From Azolla caroliniana (taxonomy: Eukaryota; Plantae; Polypodiophyta), in the NCBI GenBank assembly GCA_043228905.1, contig JBHGNT010000011.1, positions 18,290,001 through 18,354,000 of the forward strand: a stretch of 64,000 nt of DNA. Reading direction: 5' to 3'. The notes below the pieces were generated by a model, which saw only the letters and a list, made by a program, of their open reading frames with translations, did not search any database and was not told the origin of the DNA. Both the position numbers and the translations under genes were made by a program. Shown here piece after piece: positions 1-64,000 of this stretch; the stretch's first letter is position 1; each line of letters starts with the position of its first letter.

Positions 1-705
1 CATTGATCTAGACATTCATCACCATCAGGATTTCTGCTGATCTAAACATTCAGAGAACCATTTATGCGTGCCAACTTTTCCTATAATTTATTCTTTGAAA
101 ATTCAACCATCAGCCACGAGAACCTTAGAGCCTTTAGTAGTGTAAGTTGTCTTTCTGAGAACGAATTACAAAGCTATGGGGCAAATTTTTGTGGGACAAA
201 TTCTTGCTGGTGCAGATGAAAGAAACCCCGATGGTCAGAATGACAGTATTGGTTCGTCCTACAGAAGGCCCGTGTCTGATGATTAACTCTGTGAAGGAAG
301 TTCTTTCGTTCATCCATTCTTTCTTTCTTCAGGAAGAAATATCCAGAAAAGAGAGATATTATAATGCTCTCTGATCTCTATCTTCTGCTTCACCATCATT
401 GTATCCGGTAGCTTATACTTCCTTTTCTGCCTTTTCTGATATCTCTGTATTGCTGTTTTTTCTTCATCATCATCATCTAAACCTGAGACTAATTCTGCGT
501 CATCTCTCTTATCATCCCCTCGCCATATTCTCCATTACTATTTCTTCGCATCGCCTTCATTTTCTTTCTCCTTCAATATGAGTACAATGTTATAACTTCT
601 ATCCTGACTTAGTGTGTATTCACCTATTATAATACACACGCTAGAACTAAAGCCATAGCTAGCATAGCTTCATGTAGTCCCGTAGTTGGTCTGCAGATCC
701 TTGTA

Positions 706-3700
706 ATGGTAAGGAGGTCTGGGTCCAAGAAAGAAAAACCTCTCCATCGTAGTTATTTTGTTCATTTGAAACGTCATATCCATCTCCATCTCACACATCG
801 TGGTCTGTACCATCCATACATCCATAATAACAATAAGATTATAAGAATGAAACAAGCACCAGAATTCGCAGAAGCGAGCTCCTCAGCAGATCAACAAGGT
901 TTTATGAGAGAGATTTCCATGCTACAAAAATCTCGTTCGTTGAAGGATCCATCTACTTATACTAATAGTCCTTCACGAATTAGGTCTGCATCTCTGAAGC
1001 TAAAAAAGTTTGGAAAAACATCAAAATTAGTTCCGCATTCTTCTTCTCCATATGAAATTAGGGAAGCAGATAGAACTGTGAATAGTAAGCCTGAATTAGA
1101 TGAACTGAATTCTAGCGAAAGAGAAGGATCATGGCTTGAAATCAACCCTGCGGATGGGAAGAAGATTAATGTGGAAGAAGTTGCTTCGAATGTTTTGTAC
1201 AGAGAAGAATTAGTAGGAAATAATTCTCGTTTATTCAATGCAATCAAGAGATTAGAGATTGGAAGGCAAGATTTAGGTTATACAGATCTTCTGTCACAAA
1301 GAGGCGTCGGCATGTATGGAATGTCTACAGCGAAGAAGAGCGATGAAGTACTCAGCTTGGAAAGTGAGAGAGAAAGACAAGCTTTTGCAGGTTCTGAATC
1401 ACTTTGCACCGATAAATGAAAATCAATGTCTTGGGGTTGTGAATTTAGTGGCCAGAAACCAAAATAAATGGTTTTATATGGTTGTGATTTCTCTAGATAT
1501 AAATCAAAATCGATGGTTTTTGGCTGTGGATACAGTGGCTATAAACTAGAATCAATTGTTTTTGTTTGTTTGTTAATTCTCTAGATATAAATCAAAAGAG
1601 ACTGTTTTTTTATGGCTGTGGCTACAGTTACTATAAGCCAAAATCAAGAGGTTTTTTAGCTCTGGATTTAGTGCTTGTGTTTATAAACTAATATCAATCG
1701 TTTTTTGGTTTTGTATTTAATAATACATAAATAACCAAAAACAACGGCATTTGCAGGTTGGGAATTCTCTACTGGTAAATCAAAATCGATGGCTTTTGCA
1801 GGTTCTGAATTATCCGCTGGTAAAGCAAAATCAACGGCTTTTGCAGGTTGTGCGTTATCTGCTGGTACATCAAAATCTGTGGACTGTTTGCGTGTGAATC
1901 AAAATCAAGGGTTTTGTCTCACCTATCAATCAAAATCAGTGGTTTAATTTGCAGGTTTTGAATCTAATATTGGTAAATCCAGATCGAGGATCAAAGGTAG
2001 CACTAGAAGGGCAAGGTTAAGGAAGAACAGAAGGCCTCGATCTCCTCCTACTAATTCTCGGGCTCGTATAATAAGGTCTACCCATGAAGAACGGAATTGG
2101 ACATCGTTAACTAAGGCAAATAGCGGATTAGCACAGAAAACACGTGATGAGCTCGAAATATCTGAGCTTTCTCACAATGGATGTGGTTTACCTTGGATCA
2201 ATTGGTCGAGAATTCATATGAAAGGAAAGAATATTCCTCGAAATAATAATATAGTTAGTGGAAATGTCTCTTGTGCTACCTCAGAGCTTCTTCATATGAG
2301 AAGAAGAGGTAAATCACTTCGTATGAGCTCTTCAGAGGATAATTCTATGCCTTGCACTACATCAGAGTTTTCGGATAGCTCCTTTAACACAGACTCGGAT
2401 AGCTTTCCATTGCTTGAACGGTGCAATATCCCCTCTGAACTTGCCAGTGTTGCAAATGAAGAAGAAGTGGTCACGTCCCCATCAGGACATAGCTTGGTTC
2501 TCAGAGGTAAGTATACCTCTCAGAGTGTAATAAGTGAAAAATATATGCCAAAAACATTTCAACAGATTGTTGGCCAAGGTTTAATCACACAAGCTCTCTC
2601 CAACTCTCTCTCAAGAGGGCGGATTGCAAAGTTGTACATCTTTTATGGTCCTCGGGGCGTAGGGAAAACCTCATGTGCCCGAGTTTTCTCTATGGCTTTG
2701 AATTGTGTTTCCATGGATAAAACTAGACCATGTGGTTCTTGCACCCAATGTTTACTAGCTCAAAAACATGGAAAAACTTGTCCTTTCATGGAGCTATCCG
2801 TGAGTGGAATGGGAGGCTCAAAAGGAATCAAGCAGTTATTTCATGAGATTTCAAAACCTGTACCATTGAAATATAGAGTTGTTATTGCAAATGAATGCCA
2901 TATGTTATCTACCCAGTCGTGGGATGTTCTTATGAAAGTTGTGGAGAATACCCCGAGAAATGTTGTCTTTATCCTTTCTACGAGTAGCTTGGAGAGGTTG
3001 CCTCATTCAATTATCTCATCAGGGTATCAGAAATTCATCTTCTCGAAAATCAAAGAAAGTGAGATCCTCAACAGGTTAAAGATGATTGCAGAATGTGAGG
3101 GTTTTGAGGTTGAACTTGATGCCTTGAAGTTAATCGCTACATCATGTGATGGATCTCTTAGAGATGCAGAGACTATACTTGATCAGCTCAGTCTCCTCGG
3201 TCACAGAATTCCCTTGGCTATGGTTCAAGAACTGGTAAGTTTTCTTGTTAAAATCTATAAATGTAGCATCGGTTTTTATGAAACTTCACTATTTATGTGA
3301 TTATTGAGACCGGTTTAGACAGGGCAAGTTTTACTGTACTAAATTACAGAAATAAACTTTATCAAAGAAATAGGTGAACTGTTGGGATCAAGGAGCCTAT
3401 TCTCCTTGATGCGAGTGGAGTGGAGTGGAGTGGTGTGTGTGTTTGTGTGTGTGTGCATGCGTGCACGTAAAATACTAGGGATAGATTCATTGTATATTTG
3501 GAAGTACAACTAGAAAAATGCACACATTAGCTTACTGATAGGAAAAACTTATGTTCTGTGACACCCCATAAGACAGCCAATAGCATAAAATACTAGGGAT
3601 AGATTCATTGTGTATTTGAAAGTACAACTAGAAAAATGCCCACATTAGCTTACAGATTGGATGAAGACTTATGTTCTGTGACACTCCATAAGACAGCGAA

Positions 3701-6633
3701 TAGTAAATTCGCACATTTGCACCCCATAAGGCCCACATTTGCACCAATAGGGAATCTCAATTTAAAACATACTCACGTATTGGTTGCAACATGGACTATA
3801 TTCTCTGTAAATTCTCAAAAGAAAGTAAATTGTATAGGCTTCTATAGCCAATCAGATTGTGAATAAACCACTTTGCTCGTGTGTCTGTGGTATTTATGGT
3901 TTCCATACACAAATAGAACTTGCAACAATTCCTCAAAAATACAATATCTTGTGTATGTTTAAATAGCCCAATTGGATTATGGATACTTCTAAATACCAAA
4001 GAACTCTGATCTTGAACAATCCAACCAAACATAAAATGTATTTGTAATTTTGTTGCTTATTTTACTGTGGCAGATGGGATTAGTTCCAGATGGACGACTG
4101 TTAGATTTGCTGGATTTTGCTCTATCTGCTGATACTGTAAACACTGTTAGGAACTTGAAGGAATTGATGACATCCGGAGTTGATCCACTCAGTCTTATGT
4201 CTCAGCTAGCATGTCTAATCACAAGCATTCTTGCCGGTGGGTATAAGATTCCTCAAGGAAGATGTCGCAGAAGGTTTTTCCGAAAGAATGAATGTAAGTG
4301 GCAGATTGTTTTCCTTAAATGCATCTTTTGCCTGTTTCAGATCAAAAGTATATATAAAAGACGTGTGAACGCAATGCTCATAATCTATGGAGAATGTGTA
4401 CTGTTTATTTGTTGAAACTGTTTTCTTCAGCATCTTGCCATCAGGAAGTTCCGAAAACAAAATCTCAATTTCTGCAAAGCCTCCTTCAATGCAAGAACTG
4501 TGGAAATGAAAGTTCACCTATTTAAGATATGTATATGGAGGGGAACCTGGTGAAGCTTATTATAATGCAGCTATATACCATAGATTATGTATAACCTATG
4601 CATCAATGTATGATGTTTTTACAGCAGTTCATCTGCTTAAAATGCCATATAAGACCACTTACCACCTTGGTTTTCTGATATTATATGTGATCTATGAATG
4701 CAATGCATTATATTTCTAGAGTATTACAACTACTAGTATGATATTATACAGGGACGGAGAATTCACTAGCCTTGTGTATTTCTTGTAGTAGGAAAGGAAG
4801 GCATGGAACAGTTACGGCAAGCATTGAAGACACTTTCTGAAGCTGAGAAACAACTTAGAGGCACTTCAGACCAAACCACATGGTTAACTGCTGCATTGCT
4901 TCAATTTGCTCCAGATCATTCTTACCTCCTTCCAAGTCCATCTTGGAATACAAGTTTCACCCCAAGCTCAGGAGGTTTAAATACTACAAATTTTACTCCA
5001 GGTATGAATTTATTTACTCAAAAAAATGTGGATATTTCTCAATCTGAACCATGGCCTGGATCTGGAAGAGTTTATAATTCAATTTCGGATTCAGGTGATA
5101 ATCATCCCGTAGAAAATCATCATCAAGTCCCACAGATGAAAAATATGCAATCAAGGGGCAGAGAGTTTAATCATATGACCATGTGGAAAACTAATATAAA
5201 TAATGTTCTCGAACTAGAGGATCTATGGCAAAGGATCCTAGATGCAGTGCATTCTAGTAATTTGAGGAAGTTCTTGCAATCATATGGAAAGCTATCATCA
5301 CTCTCGCTTCAGAAAGGTATATATTACTTCCCAATTCTTTTTGCATCTTTTCAGCTCTTGGAGTTTCAATCATGATTCATTATTTTAATTTCAGGTTTGG
5401 CTTTAGCAGTGTTAGAGTTCCATGAATTGGACAATATTTCTAGAGCCCAACGATCAAAAGCTAGTATAGCACATGCTTTTGAAGTGACCCTTGGATGCCC
5501 AGTAGATGTGAAGATGCAATTTGTTTCCAACATAGAAGGGGAAATGAAAAGAAAGAGCTTCTCTAGAGACCTATCAGCTACACTTTGTAGTAACTCCACA
5601 TTGAATAATCTTAGCAGCTGTCCAGCAGTTAATGGAGACATGGATGGGAAACATAATAATGATGATGATGATTTTGGAAGATCATCACAGTTAGGAACGC
5701 ATAGTAGAAAGCACCGATCACATGAGCTGTACCGTGATCGCGAAGGTCCTTCTATGTCACGGAACTTGTCAGGGACAATAGAAATAGTGGAATTAGGCAA
5801 GAGTAATGGTATGGCAAAGCACAATTCTGATGAGAAACTAGAGAATGCGTGGGTTGAAGGAGCATCACGAAGCAATGTATTAATCGGAAGCTCTTCTGAA
5901 AGAGGTCAAGGAAAGGCTCATCATAACTCAAGGATGACGAATAGCACAGGTAGAAACCACCCAGGAAGCCTTGGTTTTGCAATTCAAGAGGTTGAGGATG
6001 GTATGGAAGATGTGAGTGACGTGCAAGGCCAACCTTGTAGGCACCAAAGGCCCACAAACTTGGTATGTGGTGGTGCCATTGCTGATCATGGAATAGCTAC
6101 CCAACTGGAAGAAGAAAACCTGTAAGTTTGAGATGGGCATTTGCTGGTTGTTTTGGACAAAATACCCTTAGGTTTTCAAGTTTTACAGACGTAGAGAAAA
6201 TTCCCTTGACATTAACTAGAATACAGCTACACTCTCGTTTTTGTAGTATAGGTGTATTCTGGTATTATAGACGGGTATCTTGTATTTTAGAGGAACGTTG
6301 TGATAAATGTCAGAAAACTAGGGTATTCTGGTCTTTTTCCAGTCGTTACTAAGTTATCGATCTTGTTAAGCTTGGAAATTGTGCATGATAATCAAGATTT
6401 TCTTTACATTGCAGTCGCTTAGAATCAAGGTCCGGTAGACTTCAATGTTGGCATGGAAAAAATGATGAGGTAAAATTTTAAACCTTTGTAAACGGGTCTC
6501 CATCCTTTCAGCAACTTTTGTAGGCTAATATTTTCATTTTGCTTGATTTAAGGTGAAGCAAGTAGAAAACAATCCGCGAAGATCCGGACTTATTTGGAGA
6601 TTTTGTTCATGCGGAATATCCAAGTATTCTTAA
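706..6633 (+). CDS. STICHEL-like protein (DNA polymerase III gamma/tau / clamp-loader AAA+ domain), ~1191 aa
   Basis: N-terminal HLKRHIHL...LQKSRSLKDPS and GCGLPW..WS motifs, Walker A GPRGVGKT, Zn module LNC..PCGSCTQC, DGSLRDAETILDQLSLLG, TTWLTAALLQ and C-terminal LRLESRS..LQCW. Phase-consistent GT-AG exons: 706-1390, 1955-3234, 4074-4293, 4789-5316, 5395-6121, 6415-6469, 6553-6633 (3576 nt). Splice sites are manual calls. Confidence 0.9.
1378..1980 (+). repeat. Degenerate ~45-bp tandem array (~14 units) forming STICHEL-like intron 1
   Basis: Recurring AAATCAA..GG(C/T)TTTT.. unit. TTTGCAG|GTT copies end at 1390, 1756, 1801, 1846 and 1954; the middle three are exactly 45 bp apart. Confidence 0.85.
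3468..3703. repeat. Intronic tandem duplication, ~119-bp unit x2
   Basis: taaaatactagggatagattcattgt...cataagacagc occurs at 3468 and 3587. Confidence 0.9.
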
Positions 6634-9399
6634 CTTGTTCCTCTCCAAAGGTTGCATATATATGTCTATATATAGGGCATTCCAGTGGGTGTTGACATTC
6701 ATTGTTTGAGGTTTAGACTCTAGAACTCAAAATGTTGCCTAGTTAAGCATATGCACATACCCCTCAAATTCTTTTAAAGTTCTCATAGTGGGCTATCTCA
6801 TTGTGGCCCAATGGCATTTTTTGTAGTGAGGTAAATTCTTGTAATATCACTCATCCTTACCAATGATTGAAGATAGGATATTCCTCCCATGGCTTGCCTC
6901 ACAACAATCTTTTGTGGATCTAGTGATTTCGATCTCATTTATGTTGTAATATGTATGGTTAGATTTGGCAATAACCATTGGTGACGTTCTCAAAGTGGAG
7001 GTGGTTTGGGAATTTGAATGGAAGAACAATGTAGGGAGGGAGGTAAGCACTTGACTCGTCATGTAGGGAGGGAGGTAAGCATTTGACTCATTAAGAGTAA
7101 TTTAGTCAATAAATGTTCTTTAAGTTGCTGAATTTTAAAAAATGCAATGATTTAGAAGAAACATAAAAAAGTTGGGATGAAACTATATCATACACCACAT
7201 CACTATCTTGGCCTAGGGTAGTTAAGTACCTTGTAAAGCACAAAATGTAGGTTCCCAAAGATATTGATGCAATACTATTTCTTCTTCTTTTTTCCAAAAG
7301 AAAAAAAAAACTCCTTCCGACCCAATACTATTTCACAAAGATATATTTATGTCAATGTCTATTTATAATGTTTGAGCTTCCTCGAGAAACTAGATCCTTT
7401 TGATAGTATATCACTTCGTACAATATTTGCACACACACCTTGAACCATAACATGTGAGCTTATTTACATTTGAATCTTAATTACTATAAGATGTTGTAAA
7501 TTGTTAATGTAAGAACTCTAGTTAATGTTTTGGGTGCAAAACTAAGATTTGGCTCAATGTAAGAAAATAGGTGAAACTACTGAAATATGTTATATGTTAA
7601 TTTACAAGAATTCAAATTTTATTTTGGTAACTATAATATTGAATTTTTTAAGTATGTAAAAAGTGAGCATGTCCCAAGTAGCCAACATGGAAGCAAAATT
7701 AACTAATAGGCCTCTAATTAGAAATGGATGCCTCCTAATTGAGGAAACTAGAAGCATAATTTACTATTGTTCATTTGTGATCAGGAGTATCAATGAAGAT
7801 GTATACGTAAGTTTGAGAGTGAGCAAGCATATTGTTCAAGGTTGTGATACATACAAGTATATTTCAGTCAATTTTGCTCATTTATGTGTTTGACACATGC
7901 CCTTCTTTCCCATCTTTCCAATTCCCCTATTTGTAACCTACCCCTAATAATCTTTGTGCATATAATAAATATCCTTATTTAGTACTACCAAAGTTATTGA
8001 TTTTCAAGTGACTTTTTTTCTATTTGAAAACTATTACACCTGCCTATGGTTTCTTGTTTGGTATACAACATGTTCATCTAATCTTGCTAATGCATTCATT
8101 GCATGTAATGGCCTTGGGATACTAGGTGTAATGCCCTTTTTCTTATCATGGTAAGGCATGGCAAATAGACTCCACCTTAGCTCTAGAGGATTCCTAGGGC
8201 ATTGGTCTAGCAATATTGTTCGATTCATGTTGAAACTCTTTTGTCAAGTTTGTGCCCTTGGTAAGATTGTGCATACCATCTCCTCAATGTAATTTCTTTC
8301 TTTGGTATTTCTCACTATCTTGTTTGTAGTCTACTCGTATTGTCCATAGGTTGAATGTCTAAGACTTCAATGCTTTCTACGGCTGAATGTTATTTACATA
8401 ATTGTTCTATAAGATAAAGAGCACGTTAAAGACTCATTTCCTTTTACCAACGTCATAGATGGAATCTTGTTGTAAATAATCTACTCCAACTTTCTTGATT
8501 TGGTATGTTTAAATGGCTTATTTAATTATGTCCTACCAAGTATTAATCTTTTCCACATTATATATATCATGTGCATACAAAATCCTCCATTAGTTTTCTT
8601 TTCTTAACTATGGTTTTATTGGTTTTGGTTTGTTTTCTTCTTTTAGAAAGGCAACTCTTTCAAGCTTCTTTCCAACATTTGTCTTGGATTTGTTTGTTTT
8701 TGGGAAGAAATGCTATTTCTTTCCTCGCTTTCTTTTCCAAATTCCCAAAACTAAATCCACTTTTTCTTTTGTTCCAAAAAGCAACTATCCTTGTAACAAA
8801 GTCATCGTGTTTTGGAAAAAAACATAGGAAAGAAATGGAGGCAAGTTCTCCTTCCCTTTCTAACTTCCAAGTCCAAAAAAATCAAACAATTGACAAGGTC
8901 AAAGAACTTGAAAGAAATGTTCTTACCCTACAACTCTAAAGAAAGGAGTGGCATTGCTTTCTTTAGTTAGAATGACCAACCTCATAAACATGAAACCCAT
9001 GGCTCATTGATCACCGTCAATTTTCAAATGAACATTATGGATATAAAAATGAACACACCTCATTGGGTCTCCTTCTAAATATGTCCCACATGTAAACAAT
9101 TTCTAGATTGTAACATCCTACTTTAAAAAGCAAATGTAGACAACATCAACATGACTTTTTTGTACCTTGATTTTTTTTTGCTACAAAAGGTGTCATGTAC
9201 ACATTATTAAGGAAGCAACTTGTTATCGATGATATCGAATGCCAAAAATAGTTGTCGGGCTCCTTACCTTTTAGACATGGAGTTTGCCCTCGAGACAGAC
9301 TCCCTTCTAAGCCAGACTTGATACTCTCTCTCTCTAAAGCTACCAATAGTGGGATGCCCTCTAAACACAATGGTGTGCGTGCATGTATGTGAAAATATA

Positions 9400-9530
9400 G
9401 AATGACATTAATTGCAATTGAATTGGTAGTACGGTAATTTAGTGTCACCACTACGAGATAGAGGGACATGTGGAATAGTTGGTAGTCAAGAACACCCTTC
9501 GAAGGAGAGAATCTCCACTTCCTCCCCAAC
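9400..9530 (-). mobile_element. 3' fragment of the L1-like family seen at 49.3-49.96 kb
   Basis: Reverse complement (aagtggagattctctccttcgaagggtgttc...) resembles 49795-49890 and lies close to a (CT)n/(CA)n tract. Confidence 0.45.
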
Positions 9531-9545
9531 TTCTATAGATATATC

Positions 9546-9579
<34 letters not shown>

Positions 9580-9649
9580 ATTGCAACATTTATTAGCAAA
9601 GTACATATCTATACCATTGAGAACCGTTACTCATATGCACATATATTAA

Positions 9650-9720
9650 GTGAAAAATGTATTATTTTTGTCTCGTAGGACATATTTGACCTCTAAAGTC
9701 AATACTAAATTCTATCTCTT
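9650..9720 (+). mobile_element. Short 3'-end fragment of the RTE-X-like LINE
   Basis: aaatgtattatttttgtctcgtaggacatatttgacctctaaagtcaatactaaattctatctct matches the LINE 3' end at ~43290-43355. Confidence 0.7.
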
Positions 9721-11161
9721 TATCGGTTAGTTTATCAAAATATACTGTGTTTATCTCAAGACAAGTGTATTAGCATCTTCCTCTTCATGTGATGTTCTTA
9801 TTAACATGGATATTACAAGACTAGCATGGCAATTCAATTGCTTACCGTCATTAACGTGTTTTTACGAAACGAGAGAAAATGATTATCTTTATCTAATTGC
9901 TCGCATACATGTTGACCAAACACTTGGTTGTAGTTCAAATAGCCTCCAATGAATATAAAAGATGATCAACTAGATATCCAATATTCTCAACAAACTTCAA
10001 GGTCCTCACCTACATCTCTATAACTACTCCACAGTGATTGTACAAATAAGACATGCCCATACAATTTCTGAATAATACGAGTGGCATGTAAAAGTCTCAT
10101 GAGACAAACATAAGTTCAATAGTGTGTGTTATTTATTTATTGGCCTACAACAATAATTAATCGAAATTTAAAAATTTTCTTTGGGAGAAAATAGACCATC
10201 GGGCCTACGTGACACTTTATTGCATTTGAGTATATTATTTTTCTCTAGTTGACGCCTTTCCTTATGCTTCATAGAACAAGCTCATTTACTTCGAGTTGTC
10301 ATAATAGCATTGCATTGCAATATTGTCGATGTTCTAACATGATTGTTGCAAATTTTTATGCAAAAGATACTTGCAAAGTATCTATCTTTGCTAGGTCATG
10401 GATCATATCGATTCCCACTTTGAAGTAATCTATTCTTACTGGATTAAAGTTTTCCATCGAATATATTTAACAATAAATTTTTGGTATGATAGTCGCACAA
10501 AACAGACACGATTTTATTTAAGTATACAAACAATTATATTGGATACAATGCCAGCTACAAAATGTCCACAACATTGTCGCATAGTTAAGAGAAAAGAATT
10601 GATATCATAATAAATGTTAAATGAACACACTCTCGCATTTGAGTGTCCCTCTAACTCTTCATGAGATCAAAATTTGTGTGTAGTATTCTTCATTAGAAAG
10701 GAATGGAATAAAAGACTAGGGCTGGATTGTTTTTAATTCTATTTTATTTAAATTTATGGCATGTAATCGAGACGACACGTCCTTTTGATCTTTAAAATAC
10801 TCGCACTTACTTCAACAATAAAAGGTCTAAAGAATGCTTCTTGTTCGTTCATTTAAGTACATTTAAAACATTTATGTAGACTATGAAAAGTTATAGCAAT
10901 GAGTTGGTCATTATTTTCTTTAATATGTTATGATTCATTTGTAGAATTTATGGTATTTCGGGTCCTAGAAGCAACATTTAAAGTCACATGACCATCTCTT
11001 ATGGTTTAGGTTTGTGATAATCCTCACTCACCTTCTTTGTGTAGGCCATCTATCAAGGACATAAAAAGAGAGAAGTTCGAGTATATCTCACATGGCCCAA
11101 ATCTGGTCGTCTTGTAGATTGTCTTACACTTCTTATCCTTTATAAAAGTCATCATCTTTAA

Positions 11162-11192
<31 letters not shown>

Positions 11193-11344
11193 AGCAGACC
11201 AACATGAGGAACAAACTCAAAAGAGTAAAGTTGGATAATATATCTCTTCATTCCTATAAGACATTTTGCAATAAATTGAAGAGAAGCATGCATAAAATAT
11301 TGTGCACACAGAAGTAATGATGTTCATATGCACTCTTCAATGAC

Positions 11345-11635
11345 ATTTTGCATCACTTCCTAAAATGTTTGAATTTAGAATTAAGAATTAATATACACAA
11401 CTACAATCTTTTGTAGGACAACACTTGTGAAGTTCCTAGCAATAATACCCGGTTAAGAACATGAAATAAAATGTTATTTATTTATTGATTGATTTTGCAT
11501 CGCTTCCTAAAATGTTAGAATTTAGAATTAAGAATTAACATACACAACTATCTTTTGTGGGACAACACTTGTGAAGTTCCTAGCAATAATACCCGGTTAA
11601 GAACATGAAATAAAATGTTATTTATTTATTTATTG
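11345..11635. repeat. Tandem duplication, ~146-bp unit x2
   Basis: attttgcatc(a/g)cttcctaaaatgtt...tgttatttatttatt is repeated head to tail. Confidence 0.9.
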
Positions 11636-13300
11636 AGAGTGATATGTTTTGTATGTATATCATGATGAACCATAGAGTGGGTGATATATTTTGTTAATGA
11701 GTCGCATCCACATTCCAACAAGAGTTTCTATGTGATAGTTTTTTTTGTCTACAATTGTCTCCTCTTCTTATATGTGAAGATAAACGTTGATATTCCCTTG
11801 TAGGACTCGAATATATCTTCTTTTGTAATCTGACACTTTACCTATGTCCAATGAATATCGATCAAACATTGTAAACTTGTCACATTCACGATAGGGATGC
11901 TTTTGGCCAAACGTCAATCTCATCGATAATTTCTTATTTGATTTAGATATCCAACAAAAACATTACAATATATATATATATATAATCAAACAAAGCATCT
12001 TGAACATCACTTTCTTTTAAGACATTGCCCAATGTTATTTAACCGACTCTTATTTGAATTGGTTACTTTCTTTACAGTGCCATGTTAATAATGTGTGTCA
12101 CCTTACAAGTATTGTCCCGCTTATCGATAAGGCGTTGAAAGACATAAAGATTTTATTAGAGGTACTCGACAACCATGGTCTTACTTTACTAAAATAATCA
12201 TGATGGAATCTCACTTCTCTATACGATCTTTCTATTGTGACTCCATAAGGTCTACATCTATTAGAGGGGAAAGTTAACACGATGAGACGGAGTTGATGCC
12301 ATAGATGATGGGAGGGACACATGCCCATAAGAAGTTGAATTTTTCCTATGATTGTTATGATATTTGAAATCAAACATAATTGATTATTACTTTTCATATG
12401 ATATTAAGAGTTGCTTCAAGTGAGTTCCAAATACAGTTGACAATTTGCCAAATGGGACTAATGAGCCGAAACAAAGATAAAGATTCCGTGACAATAGAAC
12501 ACCTTTACCACATTCCTTGTTGCTACACCACGACAGAACCCATGATGAGCGTGTACACTTTTGCATCTTCACTTTATAAAACCATAGAAAGAAGGTCAGA
12601 GAGGAAGTTATAAATGATGCAAGCAACAAATGCGTGCTTAAAAATATAGTGCCAAAGATTGGTCGAGCAAATGAACCCACCAACTTCATCACTCAAAAAT
12701 CACACAAAATGTCTAGAGAGAGACTAGAATAAATTACATGGGGAAGCAATGCAACACATTGATGATATTTAAACATTTGACTACGAGTGGTCTCCACTAT
12801 GGAGCAATACTATTAACACACATTGAAGACCCATGTTCACTCCACTCACTCAGAAACTTATAGAAGTTTGGAACCCTTTTTTTTTATGTTTGAGAAAAGG
12901 GTTAAGGTGTTCATTTGAGTAGGTAGATGGGCACAATGCAAAAGAGTATTGGAGAAGGAGATTGAGAATGTTTATGAGTATGTGGAGGAGAAAACAATTT
13001 CTTTTTTTCTTCGCTTCCTTGAAAAGGAAGGGAACCCCGTCATGGAAGGTGGAGTTTTCTGCCGGAAAACTTATGAGGAGATATCGAGGTCGAGAGCTAG
13101 AAGCAAGTTTCGATTAGAGCCGGAAAACGGACAAGAGACTTGTCAAGAAATATGGTTTTTAAAGAGGTGGGGGCGAAGCTTGTAATGGGGACTCAGATTA
13201 GTTTCTTCTCGACCAATCTCCGAAATTCGGTCGCATGAGTTTGCTTTATTAGTTCCTCCACAGTGAGAATCGGAAAGGATGAAATTCGGGTAATGGGAGA

Positions 13301-13337
<37 letters not shown>

Positions 13338-13375
13338 AGAGGGTTTGAGGAGATATAATGGAGAGGACATCCATC

Positions 13376-13585
13376 CGACGTGGCGGCCGCGGATGGCCAG
13401 AGACGGGCTCATCCACGTGGCAAGCACCCCGGTGGACACGTAGGATGAGACGAAAAAAGCAAGTGCCACGTCAAGATGGCAACAAAAGAAAACATTGATT
13501 GGCTAGGGCTCATGCTGTTCTCTCTCTCTCTGTCTCTCGCTTAATTAAATTTATTTAATTTAGTTCATACAGCTGTCCACGTCAC
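13376..13585. promoter_or_regulatory. Cluster of ACGT-core (G-box/ABRE-like) motifs
   Basis: GACGTGGC, CCACGTGGC, GACACGTAG, GCCACGTCA and CCACGTCAC within ~210 bp, in an otherwise CpG-poor context. Function not shown. Confidence 0.35.
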
Positions 13586-14563
13586 AGTTGTTTAATTGTA
13601 TTGAGATCTTTTTATAGAAATCAATTGAGTTTTTTAAAACAAAAAATAAATATAAAATATGAGTAATAGAAACGTTTGAGTAATGATGATAAAATATGAG
13701 AAAACAAAAGTGTATACATATATTATTATATATATATATATATATATTTATTTATAAAAGAAGAAGAAGAAGAATGTACTCTCTCTCTTTTACTGCTAAT
13801 TTCTTTTATAGAATTTATTATCGGTATATTTCTTAATTGTTTTTTTTTCTTAGACAGTACTTTTATTATATATATATATACATATATACTGTTTATTTTT
13901 AGTTTATCCGAATTCTGTTTTGGACATGGGCCCACATCAATCTATGCGGGCGCCAATTTCCAATTAAAACAACCACGAAAAAGAAAAAGGCAAAAAGAAA
14001 GAAAGAAAGAAAAAAAGAAAGAAAGAGAGAGAGAAGATATGCATGCATGTGCTGCTTTGTGCGATTGGGGGGGGGGGGGGGGGGGAGTTCACACGCGGAG
14101 GAGGCCAACGTTTTGAATAAAGCAAAGAAAGAAAGAAAGAAGAAGAAGAAGAAGAAATCTATCAAAACATGAATTGCAGGTAGATTGTTTTGTGTCCAAG
14201 AAGAGAGGAGAGCGTTAGAGTTAGATTGGAATGGTAGGGGCGTGTCACACGCATAAAATACGCGCCCGAGGGGCATGTGTTGTGTTGTTGCTATGCTACT
14301 TACTACTATATGTATACAGTATACATATATATAAGAGAGGGATAACAACGGAGAATTGGTAGCATAAAGCAGAAGAAGGTATTATTATTACACTGAATCG
14401 GGAGAAAGGAAAAAAAAGAGAGAGAGGAGAAATAAGTCAGACATGAATTATGCAACTGGTTGTGTGTGTGTGTTAGTGGTAGGTAGAGAGATTTCATGCG
14501 AAAAAACAAAAGAAGAAGGAGAGGAAAAGAGCAAAAAAAGAGAGTAAGGGAATTGACACACAT

Positions 14564-14596
<33 letters not shown>

Positions 14597-14701
14597 TTTG
14601 TGTAGGGCGAGGAGGTGGCATTCGTATGAACGGCCTCTTAAGTAGAAACACTTGCTTTTCAATTTCTTTGCTTTTATTCTTAAATTTATTTACCAGAAAC
14701 C

Positions 14702-14732
<31 letters not shown>

Positions 14733-15173
14733 TAAAGAAAGAAAGAAAGCAGCAAATAAAAAGAAAAAAGGAAAGGGGTTAATTATTATTATTATGCTTC
14801 TCAACTTCCAACTACAATTAGATCCTGCGTCTCTTGGTAACCGGCTATTTCCGGTACTCCTTGCTGATAGTATTCTTTATTATTTGTGCTCTAATAATAA
14901 GATATACGTATAATAAGAAATTATAATATACTATATATATATATATTATTATTATTCATTTATTCTTTTCGATCTGCCTAAAAGGGCACGCAAAAAATAA
15001 CCAGCCTTTTCTTCTTCTTCTTCTTCTTCTTCTTCTTCTGTTTCTGCTTCTTCTTCTGCTTCGTCTGCATTCAACGCCCATCCATCCATCCATCCATCCA
15101 TCCATGGCTGCTCCTCTCCCCTTCTCCTGCTTCGATTCTTAGTCTCTTCTGCTTCTTCTTCTTCTCTGATTCT

Positions 15174-15211
<38 letters not shown>

Positions 15212-15601
15212 CTCTTTTGATCTCTCCCTTCCGTCCCCTTCCTTTTCTTGGCTAGCCTTCTGCAGGACTTGTTCCGAGCCACGGACAGTAGAGTCGAGAT
15301 GGAGAGAAGAGAAGCCACAAGACGTGAGATGGAGACTTGATCATAACAGATCTAGCCCTAAATATCCATTAGACGGGAGGCGCTGGCAGAAGAAACTCTG
15401 AAGTTGAAGAAAGACAGAGAAAGTAGCGAGGTTTGTTTCATCTAAGGGATCCACAAAGATCAAGAGTAAAAGGAAAAGAAAGAGAGAAAGAAAGGAGTAG
15501 AGGAGAGGAGTTTTGATGGATTCACAGAGAGAGACAGGGAGGGAAAGAGATTTTTGCATCTAACATATGCTCGGAAATAAAGAAAGAAAGAGGTAAAAAT
15601 A

Positions 15602-18600
15602 ATGGAGATGTCAACTTCGCCTTTCAATGAAGAACCTTCCCCTCTCAGAGCTAACAAGAATGGAAGCGCAATATTATCAACATCGTCTTCTTTCTTCCAC
15701 CATACCTCATCCAAACCTACAGATTCCGCGCCTTCTCAGCACGTACTGAATTCATCAGGTACTATAGAATGTTTTTCTGTTGCATTGAAACTGGCGGAAA
15801 AAATCATGGATTTTCTGTGTTCCGCTGCCATCATCATGTGCAATATCTGAAAGAAAAGTGGCAAGATAGGGAAAATAACAGCACTATTTATTGTTTACAC
15901 AGGTTTTCTTCATGCATTCTTTCGCAGGCACAGAATATCATGCTGTTTCTAGTTTCCATTCTCATCACGTATGCATATATCACATTATCTTTCTATAATT
16001 TGCTTTAAAATTCGTCCCTACACATACATTCTATATATTGGACTCTGAAATTTCATTACATATATATCCTAAGAAACATTGATGGCTTCGTTTCCATTGA
16101 GTATAGTAGAAATAAAAGGATTTCTTGTTCTTGTTTTTTCTTTTGATGGATGCATTCCTTGGGACCTTGCCACTCAAGGTTTGTTTTGTTTTAGATTTCA
16201 AAGTTTATCACAGATGCATTCCACTACATTTGTGTTGCTTTTACCTAGGTCTTATTCGTTTGCTAGAATTCAAAGAATTTCTTGTTTTGCATCCTCATTA
16301 TCATATACTCCTATATACAGGTGTAGGTAACAGAAGAGAGAACTTTATCTCTTTTCAGCAATTCTTGAGCCCTAGAGGTTCGATGGGTGCTAACATTGAA
16401 CCTGGTTTTATGGCCCCCTATTTTATGGAGGAGAAGCCCTGTGCTGCAAAGAAGAACAGAAGGAGAGAGAATCCGGTGGCCTTGTTTACGAATGAAGACT
16501 GCAGTGAAACTGTATTCTTGCCTTCCCAAAAGCGCAAAAGAGCAAATGCAAAGGCAAGTGGGAATGATGGTAAGCTAGCAATACACAAATAACTTGCGAG
16601 TCCTATATACACTCATCTAGTAGTTGGTCTTACAGAAAATGCTGAAATGGTATCACTCATCTAGTGGTTTTTCTTACAGAAAATGGCGAGAAATCAGCTG
16701 GTCAGAAACGCAATGGCAATAAGGGTCGATCTAGAGAGGGTCAACCCTCACCATTAACAAACCAAGCAGACCATTCTCAAAGCATTCTTGGTAAGCGTTG
16801 TCATCAAATCACTTGCTTCATTCTCTATCGCCTGCACTTGCTGACTCCTTAGCTTTGGATGTTGATGGTTTAGGCATGTATGGATTAGATGCCCGAACAC
16901 TGGATTTATCAGAATATGTGAATGACATTTCGTTGGAACACCTAATGTCTCATCAACCTGGTGTATCCCAGAAGCAAGAGATTCGGAGGCCAATTATGAA
17001 TAATAATTCATTTGGAACTCATGTTAACACAATATTGCATAATAATATGGCCCGGCCTCCTCAAGGAGAAACCTCAGCTCCATCCACTTCCATGCCAAAG
17101 CCAGTCGACAATAAACCTCATAGGTTCATGCTAGATCTGGAGTCTCCTCCAGTTGATGAAAACGAAGAAAAGGCGTTGCATGATATGAATAATGTTCAGG
17201 TACATTCTCAGTGGTTTGAGTTCTCTGTAAAGTGTCTCCATTCCCTAGGTTCAGTGATGTGTATTTAATATGATTTGTTGGATGGATGAGTTGAATATGA
17301 TATGATTCAATTGGTTGCAGTCATTTTCTTCTGGATCCAAAATGCTATTTTTAGACAGCAGGAAACCACAGCAATTGTCCACGCAATTTCCTGCGGACAC
17401 ATCATACCTGCATGCAGATTTCTTGAATATTTTCCAGCTTCCTCCTAACGAGTCTTTGGAATGCTCAATGAGACAAGTTGGAGTGCCCTCGGAAAATAAA
17501 TTCTCTTCTTGTGACATGGTTCGGCCTTCACAGCCTTCACGTGAAGACATAAACAGGATTCAACCTTTGTTTTTCTCATTCAATTCTGGCCAAGCAGTTC
17601 AGCATGAAAATTCATGTGATACATTCACGAATTCCAGAATGAATAACTGGTGTAAGACTGAACCACCCACTATGGCTCCTTTACAAAATGGGCTCCTTCA
17701 AACCTGTGTAGGCAATAGGTTTCCTTTCGCTGTTGAACCTGAGATTGTTGAGACTAAGTCAGTCAAGAAGCTTGGGATGCACAGGGCAGATGGATTCGAC
17801 ATAGATCTGAACAAGCAATCATCCGAGGCTGAGGCTGCTGAATCCATTATAGACACAACTCAGATCTTGGCACATTCCTTTAGTCCAACTCCACCTGAAC
17901 CTATAATCGAGAAAAATGTATTGAGTGCATTGAGCACTGTTATGACCAAGGAGAAACAACCTGACTCTCCTACGATGTCCGTATACCCTAATGTAGATCA
18001 ACCAACTGTGGCAAATCAGGTAATCAATTGTCCAATGGTTGTAGATGAAGATGTTCTGACACCTGCCATAAAAACAAATGAAATTAATGTGGTCAAGGAT
18101 GGAACTGAAGATGAGAAGAGTAAGGATCCTGTGTCTCAGTCAATGTGTATTTTAGAACTACAAAAAGATAAACAAGAGAATGCAATTGATAAGCAAGAGG
18201 CTGATTCGGTTTGTTCACCAAACAATCCAGTAGCTGCTTCACCAGAAAATGAAACTGACAAGCAAGAAAACTCTAGAATACAAGTTTCAGAAGCTATGGA
18301 GACTGCAGTTGCTAGTGTTTCAAACAGTTTTCCTCGCTTGTCTTTACCAGATGGCCAGGAAGCCGAGGATGGTTGGAATGGTATGTATTATTTCAAATAT
18401 GGTAGTGGGCTCTTTTTCGATGCATCTTTGTATTGCACATTTTATGATGACCTACATTTCAATGTGCTGCAATGGGTTTTTGAGCTATGGCTATTTAAGG
18501 CAGTTGATCTCACTAGTTCTTTTGATGGGTTTTGATTTATAGATTACTTGTCCAGTTTTGCTAGTTCTTTTATGTGCATCTTTATTATTCTGCCAATATG

Positions 18601-19464
18601 TTTGGCAACATCTGATTTTTTTTTTCTCTTTTCTTTTCTACAGATGTCCCATATTCGCCTGGAGTGCAAGCCACTGCTCGCCTTCTTTGCAAAATGGCGA
18701 GTTCTTCAAGTCCTTTCTATGTTGAAAATGAAGATGGAGGAGGAGGTTCATCTTTACACAAGGGCACCAGTCCTATTCAACGACATGGAAAAACTACGAA
18801 GATAGGTATCCATGGACTAGGGAACAAAACAAGTGAAGAGAAGAACTGGGATGAGGAGAATCTAACTAAAGTTCCTTTAAAAGCTCAGGCCAGAGATGGA
18901 AAAGACCAAGCCATGTGTAATGACAAGGATAATAGCTCAACACACTCAAATGTAAAGAGAAATGGCTTGATTCATGCGCCTCATGAATCACGACCAGTAA
19001 CACCTCTTGCAACTACAGCTAGAAATAGCCCTTCTTCTGAATCAAATGGAAGTCCTAACCCTACTGTTAGGGAAAATACCATTAATGAAGTGTATGGCAA
19101 GGTCAATAGGATAAGGTCAGATCAACTCTATATCAGTGGGTCAAGTAAAGTATCGACCAATCCCTCTATTAAGAAAGAAGGTAAAGTGACCCATACAGTG
19201 GGATCTAATACTAAACTTCTTTTTAACTCTCCAAGCAAAGGTTCCTCTTCTGTACAAAGGAAGAACGAGATGACGAGTGATAGAAAACACTCAATTCAAG
19301 GGGATGGATTCTCAAAGTTACGTCATCCACATACTAGCTCTAGTAAGAGCTGTCTTACATCACAGAAAACCTCAAGTAACTATAGTGTAAAGCCTGGATT
19401 TCCAGCTAAGACTCCACGGCAAGTGCTTCCATATGTAGGAGAAATTAGATATGGGTCCAAATGA
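15602..19464 (+). CDS. Uncharacterised ~914-aa low-complexity, probably nuclear protein with EAR-like motifs
   Basis: Six phase-consistent GT-AG exons: 15602-15758, 16321-16569, 16680-16790, 16853-17199, 17321-18380, 18644-19464 (2745 nt). Contains QKRKR, MLDLESPP, FDIDLN and YSPGVQATARLLCKMA. No catalytic domain recognised. Confidence 0.75.
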
Positions 19465-21714
19465 GACTTCATCATGCAGTAATTCCCTGTTGAAGCTGCT
19501 TTTTTAGCTTAGTTCTAGGAAAAATATGTTTGTGGATGGTTATCCTACATTTATCTATTTATATTCATTCAAGTGTAACATAAAACAAAATTTCTCCTTC
19601 AGCTTGTCTTGAAGATATCCAGGTTGTTATAATGCCATTTACATGGATATTTAACTTTTGTTTTTTTTACATCTTGTTGTGCTATCATGGAACACTAAGA
19701 AGCTCAAATGTGCATCTTTGTGAGAATACATACAGTAAAGATGTGAAAGAGATTCTCTTGTTCTACATAAGCTTGATCCTCACCTTGCTAAAGATTGTAA
19801 ATCAGCCATAGATGAATTCATTATTATTAATTGCTAATATAGTGCTGCTTCTAGTTATCTTGGCTTTGCTTGTTTTCCTTGCTTCAAGGAATACTAAATC
19901 TTTTCAACACCGAATGTGAAACTTGAATGTGCTCTCCACTTTTGTCGATATTGGAATGTCCTCTTAGGGCAGAAAAGGGGAACTTTGAAAGAAATCTAGT
20001 GCCTACCAACCATAAAATGAAGAAGGGTTTTTGTCTACATATATGTTCATAGGTCAATGTACAACTGAAAACTTAAATACATATACACGACACAACCATG
20101 CAACATCTGACTTGTAGCTCTTGCAAACAATTAGTATTGCAAAACTCCTATAGAGTCCCTTAACATTCTATTGAAAAAGAGTGCTTAATTTCCCAATGCA
20201 TCCAAAATGTCATTCCTCCATTTGACACTCCAAGAAAAAGGCCAAATTGTTCAAAAGTATAAATTACAAGGTACAAATATGTATATATATATATATATAT
20301 ATATGTATCCAAAAACAATACAAATATTTGATGATCAAAATATAGTGAACAATGCCAAATTTGCAAATTAAAATTTTATCCATGATTTGATTTGACTTAG
20401 TACTACTTTTTAAGTCTTGATTATTTGGTATGGGATTGCAGCAGGCGTTGGAAGTCATACATAATTGCCCATCTCAGATATGTCACATTAGCTTACATTT
20501 GAATGGGGAGATGTAGATGGAGCTATTCTTGGAGTAGTTTGCAAATCATTGAGTAGAAATATTGACTATCTTGTGTGCAAAATCATTTGTCTTGTAGGTT
20601 AGTTCTTGTGGATAATACATTAAAGGCCACATCAACTTACTCGTGAGTGGCTTTAGGATTTGGATAGACCTCTATCACAAGATTGAATCATGATTACAAA
20701 ATCAACTTTAGCTTCAAAGTTGGTCAAAGCAACAATGTCAAAGAAATTGAAAGTGTGCAAGAGAATCCGAGCTATGTGATGATGATATACACGATTATAT
20801 TGATGAGGCAAATTGGAGAGCCACAGTGAGAGGGAAGCATCATGAATTGCAAACAACTTCAGTGGGCTAGGCAGATTAGTGGTTCTTTTTTGCCAATCTT
20901 AACTTTCAGGATCTCTTATTTAAAATATCATAGTGCAATTGACATACATATTACCTAGATAAAGTAGGGAAAACAAGATAGGACTAAGATATTGTCACGA
21001 TAGTGGTACGTGGAACGATTGAAGGAAGAGGGAAGATTGTTGAGAATTATGTTGATGCCATTCAAAAGCAATTGTTGACATATAATTGCGGGATATTTGC
21101 GAAGGAAGGACCCATATGTCAAATGTTTTAAAGACAAGTGTTCAACACCCATAATAACTTCAATGGAATGCCTCATCGATATTTATTCAAACAAGAAATC
21201 AACACAATTCAACAATCCATTTTAGAAAAACCACATTACTATTGTTTATGTTAGGGATACTTATTTTCAGCTAGAAAATTGAAGTTTCATATGACACATT
21301 ATTCGATGCATGCATTCTAATTATGCCACGATGAAAGTAGGTTTTGGTGATATCGTATATGGATAATGGAGGAGTTTCAAGGTATATCAGATCGTCTCAG
21401 TTGGGTTGGGTCCATTCATCATTGGAATGCTTGCTTTTGACTATTGATATATAAAAATGGTTCACTTATAAAAAATATCAATTAGTCGTATATGGCAAAT
21501 TGCGAAAAAGAAGAAAAAAACACAAGGTTGGGGATCGTGATATTGATTTAATACAAGGATCCAAAGATAGTTTTATACTTTCTTTCTTTTTTATATCACA
21601 TTTCATAAAATTGTACATAAAATCAGGATACCATTGATAATAATAAAAAACATTCTTGGCTTTTATATTAATGTCTAGTATAATGACACTCCATGACATA
21701 TCTATTGGCAACTT

Positions 21715-21774
<60 letters not shown>

Positions 21775-22635
21775 TACTTTATGAGAAGAAAAAAGTAGAG
21801 GTTAAGCTTAGCGAAAGAGGGGTATACATTTGCGGTCAAAGAAAAGGGAAATGTTTGTGCTTTCCACAATTGTGGCACCTAATACGTCTCAATCAATTTT
21901 CGGATATAGTCTCATTGCTCATCCTCAAGATAAAAGAAAACCTATGTTTCTATTCAACACTTCACCTTGCTAGTTCGAATGTCGAAAGAATAAAGGTAAA
22001 AGTCGGCTCCCATACGTTGGGCCGTAAGGGAACATCAATTTCAAAATCACATCAAGAAGTAACCAAGAAAAATAACTAGAAAGTGTATTTTATCCGCAAA
22101 CTATTCACAAAAGAAAGGAGATTCATGATTTCGAGCCTTTTACATACTAACGAATTGACATTTGCCTGTCTCTCAGCCTTACCATAGTGGAAACTTACAC
22201 AATGGATGTTTCTGAAAATTCTAAAGTCTTTTTTCGAGCCTCGCTAGGCGAAATTTTTATGCTTTGAAAATGACAGCCAAAACAATGCGACATCGGGGAT
22301 TTGTGTGATCATGAAACAATGTGACAATAACTTTTGTCACCACCCTATTATTTGACATAAATACTTTGTTAGAAGTGACTTACAAAGATGGATTGATTCA
22401 CGTCAAAGTTTTTGGAGAACGTTCTGGTAATAACTGTAGCCTTCTATTTCACATCTTAGCAAATGTATTTCACTTTATTTTCAAAACACATTGAGTTTAC
22501 TATGTGCTAAACATTTGAATATAGAGGGTATTGTCTTTTTGTATGTGTGTGTATATTTCATGTTTTATTTTGGATAGACACTTTACAATGTTATGTGTCA
22601 CCTCCATCATAGGTAAAGAGTCGTGTGACATTTTC

Positions 22636-23137
22636 TGTTGCAAAATATGAAGCCAAGAACCAAGAGACAACAGACAAGTACAAAGTATAGAGACACAAAT
22701 ATTTTTACGTGGAAAACCATGAATGGGAAAAACCATGGGAGTCCACAAAACTCCTAACTAGATCATTATAGTTGGAAGGAATACAACAGGAGATTCTGAG
22801 GCAACAACATGACGGTTACGACAGAGATTCCTCACTCTTACTCCTACTCACTAGTTACACACACTAGTTACAACTTTTGGTACAATCATCATGATTTGCA
22901 CTAGATATATATATACTAATAGTAATACATACTATGGGCTATTTACAAACATGGCCTATCTTAGGCATACCAAAACATATTTACAAATATGTTCTCTTTC
23001 AGATACATCTCCGGATCTAACCAATCCAGCCCTCGTTGATCTTCGTCCGGCTCCGACACTCTTCCTATCTGGTTCTTGTTCTTCGGACTCCGATCCGGCT
23101 TGTGCTCTTCCCATCCAAAGGGACCTGTTTCCTAACA
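22636..23137 (-). mobile_element. Solo LTR (Ty1/copia-related), 502 bp
   Basis: TGTT...AACA termini with a 5-bp TSD TTTTC (22631-35 and 23138-42). Shares blocks (acgtggaaaa..gggaaaaacca; gggctatttacaaa..aacatatttaca) with the copia LTR at 41787-43632. Confidence 0.9.
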
Positions 23138-24149
23138 TTTTCGAAGGCCTTGGCGAGTGGATGACCATCAAATCCTACCTCTGGTACTTACGAGTTAGAA
23201 AATTATGACATATGCTCATTCACAAAATCAGCCCCTAATTTGGAATCAAATCGTCAATCTTGGGAAGTTTCTAGACAACAATAACATACAATTATGTTAT
23301 TGCTTCATCAATATTTGTTAAATATCGTTCAAGGCTATCATGTGTCAAATTCCCCGCATCATGTCACATGTCGATATGTACCATCTCATTGCCACACGTT
23401 TTGTATTTCCCTAATCAATTTCATGTCAATATCAATTACACACACACACACACACACACATTAGGAAACCCATTCATACTACATTTCGAACACACTCCAA
23501 TGTGCATGTTATGACTACCTACACACAAGATGTTAGTATAGTAGTTTCTTGAGCAAAAGCAACAATCTTGAAAACATGATAATAACAATGTTTAATATCC
23601 CCGACCATTAAAACATGGAATCAAAATACTCTTGATTCATTCTCACTTAATGTATTGCTCATGTAATCCTAGAATACTTCAGAATACTCTTTTCAACATT
23701 CATACAAATAGTCTATTATATGAATATTAGAGAAATACAAACAAACTCCATGTTTCTAACGCATTATTATATTAAACGCAAGCCATATACATACTCTTAA
23801 ACTAGCTTCAATCACCTTTAGAAAGTGTATCCAAGGACAGAAATTTTACCTCTAAACAAGCATTGAACCGAGTTAATTGTGGCTGCCAATTGAAACGCTT
23901 CATGCAACGAGACGAGACATTGGATCGGTTCATGGGGTGAACAACAATTGGATCAAAGTCAGTATTGAAGGGCAAACTTTTTGCCCACCTAGGAAACAAT
24001 CCTATGAAGGCAAACAAAAGCCCCTATTGCAAATAATGACCCCAAGGATTTACATCAAAATATTGAATGGTAAGTTCGTTGATCTACTAATCCTAGGTCT
24101 TGGGTTCGAAACCAAGTTTCTCACTTCTTTATTACTTGCTGTTACATCC

Positions 24150-26950
24150 AAAAGCATTCTCTCTGTCTCTGTCTGTCTGTCTCTCCCCTGTTCCCTTTGC
24201 CTCTCCTCTCTGATTCTCTGTTTCCATGTCTGTTTGTTGTGCCTATGCATGTACGAAGAGGCGTTGAAGAAGAAGGACACACAGATTGCCTTCTCCTATT
24301 ACTCGTTAGGAGTGACATTCATTCTCTTCTTTATTCTTCTGCTTTTTTTTCAACCTAATCCTAACCCGTTGCTTCTTCTTCTTTTTTTGGTTGGATTTAG
24401 ACCTTCGAGCTCAAAATTTCCGGTCTTCTCTCATGAAATCGTATTCTTGTGGGGCCTCTTTAACCCTAGAGATATTCTATGGAGGGAGAATCGATGGCTC
24501 TTCTGTTTTCATTTTGATTTATATGTTAGGGTTAGTGGGTGAGGTAAGAAAAAAGTATGCGTTTTCTTTACAAACTAACATGACCTCTGGTCTGGTTAAC
24601 AGTAGAAATGAAGCGCATGGGGAAATCGCCGTATGAATGAGAAGCCCATGTTCTTATCAGAAGAATTTCAATGTGTGAGAGAAGCTGTGTCTTTATCTCA
24701 ATCTGCGTGGGGGGTTATTATAACTATTGCTACTTGTTGCTATAGAAAAACTTCAAGGTATCCCTGATTTGTTTTCTCTATCTTCCCGAATGCCCCACAC
24801 TTTCTTTCTTCCCACAGATGCCATTGATACTCACCCAAACTGAGCAATTGCAAGTGCCATTTGAACAATTTTATTTCAATATTGAACTTCTTAACCATTC
24901 ATTTCATTATCCATCAGACTAGCAATTAACTGTGTTTTCCTCTCCCATATTCAGTTATATCAATCTTTATCTTTATATATTGAGTTACCTCTATATATTA
25001 TCGTGAATCTCTTCCGAGAAACCATCGTTTTCTTATCAGAAGCTGTGTGGCGTTCAGGTAAGTGGAAGTGCTGGGATCAAACTTAGAGACTGTTGTTATT
25101 GGCTCTTTGGTTCTTGTCTGCATTCCCAGTGTCTTTTCATGTCTCATTCCCAATGTCATTTCAGGCAAGATCCAATTTCTTTTGGAAACTCTTCATTTGA
25201 ACCTTTGATGCATAACATACCTACTTGCATTCCCAGTGTCTTTTCATGTCTCATTCCCAATGTCATTTCAGGCAAGATCCAATTACTTTTGGAAACTCTT
25301 CATTTGAACCTTTGATGCATAACATACCTACTACAGAGTTCTCTCAGAAGCTGCTAGCAGCACTGGAAATGAAAATCAGATGCCAATGTTTAGCTGTATT
25401 GTGGAAAAGCCATCTTTTTTTTAATGCAGAAAAGCTGTCACATATTTGGCTTTCTGTTGTAAATATGTGGTAAAATCAAGAAAGGGAAGGAGATAGAAAA
25501 TTGATTGATTGTGTTGATGAGGGCCCGCAGCTCTGCATCAGCTAAAGTTCTCCGAATCCACCCTCTCGGTGCAATCTATGATATCTCAGGGCACATTCTA
25601 ATCTGAAGAAAACCCAAGAGATTCTAATATTTTGGATCTATGAGATATCACACTGTAGATAAATGTGGGAAGAATCTTCAAATACCCTTTTCAAAATAGT
25701 GCAGTCTGAAAAATGTGGGACGAATCTTCATTTGACACTCTTGTAGTGATGGAGCTTAGCAGCTTATCCATGCAGAAGACATGAATTTCCTGCACTCTTT
25801 CCATCAATATCATCAACTTGGACTTGAGAAAACAAACTTGGCATGATGCTAACGGGAAAACGGGAGCTCATGAAACCCGCTCCTTTTCATGATGAACTGG
25901 CTCATGTTATAATAGCGAATCCACTGATATGTCCTACTCAATCAAGAATAGGCAGCTTTGATGAGTATGATCAATACTATGCTGTGATAGAGTATGACCT
26001 TACAACTTATGATGCCTATGAATATCAGATAGCTTGCAGTTGGTTGAATTGTGCTTATGGTTTGGCTGTGATGACCTCTGACATCATATTTTAAGACAAA
26101 GGAGAGAAGAGAATGACCATATAATTCAAGTTGATGATTTTCATTTAAGCAGGCGTGTCCAGATAGAATTATGAAAGAACATGATTCTTGGAGAAGAAAT
26201 CATATCTTGTCAAGGAAGGATCAAGACTGATTAGAAGGCTTCAAGGGAAAATTGTGTTCTGTTGTATGAGAATGAACTACAAGGAAATGAACAATGGTAA
26301 TGCGTTGAGTAAGAAGCATGATAAATTTCAAAGGTGAAATTAGTAGAGGACATGGGTGGTTGTCAAACGGGAATGATGCAGCTAGGAATAGGGTTAATAC
26401 ATCGCCTCATTGGAGAAAGAGGGGGCAAAAGATGATCATTTATGATTTTAAGGTCTGGAGATCAAAGCTGAAAAGACAATAAGTGGAATTTCTTCAGAGA
26501 AAATTGGAAATTTGTCTCACATTCAAGACGATGACAGTGAATGGGCTTTCAAAGATTAGGTCAAAGGGCCAATGAATGGAAATACAAATTATTCTGGTTT
26601 CCAAGATTGTAAACATTTGAGTCTGATTCTAAAGAAAAAACACAAAGAGGTAAGAAATTGTCAACTCCATAACGAGTACAGAGATCAGCAAACTCAAAGT
26701 TAAGGTCAATGTGCCCATGTTTAAAGCCAAGCTTTTGCAATTTTCTAATGAATGAAAATCATTGTGTTGGAAAACTGAAAGTGTTTCAGCAGAAGAATAT
26801 AGTAATAGAACACAACTTGAGGTTAATGAACTGGATAAGGAAGGTGGTGATTCAGTCTTTAAATCAGATGGTAAAGCAGATGTGGATAATCTGGACATCC
26901 ATTTTGATGACGATGGTTTTTTCAGCTTCATGAGTGTTCACTACTAGTTA
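24150..26950 (+). pseudogene. Possible decayed gene or lncRNA locus
   Basis: CT-rich leader, plausible splice signals (caag|gtat ~24757, cacag ~24817, cag|gtaagt ~25057) and coding-like purine-rich stretches with only short ORFs. No homolog recognised. Confidence 0.3.
25119..25332. repeat. Near-perfect tandem duplication, 107-bp unit x2
   Basis: tgcattcccagtgtc...aacatacctact starts at 25119 and 25226. Confidence 0.95.
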
Positions 26951-27659
26951 CTATTGAAACCCACCCTACATTTGTAATGGACGACCAAATGAGGTTTTTG
27001 TCCTGTTTTATTGTCTATATAACAAGCTACATTCAATGAGATAATTGAACTTTAAAAAACTTAACGACACATAAAAGTTTGGCTCCTTATCTCTTAACCA
27101 TATTCTCATTTGGCTATTTCTTTCCATTGCTGATACATGTAATGGTTGTCTCTGATTTTGTTGTGCTAAAAGTTTGTCTGTCCTTACATTGTAAGCTTAC
27201 AATTATATGCTAGATTTCTTCTTCCGATTCTTTGTATAGATCCACCCATATATAAGAAAGCTGAATCATGAATGAATCAGAAGTCCATGACTTTGGCATG
27301 ATTGTGATGCTTGTTCTGATGATTCTGTCTTCAAATGTTTATCAAGATTATGCTCAAGGTCAAGTTATATTTTGGGCTATATGCTCTACTCCCAACAAAT
27401 TTTCCAAGGTGGTGGTTCCACCTTGTTGTAATGCCCCTGGCATACAAGTTATTCAATGTGCACTAATAATTTAGGCTAATAACAATCTAAAGGTTGGCAT
27501 TGAAGCTTTTGAAATTTATTTTTTATATTGCTCATATATAAGCAAAATGTGAAAGTGAACTTTTGTGTGGTAATGGTTATATTTTAAGCTCTATGATTAC
27601 ATGATAGATTTTTGCATTTAAGAAATGTCTGCCCATTGGTGGTAGGTGAGCAACGTATA

Positions 27660-28389
27660 TCATATCTTTGACGTATCCGCAATGTGAGATTGGAGATGTC
27701 GATGTTTGACAATATACTTGAAAAAGGTGATTGAAATAATACTTGATAAGCGGAAAGGGACGAACATGATGGTCTCCATAAAGAGCGTAATTCCTGAGTC
27801 GGCATGGATAAATCCTCTCCCAAGCGTCCCCAAGTAAAAACCAAGGAGGGTTGTGGTCACCATGAAAGTGCCAGACTTAATGCCATCAATAATGCACGTT
27901 GCCACAGAATCTGGCAATTCCGTGTACTTGGTATTGAGGTTCACCCACTTCAGTAAAAACTGTATTTCCTTCGCTTGTTCAGCTGCAAACATTGATCACC
28001 ATCCCAAAGACACTCTTAACAGTTAGCCCAATCATATCAATATATATATATGTATGTATGTATTTATTTATTTATATATGCATATACATATACATTTCCT
28101 TGAGAGTAAATACTTGCCATTGTGATTTCCCTGTGCTACTCTTGACCTTTCATCGTCAATGAGGAATGATGTGTTTGTAAATCCAGGACATATCAAGCTC
28201 ACTTTGATGTTGTATGGAAGGAGCTCAAATCTCAGGCCTTCTGCTAACCCTTTCAGTGCATACTTTGTTGCTGTATACACACTATGACCATACATGCAGA
28301 ACTAGAAAGGAAGAACAGAAAAGTTTGTGTATTACTACAGTCTACTACCTTCTTCATTTCTCTCTCTCTCTCTCTCTCTCTCTCTATAC

Positions 28390-28444
<55 letters not shown>

Positions 28445-30567
28445 GTATATTATATACATATATAATGTGATGTGCATGTTATACTTGCTTAAGGTTATGT
28501 AAGGGGCAATACCATAGATGAGAGGGATCCAATGATGACGATGGAGACTGGCTGACTGCGACTATGTGCTTTGAGGAGTGGGAGAGCAGTGTGGAGAGCA
28601 TTGATGGTGCCCATTAGGTTTGTGTTCACTGTGAGTTCCAGGTCCTCCATCTTTCCATCCCCTAAGTATCCACCACGAGTTAAACCCGCATTGCACACCA
28701 TAACATCGATCGCCTTCCATTCATGAGCCCTTTTGATGGCACTTGACAGCGCCTCGAAATCTCGGACATCTGCCGCCTACACCCCACATTTACATCTTCC
28801 AACCGTTACTTGATGCAATGCAATGCAATGACTGAATCACACCATAAGATCACAAGACTCTCAACCGAATGTGCTAGAGGATAGGATTGCAAGCATTAGG
28901 CATGATATAGAGATAACTGATTGTGTTTAACCTTGCGGATGGTTATTGTGAATGGACATGATATACCATCAATCCCATGCATATTCGTGCTATCTCTGAT
29001 CATGGTAATAGGTATAGAGACATACCATCACAATTACATCATGGTCTGGTATATGCATATTCATGTTTGTCGGACATATTCTACCATTATTACCATGTAT
29101 ACATGACATGCCAATATCCATTGTCATAGCCATACATTATAGATATCCCGTTGTCATAACCATGGATATGACACTTTGTGTATACCATCATTATATCATG
29201 CATATGCAATAATATAATATGGGATCTTGACGTATCAATGTTATGGGATTCCAGATTCCTATATGAGAACTTACATAGTATAGTAATTCATATACATTGT
29301 TGGCCGGCCAGGACAACTAGAAGCGTGAAAAAGAACAAGACACCGAGCGCAGGAAAAGTAGGACCAACCAACAAACAAAGAATGCGCCAAACTACCTAAC
29401 AAAGAAAATAGTTGTAAACGCGCCATGCTTCCGAGCAATAAGAAGCATGGAAACCTATAAATACCAAGTGGTTTGTAGAGGAAGAGGAAGAGGACAATAG
29501 ATGTATTGTTTTCGAAGGTAAGGTTACATTGAGGTAAGCTAGTGTGATACCGACAATCGATCGGTACTTGTAACTATGGGTGCTCTTAATATATCATTTG
29601 TTCTTGTGGGCTAATCTAGTGTGTTGAACTTGTGTTCCAAGTGTTTTGTCTATGTAATTGTAAGTCTGTAATCAGTTGTAGCCGATTCGATAGGATAACC
29701 TCTATTGTGCTCCTTAAGATGTTAAGAGCCTTATGTATTCCTGAGTGTGGTGTGGGACAGACAAGCTGGGTACTCTAGCAATAGTCCTCAGTAAACCCTT
29801 GGGGTCGACTTACCTCCCCCTAGCTCCTGTTCGGCTAAATAAATAGTCGATGGCACAACCTTAAATCCCTTCCTCCTTCCCACTACAATCACCTTGATCC
29901 GGTTACTCGGAAGTAGTAACCGCGAGAGTGTTCCTCCGGAAAGAGGTAACATACATAGTCCACAATACTAAATTTAACAAACTTTTATTGACGATACCAA
30001 TTTCCACAACTTTTTACCAACTCTAGTTTTTGCAACATTTATACCAACAACACTAACGGTAGCAATAGTTTTTTTATTTACCAATGACACTAGTTGTAAA
30101 TAACCTTTTTTTGTTTTACTGCAACTAGTTTTGAACAACTTTTCTTTATGGATACTAATTTCAACTGATTTTTTTACCCAGGATTGGTGTAGATTCATTG
30201 ACTTCTGGTTACATAGATTCAGAGCCAAAAAGTATGAGGACATTTTCGTTATGCCTATAAAAACTTTTACCTCGAAATGGATGTGATCAAGACCACACTG
30301 AAGCTCTGCGACCAGGTAATCGACAGCAGAGGAAAGTCTAGAGGAGCTTCTTGACACGAGAGTAACGAATGCGCCGTCGGCAAGGGCCTTTTTCGTGAGT
30401 GCGAGGCCGATACCGCTCGAGCCCCCGGTGACGAAGACATGCTTTCCTTTGAGAGATTTGATGAAAGCCCTTCTGGATCTGAGTGTGGTAATGGTGGCAG
30501 TCCAGAGCATGGCAATGAAAACAACCATGATGGTGAAGAAGCAAAAGAACATGGTGGGAGAAACCAT
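27660..30567 (-). CDS. TSC10: 3-dehydrosphinganine (3-ketodihydrosphingosine) reductase, TSC10/KDSR-like SDR, ~355 aa
   Basis: N-terminal TM segment, HVFVTGGSSGIG Rossmann motif, CNAG, catalytic YTATK, GLAEGLRFEL and ICPGFTNT. Exons 30567-30271, 28776-28513, 28301-28118, 27982-27660 (1068 nt). The last intron needs a GC donor. Confidence 0.85.
29298..29951. mobile_element. Solo LTR, 654 bp, in TSC10 intron 1
   Basis: TGTT...AACA termini with a 5-bp TSD TACAT (29293-97 and 29952-56). Internal TATAAATA at ~29456. Confidence 0.9.
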
Positions 30568-31279
30568 GGCTATGAGAAAGAGAGAGACTAGGAAGAATTT
30601 GATAAGAGTAGTAGTGGTGCCATGACTTATCTATCTATCTATCTATATATATATATGATCAAAATATTTAGTGAGACTTTCTTTTGTTGTTGATGCAAAC
30701 TCCATAAATCATTGGCAAATAATGATCAGAACACAAATTTTGTTGGCTGTTTTTTTACCTTTAATTTAAAAGTTTTCTCTGATTTATTTATGTTGATTTT
30801 TGTCTTTCTCACCACCCCAACATAGGTGTGATTGATGAAGACAAGCTTCTATGTCCTGAGTGAGGGAGATTTAAATGAGAAAAGACTCCTACACCTAATC
30901 TCATGATCATCAATGAGGCTGACCTCCATCCACAGTGTATGCAAATGACAAGCAAATGCCAGTGGACTGAAAAGAATCCAAACAAATGGGGAGAAACCAT
31001 GGCTACTAGATAAAGGACATACAGTTTTTTTTATCACACATGGTGGTCACACACAATTAAAGAGATATTTGTTAGTAGTGAGACTTTTGTTTTGGAGGGC
31101 TGGTGGTTGTGTTTTTGGTGCATCATTTAATGTAAAAGAAGTTTTGAAGGCTAAAGTTTCTTTCCTTTTCTTTGTCTGCTTTTAAGTTTTTGAGGACCTC
31201 AATTTGGTGAAGAGATAACTTCAAAAACATTGTTATGGACTTCAAATGCTTTCTTCTTCTTCCTTTTTCCGATGCCCTG

Positions 31280-31930
31280 AGGTGTCCCGATCCTTCCTTA
31301 TCCGAGATTCCCGTGACAATAAGCCTTTCAAGTCTCAAGATGGCTCGCTACATTGACACTCTTTTGTTTCGAGCCTCGGGGAGGTATGCGGAGTGACCGT
31401 GAAGCTTTCATCATTGAGCTTGAAACTCAATTCCGGTTCCCCCGAGATGTCCCAATCCTTATCCGAGATTCCATCCCATGACAACAAGCCGTTCAAATCT
31501 CGGGAGATGTGCTGAGTGATGATGTTCGGCTTTAATCACCGGGCTAGGAATTTAATTCTTGCCCCCCTCTCCATTTCCGCATACATCATCACATATTTTT
31601 GGCCCTAACTCTTGTCGGGGAATGATTGTGAATTCCAACTTTACTATGAATTTCTATGGCATAATCATTGGCTTGAACCTTAACTCTAGGTCCCCCCCCC
31701 TCCATGTCTACACATCACAAGTTTGACAGTTGTCCCTGAACTGTTCTTGACAAATGATTGTGAATTCAACTTTATTATGAATTTCTATATTATAATCATT
31801 GGGCTTACAACTTGATTAATGATCCCCCAACCCATTTCCACATCATCACATTTTTTTTGCCCATAATTTTTGTCTGCCAAATCTTGCAAATCCAATTCTA
31901 TTAGGAATTTCTATTGTATCCAAAGATAAT
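31280..31930. repeat. Degenerate tandem repeats (~130-170 bp units)
   Basis: ccttatccgagattcc..gacaa.aagcc x2; aatgattgtgaattc.aacttt..tatgaatttctat..ataatcattg x2-3. Confidence 0.6.
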
Positions 31931-33814
31931 TGATAAACATGATGTCTTATACCAAATACACCATAACCCCAATATCTCAATAAATGAAAAAATATTTGAG
32001 TTTGTAACATTGGCCACTTTGACCCAACATGAATGGAGTCCTACACTACCCACCCGCACATGTATGCCCAAAAATATTGTGATGCCTCATAAGTGATAGA
32101 GTGAAATGTGTTATATTCCAACAAGTTACATAGACTAAATACAATATTTCTCTTCCTAAAGGCATCTCCCAAGGGCCATCTCCCAATCATAACCCTCCAA
32201 AGAAACAACTTAGCTCTAATCGGAAGAAGGGATCACCAACCCATGCCTAACACATTATACCACCACATGATCACATTGCGGGCTTTCTATTCCTTACACC
32301 CTTGTAAACTTATCCTCCATCACTCATAACTATGAATAATGTTATGATAAGCAACAATTGTTTTTAAGTTAAGAAGTGAATGTCCAATCAACCTCCTCTA
32401 GGTAAACTCAAGGAAATTTGGAATCGGGTACTAGAAAGTTTCTCTCCTTGCATCTTAGGCCAATATATGATGACTATAGTTACGAGGAATGTGAAATCTT
32501 GTCCTAGTTGTTCAAAATGCTATGATTTGTTGTTAAGTAGCCAACTTAGCATAGATCCTATTATAGTCAAACCCAACTTCACCATTAGGATTGTAATGAA
32601 GTTTATACCCTCCCATCCCAACATTTGTGTTGCTGACAATACCTCTCTCTATAATGAACTAACATTCTCCAAGTCTTTTTTTTTTGGGGGGGGGAGGGGG
32701 GATGCCACTACATGTATTCTAACACGTTGTACAAGTAAGCCACCAATGTTAATCATCACAGATCTCGAACATTTCATGGACATATCATTTCACGAGGGTG
32801 CTATCTTTGTTTTTCCAATTGCCATCAATACCTACTTTCTCTACAAAGAATGCAACCATTTCTATCTAACGTTGTTTTCCGTGTAACAGAACTCTTAGAA
32901 ACTAAACTTTGCAATCTAACATATGGTCACGACTCACACATATTCAATATATCAACAACCCCAATCTCTTTAGAATGGTAGTATGATTCCATGCCACCTA
33001 AGCAAGGTGCACACTGCATATGTTCAATGTTGTTGTGCTTATTGCATATACAAAAAGAACAATTCTTAGGTTGGTTTCTCCATGATATTATAGTGATGCT
33101 TCCTTGATGTGAGGCAAAAGCTTGTAAACAAATATGAGAGAAGTGATACAACCAAATGTTTGAAAGAGTGTCAATATTTCCCTACAAGATTGGGACATGG
33201 ACGTGGTGATGGAGCTTTTTAATTTGTTTAGTGGTACTTACGTTGCTAGTTGGAAACTTCAAATTGTGGTGAAAACTTAGATTTTTTTTTGCTGCAAAGA
33301 GTCAATTAGATTCTTGAGTTTTTATAAGCATTCAAAGTAAAAAGTAGGAATTTGAAAAAGGATTTCCTTGATTTCTAGGCAATCAAGTAGGAATTGTTCC
33401 AAGAATTTAGCTACCTATAGTTGGTTTTGACCAAACAGCTGATTTTCGCACATAGGTAATTGAAAAGGGCCTAAATTTTGTCCATCACAAAAACTTGCAT
33501 GATTTGAAAGTCTATGTTGAATTTGTCCAAATAGTGAAAATTTTCCAAACCTTTGCCTACGAAGATTTTGTAAATGAGGTGCACTTATTCTCTATAGAAG
33601 TGCTTTGGTGAGTGCACCATTTCTTAAGATGTGTAAGATTACTTCCGATGCTAAGGATCCTTTTGATGTTTGATGTCATGCTTGATGCATCTGGTTTATT
33701 ATCAATCTCACTTGCTAGTTGCTTGGAGATGGGCTTCTCTTACTTTCCCCAAGTGTAGTATGTTGTACTTAACGCATGTGTATTAATGGTTATATATTCA
33801 ATAGATACTTTATA

Positions 33815-34120
33815 GGGAAAAGTACCAGGATACCCCTGGAAGTTCGTCTATTTACCAGAATGCCCCTAGTAGTTCCAAATTTACCAAACTACATCTATGT
33901 CCAAAAAATTATAAAGTAATTATACACTCAAATCTACAAGTCCTATTTACCAAAGATGGTAGAAATGGACCCGAACTAGCCCTATTTACCAAAGATTTGA
34001 GTGTATAATTACTTTATAAAGTGTAATTTTTTGGACATAGGGGTAGTTTGGTAAATTTGGAACTTCCAAGGGAATTTTGGTAATTAGACGAACTTCCAGG
34101 GGTATCTTGGTACTTTTCCC
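33815..34120. mobile_element. Mutator-type MITE (fold-back), 306 bp
   Basis: ~120-bp TIRs (gggaaaagtacca... / ...tggtacttttccc) with a 9-bp TSD TACTTTATA (33806-14 and 34121-29). Confidence 0.92.
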
Positions 34121-35019
34121 TACTTTATATTTGAATCGATGATCAATCAATTGCATTGAAATTTGCTTGACTTTGGCCATCTTTACTTTTGTTTTTATCA
34201 TTAATGTATTTGAATTATTGCCCATTATGTTAGTACCTACCGGCCATAGCTAGTTGTAACTCGTGTGTTTATCATCTTACCTTATGTTGTATTACATATT
34301 TCTTTCAATGCTCATTTCAACGTAGTCTTACTGCATAACATCATGAGCCATAAATATAGCTAGATAGCCTACTTCTTTAATCCTTGTAAGACAACTTATA
34401 CTATTCTAGACAATGATTTCTACATTCAATTTGTACTTATGAAATCCTATCATGAGTCATAAAGATAGGACGTCGAAGTACAAATTGAATGTAGATAGAT
34501 ATACCATAACGTCTCACCCCTATGATTTTGTTTAAAGTAAAAAAGAGTTGTTTTACACACAAGCTTAGTGTGTCATTGTGTTAATCATGAATCACACATT
34601 CCATATATGTATGGTAAGAAAAATGTCCTCATTGGTTTTTCTCCACAATATTCCAAGGTCATTTACATGATATTATACATATATTTCTATGATGGAATAA
34701 AACTTTCAAGAAATTGAGAGTTTTAGCATGGTCTCCCACTTCTTGTCTTTTTTAGTTTGGGAACCATTTGCATGATTAACATGCAATTTTTAACAAGGAA
34801 AATTATCCCCAATGTTTTAGTTCCTTTTTCCAACTTGAGACATTTTAATTGTTCATCGAGTTCCTTTGGCGTGATTATTTATTTATTTATCTATTAAGGG
34901 GAAAAGGGTTGCCATTTCATAGATGTCATGTCTTCTTTCTTGTTTACAAACAGACAAAATCTAAGCACCCTTTGCATTTAATAAAAAATATATGTTTTAG
35001 ATCATCCTAAGTTTTTATA

Positions 35020-35235
35020 ATTCCTTGTATTGATGTTGGAAACGGGCCCATGAAGTCCCATCCCAGCATCTCGAAAGGTTCCTTGACCTCAATGGGTGTC
35101 AAGGTACCGTATGTGGATTGTGGGTTTTTTATGGCCTGACATGTGGGGCATGTTTGTAGGAATGTGGAGATAGACTGTCTTAATTTTGGCCAATAATACA
35201 TAGAACGAATGCGATGGAGAAGCTTATGGAAGCCA
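35020..35235 (-). mobile_element. Ty3/gypsy-type integrase fragment (H2C2 zinc finger to start of core)
   Basis: GFHKLLHRIRSMYYWP...CPTCQ...PFEMLGWDFMGPFP. Confidence 0.75.
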
Positions 35236-38200
35236 AAAGGAGATAATGTGAATACGTCCATTAGAAGCCCGTATTCAACACTCCCCCGTAATGGGCGTAT
35301 ACATTTGAAATATGTAGACCGAAATGAATGTACAATACAGATTGATACAAGGTTTACGAACAATCGAGAATTCTTTCGAGTTGGTGAACTTCGAAGAGCA
35401 GAAGGTTGGATTGGCCGAGTTCGGAGAGACTGAAGCCGAAGTTCGAACTATCCGAGAAACGTCTTGAGTGTTCGATTTAATAAAATTGATTCTTCATTAC
35501 GCCCATTCGATGCCGAAGGGATCAAAATCGATCCAGCTGGAGACACTTGGTCATTGCATCCACAACGTTGTCGGCTGTAGGTACCTTCTCAAGGCCGATT
35601 TTCCCTAAAATGACACAGTTCCGAACAAAATGATATCGAACATTGATATGCTTGGAGGCGTTGTGATGAACCTGATTTTTCAACAGAGCAACAACACCCT
35701 GACTGTCACTGTAAACAATTGGAGCCGAGTTGATTTCGGCTTGTCGAAATGTATAGGCTAGCTGACCGAACCATAAGGCCTCTTTTGCCGCATCGGACAC
35801 GTCTACATATTCGGCCTCGGTCATTTATGTGGCGGTGCACTCCTGAAGTTTCAATTTCCACGAGATCGCTCCATTGCCGAGTTTAAAACAATATCTGGTT
35901 GTCAATTTACGACTGTCTATGCAACCTGCAAAGTCTGAGTCGGTGTATCCGACTACGCCTAAGATGTCGTTCGGGTCGAATAGAATACCAAGGTCTTTTG
36001 TGCCCACTAGATATCTGAACACATGCTTGACTACATTCCAATGCGATCAGTCAGGATTTTGCATAAATTTGCTGACGACTCCGACGGCATGAGCGATGTC
36101 GGGCCGTGTCGCGACCATCGCGTACATCAAAGAGCCGACTGCCGGTGCATATGGTACCGATCTCACAGTATCCCCCTCCGGACCGGATGTTGGACAGTCA
36201 CGTTGAGATAGCCAAGTGCTAATAGGGAGTGGGGTTGAGGCAGATTTCAACTTCCCGTGAAGCCGACCACGTGTTGTGAGCTAGGCCTTCGTGAAGGGTT
36301 GGCACATCGAAGAAAATTACCTTTTGGACTTCGATGGGTTTTTCGACCGATTGATGCATGGCCAATTCGTTGAACACAACGTCCGAACTTCGAACGATTT
36401 GTCTGTGCTCGGGGTCCAGAGTCGGTATCCTATTTCGCTATTTGGTCCATAACCGAGGAAAATACATTTCCTAGACCTTACTGCAAGTTTGTGGCGATCA
36501 TCTTTCGGGATGAGGGCGTACGCCTCGCATATGAAAATCCTCGGCTTGTCGTAATTCGGTTTACTGCCGGTCCATAGTTCCTGAGGGATCCAAAGTCCTA
36601 GAGGCCTGCTCGACGACATATTGATTATGTGTACTACCGTAAGTAGGGCCTCTGCCCATAAACCATCCGACAGTCCGGAGTGTTGGAGCATAGAAACTAT
36701 CCTTTCTTGAATTGTCCGATTCATTCGCTCGGCAATTCCATTCTGCTCCGGACTGTGGGGTGCCGTAAATTCACATTTGATGCCAGGTTGTCGGCAAAAT
36801 TTGACGAATTCCTCTGATTTGAACTCTCCCTCGTTATCGGTCTGAAAGCATTTCAGTTTTTGGCCGGATTGATTCTCTACCATAGCAAGCCAATCAGAGA
36901 AGATCGAGAACACTCAATGTTTCCTTTTGATCGAATAAACCCACACCTTCTGAATTGAGTCGTCAATGAAGCTGACGAAATACAAAGCACCGCTAAGAGA
37001 TTGATGTGGGATGGGACCACAGACATCCGTGTGGACCAAATCGAGCGGACTCGATTCTGTCGGGGCGGATGATGGGTGTGTAGCGGCTGTCTGTTTGCCG
37101 TATTGGCAATGCTCACAGAATTGATGATCCGAGAAGGAGAGTTTGGGGATGTATCTGACTTTGGATAAGTGCGTGACACCGGCCTTGCTGAGGTGTCCAA
37201 GTTGTCCATGCCATAGTGATGACACGTGGATGTCAACCAAAAACAGGTCACCCTCTGTGAGTGTGATGTACAAAGGATACAATGAGTGTATCTTCGGTCC
37301 TCGCGCAAGCAGGAGGTTCCCCTTATGGAGCGCCCACCCTCCTGATGAGAAGCCAACACGAATGTTGTCTTCATCCAATTGTCTGACTGAGATTAGTGGA
37401 CTTGAGAGCTCAAGTACATGTCGGACATTGCGTAGTACTAATGTAGAACCACCTGCAAGGTTGAGCTCTACTGTGCCGATTCCAATTATGTCGCAGTGTT
37501 GCAAATTTTCTACTTGTACTGAATCGGAATGTCGGGCAGTGTATTGCCAGAATTGGGATCGATGAGGAGTCACATGAAAGGACGCACCCAAGTCTAAGAG
37601 CCATGTGCTCAATTCTTCAGTCGTAAGCAAAACTTCTAATTCGATTGGGTTCTCAATTGATAATATGTTCAGGTCGTTTGATAATACTTCGGCTGTAGAG
37701 CCAATGTAGTTGATCTCCTCGTGTTGGCCACTCTTCTGCTCGGCTCATTGAGCCTTATCGTTTTTGGCGTTGAGTGCACGACAATCGGCTTTGATGTGTC
37801 CAGGTTTCTTGCAGTAGTTGCAGACTCGATTATCCCAAGACTTGCTCTGACTTCACTAATTGTTTGGCTATCATGAAGAACTTCTTCCACGGTTGTTCGA
37901 TCGGTTGGTTGAACCTTGTACTACATAAGTGTTGTTGGTTGAATCGTTCGCAAACGATTTTCTCTGAGCTGCTTCAGTCAGAATTGCACTTGTGACTAAG
38001 GAGTACTTGACGACAGCTATCGACGCATTGCACACAGTTGTAATGAAAGTTTCCCACGAAGGAGGGAGACTACTCATGAGCAACATTACTTTTAGGTCAT
38101 CCTCGATAATCGTCCCCTGGGCCGAAATTTGGGAGCTTAAGCTTTTGTACTCGTTCAGGTGTGCCTAGACCGAGTCAGACTCTTTCATCCGAATTTTATA

Positions 38201-39315
38201 AAGGCGCCAAATTAGGTATATCTTGGTGGCGACGACCTTCTTTTCGTAAGTGTTGGAAAGTGTCTCACATATTTGGAGGGCAGTCGAACACGATTGCACC
38301 GTGAAGTACACAGACTCCAATAGGTGCATCCGAATGGTGGCTCGGACGATTCTGTCAAGCTTTTCCCATTCAAGAGGCTTGTATCCTTCTAGAGGGTCTC
38401 CATTCTCAATGGGGTCAATTTGCCCCTTGACTATTAAATAGTCCTGCATTTGCTTCTTCCAGAAGTGGAATTTCGATCCGTCAAACTTCCTTAGACTCAT
38501 CTCTGACGAGCTGGATGTTGATGCCATATGTGTTGGTTTAATAGACTTTGTTTGGAGTCAGCTACGAATTGTGGTGGAGTGCAACAGGCAAGCTCACTCG
38601 ATGTCGTTCTAATTGGAGTTGGACACAAGTCGTGTCGGTTTCGAATATAGATGAATCCTGTTCGGAATGACTACAATGAACTGACTTAGTCAAATTGAAC
38701 CCGGATTTGATTGTTCGATTTTGAATGTTGATTTTTCCGAGATTTCTCAACACTGATTATTCCAGGCCGATCCTGTTTCGGGTAACTGCAACGATGAGAG
38801 GGATGGAGCAACTAGTCCTCCCGAGTGTCATTTAGCCGAATGAAACACAGATTGGGGTTGTCTCTCTTCGTCAGATGTGATTTCAAGAGGAGTTGCCAAT
38901 CGAGATCTTCAAGGTGTACAGGAGAAGAGTTGCTGATGGAGGTTAGATAGATGGCGGTAGTGGAATCAAATAAACATCGTTATGATACCATATGTTGGGT
39001 ACACCGTCATCTAATGTGGAACAAGATCAACAGTCTTTTAGGATAAGATAATAAATGGATGCAAGTTTATAGCTTTGATGGCAGCGAAAATAGAAAAGAA
39101 ACCAACTAGTACACAAGAGAGAGAGAGACAGTTAGGCACAATGTCAAGAGTGTATTACAACTTAACGTGACCCACACCCAACTAGATTACAAAGTCAGCT
39201 TATATACTGACTGGCTTAGGGCAACTACCGTCTCACTATTTACATAAATAACCTAAGCCTAGTGTGTACAAAAGGAGATAATGTGAATACGTCTATTAGA
39301 AGCCCGTATTCAACA
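35234..39315 (-). mobile_element. Defective Ty1/copia element (RT core deleted, 3' LTR truncated)
   Basis: 5' LTR 39315-38993, PBS TGGTATCATA (38990-81), gag (38527-37870), protease WLLDLGAS, GAG-pre-integrase, integrase, then a jump to the late RT region and RNase H (YTDSD, EAEY, KHINVRYHF). PPT GGGGGAG at 35287-81. Only ~47 bp of the 3' LTR remain (35234-35280). Confidence 0.92.
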
Positions 39316-41085
39316 TTGTCCCCATAGGCCAAGAAGACAGGTAAACCAAATAGTTGCTAGTTCTAATTGTATTAAACCCAAGTCTATTTCAATAGGAATA
39401 TTTGATAGTCCTAATAGTACTAATAGCCCAAATCTATCGAACAAATTTGATGTCCTTAGTCAGTTAGAAGAAGAGTCAAATGACTAAGTCCAGCCAAAAT
39501 AGGAGCCGTTTGGTTGGATAGCCCTAGATCTGTGCAGCCTATTAGTGGTTCCATTCCCTCTAAGCAAGTTAGCAATGTGTTCTTAGCTCAAGTAACAGTT
39601 AGTACTAAAAGTACCCCTCCAGTACATGTCTTAGCGCTCCTAGATTCCAGAGCTAATTCTTGCTTCATGGATAGGAATTTTGCCCAAGCTTATCAAATAT
39701 CCCTAAGAAAACTCCCTTGTCTAGCCTCTGTAGTAGTCATTGATGGTCGTCCCATTGCTTCCGGATATATCATAGAAGAGTCAGAGCAAGTTAATATTGT
39801 CCTAGATAATTTAACGTGTGTGCTATCATTTAATATAATTAGTAGCCCAGAACATCCCATTGTTTTGGGATTACCATGGTTCGATTTACATAACCTAGAC
39901 ATAGATTGGAGAACACGAGAAATATGGTATCGACAAAGCAAGATTGCAACCATTTTGCTACATCAATTGCGTGAGGAAGGACACAAGGAAGCAATGTTTG
40001 TCTTCGCAGTATCAATAAAACCTTCCAACACCACTAAAGAGGAGTCCACCTTTCAACTTCCAGAGAAGTATCGTCATTATGTTGATGTGTTCGATAAGGT
40101 ACAAGCCAATATGCTTCCTCACCACCGACCGTATGATTGCTCCATTGATTTACAACCGGGAAAAGAGCCACCATGGGGACCGATCTAAAATTTGTCACCA
40201 ACCAAGGTAGAAGTCCTTCGAGCCTATATAGAGGAGAATTTGGCAAATGGTTTCATTTGACATTCAAAATCTTCAGCCGACGCACCCATTTTCTTCGTCA
40301 AGAAAAAGGATGGAGCACTTCATCTCGTCATAGATTACCGTGGTTTGAATAAGGTCACCATTAGGAATAGGTATGCACTTCCCCTTATCTCAAGTCTTTT
40401 AGAACGGATCAATGGTGCAAGGTTCTTCACAAAGATCGACTTACGAGGAGCATATAACCTCGTACGGATCTGACCAGGAGATGAATGGAAAACCGCGTTT
40501 TGCACCAAATATGGGCACTTTGAGTATATAGTCATGTCATTCGGTCTCACTAATGTGCCTACGGTCTTCCAACACATGGCAAATGATATATTCCAAGATC
40601 TCTTGGATGTTTGTTTGATCCTGTATTGGGATGATCTATTGGTTTATTCGAAGACCCAAGAAGAGCATGATTCTCATGTACTATTAGTACTAAAACAACT
40701 TCGAGAACATACTCTTTATGCAAAACTGGAAAATTGTCGTTTCGAGTGCAACCAAGTGAAATTTCTGGGCTATGTCATCTATTCGGAAGGCATCTCGATG
40801 GATCCAACTAAGGTCAAAACTGTGGTAGAGTGGCAGAATCCACGTTCATTGTGAGATGTGCAATGCTTTTAGGCTTTGCCAGTTTCTACTGCAAGTTTAT
40901 ACAAGATTACTCAAATCTTATTCTGCCTCTCACACAGCTTACCAAGAAGGGGCAATCGTTTGTTTGGTCTGAAGAAGCGGACATGGCTTTTGAGAGTATT
41001 AAGAAGGCATATACATCAGCTCCTATTCTAGCGTATGTTGATCCGGGAAAACCATTCATCATTGAGGCAGACGCGTCGGATTTCG

Positions 41086-43354
41086 ACCTTGTCCCCGACT
41101 TTTCCCGGTTCAGGGGACTCCGGTACCGGTTTCTCCCCTGGTTATGGTCATCTTCCACAACCAAGGCCTTCGGGTCGGTTCCGGATTCCCGATCCTTCAG
41201 GCGAGCTTCTTCATCTAGCAAGCTCGACTTCACTCTTGCTAGGGATAGTTGCTTTCCTTCCGGTCTGGTGTTGCCCAAAGTGACAACTAGCGTCTCCCAA
41301 CTATCTGGGAGGGAACCGAGCTGGAGCAATGCAAGTACCTTGTTGGCCAGAGGTACTTCAAGCAAAGTTGTTTGATTTATGAGCCCTTGAAATGCATTCA
41401 TGTGCTCTTGCATGCTAGATCTGTCATGGTACCGGAGTCACACTAACTTCCGGAATACCGAAACCCGATTTACGACGTTTTTACTCTCCAACATGGTGCC
41501 GATTTTTTCCCAGAGCACATGAGCCTTACTTTCTTCATTGAAGTTGTTGTACATGCTCATGTTGATGAAGCACCATATGTATGCCGTCGTCTTCATGTGC
41601 ATCACGTCCCACGTCGCGGCATCGATCTTATCCGGTTTCTTGTCCCCGAACTATACCGGCAGCCAAAGATCTTTGACCACGAACATGTCCCTCATCTTTG
41701 ACTTCCACACTGGGTATTTGGAGCCGGTGAGCTTGAACATGCTTCCGAATGACTCTTTCATTTTCTTGTTCGCTTTGATACCAAATTGACGCGGAAATGA
41801 CGCTCAACCACAATTGAACCTTAAAACAACGAATGGAAGAGAGCAAACTGAAAATAAGATGACACAAAATCTTAACGTGGAAAAAAACCCTAAATGGGAA
41901 AAACCACAGGAGCCCACAAACTCCAACTATCACTATGAGGGGAGGAATACAATGTGAGACTCAAAGGCAAGGACCTCGACCTCTATGTCTTTGCCAACCG
42001 GCGGTTACAACAGAAACATGTGTTGAAGAAGTTGCCATTGGGAATGTTGTGATTATGCTTTTGCTATATGCAGATGATGTAGTGCTTTTTGCAAATACTT
42101 TAGGAGATGCACAAAAGCTTATGAAGGCATCGGAAAAATTTTGCATGCATACTAAATTAAGTGTCAATAGCTCTAAAACAAAGATTATGCTTGTGAAGAC
42201 CCAAAAAAGAGATAAACCATGCATTATGTACAACAATGAGCCACTTGAATGTGTGGAAAGCTTCAAATATCTTGGCCTTGAAGTTCCTTCAAATCATAGA
42301 TGGAATGAATGTGCTACACGCCGCTTAGAGGCGGGTAAGCGAGCATACTATGCATTTGAGAACACATGCAATCTTGGAGATATTAAGTGTTGGGTCCTCA
42401 AGAAATATCTTTTCAACACTTTGGTGACACTGGTTCTTCTCTATGGGGTGGAAGTATGGGGCGGTAGCATCCCTAAATCTATGTGGAAAGAGTTTGAAAA
42501 TGTCCAAAAACATTTTCTTACAAAGTTTCTACAAGTTAAGAAACAAACGCCCTACACCCTCCTCCTCCTTGAGACGGGATCGCTTCCCATTGAGATCATG
42601 GCCATGGAAAGGGTTGTTGAATACATGCTTAAGGTTCAAAAAAGTCCCTCACATCGACTTCCTAGAATTGCATGGGAAGCAAGCAAAAAGATCCAAAAGA
42701 CACATAAAAGCAAATTTTTTTGTTCCGGTTGGATGCAAGATATAGAAAAATGGTTTGGTAGATGGGATGTGAGACACTTGCTTCATGATGCATCATTAGA
42801 TTCCTCTGTAAATGAGGCCTTTTTGCAATGCCAATGTATCATGACATGGGACAAATGTGGACGCTTGCGCTTCACACATTATACTACACACGTTGCACCT
42901 AACTACAAAACCATATTCTTTGCAGAACGAGGAAATCGTACACATCGATACATGTTAGAGCCCATACCGTTATCTGCCATTCAAACCATTGCTTCCATGC
43001 GACTTAGCTCACATGCATTGCAATGTGAAATAGGGTGTTGGGGCACAAGTGATGAGAGTGGTCGGCTATGCACACTTTTCCCTAAATAAGTTCGTGAGTG
43101 TAAGTATCACACTTTGATACAATGCTTTGCCTTTAATCATATTCGACCATGCTTTCCACGTCTCTTCAACCGAGCCCAATCTTTGCATGAATTCCTCTTA
43201 CAACCACAATGTGCACTCTCGATTGCAACATTCATTGGTAAAGTTCTTGAACATCGAGAGTCACTACTCACTTTCACACGTATCACGTGAAATGTAATAT
43301 TTTTGGTCTCATAGGTCATATTTGACCTCCGAAGACGATAATATAATCTATCTA

Positions 43355-43389
<35 letters not shown>

Positions 43390-43632
43390 TATAGACCATC
43401 ATAACTATAAAGTGATTCCCCTAAGTCATATTTATACTTATATGACTTTTGGGCTATTTACAAATATAACCTTAATAGGCTAACCAGGAAACATATTTAC
43501 ACATATGTCGTTCGATCCGGTTTCTGGGTCTCATCCGAAACCCTTCCGGATCCGATTCCTTCATCCGTCTCGTCCAATCCGGCTCCTCCGGTTGTCATCC
43601 AGATCCCATCTGGAGGGACCGAATTCCCAACA
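41086..43632 (-). mobile_element. Truncated Ty1/copia (5' LTR + PBS + partial gag) nested in the gypsy
   Basis: LTR 43632-41787 with TG..CA ends, PBS TGGTATCAAAGC (41783-72), gag WKSKMRD..KDLW and GSLPDSWETLVVTL. Confidence 0.88.
42015..43355 (+). mobile_element. 5'-truncated non-LTR retrotransposon (RTE-X-like) inserted in the copia LTR
   Basis: LLYADD and ESFKYLG RT motifs, C-terminal RLSSHAL..E.G..C..H...C, and a (TC)n/(CA)n tail. Clade assignment is from motif recall only. Confidence 0.85.
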
Positions 43633-45979
43633 GAAGGGTCAATTGTTTGTTTGGTCTAAAGAAGCAGTCACGACTTTTGTGAGTCTTAAGAAAGCATTTA
43701 CATCAACTCCTATTCTAGCTCATGTTGATCCGAAAAAATCGTTCATCATTGAGGCAGACACGTCGGATTTCGCCCTAGCTAGCATTCTGTCACAACAAGG
43801 CGATGATGAAAAGCTACATCTTGTGGCTTTCCACTCACGCAAGTTTGACATTGCCGAAATCAACTATGAAATTCATGATAAGGAGCTATTAGCAATAGTG
43901 GACTCTTTTATGCAATGGAGGCATTTTCTAGAGGGATCTTCTCATCAAGTCACCGTATTCAGTGATCACAAAAACCTTGCCTACTTCCAGAATGCTCATG
44001 TATTAAATCGACGTCAAGCTCAATGGGCCCAATTCCTCACTCGTTTCGACTTCAAAATTATATATCATCCGGGGAAGTAGCAAGGGAAGGTAGATGCATT
44101 ATCACGACGCATGTATCTAGCACCGCGTCCCGGTGAGCTAGCATTCAATAACCAAAAGCAAGTAATCTTCGGACCGGCATGACTACAAACAACGCGGGTT
44201 TTTGTTATGCCATGGGATTCCCACATTATCGATACCATACGTGAGGACTTGAAGACATATGCTTTCACTCAAGCCATTCTAGCACAAATTGATCCCTCTC
44301 GAGCATCTTTTTCACAGTCGCAACAACCAGGTACGGACTATTGACAATTCGAATATCATGATGGATTACTATTCTTTAAGAAACTCTTGTATGTTCCTAA
44401 TGGTTCTTGTCGCCTTTGAGTAATCCAAAATTGTCATGACACATATACAGTTGGGCATTTTGTAGTACTAAAACGTTAGATTTAGTACAACGATCATTCT
44501 GGTGGCGTCATATGCGACGATTTGTCGAAGATTATGTTCGGACATGTGATACATGTTGTAGAGTAAAAATGCCAAGACATCATCCATATGGTTTATTAGA
44601 ACCATTACCAATTCCAAGCAAGTCGTGGCAATCCATTGCTCTAGACTTCATGATTCACATATCTTCCACTTTCTAAGGGATTTGATGTGATCTTAAAAGT
44701 AGTAGATCGATATATGAAAATGGCTCATTTCCAGCCGTGTACTAAGGAAATAACTAGTGAAGAAACCGCTGAAACCATCATGCGTGAGGTATGTTGGCAT
44801 CATGGCCTCCCTGATAGTATCATCAACGACCATGGACCCCAATTCGTCTCGAAATTCTAGAACCACCTTTTCAAAATGCTCAACGTCACTTGTAACCTCT
44901 CCTCCGGCTACCACCCACAAACATACGGACAAGCAAAACAAACAAATCAAACGTTGGAACAGTATCTTCGGTGCTTTCTAAGCTATCACCAAGATGATTG
45001 GGTGGATATTCTCCATTTCGCTGAATTTGCGTATAATAACTCTGTCCACTCATTGACTAAGGTTACACCGTTTTATGCATATATGGGCTATCATCTTGGG
45101 TGGTGTGTATTCAAAACTCTCGGAGTTACCCACAAATCCTTGTGCAGAGGATTGTTTGGAACGGCTACGCAAGATACATGCGGATTTATCTACTCATCTA
45201 CAACAAGCTCAACAAACACACAAGGATTATGCGGATCATCATCGGCTTCCATCCAGTTTTAACATTGGAGATCGGGTATGGCTATTACGATGACACATCA
45301 AGACTACTCACCCATGCGAGAAATTGGATTATCGACGATTAGGTCCTTTCCATATTATCGGAAAAATTAATGATGTCGCTTACGGATACATCTGGTGTTT
45401 CATTGTTCTCTCCTAGAACCCTATCAGGATAGCACCATCCCAGGTCGTATTAAACAATCTCCTCCCCCAATCGAACTTGAAGATGGACCTAAGTACGATG
45501 TTGCTGCCATCCTCGATTCCAAGATTGTTCGCAACAAGCTCTACTATATTTGGTTGATTGGCTAGGATATAGTCCCAATGAGCGTACTTGGGAACCAATA
45601 GAGAATGTGACCAATGCTCGTGCTCTTCTTGAATATTATTTTCATTTATTATTTCACTATAGAAAATTGATGTATATTCCAAATTTCTCTGGAACATTCA
45701 AGAGTGCTCCTAAAAACACTATAAAAGGAGCCACAATGAATTATTTCGAACCAAATCGGTTCAACGCCAGTCTTAAGCCTCCTAGCTATACTTGTACTCT
45801 CTCTCTCTCTCTCTCTCTCTTTATCGTAATTAGCTTACCCTAATCTATCTCTCTCGTAATTAACTTACCCTAATGGTAAGTCGATAACACTACAAGCACT
45901 GTGTCTTGGGTTCAAAACCTAATTTCCTCACCTCTCTATTATATACTTCATATATATCTCTATTTCACTAGATGCCACT

Positions 45980-46050
45980 GTGGAATGTAGGGGTTGAACC
46001 CATGACCACCTGGTCTCCATTGGGCAACCTTACCAATTGAGCTACATCCA
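45980..46050 (-). mobile_element. tRNA-derived SINE-like head or pseudo-tRNA
   Basis: A-box TAGCTCAATTGG and B-box GGTTCAACCCC at tRNA-like spacing; anticodon arm does not pair well. Confidence 0.6.
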
Positions 46051-46299
46051 TCTACTCTCTCTCTCTCTCTCTCTCTTCTTCTTCTCTCGAGTGTTCACCA
46101 CCCTCTTTTCCTCTTAGTACTAATATTCATCTCTTAGTACTAATTTCCTCTCTATTTTAGTACTATTCCTGACACCATCTAGGACAAAGGAATATTTTAT
46201 AGGTGGAATTTTGACAAGGTTGAGTGGTTTCAGTCTACACCAAAATATTTATTTATTTACTTATTTAATGAAGATTCACCTTGGTATTAATGGAAAGAT

Positions 46300-47570
46300 G
46301 CCGAAAGGCTACAACGAATTCATACAATATATTACAACCCTCATATCCATATAAACCAGCATGTCAAGTATCAAAAGCCCTCATGTAGGTTTGTTCGAAA
46401 CTGTTGTTGTTTACGAATCACAACCTCATGCTCACCAGTTATCGCTTCATATTGACCTCTTAGAGTATGTAAGAGAATTAAATATATCTCCTTGACTAAC
46501 TCAACTGCATTCTCTTTAACTTTCTGAAATACATATTTGCATCTAGCCTTCCACAATACCCAAACTACTAAAGAAGATATCGTAGACTAGACCTTGTCCT
46601 CTTCCAAACAATGGATTGTTGTATTATAAGAGACCTCCAATACATGTCTTCCATCGGAGAGGAGAAGAAAATCAACATACTCCTTTTCATAGTTTGGAAT
46701 TTCTTTAGCCAATCTTCCCCATCTCACAAAACCCAATGTGTACACCTCCTTACCATAAATAGGATACAACATTCTCAACATTCTTTTCCAAACTACTCTA
46801 ACAAGACCATATCCATAAAACATGGTAAACCGATTCAATGGGAGAACCACAACTATCACATTTTTAATCATGGTAATGCCCCCGCATCCATGACTTCACA
46901 AGAATGCCATAACATGTCAACAACCATCTAAATAACACAACTTTTTTAGGAATTTGCATGGCCCATAACCATTTCCAATAAGCATTCAACCAAGAGTTTG
47001 TTACATTAACATATCTCCAAAATTTACAAACCGATGGCGTAACAACACTTCACAAGAATGCCATAACGTGTCAACAACCATCTAAATAACACAACCTTTT
47101 TAGGAATTTGCGTGGCCCATAACCATTTCCAATAAACATTCAACCAAGAGTTTGTTACATTAACAGATCTCCAAAATTTACAAGCCGATGGCATAACAAC
47201 CACACCCCTCCTTAGCATTTCTCTACCCATTTCTATTGAATACTAAAAAAATGGGATTTGCTTACCTAGCATTCCTTGCACTGATATGGTTTGCCATTTC
47301 CACTCACCAGGATCCCACAAAAGGCGATCAATGGGCTTATTCTCATAGACCCACAATTCAAAGAGATTGTTTATATCATTTGGATGTGGATTCAACATCC
47401 ATTTTTTTATCTTTCTTCCACAATATACGAATAGGCAACATATTCCCTTGAGTTACAATTCCGTCTTCCACAAAGAGAGAATGAAGTCGTCCAAAAGGCA
47501 AAACATCGAAGTAAAGGCATTCATGAGAGTTTTTATAACCCCTGACCCCCAACATGACATGTAACCCCGA
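46300..47570 (-). mobile_element. Degenerate L1-like LINE 3' part (zf-RVT) with an internal 154-bp tandem duplication (46893-47199)
   Basis: WKWLWATQIPKKVVLFRWLL and WKARCKYVF motifs; the duplicated unit starts at 46893 and 47047. Confidence 0.75.
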
Positions 47571-48202
47571 AATATTTATTTACTTAACATTGATAAAAAT
47601 AAACAAGGGTAATTACCTATGTGTCCATATTTCATGTACAACCCTAGGGCCAAGACTTGTACTTGCATAATGATGATAATAGGGATTAATGCATGTTTGT
47701 GGGGTGCGGGTGCTAAGCTTGACTCAAGCATGCATATGGAGCTAAGATAACATGAAAAATGCCACTTGAATGAGTGACCGCATGAGGGATTGCCCATTTA
47801 AAGAGTAGTTTGATCCGGTTAGAACACACCAAAATTAATGCTCACACACATCTAAAGAACTAAGATTAATTCTTTAACTTTTTGGAAAAAAGAAGAAGAT
47901 TAATTCTTTAGAGTGTAAATAATACATAGAGGGGAGATAATAAGATAATGATGTATGTGTATGTGTGTGCGTGTGTGTATGAGGGAGAGATAGAGATTCA
48001 TGATTGCGGGCCCTGGGGCTCCCATTAGGTTCACCCTAAAGTAGACAAGGATTGGAGACAAATACATGCTTTCATTGAATGATGCATCATTTCATCGGAA
48101 GAAAATACACATAGGTTCATTAAATGCCCTATAGCTCATACATTTTTAAGTACTTACAAGAGATTTAACATGTGTTATCCCATTGCTATTTGATGCCTCA
48201 AC

Positions 48203-49014
48203 CATAGTACGTAAAATTCGTGTTCGTCAAGCTTATCATTCGTTTTCCTACGTTGGAAAACGAACACGAATGATATTAAAAAGTTCGTGTGTTTAGGGTT
48301 TAATAATCGCTATTAGGGTTTAATAATCGCTATTAGGGTTTAAATTTCCTAAACGAAATTTCAGAAATTTCTCTGATGAAATTTCAGACATTTCATCTCA
48401 GAAATTTCATGGCTGAAATTTTAGAAATTTCAGACATGAAATTTTAGAAATTTCAGAGATGATCAGACATGAAATTTCAGAAATTTCATGGCTGAGATTT
48501 CAGACATGATATCTCGGAAATTAAAAAAATGCATATTATTATTAAAAAGGTAATGTGTTTTTTTTTGCAATTTTAAATTTTTTTTTTACCTTGAAAAAAT
48601 ATTTATCTTATAGTAAATAGTTTAACCAAAAGTATAGTATTTATCATTCTTCGAGGGTGTTTACCCTTCTCGAATGATTGAATCATTCTCGAACACGAAT
48701 GCACGAATGGTATGCATGGTTCATACCATAGTACGTAAAATTCGTGTTCGTCTAGTATAACATTCGTTTTTTTATGTTGGAAAACGAATGCGAATGTTAT
48801 CCAAACATTCTTGTGCTTTTTTTTTTGTTTTTTTCCCATTTTTTTAATGTTTTTCTTTTGTTTTTTTTTTCATTTTTAGGCTTATCTACCTCATAATAAA
48901 TAGTTAATCCAAAAGTATGATATTTATCATTCTTTGAGGGTGTTTTTCTTTCGCGAATGATTGAATCATTCGCGAAATGCGAATGCACGTATGGTACGTA
49001 TGGTTCATACTATG
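48203..49014. mobile_element. Non-autonomous hAT-type element, head-to-tail dimer
   Basis: 8-bp TSD GCCTCAAC (48195-202 and 49015-22), TIR CATAGTA/TACTATG, second unit begins at 48727. Confidence 0.85.
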
Positions 49015-49059
49015 GCCTCAACCATAAGTTTTTGCTCAATTGTCCTAATGATAAAGATC

Positions 49060-49960
49060 TTGTTTTTTTATGATATTGGGGGTTGCATCAGTACATTTAG
49101 ATTATGAATAATTATTTTAAGTTCAATGGTGGGCATGGGTTGAAAGCCTATGTTAAGAAATTGAAAGCCATTCTCATGTGGAATTTTAGGGTGGGGATCA
49201 TTTCCTCAAATGCATATTTAGGGTTTTCAATGGTTGTAGAGGACGTCCATCTACCTACACATGCAAGTAGAGAAGGACAAGAAGTTGTTACAGAGGGTTC
49301 CAAATATAATTAATATAATTGTTTGAGAGAGAGAGAGAGAGAGAGATCTTACAACGTAGTTGGCATTCTAAATTGCCACTTGTAGCAAAGGTCTTCATTT
49401 GGAGAGTTTTGATTGGAGGATTGCCTTTGAGATTAGCTCTAAAGTGTCGTGGACTAGCAATGGGTAATTGCTTTTTTTGCATTGTTCAAATGGAAGATAA
49501 TACTCATCGATTTATACAATGTTCGATTTCTTGTCAGATTTGGAGTTACATTTCTCAAATTTGGCAAGTCCTATCACGGTGTTATTTGACACCTAGACAG
49601 TGGGTGTTTGCACAATTTACACAGGTTGACCCAAAATCAGAGATGGAGATTGTTTTTCTATTTTTGAGATATTGGGGATTGCGTCATAATTGGAATATGT
49701 GCAACACTTTTGTATTCGATGGTAAACATGGAGTGAAAGCATATATATGAAAGTTGAAGGGTGTACTAATGTGGCAATTTTCTTTATTGGAGCAAGTGGA
49801 AATTCTTTCCTCGGTGGAGTGTTCGTCTTGCCTATTGGCAATTCAACATGTTCCACTACCCATGTAGTGTAGTTAGTGGGTGACCATATTTCATTGTCAC
49901 ACCCATTGTCGGTAGTGTTTTTTACACACATTTATATTAATATAATTGTGTGTTTTCACC
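49060..49960 (+). mobile_element. Two stacked 5'-truncated L1-like LINE ends (49060-49322 and 49346-49960, zf-RVT) separated by (GA)n
   Basis: WHSKLPLVAKVFIWRVL..GLP..CFFC..ED..H...C. The first piece is homologous to the 3' part of the second, and both end near attaatataattg. Confidence 0.8.
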
Positions 49961-49961
49961 A

Positions 49962-50312
49962 AGAGAGAGAGAGATTCTAGTATTGTCTTCGGAGGTAAGA
50001 TATGACGTATGAGACCAAAAATATTACATTTCACATGCTACGTGTGACAGTGAGTAGTGACTCTCAATGTTCAAGAACTTTACTAATGAATGTTACAATC
50101 GAGAGTGCACATTGTGGTTGTGACAAAAATTCGTGCAAGGATTGGGCTTGGTCGAAGATGTGTGGAAAGCATGGTCAAATATGACCGAAGGCAAAGCATT
50201 GTATCAAAGTGTGATACTCAAACTCTCGAACTTGTTTAGGGCAAAGTGTGCATAGCCAACTACTATCATCCCTTGTGCCCCAATGCCCCATCTCATATCG
50301 CAATGCATGAAT
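49962..50312 (-). mobile_element. 3' fragment of the RTE-X-like LINE with (TC)n tail
   Basis: Reverse complement aligns with ~43010-43355; the 50002-50184 ORF parallels the 43137-43388 ORF. Confidence 0.9.
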
Positions 50313-50540
50313 CCATGAATCATCATTCCCAGCCTTGGCTCCTCTTCTTCTTAAATAAATGAAAGTAAAAGTTCAAATGACCCAAAGCAATGATTTGGCG
50401 AAACATACAAGTAGCTCTTCCATTGGGTTTCGCCTTGCAACAACAATAACTTCTTTACACCTCTCCCCGTTGTCGTTCCAAGTACATAGTCATCGGTACC
50501 TCTTGAACTTACCTTCACGAAGTATGAAGAGGGGCTCATA

Positions 50541-50649
50541 TATAAAAATATATATTTATAAACATATCTCAATAATAAATGGTGATATATATATTATATA
50601 TATATCACCATTTATTATTGAGATATGTTTATAAATATATATTTTTATA
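50541..50649. repeat. Perfect AT-rich palindrome (54-bp arms, 1-nt centre)
   Basis: tataaaaatatatatttataaacatatctcaataataaatggtgatatatatat, one T, then the exact reverse complement. Confidence 0.95.
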
Positions 50650-51365
50650 AGAAAATATGTTTATAAATATATATATATTCATATTAATATATAAGAAAAG
50701 AAAATTTACTAAAGAGTCAAAATAGAGGGTCCAGATGGTTGTTTGGTGGAGTCCATAAGGTAATATGTTCGACCCCTATATTCTATAATGTCATATATAT
50801 ATGTGAGCCATTATACAAGCTAAAAGAGCATTTTAGGCGAGGACGGATGGGCACGAGAATCAAACGACAACATGTGGTTTTTCTTCCCATAATAACTACA
50901 CGGCTTCTGAATGATATCTATCATGGCATTTAGATTAAACTAGTCGAAAGTTAGGCAACATAACCGTACTTTTTGGGGTTGAATTTTCCATAAGTCAAAC
51001 TAGAACCCATCGGAGTGGGATACACGAGCAGGAATTTAGTTTCTGAGATTTCAATATATTGACCAAGCCCCAAGCAAAACCACCACGAATGCTCACAAAT
51101 TGTTTTCGCCGTAACATTGCAGGACAAAAAGCTGGTCCAGCCTCATGTTTCGGGGGTGGGGGGCAAAATAGAGATGGTTTTCGGGATGGCCAATTTGTCT
51201 TTCATAATGACCTGGCCTATGGCCCTTTTGGTTACAAACATACATCCACATTTAAAAAAATTGGGATTAGAAGAGCTCTCTCTCTCTCTATGAAGCAAAA
51301 AGCAAAAAGGATATATTTCAGAAAAAAGAAAGAGACAAATAGAAAAAACAAAACAGATAAAAAGA

Positions 51366-53308
51366 ATGAGTAGCTCTACCTTATACTCTGCATCAAGATG
51401 GCCTCTCTCTGCTGCCATGTCTTCTCAACGTCTGCGCCTACACAGACCTCGCCTGGGCTTCTCCCCCAGAATGGAGGTAAGATTTTTTTTAAAACCCCCC
51501 AAAAAAAGAAAAACTTCTCATTCCTCACTTTTCCCTCCCTCCCTCTTACTGCTTTTAGGGTTTTTGATCATCTAAAGTGTTGTTTTTATTTGTGTGTGTG
51601 TCTAGTCCTTTTGGACAGGGCATATTCCAAGTAGCCATAAATCTCTGCTAGAGATTCTCAGGCAAGAGAAGGTGATCAGATCTTCAAGAGTATTTGAAAC
51701 CATGGAAAAGCTTGATAGGAAGCTTTTTGTTCATGGAGATGGGAACTCACCTTATGCAGACAGCCCTATGCCAATTGGCTATAACGCTACCATTTCGGCT
51801 CCTCACATGCATGCCCACTGCCTGGAATTGCTGTTGAACCATTTGCAACCTGGCATGAATGCCCTTGATGTTGGATCAGGTATCTTTGTTTCTTTTTTGA
51901 ATCATAGATTTCTTCTAGTTGGTTGCTTTAATTGGCGAGAAATATCCTGTCCATAGTCATGCTTTCAATAGTTATGCATGATTCTTTTGTTTTGTTTTTG
52001 TGCAGTCATTTAAACATGGTTATATTTTATAGATTCCTTAACCTTGGACAGGTTTGTGAAAATCAACATTATTTTTTTAGATCGCAGAAACTTATTGTGA
52101 ATTTTTTTTGCTTCACAGATTGCATGCTGTAAGAACTTTTACATAGTTTCAACACTTGGGGGGTTGGGGAGAATGAATCTATAAACTTGTGTTTGAGAAG
52201 AAAGTGCTAGTTAACTCAGTGCTTTAGACTTGAATCAGCACTATTAAAATTATAATGCATTAGCTTTACAACTATGCACATTGTTGCGCATTGCTAATGA
52301 ACTTTTAAAGGAAATGCCTTTACACTGTTTTTAGTGCATAATGTCTTGTTTTCTACCCTCTTGACTTGTGCGTTGTGTAATGATATGAGAGAATGATTGT
52401 TTTTTGTATAGGCACGGGATACTTAACGGCATGTTTTGCACTCATGGTGGGAGAGAAAGGACGAGCAGTGGGCATCGAGCATATTCCTCAACTAGTTGAG
52501 CATGCAATTGAGAATGTAAAGGCAAGCCAAGCAACATCTTTGTTGGCATCTGGAAGGCTCACATTTCATGTTGGTGGTTAGTATTATTTCCCTTTTGGAT
52601 GACGTGCAAATTGATTGGTATACCTACTTATCAGTTGATCAGCATACAGTATGCTGCAGTCAGGCTAGAGAGAGACTGATTAACTCATCAATGGCTTTTT
52701 GATTGGCAACTGTTTGTACAGTATGGACATAGACCTTGGACTAATTAGCATAAATACAGTTTTGACATAGACCGTTGAACTGTTACAAATATGGTCCAGA
52801 TGTTGACCAGGGTTAACCGACAAGTATGGACATAGTTCTAGGATTAACTGGTATAAATAGTCTTGCAACCTATTGTGCACTCTTTTTTGCTGATGGCTTA
52901 TTTCTAGATTGTGGCTTAATTGACGCCATTAATGCATGCTTGCACATGCTCAGTATAATGGCCATTGATTTATGATTACCCAAATATTTGTTCTTGCAAT
53001 ATCAATTAATGCATGTGTGTAACAATATATAAGTTGAATTTATTTGGACTCCAAGTGTAGATGGGAGGGAGGGATGGCCAGATGAAAGCCCTTATGATGC
53101 TATTCATGTCGGCGCAGCAGCATCTAAGGTTCCAGATGCATTAATTAAGCAATTGAAATTGGGTGGTAGAATGGTGATTCCAGTTGGCGGCTTCTTTCAA
53201 GATCTATGTGTCATTGAGAAACAACCAGATGGGTCTATGAAGCAATGGTCAGAGGCATCTGTTCGATATGTTCCTCTAACAAGCAAGAAAGAACAGTTAG
53301 GGTTTTGA
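51366..53308 (+). CDS. PIMT: Protein-L-isoaspartate O-methyltransferase
   Basis: PYADSPMPIGYNATISAPHMHA, LDVGSGTGY, GIEHIPQL, DGREGWPDESPYDAIHVGAAA and GGRMVIPVG. Exons 51471 (or 51366/51417)-51476, 51606-51879, 52412-52576, 53061-53308; core 230 aa. Confidence 0.95.
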
Positions 53309-54544
53309 GGAATGGATGTTTTTTTTGTAGTCTTAGAGGGAAAGAAAAAAGATTTCACTACTTTGCGCTGGAATGTACATATGTAAATGTCTTTGATGAG
53401 GTTGTTTGAAGTTTATAGGAATCTCTCAATGGCCTTGTTTATGAATCATACTACATATATTACACATGTAAATATATCATCAATGATGATCGTACAAGTT
53501 TCGTGGGATTTGTTTTTGTGGCATTAAGGTAGCCTTAAAATGTAAACTCTGTTGTAAACAAATGTTCAGAAATTTGAGTTGAATGTTGAAATAATCTGAA
53601 ATGTCTTGGCTGTTTTATCTTTTATCCCTGCAAAATTGCTTACATGATAACATTACATTCTATTTCACTTGGACCAACTATGTCTAGGATATCGTTTAAC
53701 TATCCTGGTAATAATTAGTGTCAATTATATGAAATCTGAATAGGATATATGATCATTACAGTATTATTAATCTTTGAATGCTTCAAAGATAGAACAGTTG
53801 GTTGGATACATGGCTTTGTTGTATGAAGCATGCCAAAAAACTGAACTTCCATTGTGTCAAGATGCCTTTTATTTAGAACGGTTCATATGAGATATATGTA
53901 CCTAGGATTTGAGGAGTAATTTAATGCTACCACAGATACAATAGTTTATCCAAGAGCGTAGTTATGTTTGATTTTTCTCTTTTTTATTGGATATCGATGG
54001 AACATCAAATTTCCTTCTTGTATTTGTGTTTTGAGTTTAGAACATTTTGATTGATTGTTGTGTTCTATCCTTTAAAGTGTTTGTATGTAAAAATGGTTAT
54101 GAAATAACTAAATATCATTTGGACTAGTGCTACACTTAACAATTTTAAGGTTGAATCGGTTGTCGTATGTAGGGTAAGGTGGAAAGAACATGGATATTTT
54201 GAGCCATACAAAGCCAAGCATTGCTATACTAAATTGAGAGGAATTTGCCAACAACTCTCCTCCAAATGTTAAATTTACACAAAATGTGAGATAAGATTCC
54301 TTCTTTAACACATGTCACGACCATATGTAAAGTACGCATGAATGATGGGCTAAGTGTCCAATTAAGACAAGGAATAGGATGGATTAGGAATCAATGATCT
54401 TCGGCTGGTCACAAGTTTCTCATGTTTCATGCGGTCGGTTGGTCTATTGAGGCGCCCACCTCAAGTCACATAAAAGGCAATTGATTGCTATGACCATTAT
54501 GTGCACAAATCCAAAACATGCACGTTGAGTTAGAAGGTTGTGGG

Positions 54545-54568
54545 AACCCTAAACCCTAAACCCTAAAC
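54545..54568 (+). promoter_or_regulatory. Telo-box triplet (AAACCCT)x3 upstream of the complex I gene
   Basis: aaaccctaaaccctaaaccctaaa lies ~170 bp before the ATG; site II-like TGGGCT at ~54346. Confidence 0.55.
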
Positions 54569-54739
54569 TTGTGAAACCAAGAGTTGCATTGGTTGAGTAG
54601 AATATGTATAGGACATGGGTGGAGGGAAGGAAGATTTGAACTTAAAACTACATACTGAAAAGTTAAAACCAGAATTATGAAAAAACAGAGCAGCTAAGGA
54701 AAGAAAGAAAACAGAGACAGGAGAGAGAGAGCGAGAGAG

Positions 54740-57700
54740 ATGGGTCTCCCTCGACGAATCATGTCCTTTCTCAGAGCAGGTGCTTCTTCTTCTTCTTCTT
54801 CTTCTTCTTCTTCTTCTTCTTCTTCTGCGATCATCAATTATAGATCCTCTCATATCCTCCTTAGTTTCTTCTCCTTCTCTCGGCTTATCTTAAATCCTGC
54901 AACATTAGATCGCCGTAGGCAACCCCTCATCAAACTTAACACTAATGGCTCTCACGCTCGCCATATATCAACAGAAAGCACACCTAAAGAATCTTCGAGC
55001 TCCGTCTCCGTTGGAGGAGCCACAGTGGAAATAGCAAATCCTAAAGATTGTTTGGAGGTTTTTGTGGATGGGAACTCTGTTCAGATACCTAAAGGTATGA
55101 CTGTTTTACAAGCTTGTGAAATTTCAGGTGTTGATATACCGAGGTTTTGCTATCATCCTCGACTTTCCATTGCTGGCAACTGTAGAATGTGTCTTGTTGA
55201 AGTAGAGAAATCTCCCAAACCCGTGGCTTCTTGTGCCATGCCTATCATACAAGGTAAGGTTAGATTTGTTTATATAATTTGATTATTTAAAAGTTTTGCA
55301 ATGAGTTTTACTTGATTGTTTGAACTTCTTTCTATAACTCACTCGAGTGGATGAATGTGAATATGCATATAAAAGATAAATTGGAAAGGCATATGAAAGA
55401 TGATTGTTTACAGGAAATATGACAGATGAACGCAAATACAGTGTGAAATATTAACGTTTAAGCATGCATATCACCATTTCAATCTAAACTATGTACGTAC
55501 TTATGTATGCGCATATGAATTGGTGAATCGAAACATGCGTATAGACATGTGAATGAGCCAAATGGGCATATCAATAACTGAACCTAGACAGAAATGTAGA
55601 CATGGGAATGAGCTAAATGGAAATATGAATAGATACATCTAAACATGAATGTGAGCATGTGCTTACCATGAATATTTCGACTTTCCATAAAGCTATTGAT
55701 CTTAATAGGCATAAACAGCCTGTTTATGTTAGAGTGTACGTATTCCATGGTATTAATCAAGACCAATTTAGAGAATTAAGGGTGAGCACTGAGAAGATCA
55801 GACAACAGTGCATGTAATTGGGTTTAATCAGCCCCCTCACCATCACATGAGAGATCCCAGAATAGGGATGTATTTTTATGAAGCCAATGGGGACTCAAAA
55901 ACAGAGCAAGTTGTCCCTTTAATACATCCTATCTGCATGCACATGCAGAGCTAACAAATATTCTACAAGACCTTGCTTTTACATATCTAATCACAAATGC
56001 CTACAAGATTTGCATGGTTTCCTCTTCCAGTGCGCACAGGCTTATCTGCATGGCAAAATATCAACATAAAGAAATTTGGTAACCCAGCAGAACGTTTGAA
56101 ACTTCTACAAACTCGTGGCGATGGATCAGAACATGCATGTGAATTGGTGAATCTAGACATGCATATGAGCGTTTGAGTCTAATTGGAATTTGTATTATGA
56201 ACATATGAATGAACTAAAAGAGGGGTATTTAAATTTGCAATTTTGTTTCTATTGCTGTCGTAGGAATCCATTGAAATTGTACATATAAGACTGATTATTT
56301 GAGAAGTTGCGATTTGTCACGCAGGCATGAAAATAAAGACAAACACACCTATGGTCTTGAAGGCTAGAGAAGGCGTGATGGAGTTCCTTCTAGCAAACCA
56401 TCCTCTGGATTGCCCAATTTGTGATCAGGGAGGTGAATGTGACCTCCAAGACCAGTCCATGGAGTTTGGTTCTGACAGAGGGAGATTTATTGAAAGCAAA
56501 CGTTCTGTTCTAGACAAGAACTTGGGACCTCTTGTAAAAACAGTAATGACACGTTGCATTCAGTGTACTAGGTTTGTAACACTAATTTCTGCTATATAGT
56601 GCCAAGTCTTAATTTTATCATATCCAGAGGTGGTAATTATATTATGACATTGTAGGTGTGTGAGATATGCTAATGAAATAGCTGGAATTCAAGATTTGGG
56701 TGTACTTGGTCGTGGAGGCAATGAAGAGATTGGCACTTATGTTGAGAGAGCAATGAAAAGCGAGCTTTCTGGTAATGTGATAGACATTTGTCCAGTGGGA
56801 GCCCTTACATCAAAGCCATTTGCTTTCACTGCAAGAAGTTGGGAGTTAAAGAGCACAGAAAGCATAGATGTATCTGATGCAGTTGGTGCTAATATTAGAA
56901 TAAATAGTAGAGGTCCAGAAGTCATGCGGATTCTCCCTCGCTTGAACGAGGTTTAGTTTTTAGTCTCATGAACTTGATTCTGCACATGTGGATGAATGTA
57001 GAATTCTTTGACTTTTTCATGTGTGCTTGGGTACATCATTTCTTTTTGTGTCTCATTTCTTAGGAGAAAGAGGCATTTGAAAATGTTTTAGAATATCATT
57101 TGATGTTTTGTAAAAGTTCAAGTCATATAGTATTTAGAACTTAGAAGTTGACAATGCATATATGACTTATTATGTGACCAGTCTAAAATACCGTGCTTTA
57201 TCTTTGTGTAATTAATGGCATGGTTTTTGGGCTCAGCTGCTTTTGCATTATCTGTTCTCATCTCTGTATTCATTGTACAGGATGTGAATGAAGAGTGGAT
57301 TTCAGATAAGGCACGCTTTTGTTACGATGGATTAAAATGTCAGCGCTTAAATGAGCCTATGATACGTGGTGCAAGTGGGCATTTAGAGGCTGCATCATGG
57401 TACAATGCTTTGCGAGCAATAGCTGCTGCTTTAAGCAAGACACCTCCTGAGAGAATGGCTGGAATTGCTGGAAAACTTTCGGATGCAGAATCAATGATGG
57501 CATTGAAAGATTTACTCAATAGATTGGGATGCGACAATCTACGGTGTGAAGGAGATGGGTTACAACCTAATGCTGATATTCGAAGTGATTACTTGATGAA
57601 CACCACTATTTCAGGTCTTGAAAAGGCTGATGTATGCCTTCTAATTGGCACACAGGTATTCACTTGCACTAATTCTAGTGTAAGAATGTGTTATCCTCGA

Positions 57701-59461
57701 GTCTGGTTGCCTGATAATTTTGATAGACCAACATAACATCCATTTGCTATTTCAGTTGACAGTTGGCCATTCAAAAAGTTAGCTAGTGTTTTCTTGGTCA
57801 TTATTTGATTCTAGGCTTGATGGAGGGGAGCTATATTTCTATCAATTTATGCCTACATATAAAAACAAGGAACAGGAATAGACATGGCATTTTTTTATTA
57901 AGGACCTTGAGGCATGAGATATGAAGCTGTCACAACCGGGTTTGAACTCAACTTAACGAGCGAGTGTACAGAAATCCACCAGGATCTGACAAGGTTGAGT
58001 GGGCATACTGATTGTGCCCTTTAAGAAGTCTCTGATACTGCAGTCAGAATCCAGAGCTTGGCCATCGTTACCCCCCTTTCGTTCAGCTGGCTGTAGAGAC
58101 ATGTAGTACGAGGGCCATTTTTTGCATATCCATATAAATCTGCTATCCCTTTTCCCTATAGGTCCAAGGATAGGCTTACATGAACTGTAACTCCTTGATA
58201 TTTAGAATCATTTATTCACTTTTTTAATCGACAGAGACATGATTTTTTTCAGTTTTATTGAGATAACTTGCCAGTTAATAGATCCCATTGAGTCAGCATG
58301 TAGGACGTATTATGTCTTTCAATCTGACTAACATTAAAGTTCTCATTATTCAACAACTTTACGGGATAGAAACATCCGCTTTAACAACTAAAAAGTGGGT
58401 AGACTGCCTGAGCTGAACAGAAAACATATATGAAGCATATCCAGAAACTTTTGATGAATTACTGTTGAATATGGTGGGCATTAGTATCTCATGATGGTGT
58501 GTATGCAACTCTATTGTGATTTTGCTATTTTTTTGTGTGACAGCTAAGGAATGAGGCACCTTTGGTTAATGCAAGATTGAGAAAAGCTGTTAGAAATGGT
58601 GGTGCTATGGTGGCTTCAATTGGTCCAGTTGTTGATTTAACATACAAACATGACCATTTGGGCACTGGGACCAATACCCTTGTAGAGATAGCAGAAGGTT
58701 GCCATCCTTTTTCGGCCTTACTTGCAAAAGCAAAGTATCCAGTAATCATTGTAGGTGGGGGGGTATTTGAAAGAAAAGATAGGGAAGCAGTGATGGCAAC
58801 GGTGCATAAGATATCGGAGAATGCAAATGTTATAAGAGATGAGTGGAATGGATTAAATGTGCTCCTTTTGAATGCTTCTCAGGCGGCTGGATTAGATCTT
58901 GGTCTAGTCCCAGGGCCAGAAACTCCTCTGGAGTGGAAGAAATCAGTCAAATTTCTGTATCTTTTAGGAGCTGATGATACTCCTTTAGATGGTATACCTG
59001 AGGATGCATTTGTGGTTTATCAAGGACATCATGGAGATCGAAGTGTCTATCGAGCCAATGTAATATTGCCGGGTGCTACTTATACTGAAAAAGAAGGTAC
59101 TTATGCAAACACAGAGGGACGAGTTCAGCAGACTAGTCCAGCAGTGCCAATAGTAGGTGATGCTAGAGACGATTGGAAGATACTCCGGGCTGTTTCAGAG
59201 GTAGCTAAAGTGAGGCTTCCTTATGATTCTATGAGTGCTCTTAGAGCAAGGATGCTCACAGTTTCGCCAAATCTATTCCATATTGATGAGCTAGAGCCAA
59301 CATCTCATTGGCTGCATAAGGTGAAGCCATCTGTTGATGACAAAATAGACCCATCTGCACTGAAGAGTCCCATTGAAAATTTCTACATGACGAATGCTAT
59401 TTGTCGGGCTTCAAAAACAATGGCTCAGTGTACTGCTGTCTTTTCTGGAACAAAGGGATGA
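54740..59461 (+). CDS. NDUFS1: Mitochondrial NADH:ubiquinone oxidoreductase 75-kDa Fe-S subunit, ~782 aa
   Basis: [56 protein letters not shown] and [13 protein letters not shown]. Exons 54740-55253, 56325-56571, 56656-56950, 57281-57655, 58544-59461 (2349 nt). Confidence 0.97.
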
Positions 59462-61034
59462 AAGTGATGTAGCATCTATCATGTAGTGGCTGAAAGTGGT
59501 ATAATAGATATAGATAGATATCTTTTTATTGTCCATGGGAAACTGATTACGAATCTATTGGATGGGGCCTAGCCATGGTGATCATCATGTAGAGAGGAAA
59601 GTATATGTATGACTGAAAGTGATAATCATCATGAAAGGCTAAACCTTATATAATATACTAGCAGCATGTAAGGGCTGAAAGAGTTATGTTCTTACATTAC
59701 CCATGTCACTGATGTGATGCATCTTTTCAAGCTGGCTGAAGAATCAATGGAGTTATTACCCCAAAAGTTTCTGATATTAGAAGCAATACTGGAAAATTTT
59801 ACAAACTCAGTTGTGACTTTTGTTCATACATCGTTTTATTCAGTTGGTCCGGTTGAAAACCTTTCTTTGAAGAAGCATTTTGCTCAAATTATTGTGCAGT
59901 TCATCTTTTTCTGAATGCAGATGAGGATACGTGATGATGAGACAATATTCTTCCTCTTATATTTGACTGCAGTTTGGATCTGCAATATTTGATGCGTATA
60001 TATTATAGTTGATATTCAAGTTCAATATGTGACCCATTTAATAATGGTTTTGGTTCCGTGGTTTTCATTGCTTTGTACTGTTCCTTCTTGAGTTTCGGTT
60101 GGTTAAGGATTAATTGGTGATCACATAATTCAATGATGATTCCTTGAGTACATTGGATACATGAAGGAATACCAAATTATTTTGTATTTCATTTTTTAGG
60201 GGATGTTGGAAACACTAATATGTAGATGTTGTGCTTGTTTGTTCATATGTTGATAACACAATGCATCTTTACCCTATTTGTGTATTCTAAAGGTAAAGAG
60301 GAAGTGATATGGTATGCCAGGAACATTCTATATAGCGAAGGGGAATAGAGATTTGAGCATCGAATTGGTGTGTTGCCCAAATGGGTAATCAGCTGAAATA
60401 CTATTCTTTGTGCTTGAGAAGGAAAATATTTGTTTCAAATATGGAAATGGGTAGAGATGCAACCATTGGGGTAGCTAGGTGTTAAGATGATGGGAAAGGG
60501 CTTGAAAGATTTGGGGACCCAAAATGACATGATGTTAGAATGAGGAACCTTGTGAGCACACCTAGTTATGGCAAGAATATGGAGCAAAATGTGTGAATAT
60601 ATCTTGATTGAAGAAAATTCAATAAATATAGTAAGATCAAACTACAATAATGAGAATATGTTGACTTTTATGTCAACGACTTCATTTTGCCTTTTGCATA
60701 ATTTTCTAATGTCTATAAACTGTGTATATAAGATTAAATTTATTTCTACTCTAGATAACCAGAAGTTAAGTGTAAACAACATGTGGAATGTAGGAACTTG
60801 ACTCTTTCACTTTAAAATGGCAAGTTTGAGATACATGATATAGGAAGACAAGATAGATGGAAGAGGTTAGGATAGGACCAAGTTAATATAATAGCACTAG
60901 TTGCACTAGTGATTGCATTGGACCGATGATATGGTCTTTCCAAGTTCAATTAAAAGCCATAGTTGAGTCTCAAACATATCATTCATTGTATAAAACTAAT
61001 GACGACCGACTTACATGGTCTCGACCAATTTAAT

Positions 61035-61124
61035 CAAAGAGTAATAGATTATGGAAACCAGAAGAATAATGATCTCCACCAAAGAGTAATAGATTATGGA
61101 AACCAGAAGAATAATGATCTCCAC
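61035..61124. repeat. Perfect 45-bp tandem duplication in the DnaJ upstream region
   Basis: caaagagtaatagattatggaaaccagaagaataatgatctccac x2. Confidence 0.95.
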
Positions 61125-61291
61125 GGGACAAATTTAGATGATGTACAATTTGACTCATACATAGAGTTGTATTGAGAGGAAGATTGAGTATCGAACTAAT
61201 GACCTCCTCAGCCTGATTGGATCTCTTAACAAAAACAAAGACATTTTCCCTAAGAGCTATGGTAATCTGAAGATGTAGAAGGAGAAGAAGA

Positions 61292-61570
61292 ATGATGATG
61301 ATGAAAAACAGAGTTCTGTGCCGATTGCCTTGCTTCTCTGTGAGAAGACGTTTTGCTTCAAGGTCAAGTGATTCTTCTGCTTCGGATATGGATATTGGAG
61401 GTGTTAGGAATGCTTATGAAGTTCTGCGTGTTTCTTCCACTGCTAGCCAAGAGTGCATTCGTGAAGCGTTCAGAAAAATGGCCAAGTTAACTCACCCTGA
61501 TATGCAGTCAGGCAGTGGAAACCCTAATCCTAGTTCTGTTCAGTTTATTCTCGTTCTCTCTGCATATCAA
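61292..61570 (+). CDS. DnaJ-domain protein, exon 1 (gene probably continues beyond the window); probable organellar presequence
   Basis: NAYEVLRV...IREAFRKMAKLTHPD...F..VLSAYQ|gtaagt, with an Arg/Ser-rich N-terminus. Confidence 0.85.
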
Positions 61571-62447
61571 GTAAGTAATATCTTATCTGATAATGGGTTT
61601 TTATTTTTTCTTCAAAAATTTAAATTGAAAGGAAAAGTATGTGTATGGTGAACAAGAAGTTGACTTTCTTCCAAATGTTGATTGTTTGAAAATGAATGGG
61701 TAAAGGTGATGAGTTTTAGATTTTCTTTTCTCATAGCTAGTGTTATGTTTTATCCTCTCACAGGAGAGTAAATAGAACAAATAGAGAGGGAAAAATGTGA
61801 TTTGACTCCTTACGTCTATTTAGCTCGTTATCAGTCTCTCTGCATGTCAGATAAGATCTGTCCTGATTATATATTTTAGTTGTTCATTTTGTTTTCCATT
61901 GCTAGCAGTATGTTTTATCCTTGGAATATGAAGATAAAGAGACAAATAGAGGGAAAATATGTGGTATAGTTGATCTAGCTTCAGCTAAATATGGATCTTT
62001 CAAACTTTAATGATATGGCCTTGGAAGCAAAGAAGAGAGTATAGTGGAGGACAATATGTATTATGCTTTCTAAGAGGAGATTTTCTTCCTAAATTTGATA
62101 TTTGAAAATGAATAAAATGATGAATTTTTTAAATTTCTTCATGGCTAGTTGTACATTTGAGAGAGTAAACTGACAAAAAGAAAGGTAACATGTGCTGTGA
62201 AACCCAGCTTTCTTCAGTACATTCTCATTCTCTCTGCATACCAGGTTTTAGATCTTTTTCTTAGTTTGTTGTACTTGTTGATAGAATAAATTACATTTGG
62301 AAATTTGCAATATTAGAAGAGAAAACTAATTTTTTTGAAATGAGTTGTGGAGGAATGAGATGGATGAGACTTGATTTGAAATGGCCCTCATGATTGCTTA
62401 ACTTAATAAAATGTAACCTTTTAATTTCAATGTTTTAAATGCGTATT

Positions 62448-62680
62448 GTAATTGTGAGTATGATTCAAACCGTGTTCAAGCGATTAGAAGTTCATAAATT
62501 CCTGCAATAGGTGATTCATAAAGAGATAAAAGCCTATTACATTTGCACCACTTCTTTATGAAATCCTAAATTTATAATTGTGAGTATGATTCAAACCGTG
62601 TTCAAGTGATTAGAAATCCATAAATTTCTGCAATAGGCGATTGATAAAGAGATAAACGCCTATTACATTTTCACCATTTA
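62448..62680. repeat. Intronic tandem duplication, ~126-bp unit x2
   Basis: taattgtgagtatgattcaaaccgtgttcaag...gcctattacattt is repeated. Confidence 0.9.
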
Positions 62681-62901
62681 TTGTCCCCTTAAACCTTCTT
62701 AAGAAATCCTAGATATGCAGTAAATTACAGCAATTCTAAATTATAGATTTGCTTGATTCTAGGCTTCCACTTGGATTGGTAGAAGTAAACACAGTGTATT
62801 TCAACCCACTATGACCTTTATATGTAGCGATTTGCTGAAAAAAGGGCATAACGTGGTGTTATTGTAGGGCCTTACATGTGTGTGTGAGAGAGAGCGTTTC
62901 A

Positions 62902-62934
<33 letters not shown>

Positions 62935-62967
62935 CAAGCGTTTCAATATATATATATATATATATAT

Positions 62968-62998
<31 letters not shown>

Positions 62999-64000
62999 TA
63001 GATATCTGTGTGTGTGCGTGTGAGCATTTCAATATATATGTGTGTGTGTGTGAATAAATAATAGGTAGATAGATAGAATATAATAGAACATATGTTTATT
63101 GTCCATGAGGAGCCCGATTTTGATCTATGGGAGTAAATCACGTATCATCTTGTATATGATTCCTTCGTAAGAAGAGGGGTTACTACTTTGTTGTAATAAC
63201 TCTCCCTGTGAAAATAATTCACAGACATATAACACTTCAATTATCATGTCTGTATAGTGAATCATCATACTTCTTGCTAATTACCTTATATGCTGAGCCT
63301 GCAAGAAGTAAGTGATATTCATCCTCCACTAGGTTTTCATTTCATACTTTGCATATCATCATACTTGGGTGATGATGCATGATGCTACCTCAACAAATAA
63401 CTTGTCTGAATGAGTTTGAAGGAGTGTTAAGGCTCTTTGAGAGCCAAGATTTATGGAGGTAGTAAGCTGCAGTTCGACATGTTCTGGCATTTTTATCTTG
63501 TATTGGGCCCAACATTGAGGGTTTATATTTGCAATGTAAAAAAATTTGACATTTTAGCATCTTGCCACTTTATCCTTTGTGCCTCCATTAATCTATCTTT
63601 GATGATCACATACTTCATAGCATCACTTGAGAGCGCAATTAGATCCTTTACTCCCTATCTTTAACCATTTCATAATGTCAAACAACCAGGTAGATGAGAG
63701 GATTTTTTTGTACCTTTCATCCTATGTTCCAAGCCTGTTCTGGCAATCTGTGATCGGGCATATTTGACCTTTGTAATTTACTTGTATACTCTTTGCATGG
63801 GTAGCACCTCTATGTGCTGAGCACCTGTTTCTAATAGCATGACAAGATAGGTTGTTGAGGATTTCACTCCCAATTTTCTACCTACGAACATTTTTTGAAT
63901 TTTCTCTATTTCATTCCACATACTAAGTGAGATACTACCTCTCTACACTTCTACTCCATTTAGCAACACTTGAACCACCATAGCATTGAATAACATCAAT

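Follow-up and report, generated by a model that had tools for sequence, protein, structure and literature searches.

Tandem copies of a 45-bp coding segment as the probable source of two introns and a small exon in a STICHEL-like gene of Azolla caroliniana

The window analyzed here, a stretch of 64,000 nt from the Azolla caroliniana assembly GCA_043228905.1 (contig JBHGNT010000011.1, positions 18,290,001 to 18,354,000 of the forward strand), contains a STICHEL-like gene, the features of which are listed in Table 1. Coding exon 1 carries both STICHEL-like N-terminal motifs, SRSLRDPS and CGIPWNWSRIH, and its N-terminal motif MLQKSRSLKDPS matches the Ceratopteris protein P0003. The last 45 nt of exon 1 represent the first unit (U0) of a tandem array. 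Left unspliced, the open frame from the ATG at 847 runs into a stop at 1419, as had been stated in the original prediction made from the letters. The large exon opens with the last array unit (U14, FESNIGKSRSRIKG); next come a basic stretch, the CGLPWINWSRIH motif, and a DnaX-like AAA+ module with its lid. In domain searches, in which the exons were queried singly, the large exon matched PF13177 (DNA_pol3_delta2, 6.6e-21), PF22608 (clamp-loader lid), and PF00004 (AAA). The match of the downstream exons to PF12169 (DNA_pol3_gamma3) was weak (E 1.4e-4, 22.1 bits, below the cut-off of 24.4). The order of domains, comprising a DnaX-type AAA+ module, a lid, domain III, and a DnaA_N-like domain, is that of STICHEL and STICHEL-like proteins. 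The named relatives in the protein search were STICHEL-like proteins, the closest of them from Ceratopteris richardii and Adiantum nelumboides, with about 50% identity over the large exon.

Table 1. Positions of the gene features and of the tandem array in the window.
Feature	Position	Strand	Remarks
Coding exon 1, STICHEL-like gene	847..1390	+	ATG 847; ends in phase 1 at GCAG|GT; transcript contigs 800-1383/1390, four runs
Tandem array, 15 head-to-tail units U0-U14	1346..1999	+	About 45 bp = 15 codons each
Intron 1a, 366 nt	1391..1756	+	GT..AG, phase 1; units U1-U8
Repeat-built exon, 90 nt	1757..1846	+	U9 + U10; in frame, encodes (G)WEFSTGKSKSMAFAGSELSAGKAKSTAFA
Intron 1b, 108 nt or 90 nt (1865-1954)	1847..1954	+	Units U11-U13; acceptor TTTGCAG| at 1954|1955
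Large exon (exon 2)	1955..3234	+	Contigs 1948/1954-3234; Pfam matches
Next intron (intron 2), 839 nt	3235..4073	+	At the QEL| position; loose transcript ends at 3234 resume at 4074
Downstream exons, clamp-loader domain III and STICHEL DnaA_N-like domain	4074..6122	+	Overall span; Pfam PF12169, PF23007

Several motifs of the AAA+ module were inspected by eye. The Walker A motif is kept as GPRGVGKTS (region 2860-3040 of the window, within the exon 1955-3234). The Walker B motif reads VIANECH versus IVDECD/IVDECH in Ceratopteris, with NECH also present in the Adiantum proteins and in the fern contig L003, and the SRC arginine-finger motif reads SSGYQKF versus SRCQKF or SRCPKY in homologues. Judging from these residues, the AAA+ domain may be a pseudo-ATPase.

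The array was cut into its units by anchoring on the position after CAG|. The predicted repeats of about 45 bp are real: Tandem Repeats Finder recovered two-unit arrays of period 87/88 at 1412-1655 and an array of period 45 at 1736-1877, a repeat search detected families of 5-11 copies with a spacing of 42-50 nt across 1381-1987, and the segmentation resolved 15 units. Units U12 and U13 are truncated (31-32 nt), and an 88-bp higher-order repeat is formed by U3-U4 and U5-U6. Translated in its own register, a unit gives the 15-residue motif G-x-E-F/L-S-x-G-K-x-K-S-x-A-F-A; stops or frame shifts occur in U1-U8 and U12-U13. Pairwise identity among the units ranges from 52 to 83% (17-48% difference). 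The stretches 1391-1756 and 1847-1954 align unit by unit to the coding units U0, U9, U10, and U14, each intronic unit over its full length, and no non-repeat core was found within either intron. The unit core occurs seven times in the 64-kb window, always within 1414-1942, against 0.44 occurrences expected by chance, which points to a local sequence and not to a dispersed element. Since no 45-bp unit was found in the window outside the STICHEL-like locus, a dispersed repeat or transposon was rejected as the source.

Logan transcript contigs of four runs (X1, X2, X14, and X15, bearing four species labels) were aligned on positions 800-3300. The own-species run X1 has no differing letters across the array region and one in the whole stretch. 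In all four runs, ends at 3234 continue with ATGGGATTAGTTCC, located at 4074 behind a TGGCAG acceptor; as the contigs skip the conserved intron 3235-4073, they are spliced RNA. The joint 1390|1757 (seen as 1383>1750, cut +7) was found in X14, X2, and X15, the runs of three relatives, with one to three records per run, and an 8-letter loose end of X1 before 1750, GACAAGCT, matches the end of exon 1 and fits the same joint. The joint 1846|1955 (seen as 1839>1948, cut +7) was present in X1 and X14, and the joint 1864|1955 (seen as 1863>1954, cut +1) in X14 and X15, in the latter on a short contig (1828-1863). Contig pieces 1750-1839 plus 1948 onward were obtained in X1 and X14, and 1750-1863 plus 1954 onward in X14; X2 combines the 1864-type joint with a 6-nt deletion. 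All array joints are GT..AG and in phase 1, and every product is in frame. Since 1390 joins 1757 and 1846 or 1864 joins 1955, the 564 nt between exon 1 and the large exon resolve into an intron of 366 nt, an exon of 90 or 108 nt, and an intron of 108 or 90 nt. The proposed single intron is thus replaced by two introns flanking a repeat-built exon. The description of the 564 bp as decayed copies throughout applies to both introns, which are all repeat copies, but not to the intact 90/108-nt exon that lies between them.

The longer form of the small exon, to 1864, adds CALSAG through the alternative donor. The spliced protein has three 15-residue units versus one in the outgroup, a gain of 30 residues, rising to 36 with the longer form. 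The mRNA thereby retains two (or 2.4) extra units, and the original coding sequence is changed with the frame kept. The added residues sit in a low-complexity and probably disordered region ahead of the basic stretch.

All but one of the five splice sites fall at one and the same position, the TTTGCAG|GTT of the unit boundary, in different units. The motif serves as a donor at 1390|1391 and 1846|1847 and as an acceptor at 1756|1757 and 1954|1955. The donor at 1390|1391 reads GCTTTTGCAG|GTTCTG and the acceptor at 1954|1955 reads TTTGCAG|GTTTTG, both in phase 1; the choice of these two sites was correct in that both are used and lie in homologous copies, but they are never paired in the contigs. 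In its 108-nt form, intron 1b has the donor CAG|GTTGTG at 1846|1847. The fifth site, CTG|GTACAT at 1864|1865, is a further G|GT, a glycine codon located 18 nt inside U11. A 19-nt stretch, GCTTTTGCAGGTTCTGAAT, is identical at 1381-1399, where it holds the used donor 1390, and at 1792-1810, yet the boundary 1801|1802 in the second copy stays unspliced inside the small exon. In the genomic contig of a relative (L001, described below), this inner copy reads TTTCGTAG, not TTTTGCAG. The CAG|GT has been lost at every internal boundary of intron 1a, which is 69% A+T and 38% T, the exons being 59-61% A+T; an A+T-rich composition is expected of a plant intron. The copies used differ among the relatives, one species having lost a donor to a 6-bp deletion and others splicing at an alternative 5' site. 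Conditional on raw reads, it is possible, at somewhat less than an even chance, that splice fate in plants is set by U-richness and exon-intron context and not by the local site sequence; the array would then be a natural allelic series, in which a change in copy number creates or removes introns and exons in one step.

The genomic sequence of a relative was available as a 2.8-kb contig (L001) of an ENA metagenome assembly, covering 1277-4102 of the window at 94% identity. It contains the same 15 units, one for one. A metagenome scan for more genomic copies from relatives returned only L005, which equals L001. Divergence between the window and L001 amounted to 8.0% in intron 1a, 7.2-8.2% in the conserved intron 2, 5.75% in the small exon (5/87 sites), and 3.05% in exon 2; intron 1a evolves at the neutral intron rate. 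L001 has no CAGGTT at 1844-1849 and hence no 1846 donor, leaving the 1864-type only, in agreement with the X2 transcript. The two introns of L001 measure 369 and 92 nt, and their length is thus not kept divisible by three. In intron 2, the window carries a (GAGTG)5 tract and then a (GT)11 microsatellite at 3413-3455, and the segments at about 3468-3587 and 3586-3703 are repeated relative to L001.

These data bear on the age of the introns. Unit-to-unit divergence is several times the between-species divergence, so the array must long predate the split among the relatives sampled. The intron had been called young, a word that can be kept only in a relative sense: the units differ by 17-48%, a relative at 8% neutral divergence shares all 15 of them, and the junctions are common to all sampled relatives, which argues against a very recent gain.

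The state before the array was sought in homologues, the nearest outgroups compared being distant (about 50% protein identity), with no sister-genus locus among them. In Adiantum nelumboides (L004), the closest outgroup with genomic sequence, residues 1-511 of P0005 are encoded by a single exon at 3001-4533 (tblastn), up to the conserved QEL| intron that corresponds to 3235-4073 of the window. This exon carries one unit, QLAFEPTTKSK (…RPQLAFEPTTKSKLGNRSLRKKNRD…), and no intron at the array site. A search with the fern fragment P0151 added just one Adiantum model, fern genomic sampling being thin. The second Adiantum model, P0258, reads as L004 does, with one unit and no intron. In seed plants, P0155, P0180, P0184, P0158, and P0199 are each encoded by one genomic ORF that runs from the ATG to QELV and then reads through into the intron; these ORFs end in unrelated letters right after QELV. 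P0155 was confirmed as genomic on the 27.7-kb contig L007, where more coding ORFs lie downstream. P0004 and P0009 are transcript contigs and were left out of the intron comparison. Homology of Ceratopteris P0003 begins at residue 7 of the post-array exon (KSRSRIKG versus KLKSAFRG), which indicates that U14 is ancestral sequence and not an insert. The tail of exon 1 gave no BLAST match to the outgroups, and its homology was judged by eye. The uninterrupted single-unit exon anticipated for an orthologue was thus found in Adiantum nelumboides, the seed plants likewise having one exon; L003 is ambiguous. Upstream of the annotated start of L004 (1-3000), a long open frame was noticed, and P0258 starts in that frame; no SRSLRDPS motif was found within 3 kb upstream in L004. 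From its sequence, the 5' end of the Adiantum gene is probably mis-annotated or rearranged, and its 5' model is uncertain.

The fern contig L003 (Logan, SRR7121612; 2.1 kb) has a single unit, HAFTCESAGKPK, directly preceded by 243 nt of stop-rich DNA with 65% A+T, which begins with G|GTGAGA. A CTAAC branch-like motif is present there, followed about 25-27 nt on by GCAG|GTAAA. By its appearance, this segment could be an intron lying at most a few codons from the array site, perhaps an independent one; alternatively, L003 may be a truncated copy. It provides the main ground for a different history, in which ferns had an older intron at or near this codon, the array grew by repeated duplication of an exon-intron boundary, and Adiantum lost the intron later. 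The A+T-rich non-coding DNA with its branch-like motif and CAG|GT would suit such a history, and boundary duplications are documented for the potato RdRp and Arabidopsis TOUCH3 genes (PMC4974935). However, both introns of the window hold nothing but copies of the coding unit, and no intron is present at the site in the two Adiantum copies or in any of the seed-plant homologues sampled. In L003 itself, the sole usable AG is at the G of GK, 15-18 nt off the window position, hence a different site, and just 4 nt of any upstream exon are present, as might be seen in a truncated copy. We consider an older intron improbable.

Slightly less probable still is a single 564-nt intron at 1391-1954, spanning the array from first to last copy; the intact inner units would then be, at most, a facultative cassette. 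Its two ends are genuine splice sites in the same phase, and a product joined from 1390 to 1955 would be in frame and have one unit. Yet no 1390-to-1955 joint was found among the aligned contigs of the four runs, and the inner exon (1757-1846/1864) is included in contigs of all four. The evidence is at the level of assembled contigs, which drop rare variants, so minor isoforms, including one skipping the small exon, could be hidden; as the main form, the single intron was rejected. A decaying gene or an assembly artefact, that is, a collapsed or expanded minisatellite in a pseudogene disabled by stops, is hardly credible despite the in-frame stops from 1419 on and the unusual Walker B and SRC motifs, because the independent assembly of the relative matches the array unit for unit, spliced in-frame transcripts occur under four species labels (one contig of 5071 nt continues past 3234 into exon 3), and exon 2 has diverged less than half as fast as the introns.

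The preferred explanation, to which we assign a probability of about 0.78, is that the large first exon of the STICHEL-like gene was interrupted from within, its own 45-bp coding piece with TTTGCAG|GTT having been tandemly multiplied to 15 units, in which the same motif now acts as a donor or an acceptor. An origin of the introns by tandem duplication of an AGGT-bearing exon segment, in a multi-copy and 'imprecise' form, is well supported, and the origin put forward in the original prediction is upheld by the introns being copies of a coding unit with CAG|GT and by splice sites at homologous positions. The process would have started with multiplication of the 15-codon piece bearing the proto-splice motif. 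The earliest copies were probably translated, since a single 45-nt duplicate is too short for a plant intron, and splicing would have become possible only when two CAG|GT sites had come to be separated by several units. The units removed by splicing may then have drifted to U-richness, losing their internal CAG|GT. As to the order of events, all units could have been coding and then intronised, or they could have been spliced from early on; correspondingly, the small exon may be a remnant of an all-coding array or may have been kept from the start. In the gene as it now stands, eight decayed units are removed as the 366-nt intron and two intact units are kept as the 90-nt exon; the three units after these, of which two are truncated, are spliced out as the 108-nt intron, or as 90 nt via 1864|1865.

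Intron gain by tandem duplication of an AGGT-bearing exon was reportedly proposed by Rogers in 1989. The mechanism has been demonstrated experimentally for ATP2A1 (2011, PMC3265369), and 188 tandem-duplication events are listed in Table 1 of a review (PMC3443670), so the earlier remark that natural examples are few was overstated. For most gained introns, the source sequence is not identifiable (PMC4974935). As in the ATP2A1 case, the fern intron is a copy of adjacent coding sequence, the duplicated AG|GT supplies both the donor and the acceptor, and the frame is kept. Orthologues without the duplication would have no intron at the site, as was seen in Adiantum L004 and P0258 and in the seed plants, with L003 ambiguous. 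Unlike ATP2A1, the fern locus comprises 15 short units in place of one duplication and contains two introns with a new exon. Its coding sequence is longer by 30-36 residues, which corresponds to the 'imprecise' gain variant described in PMC3443670.

The nearest analogue, as cited in PMC4974935, is a pair of fission-yeast genes with multiple 24-bp AGGT units and an intron across several copies. In that account, as in the fern, a short coding unit is multiplied and the intron spans several units between homologous AGGT sites; the fern locus differs from the pair as cited there in its 45-bp units, its far longer and decayed array, the use of one motif four times, and its two introns, internal exon, and alternative donor inside a unit. 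The potato RdRp gene (Ma, Lan and Niu 2016, PMC4974935) is likewise a plant case of splice signals provided by a local tandem duplication, but an existing intron-exon boundary was duplicated there, whereas the fern introns derive entirely from coding units with no earlier intron detectable. Internal gene duplications creating introns (Gao and Lynch 2009, as cited in PMC4974935 and PMC3443670) belong, according to these citations, to the same class of local duplication. Intronization in the sense of Irimia et al. 2008, as listed in PMC3443670, shares with the fern locus the splicing out of coding-like sequence, the kept and removed units of the fern being homologous. Set against that listing, the sequence removed in the fern is a duplicated surplus and not unique ancestral coding sequence, and the splice sites came ready-made with the unit and not by point mutation.

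The accepted view of intron gain is unchanged by this locus. What is notable in the fern gene is the long array, the four-fold use of one motif, and the small exon, whose alternative donors differ between species. Every base of the two introns can still be traced to its source, transcripts back the splice sites, and the single-unit state without an intron persists in an outgroup. With several equivalent AG|GT sites available in a multi-copy array, the result is an intron-exon-intron arrangement with species-specific alternative sites, which is not stressed by the simple model. The locus could be used for teaching and, in the form of minigenes, for asking how plants distinguish donor, acceptor, and silent copies of one sequence.
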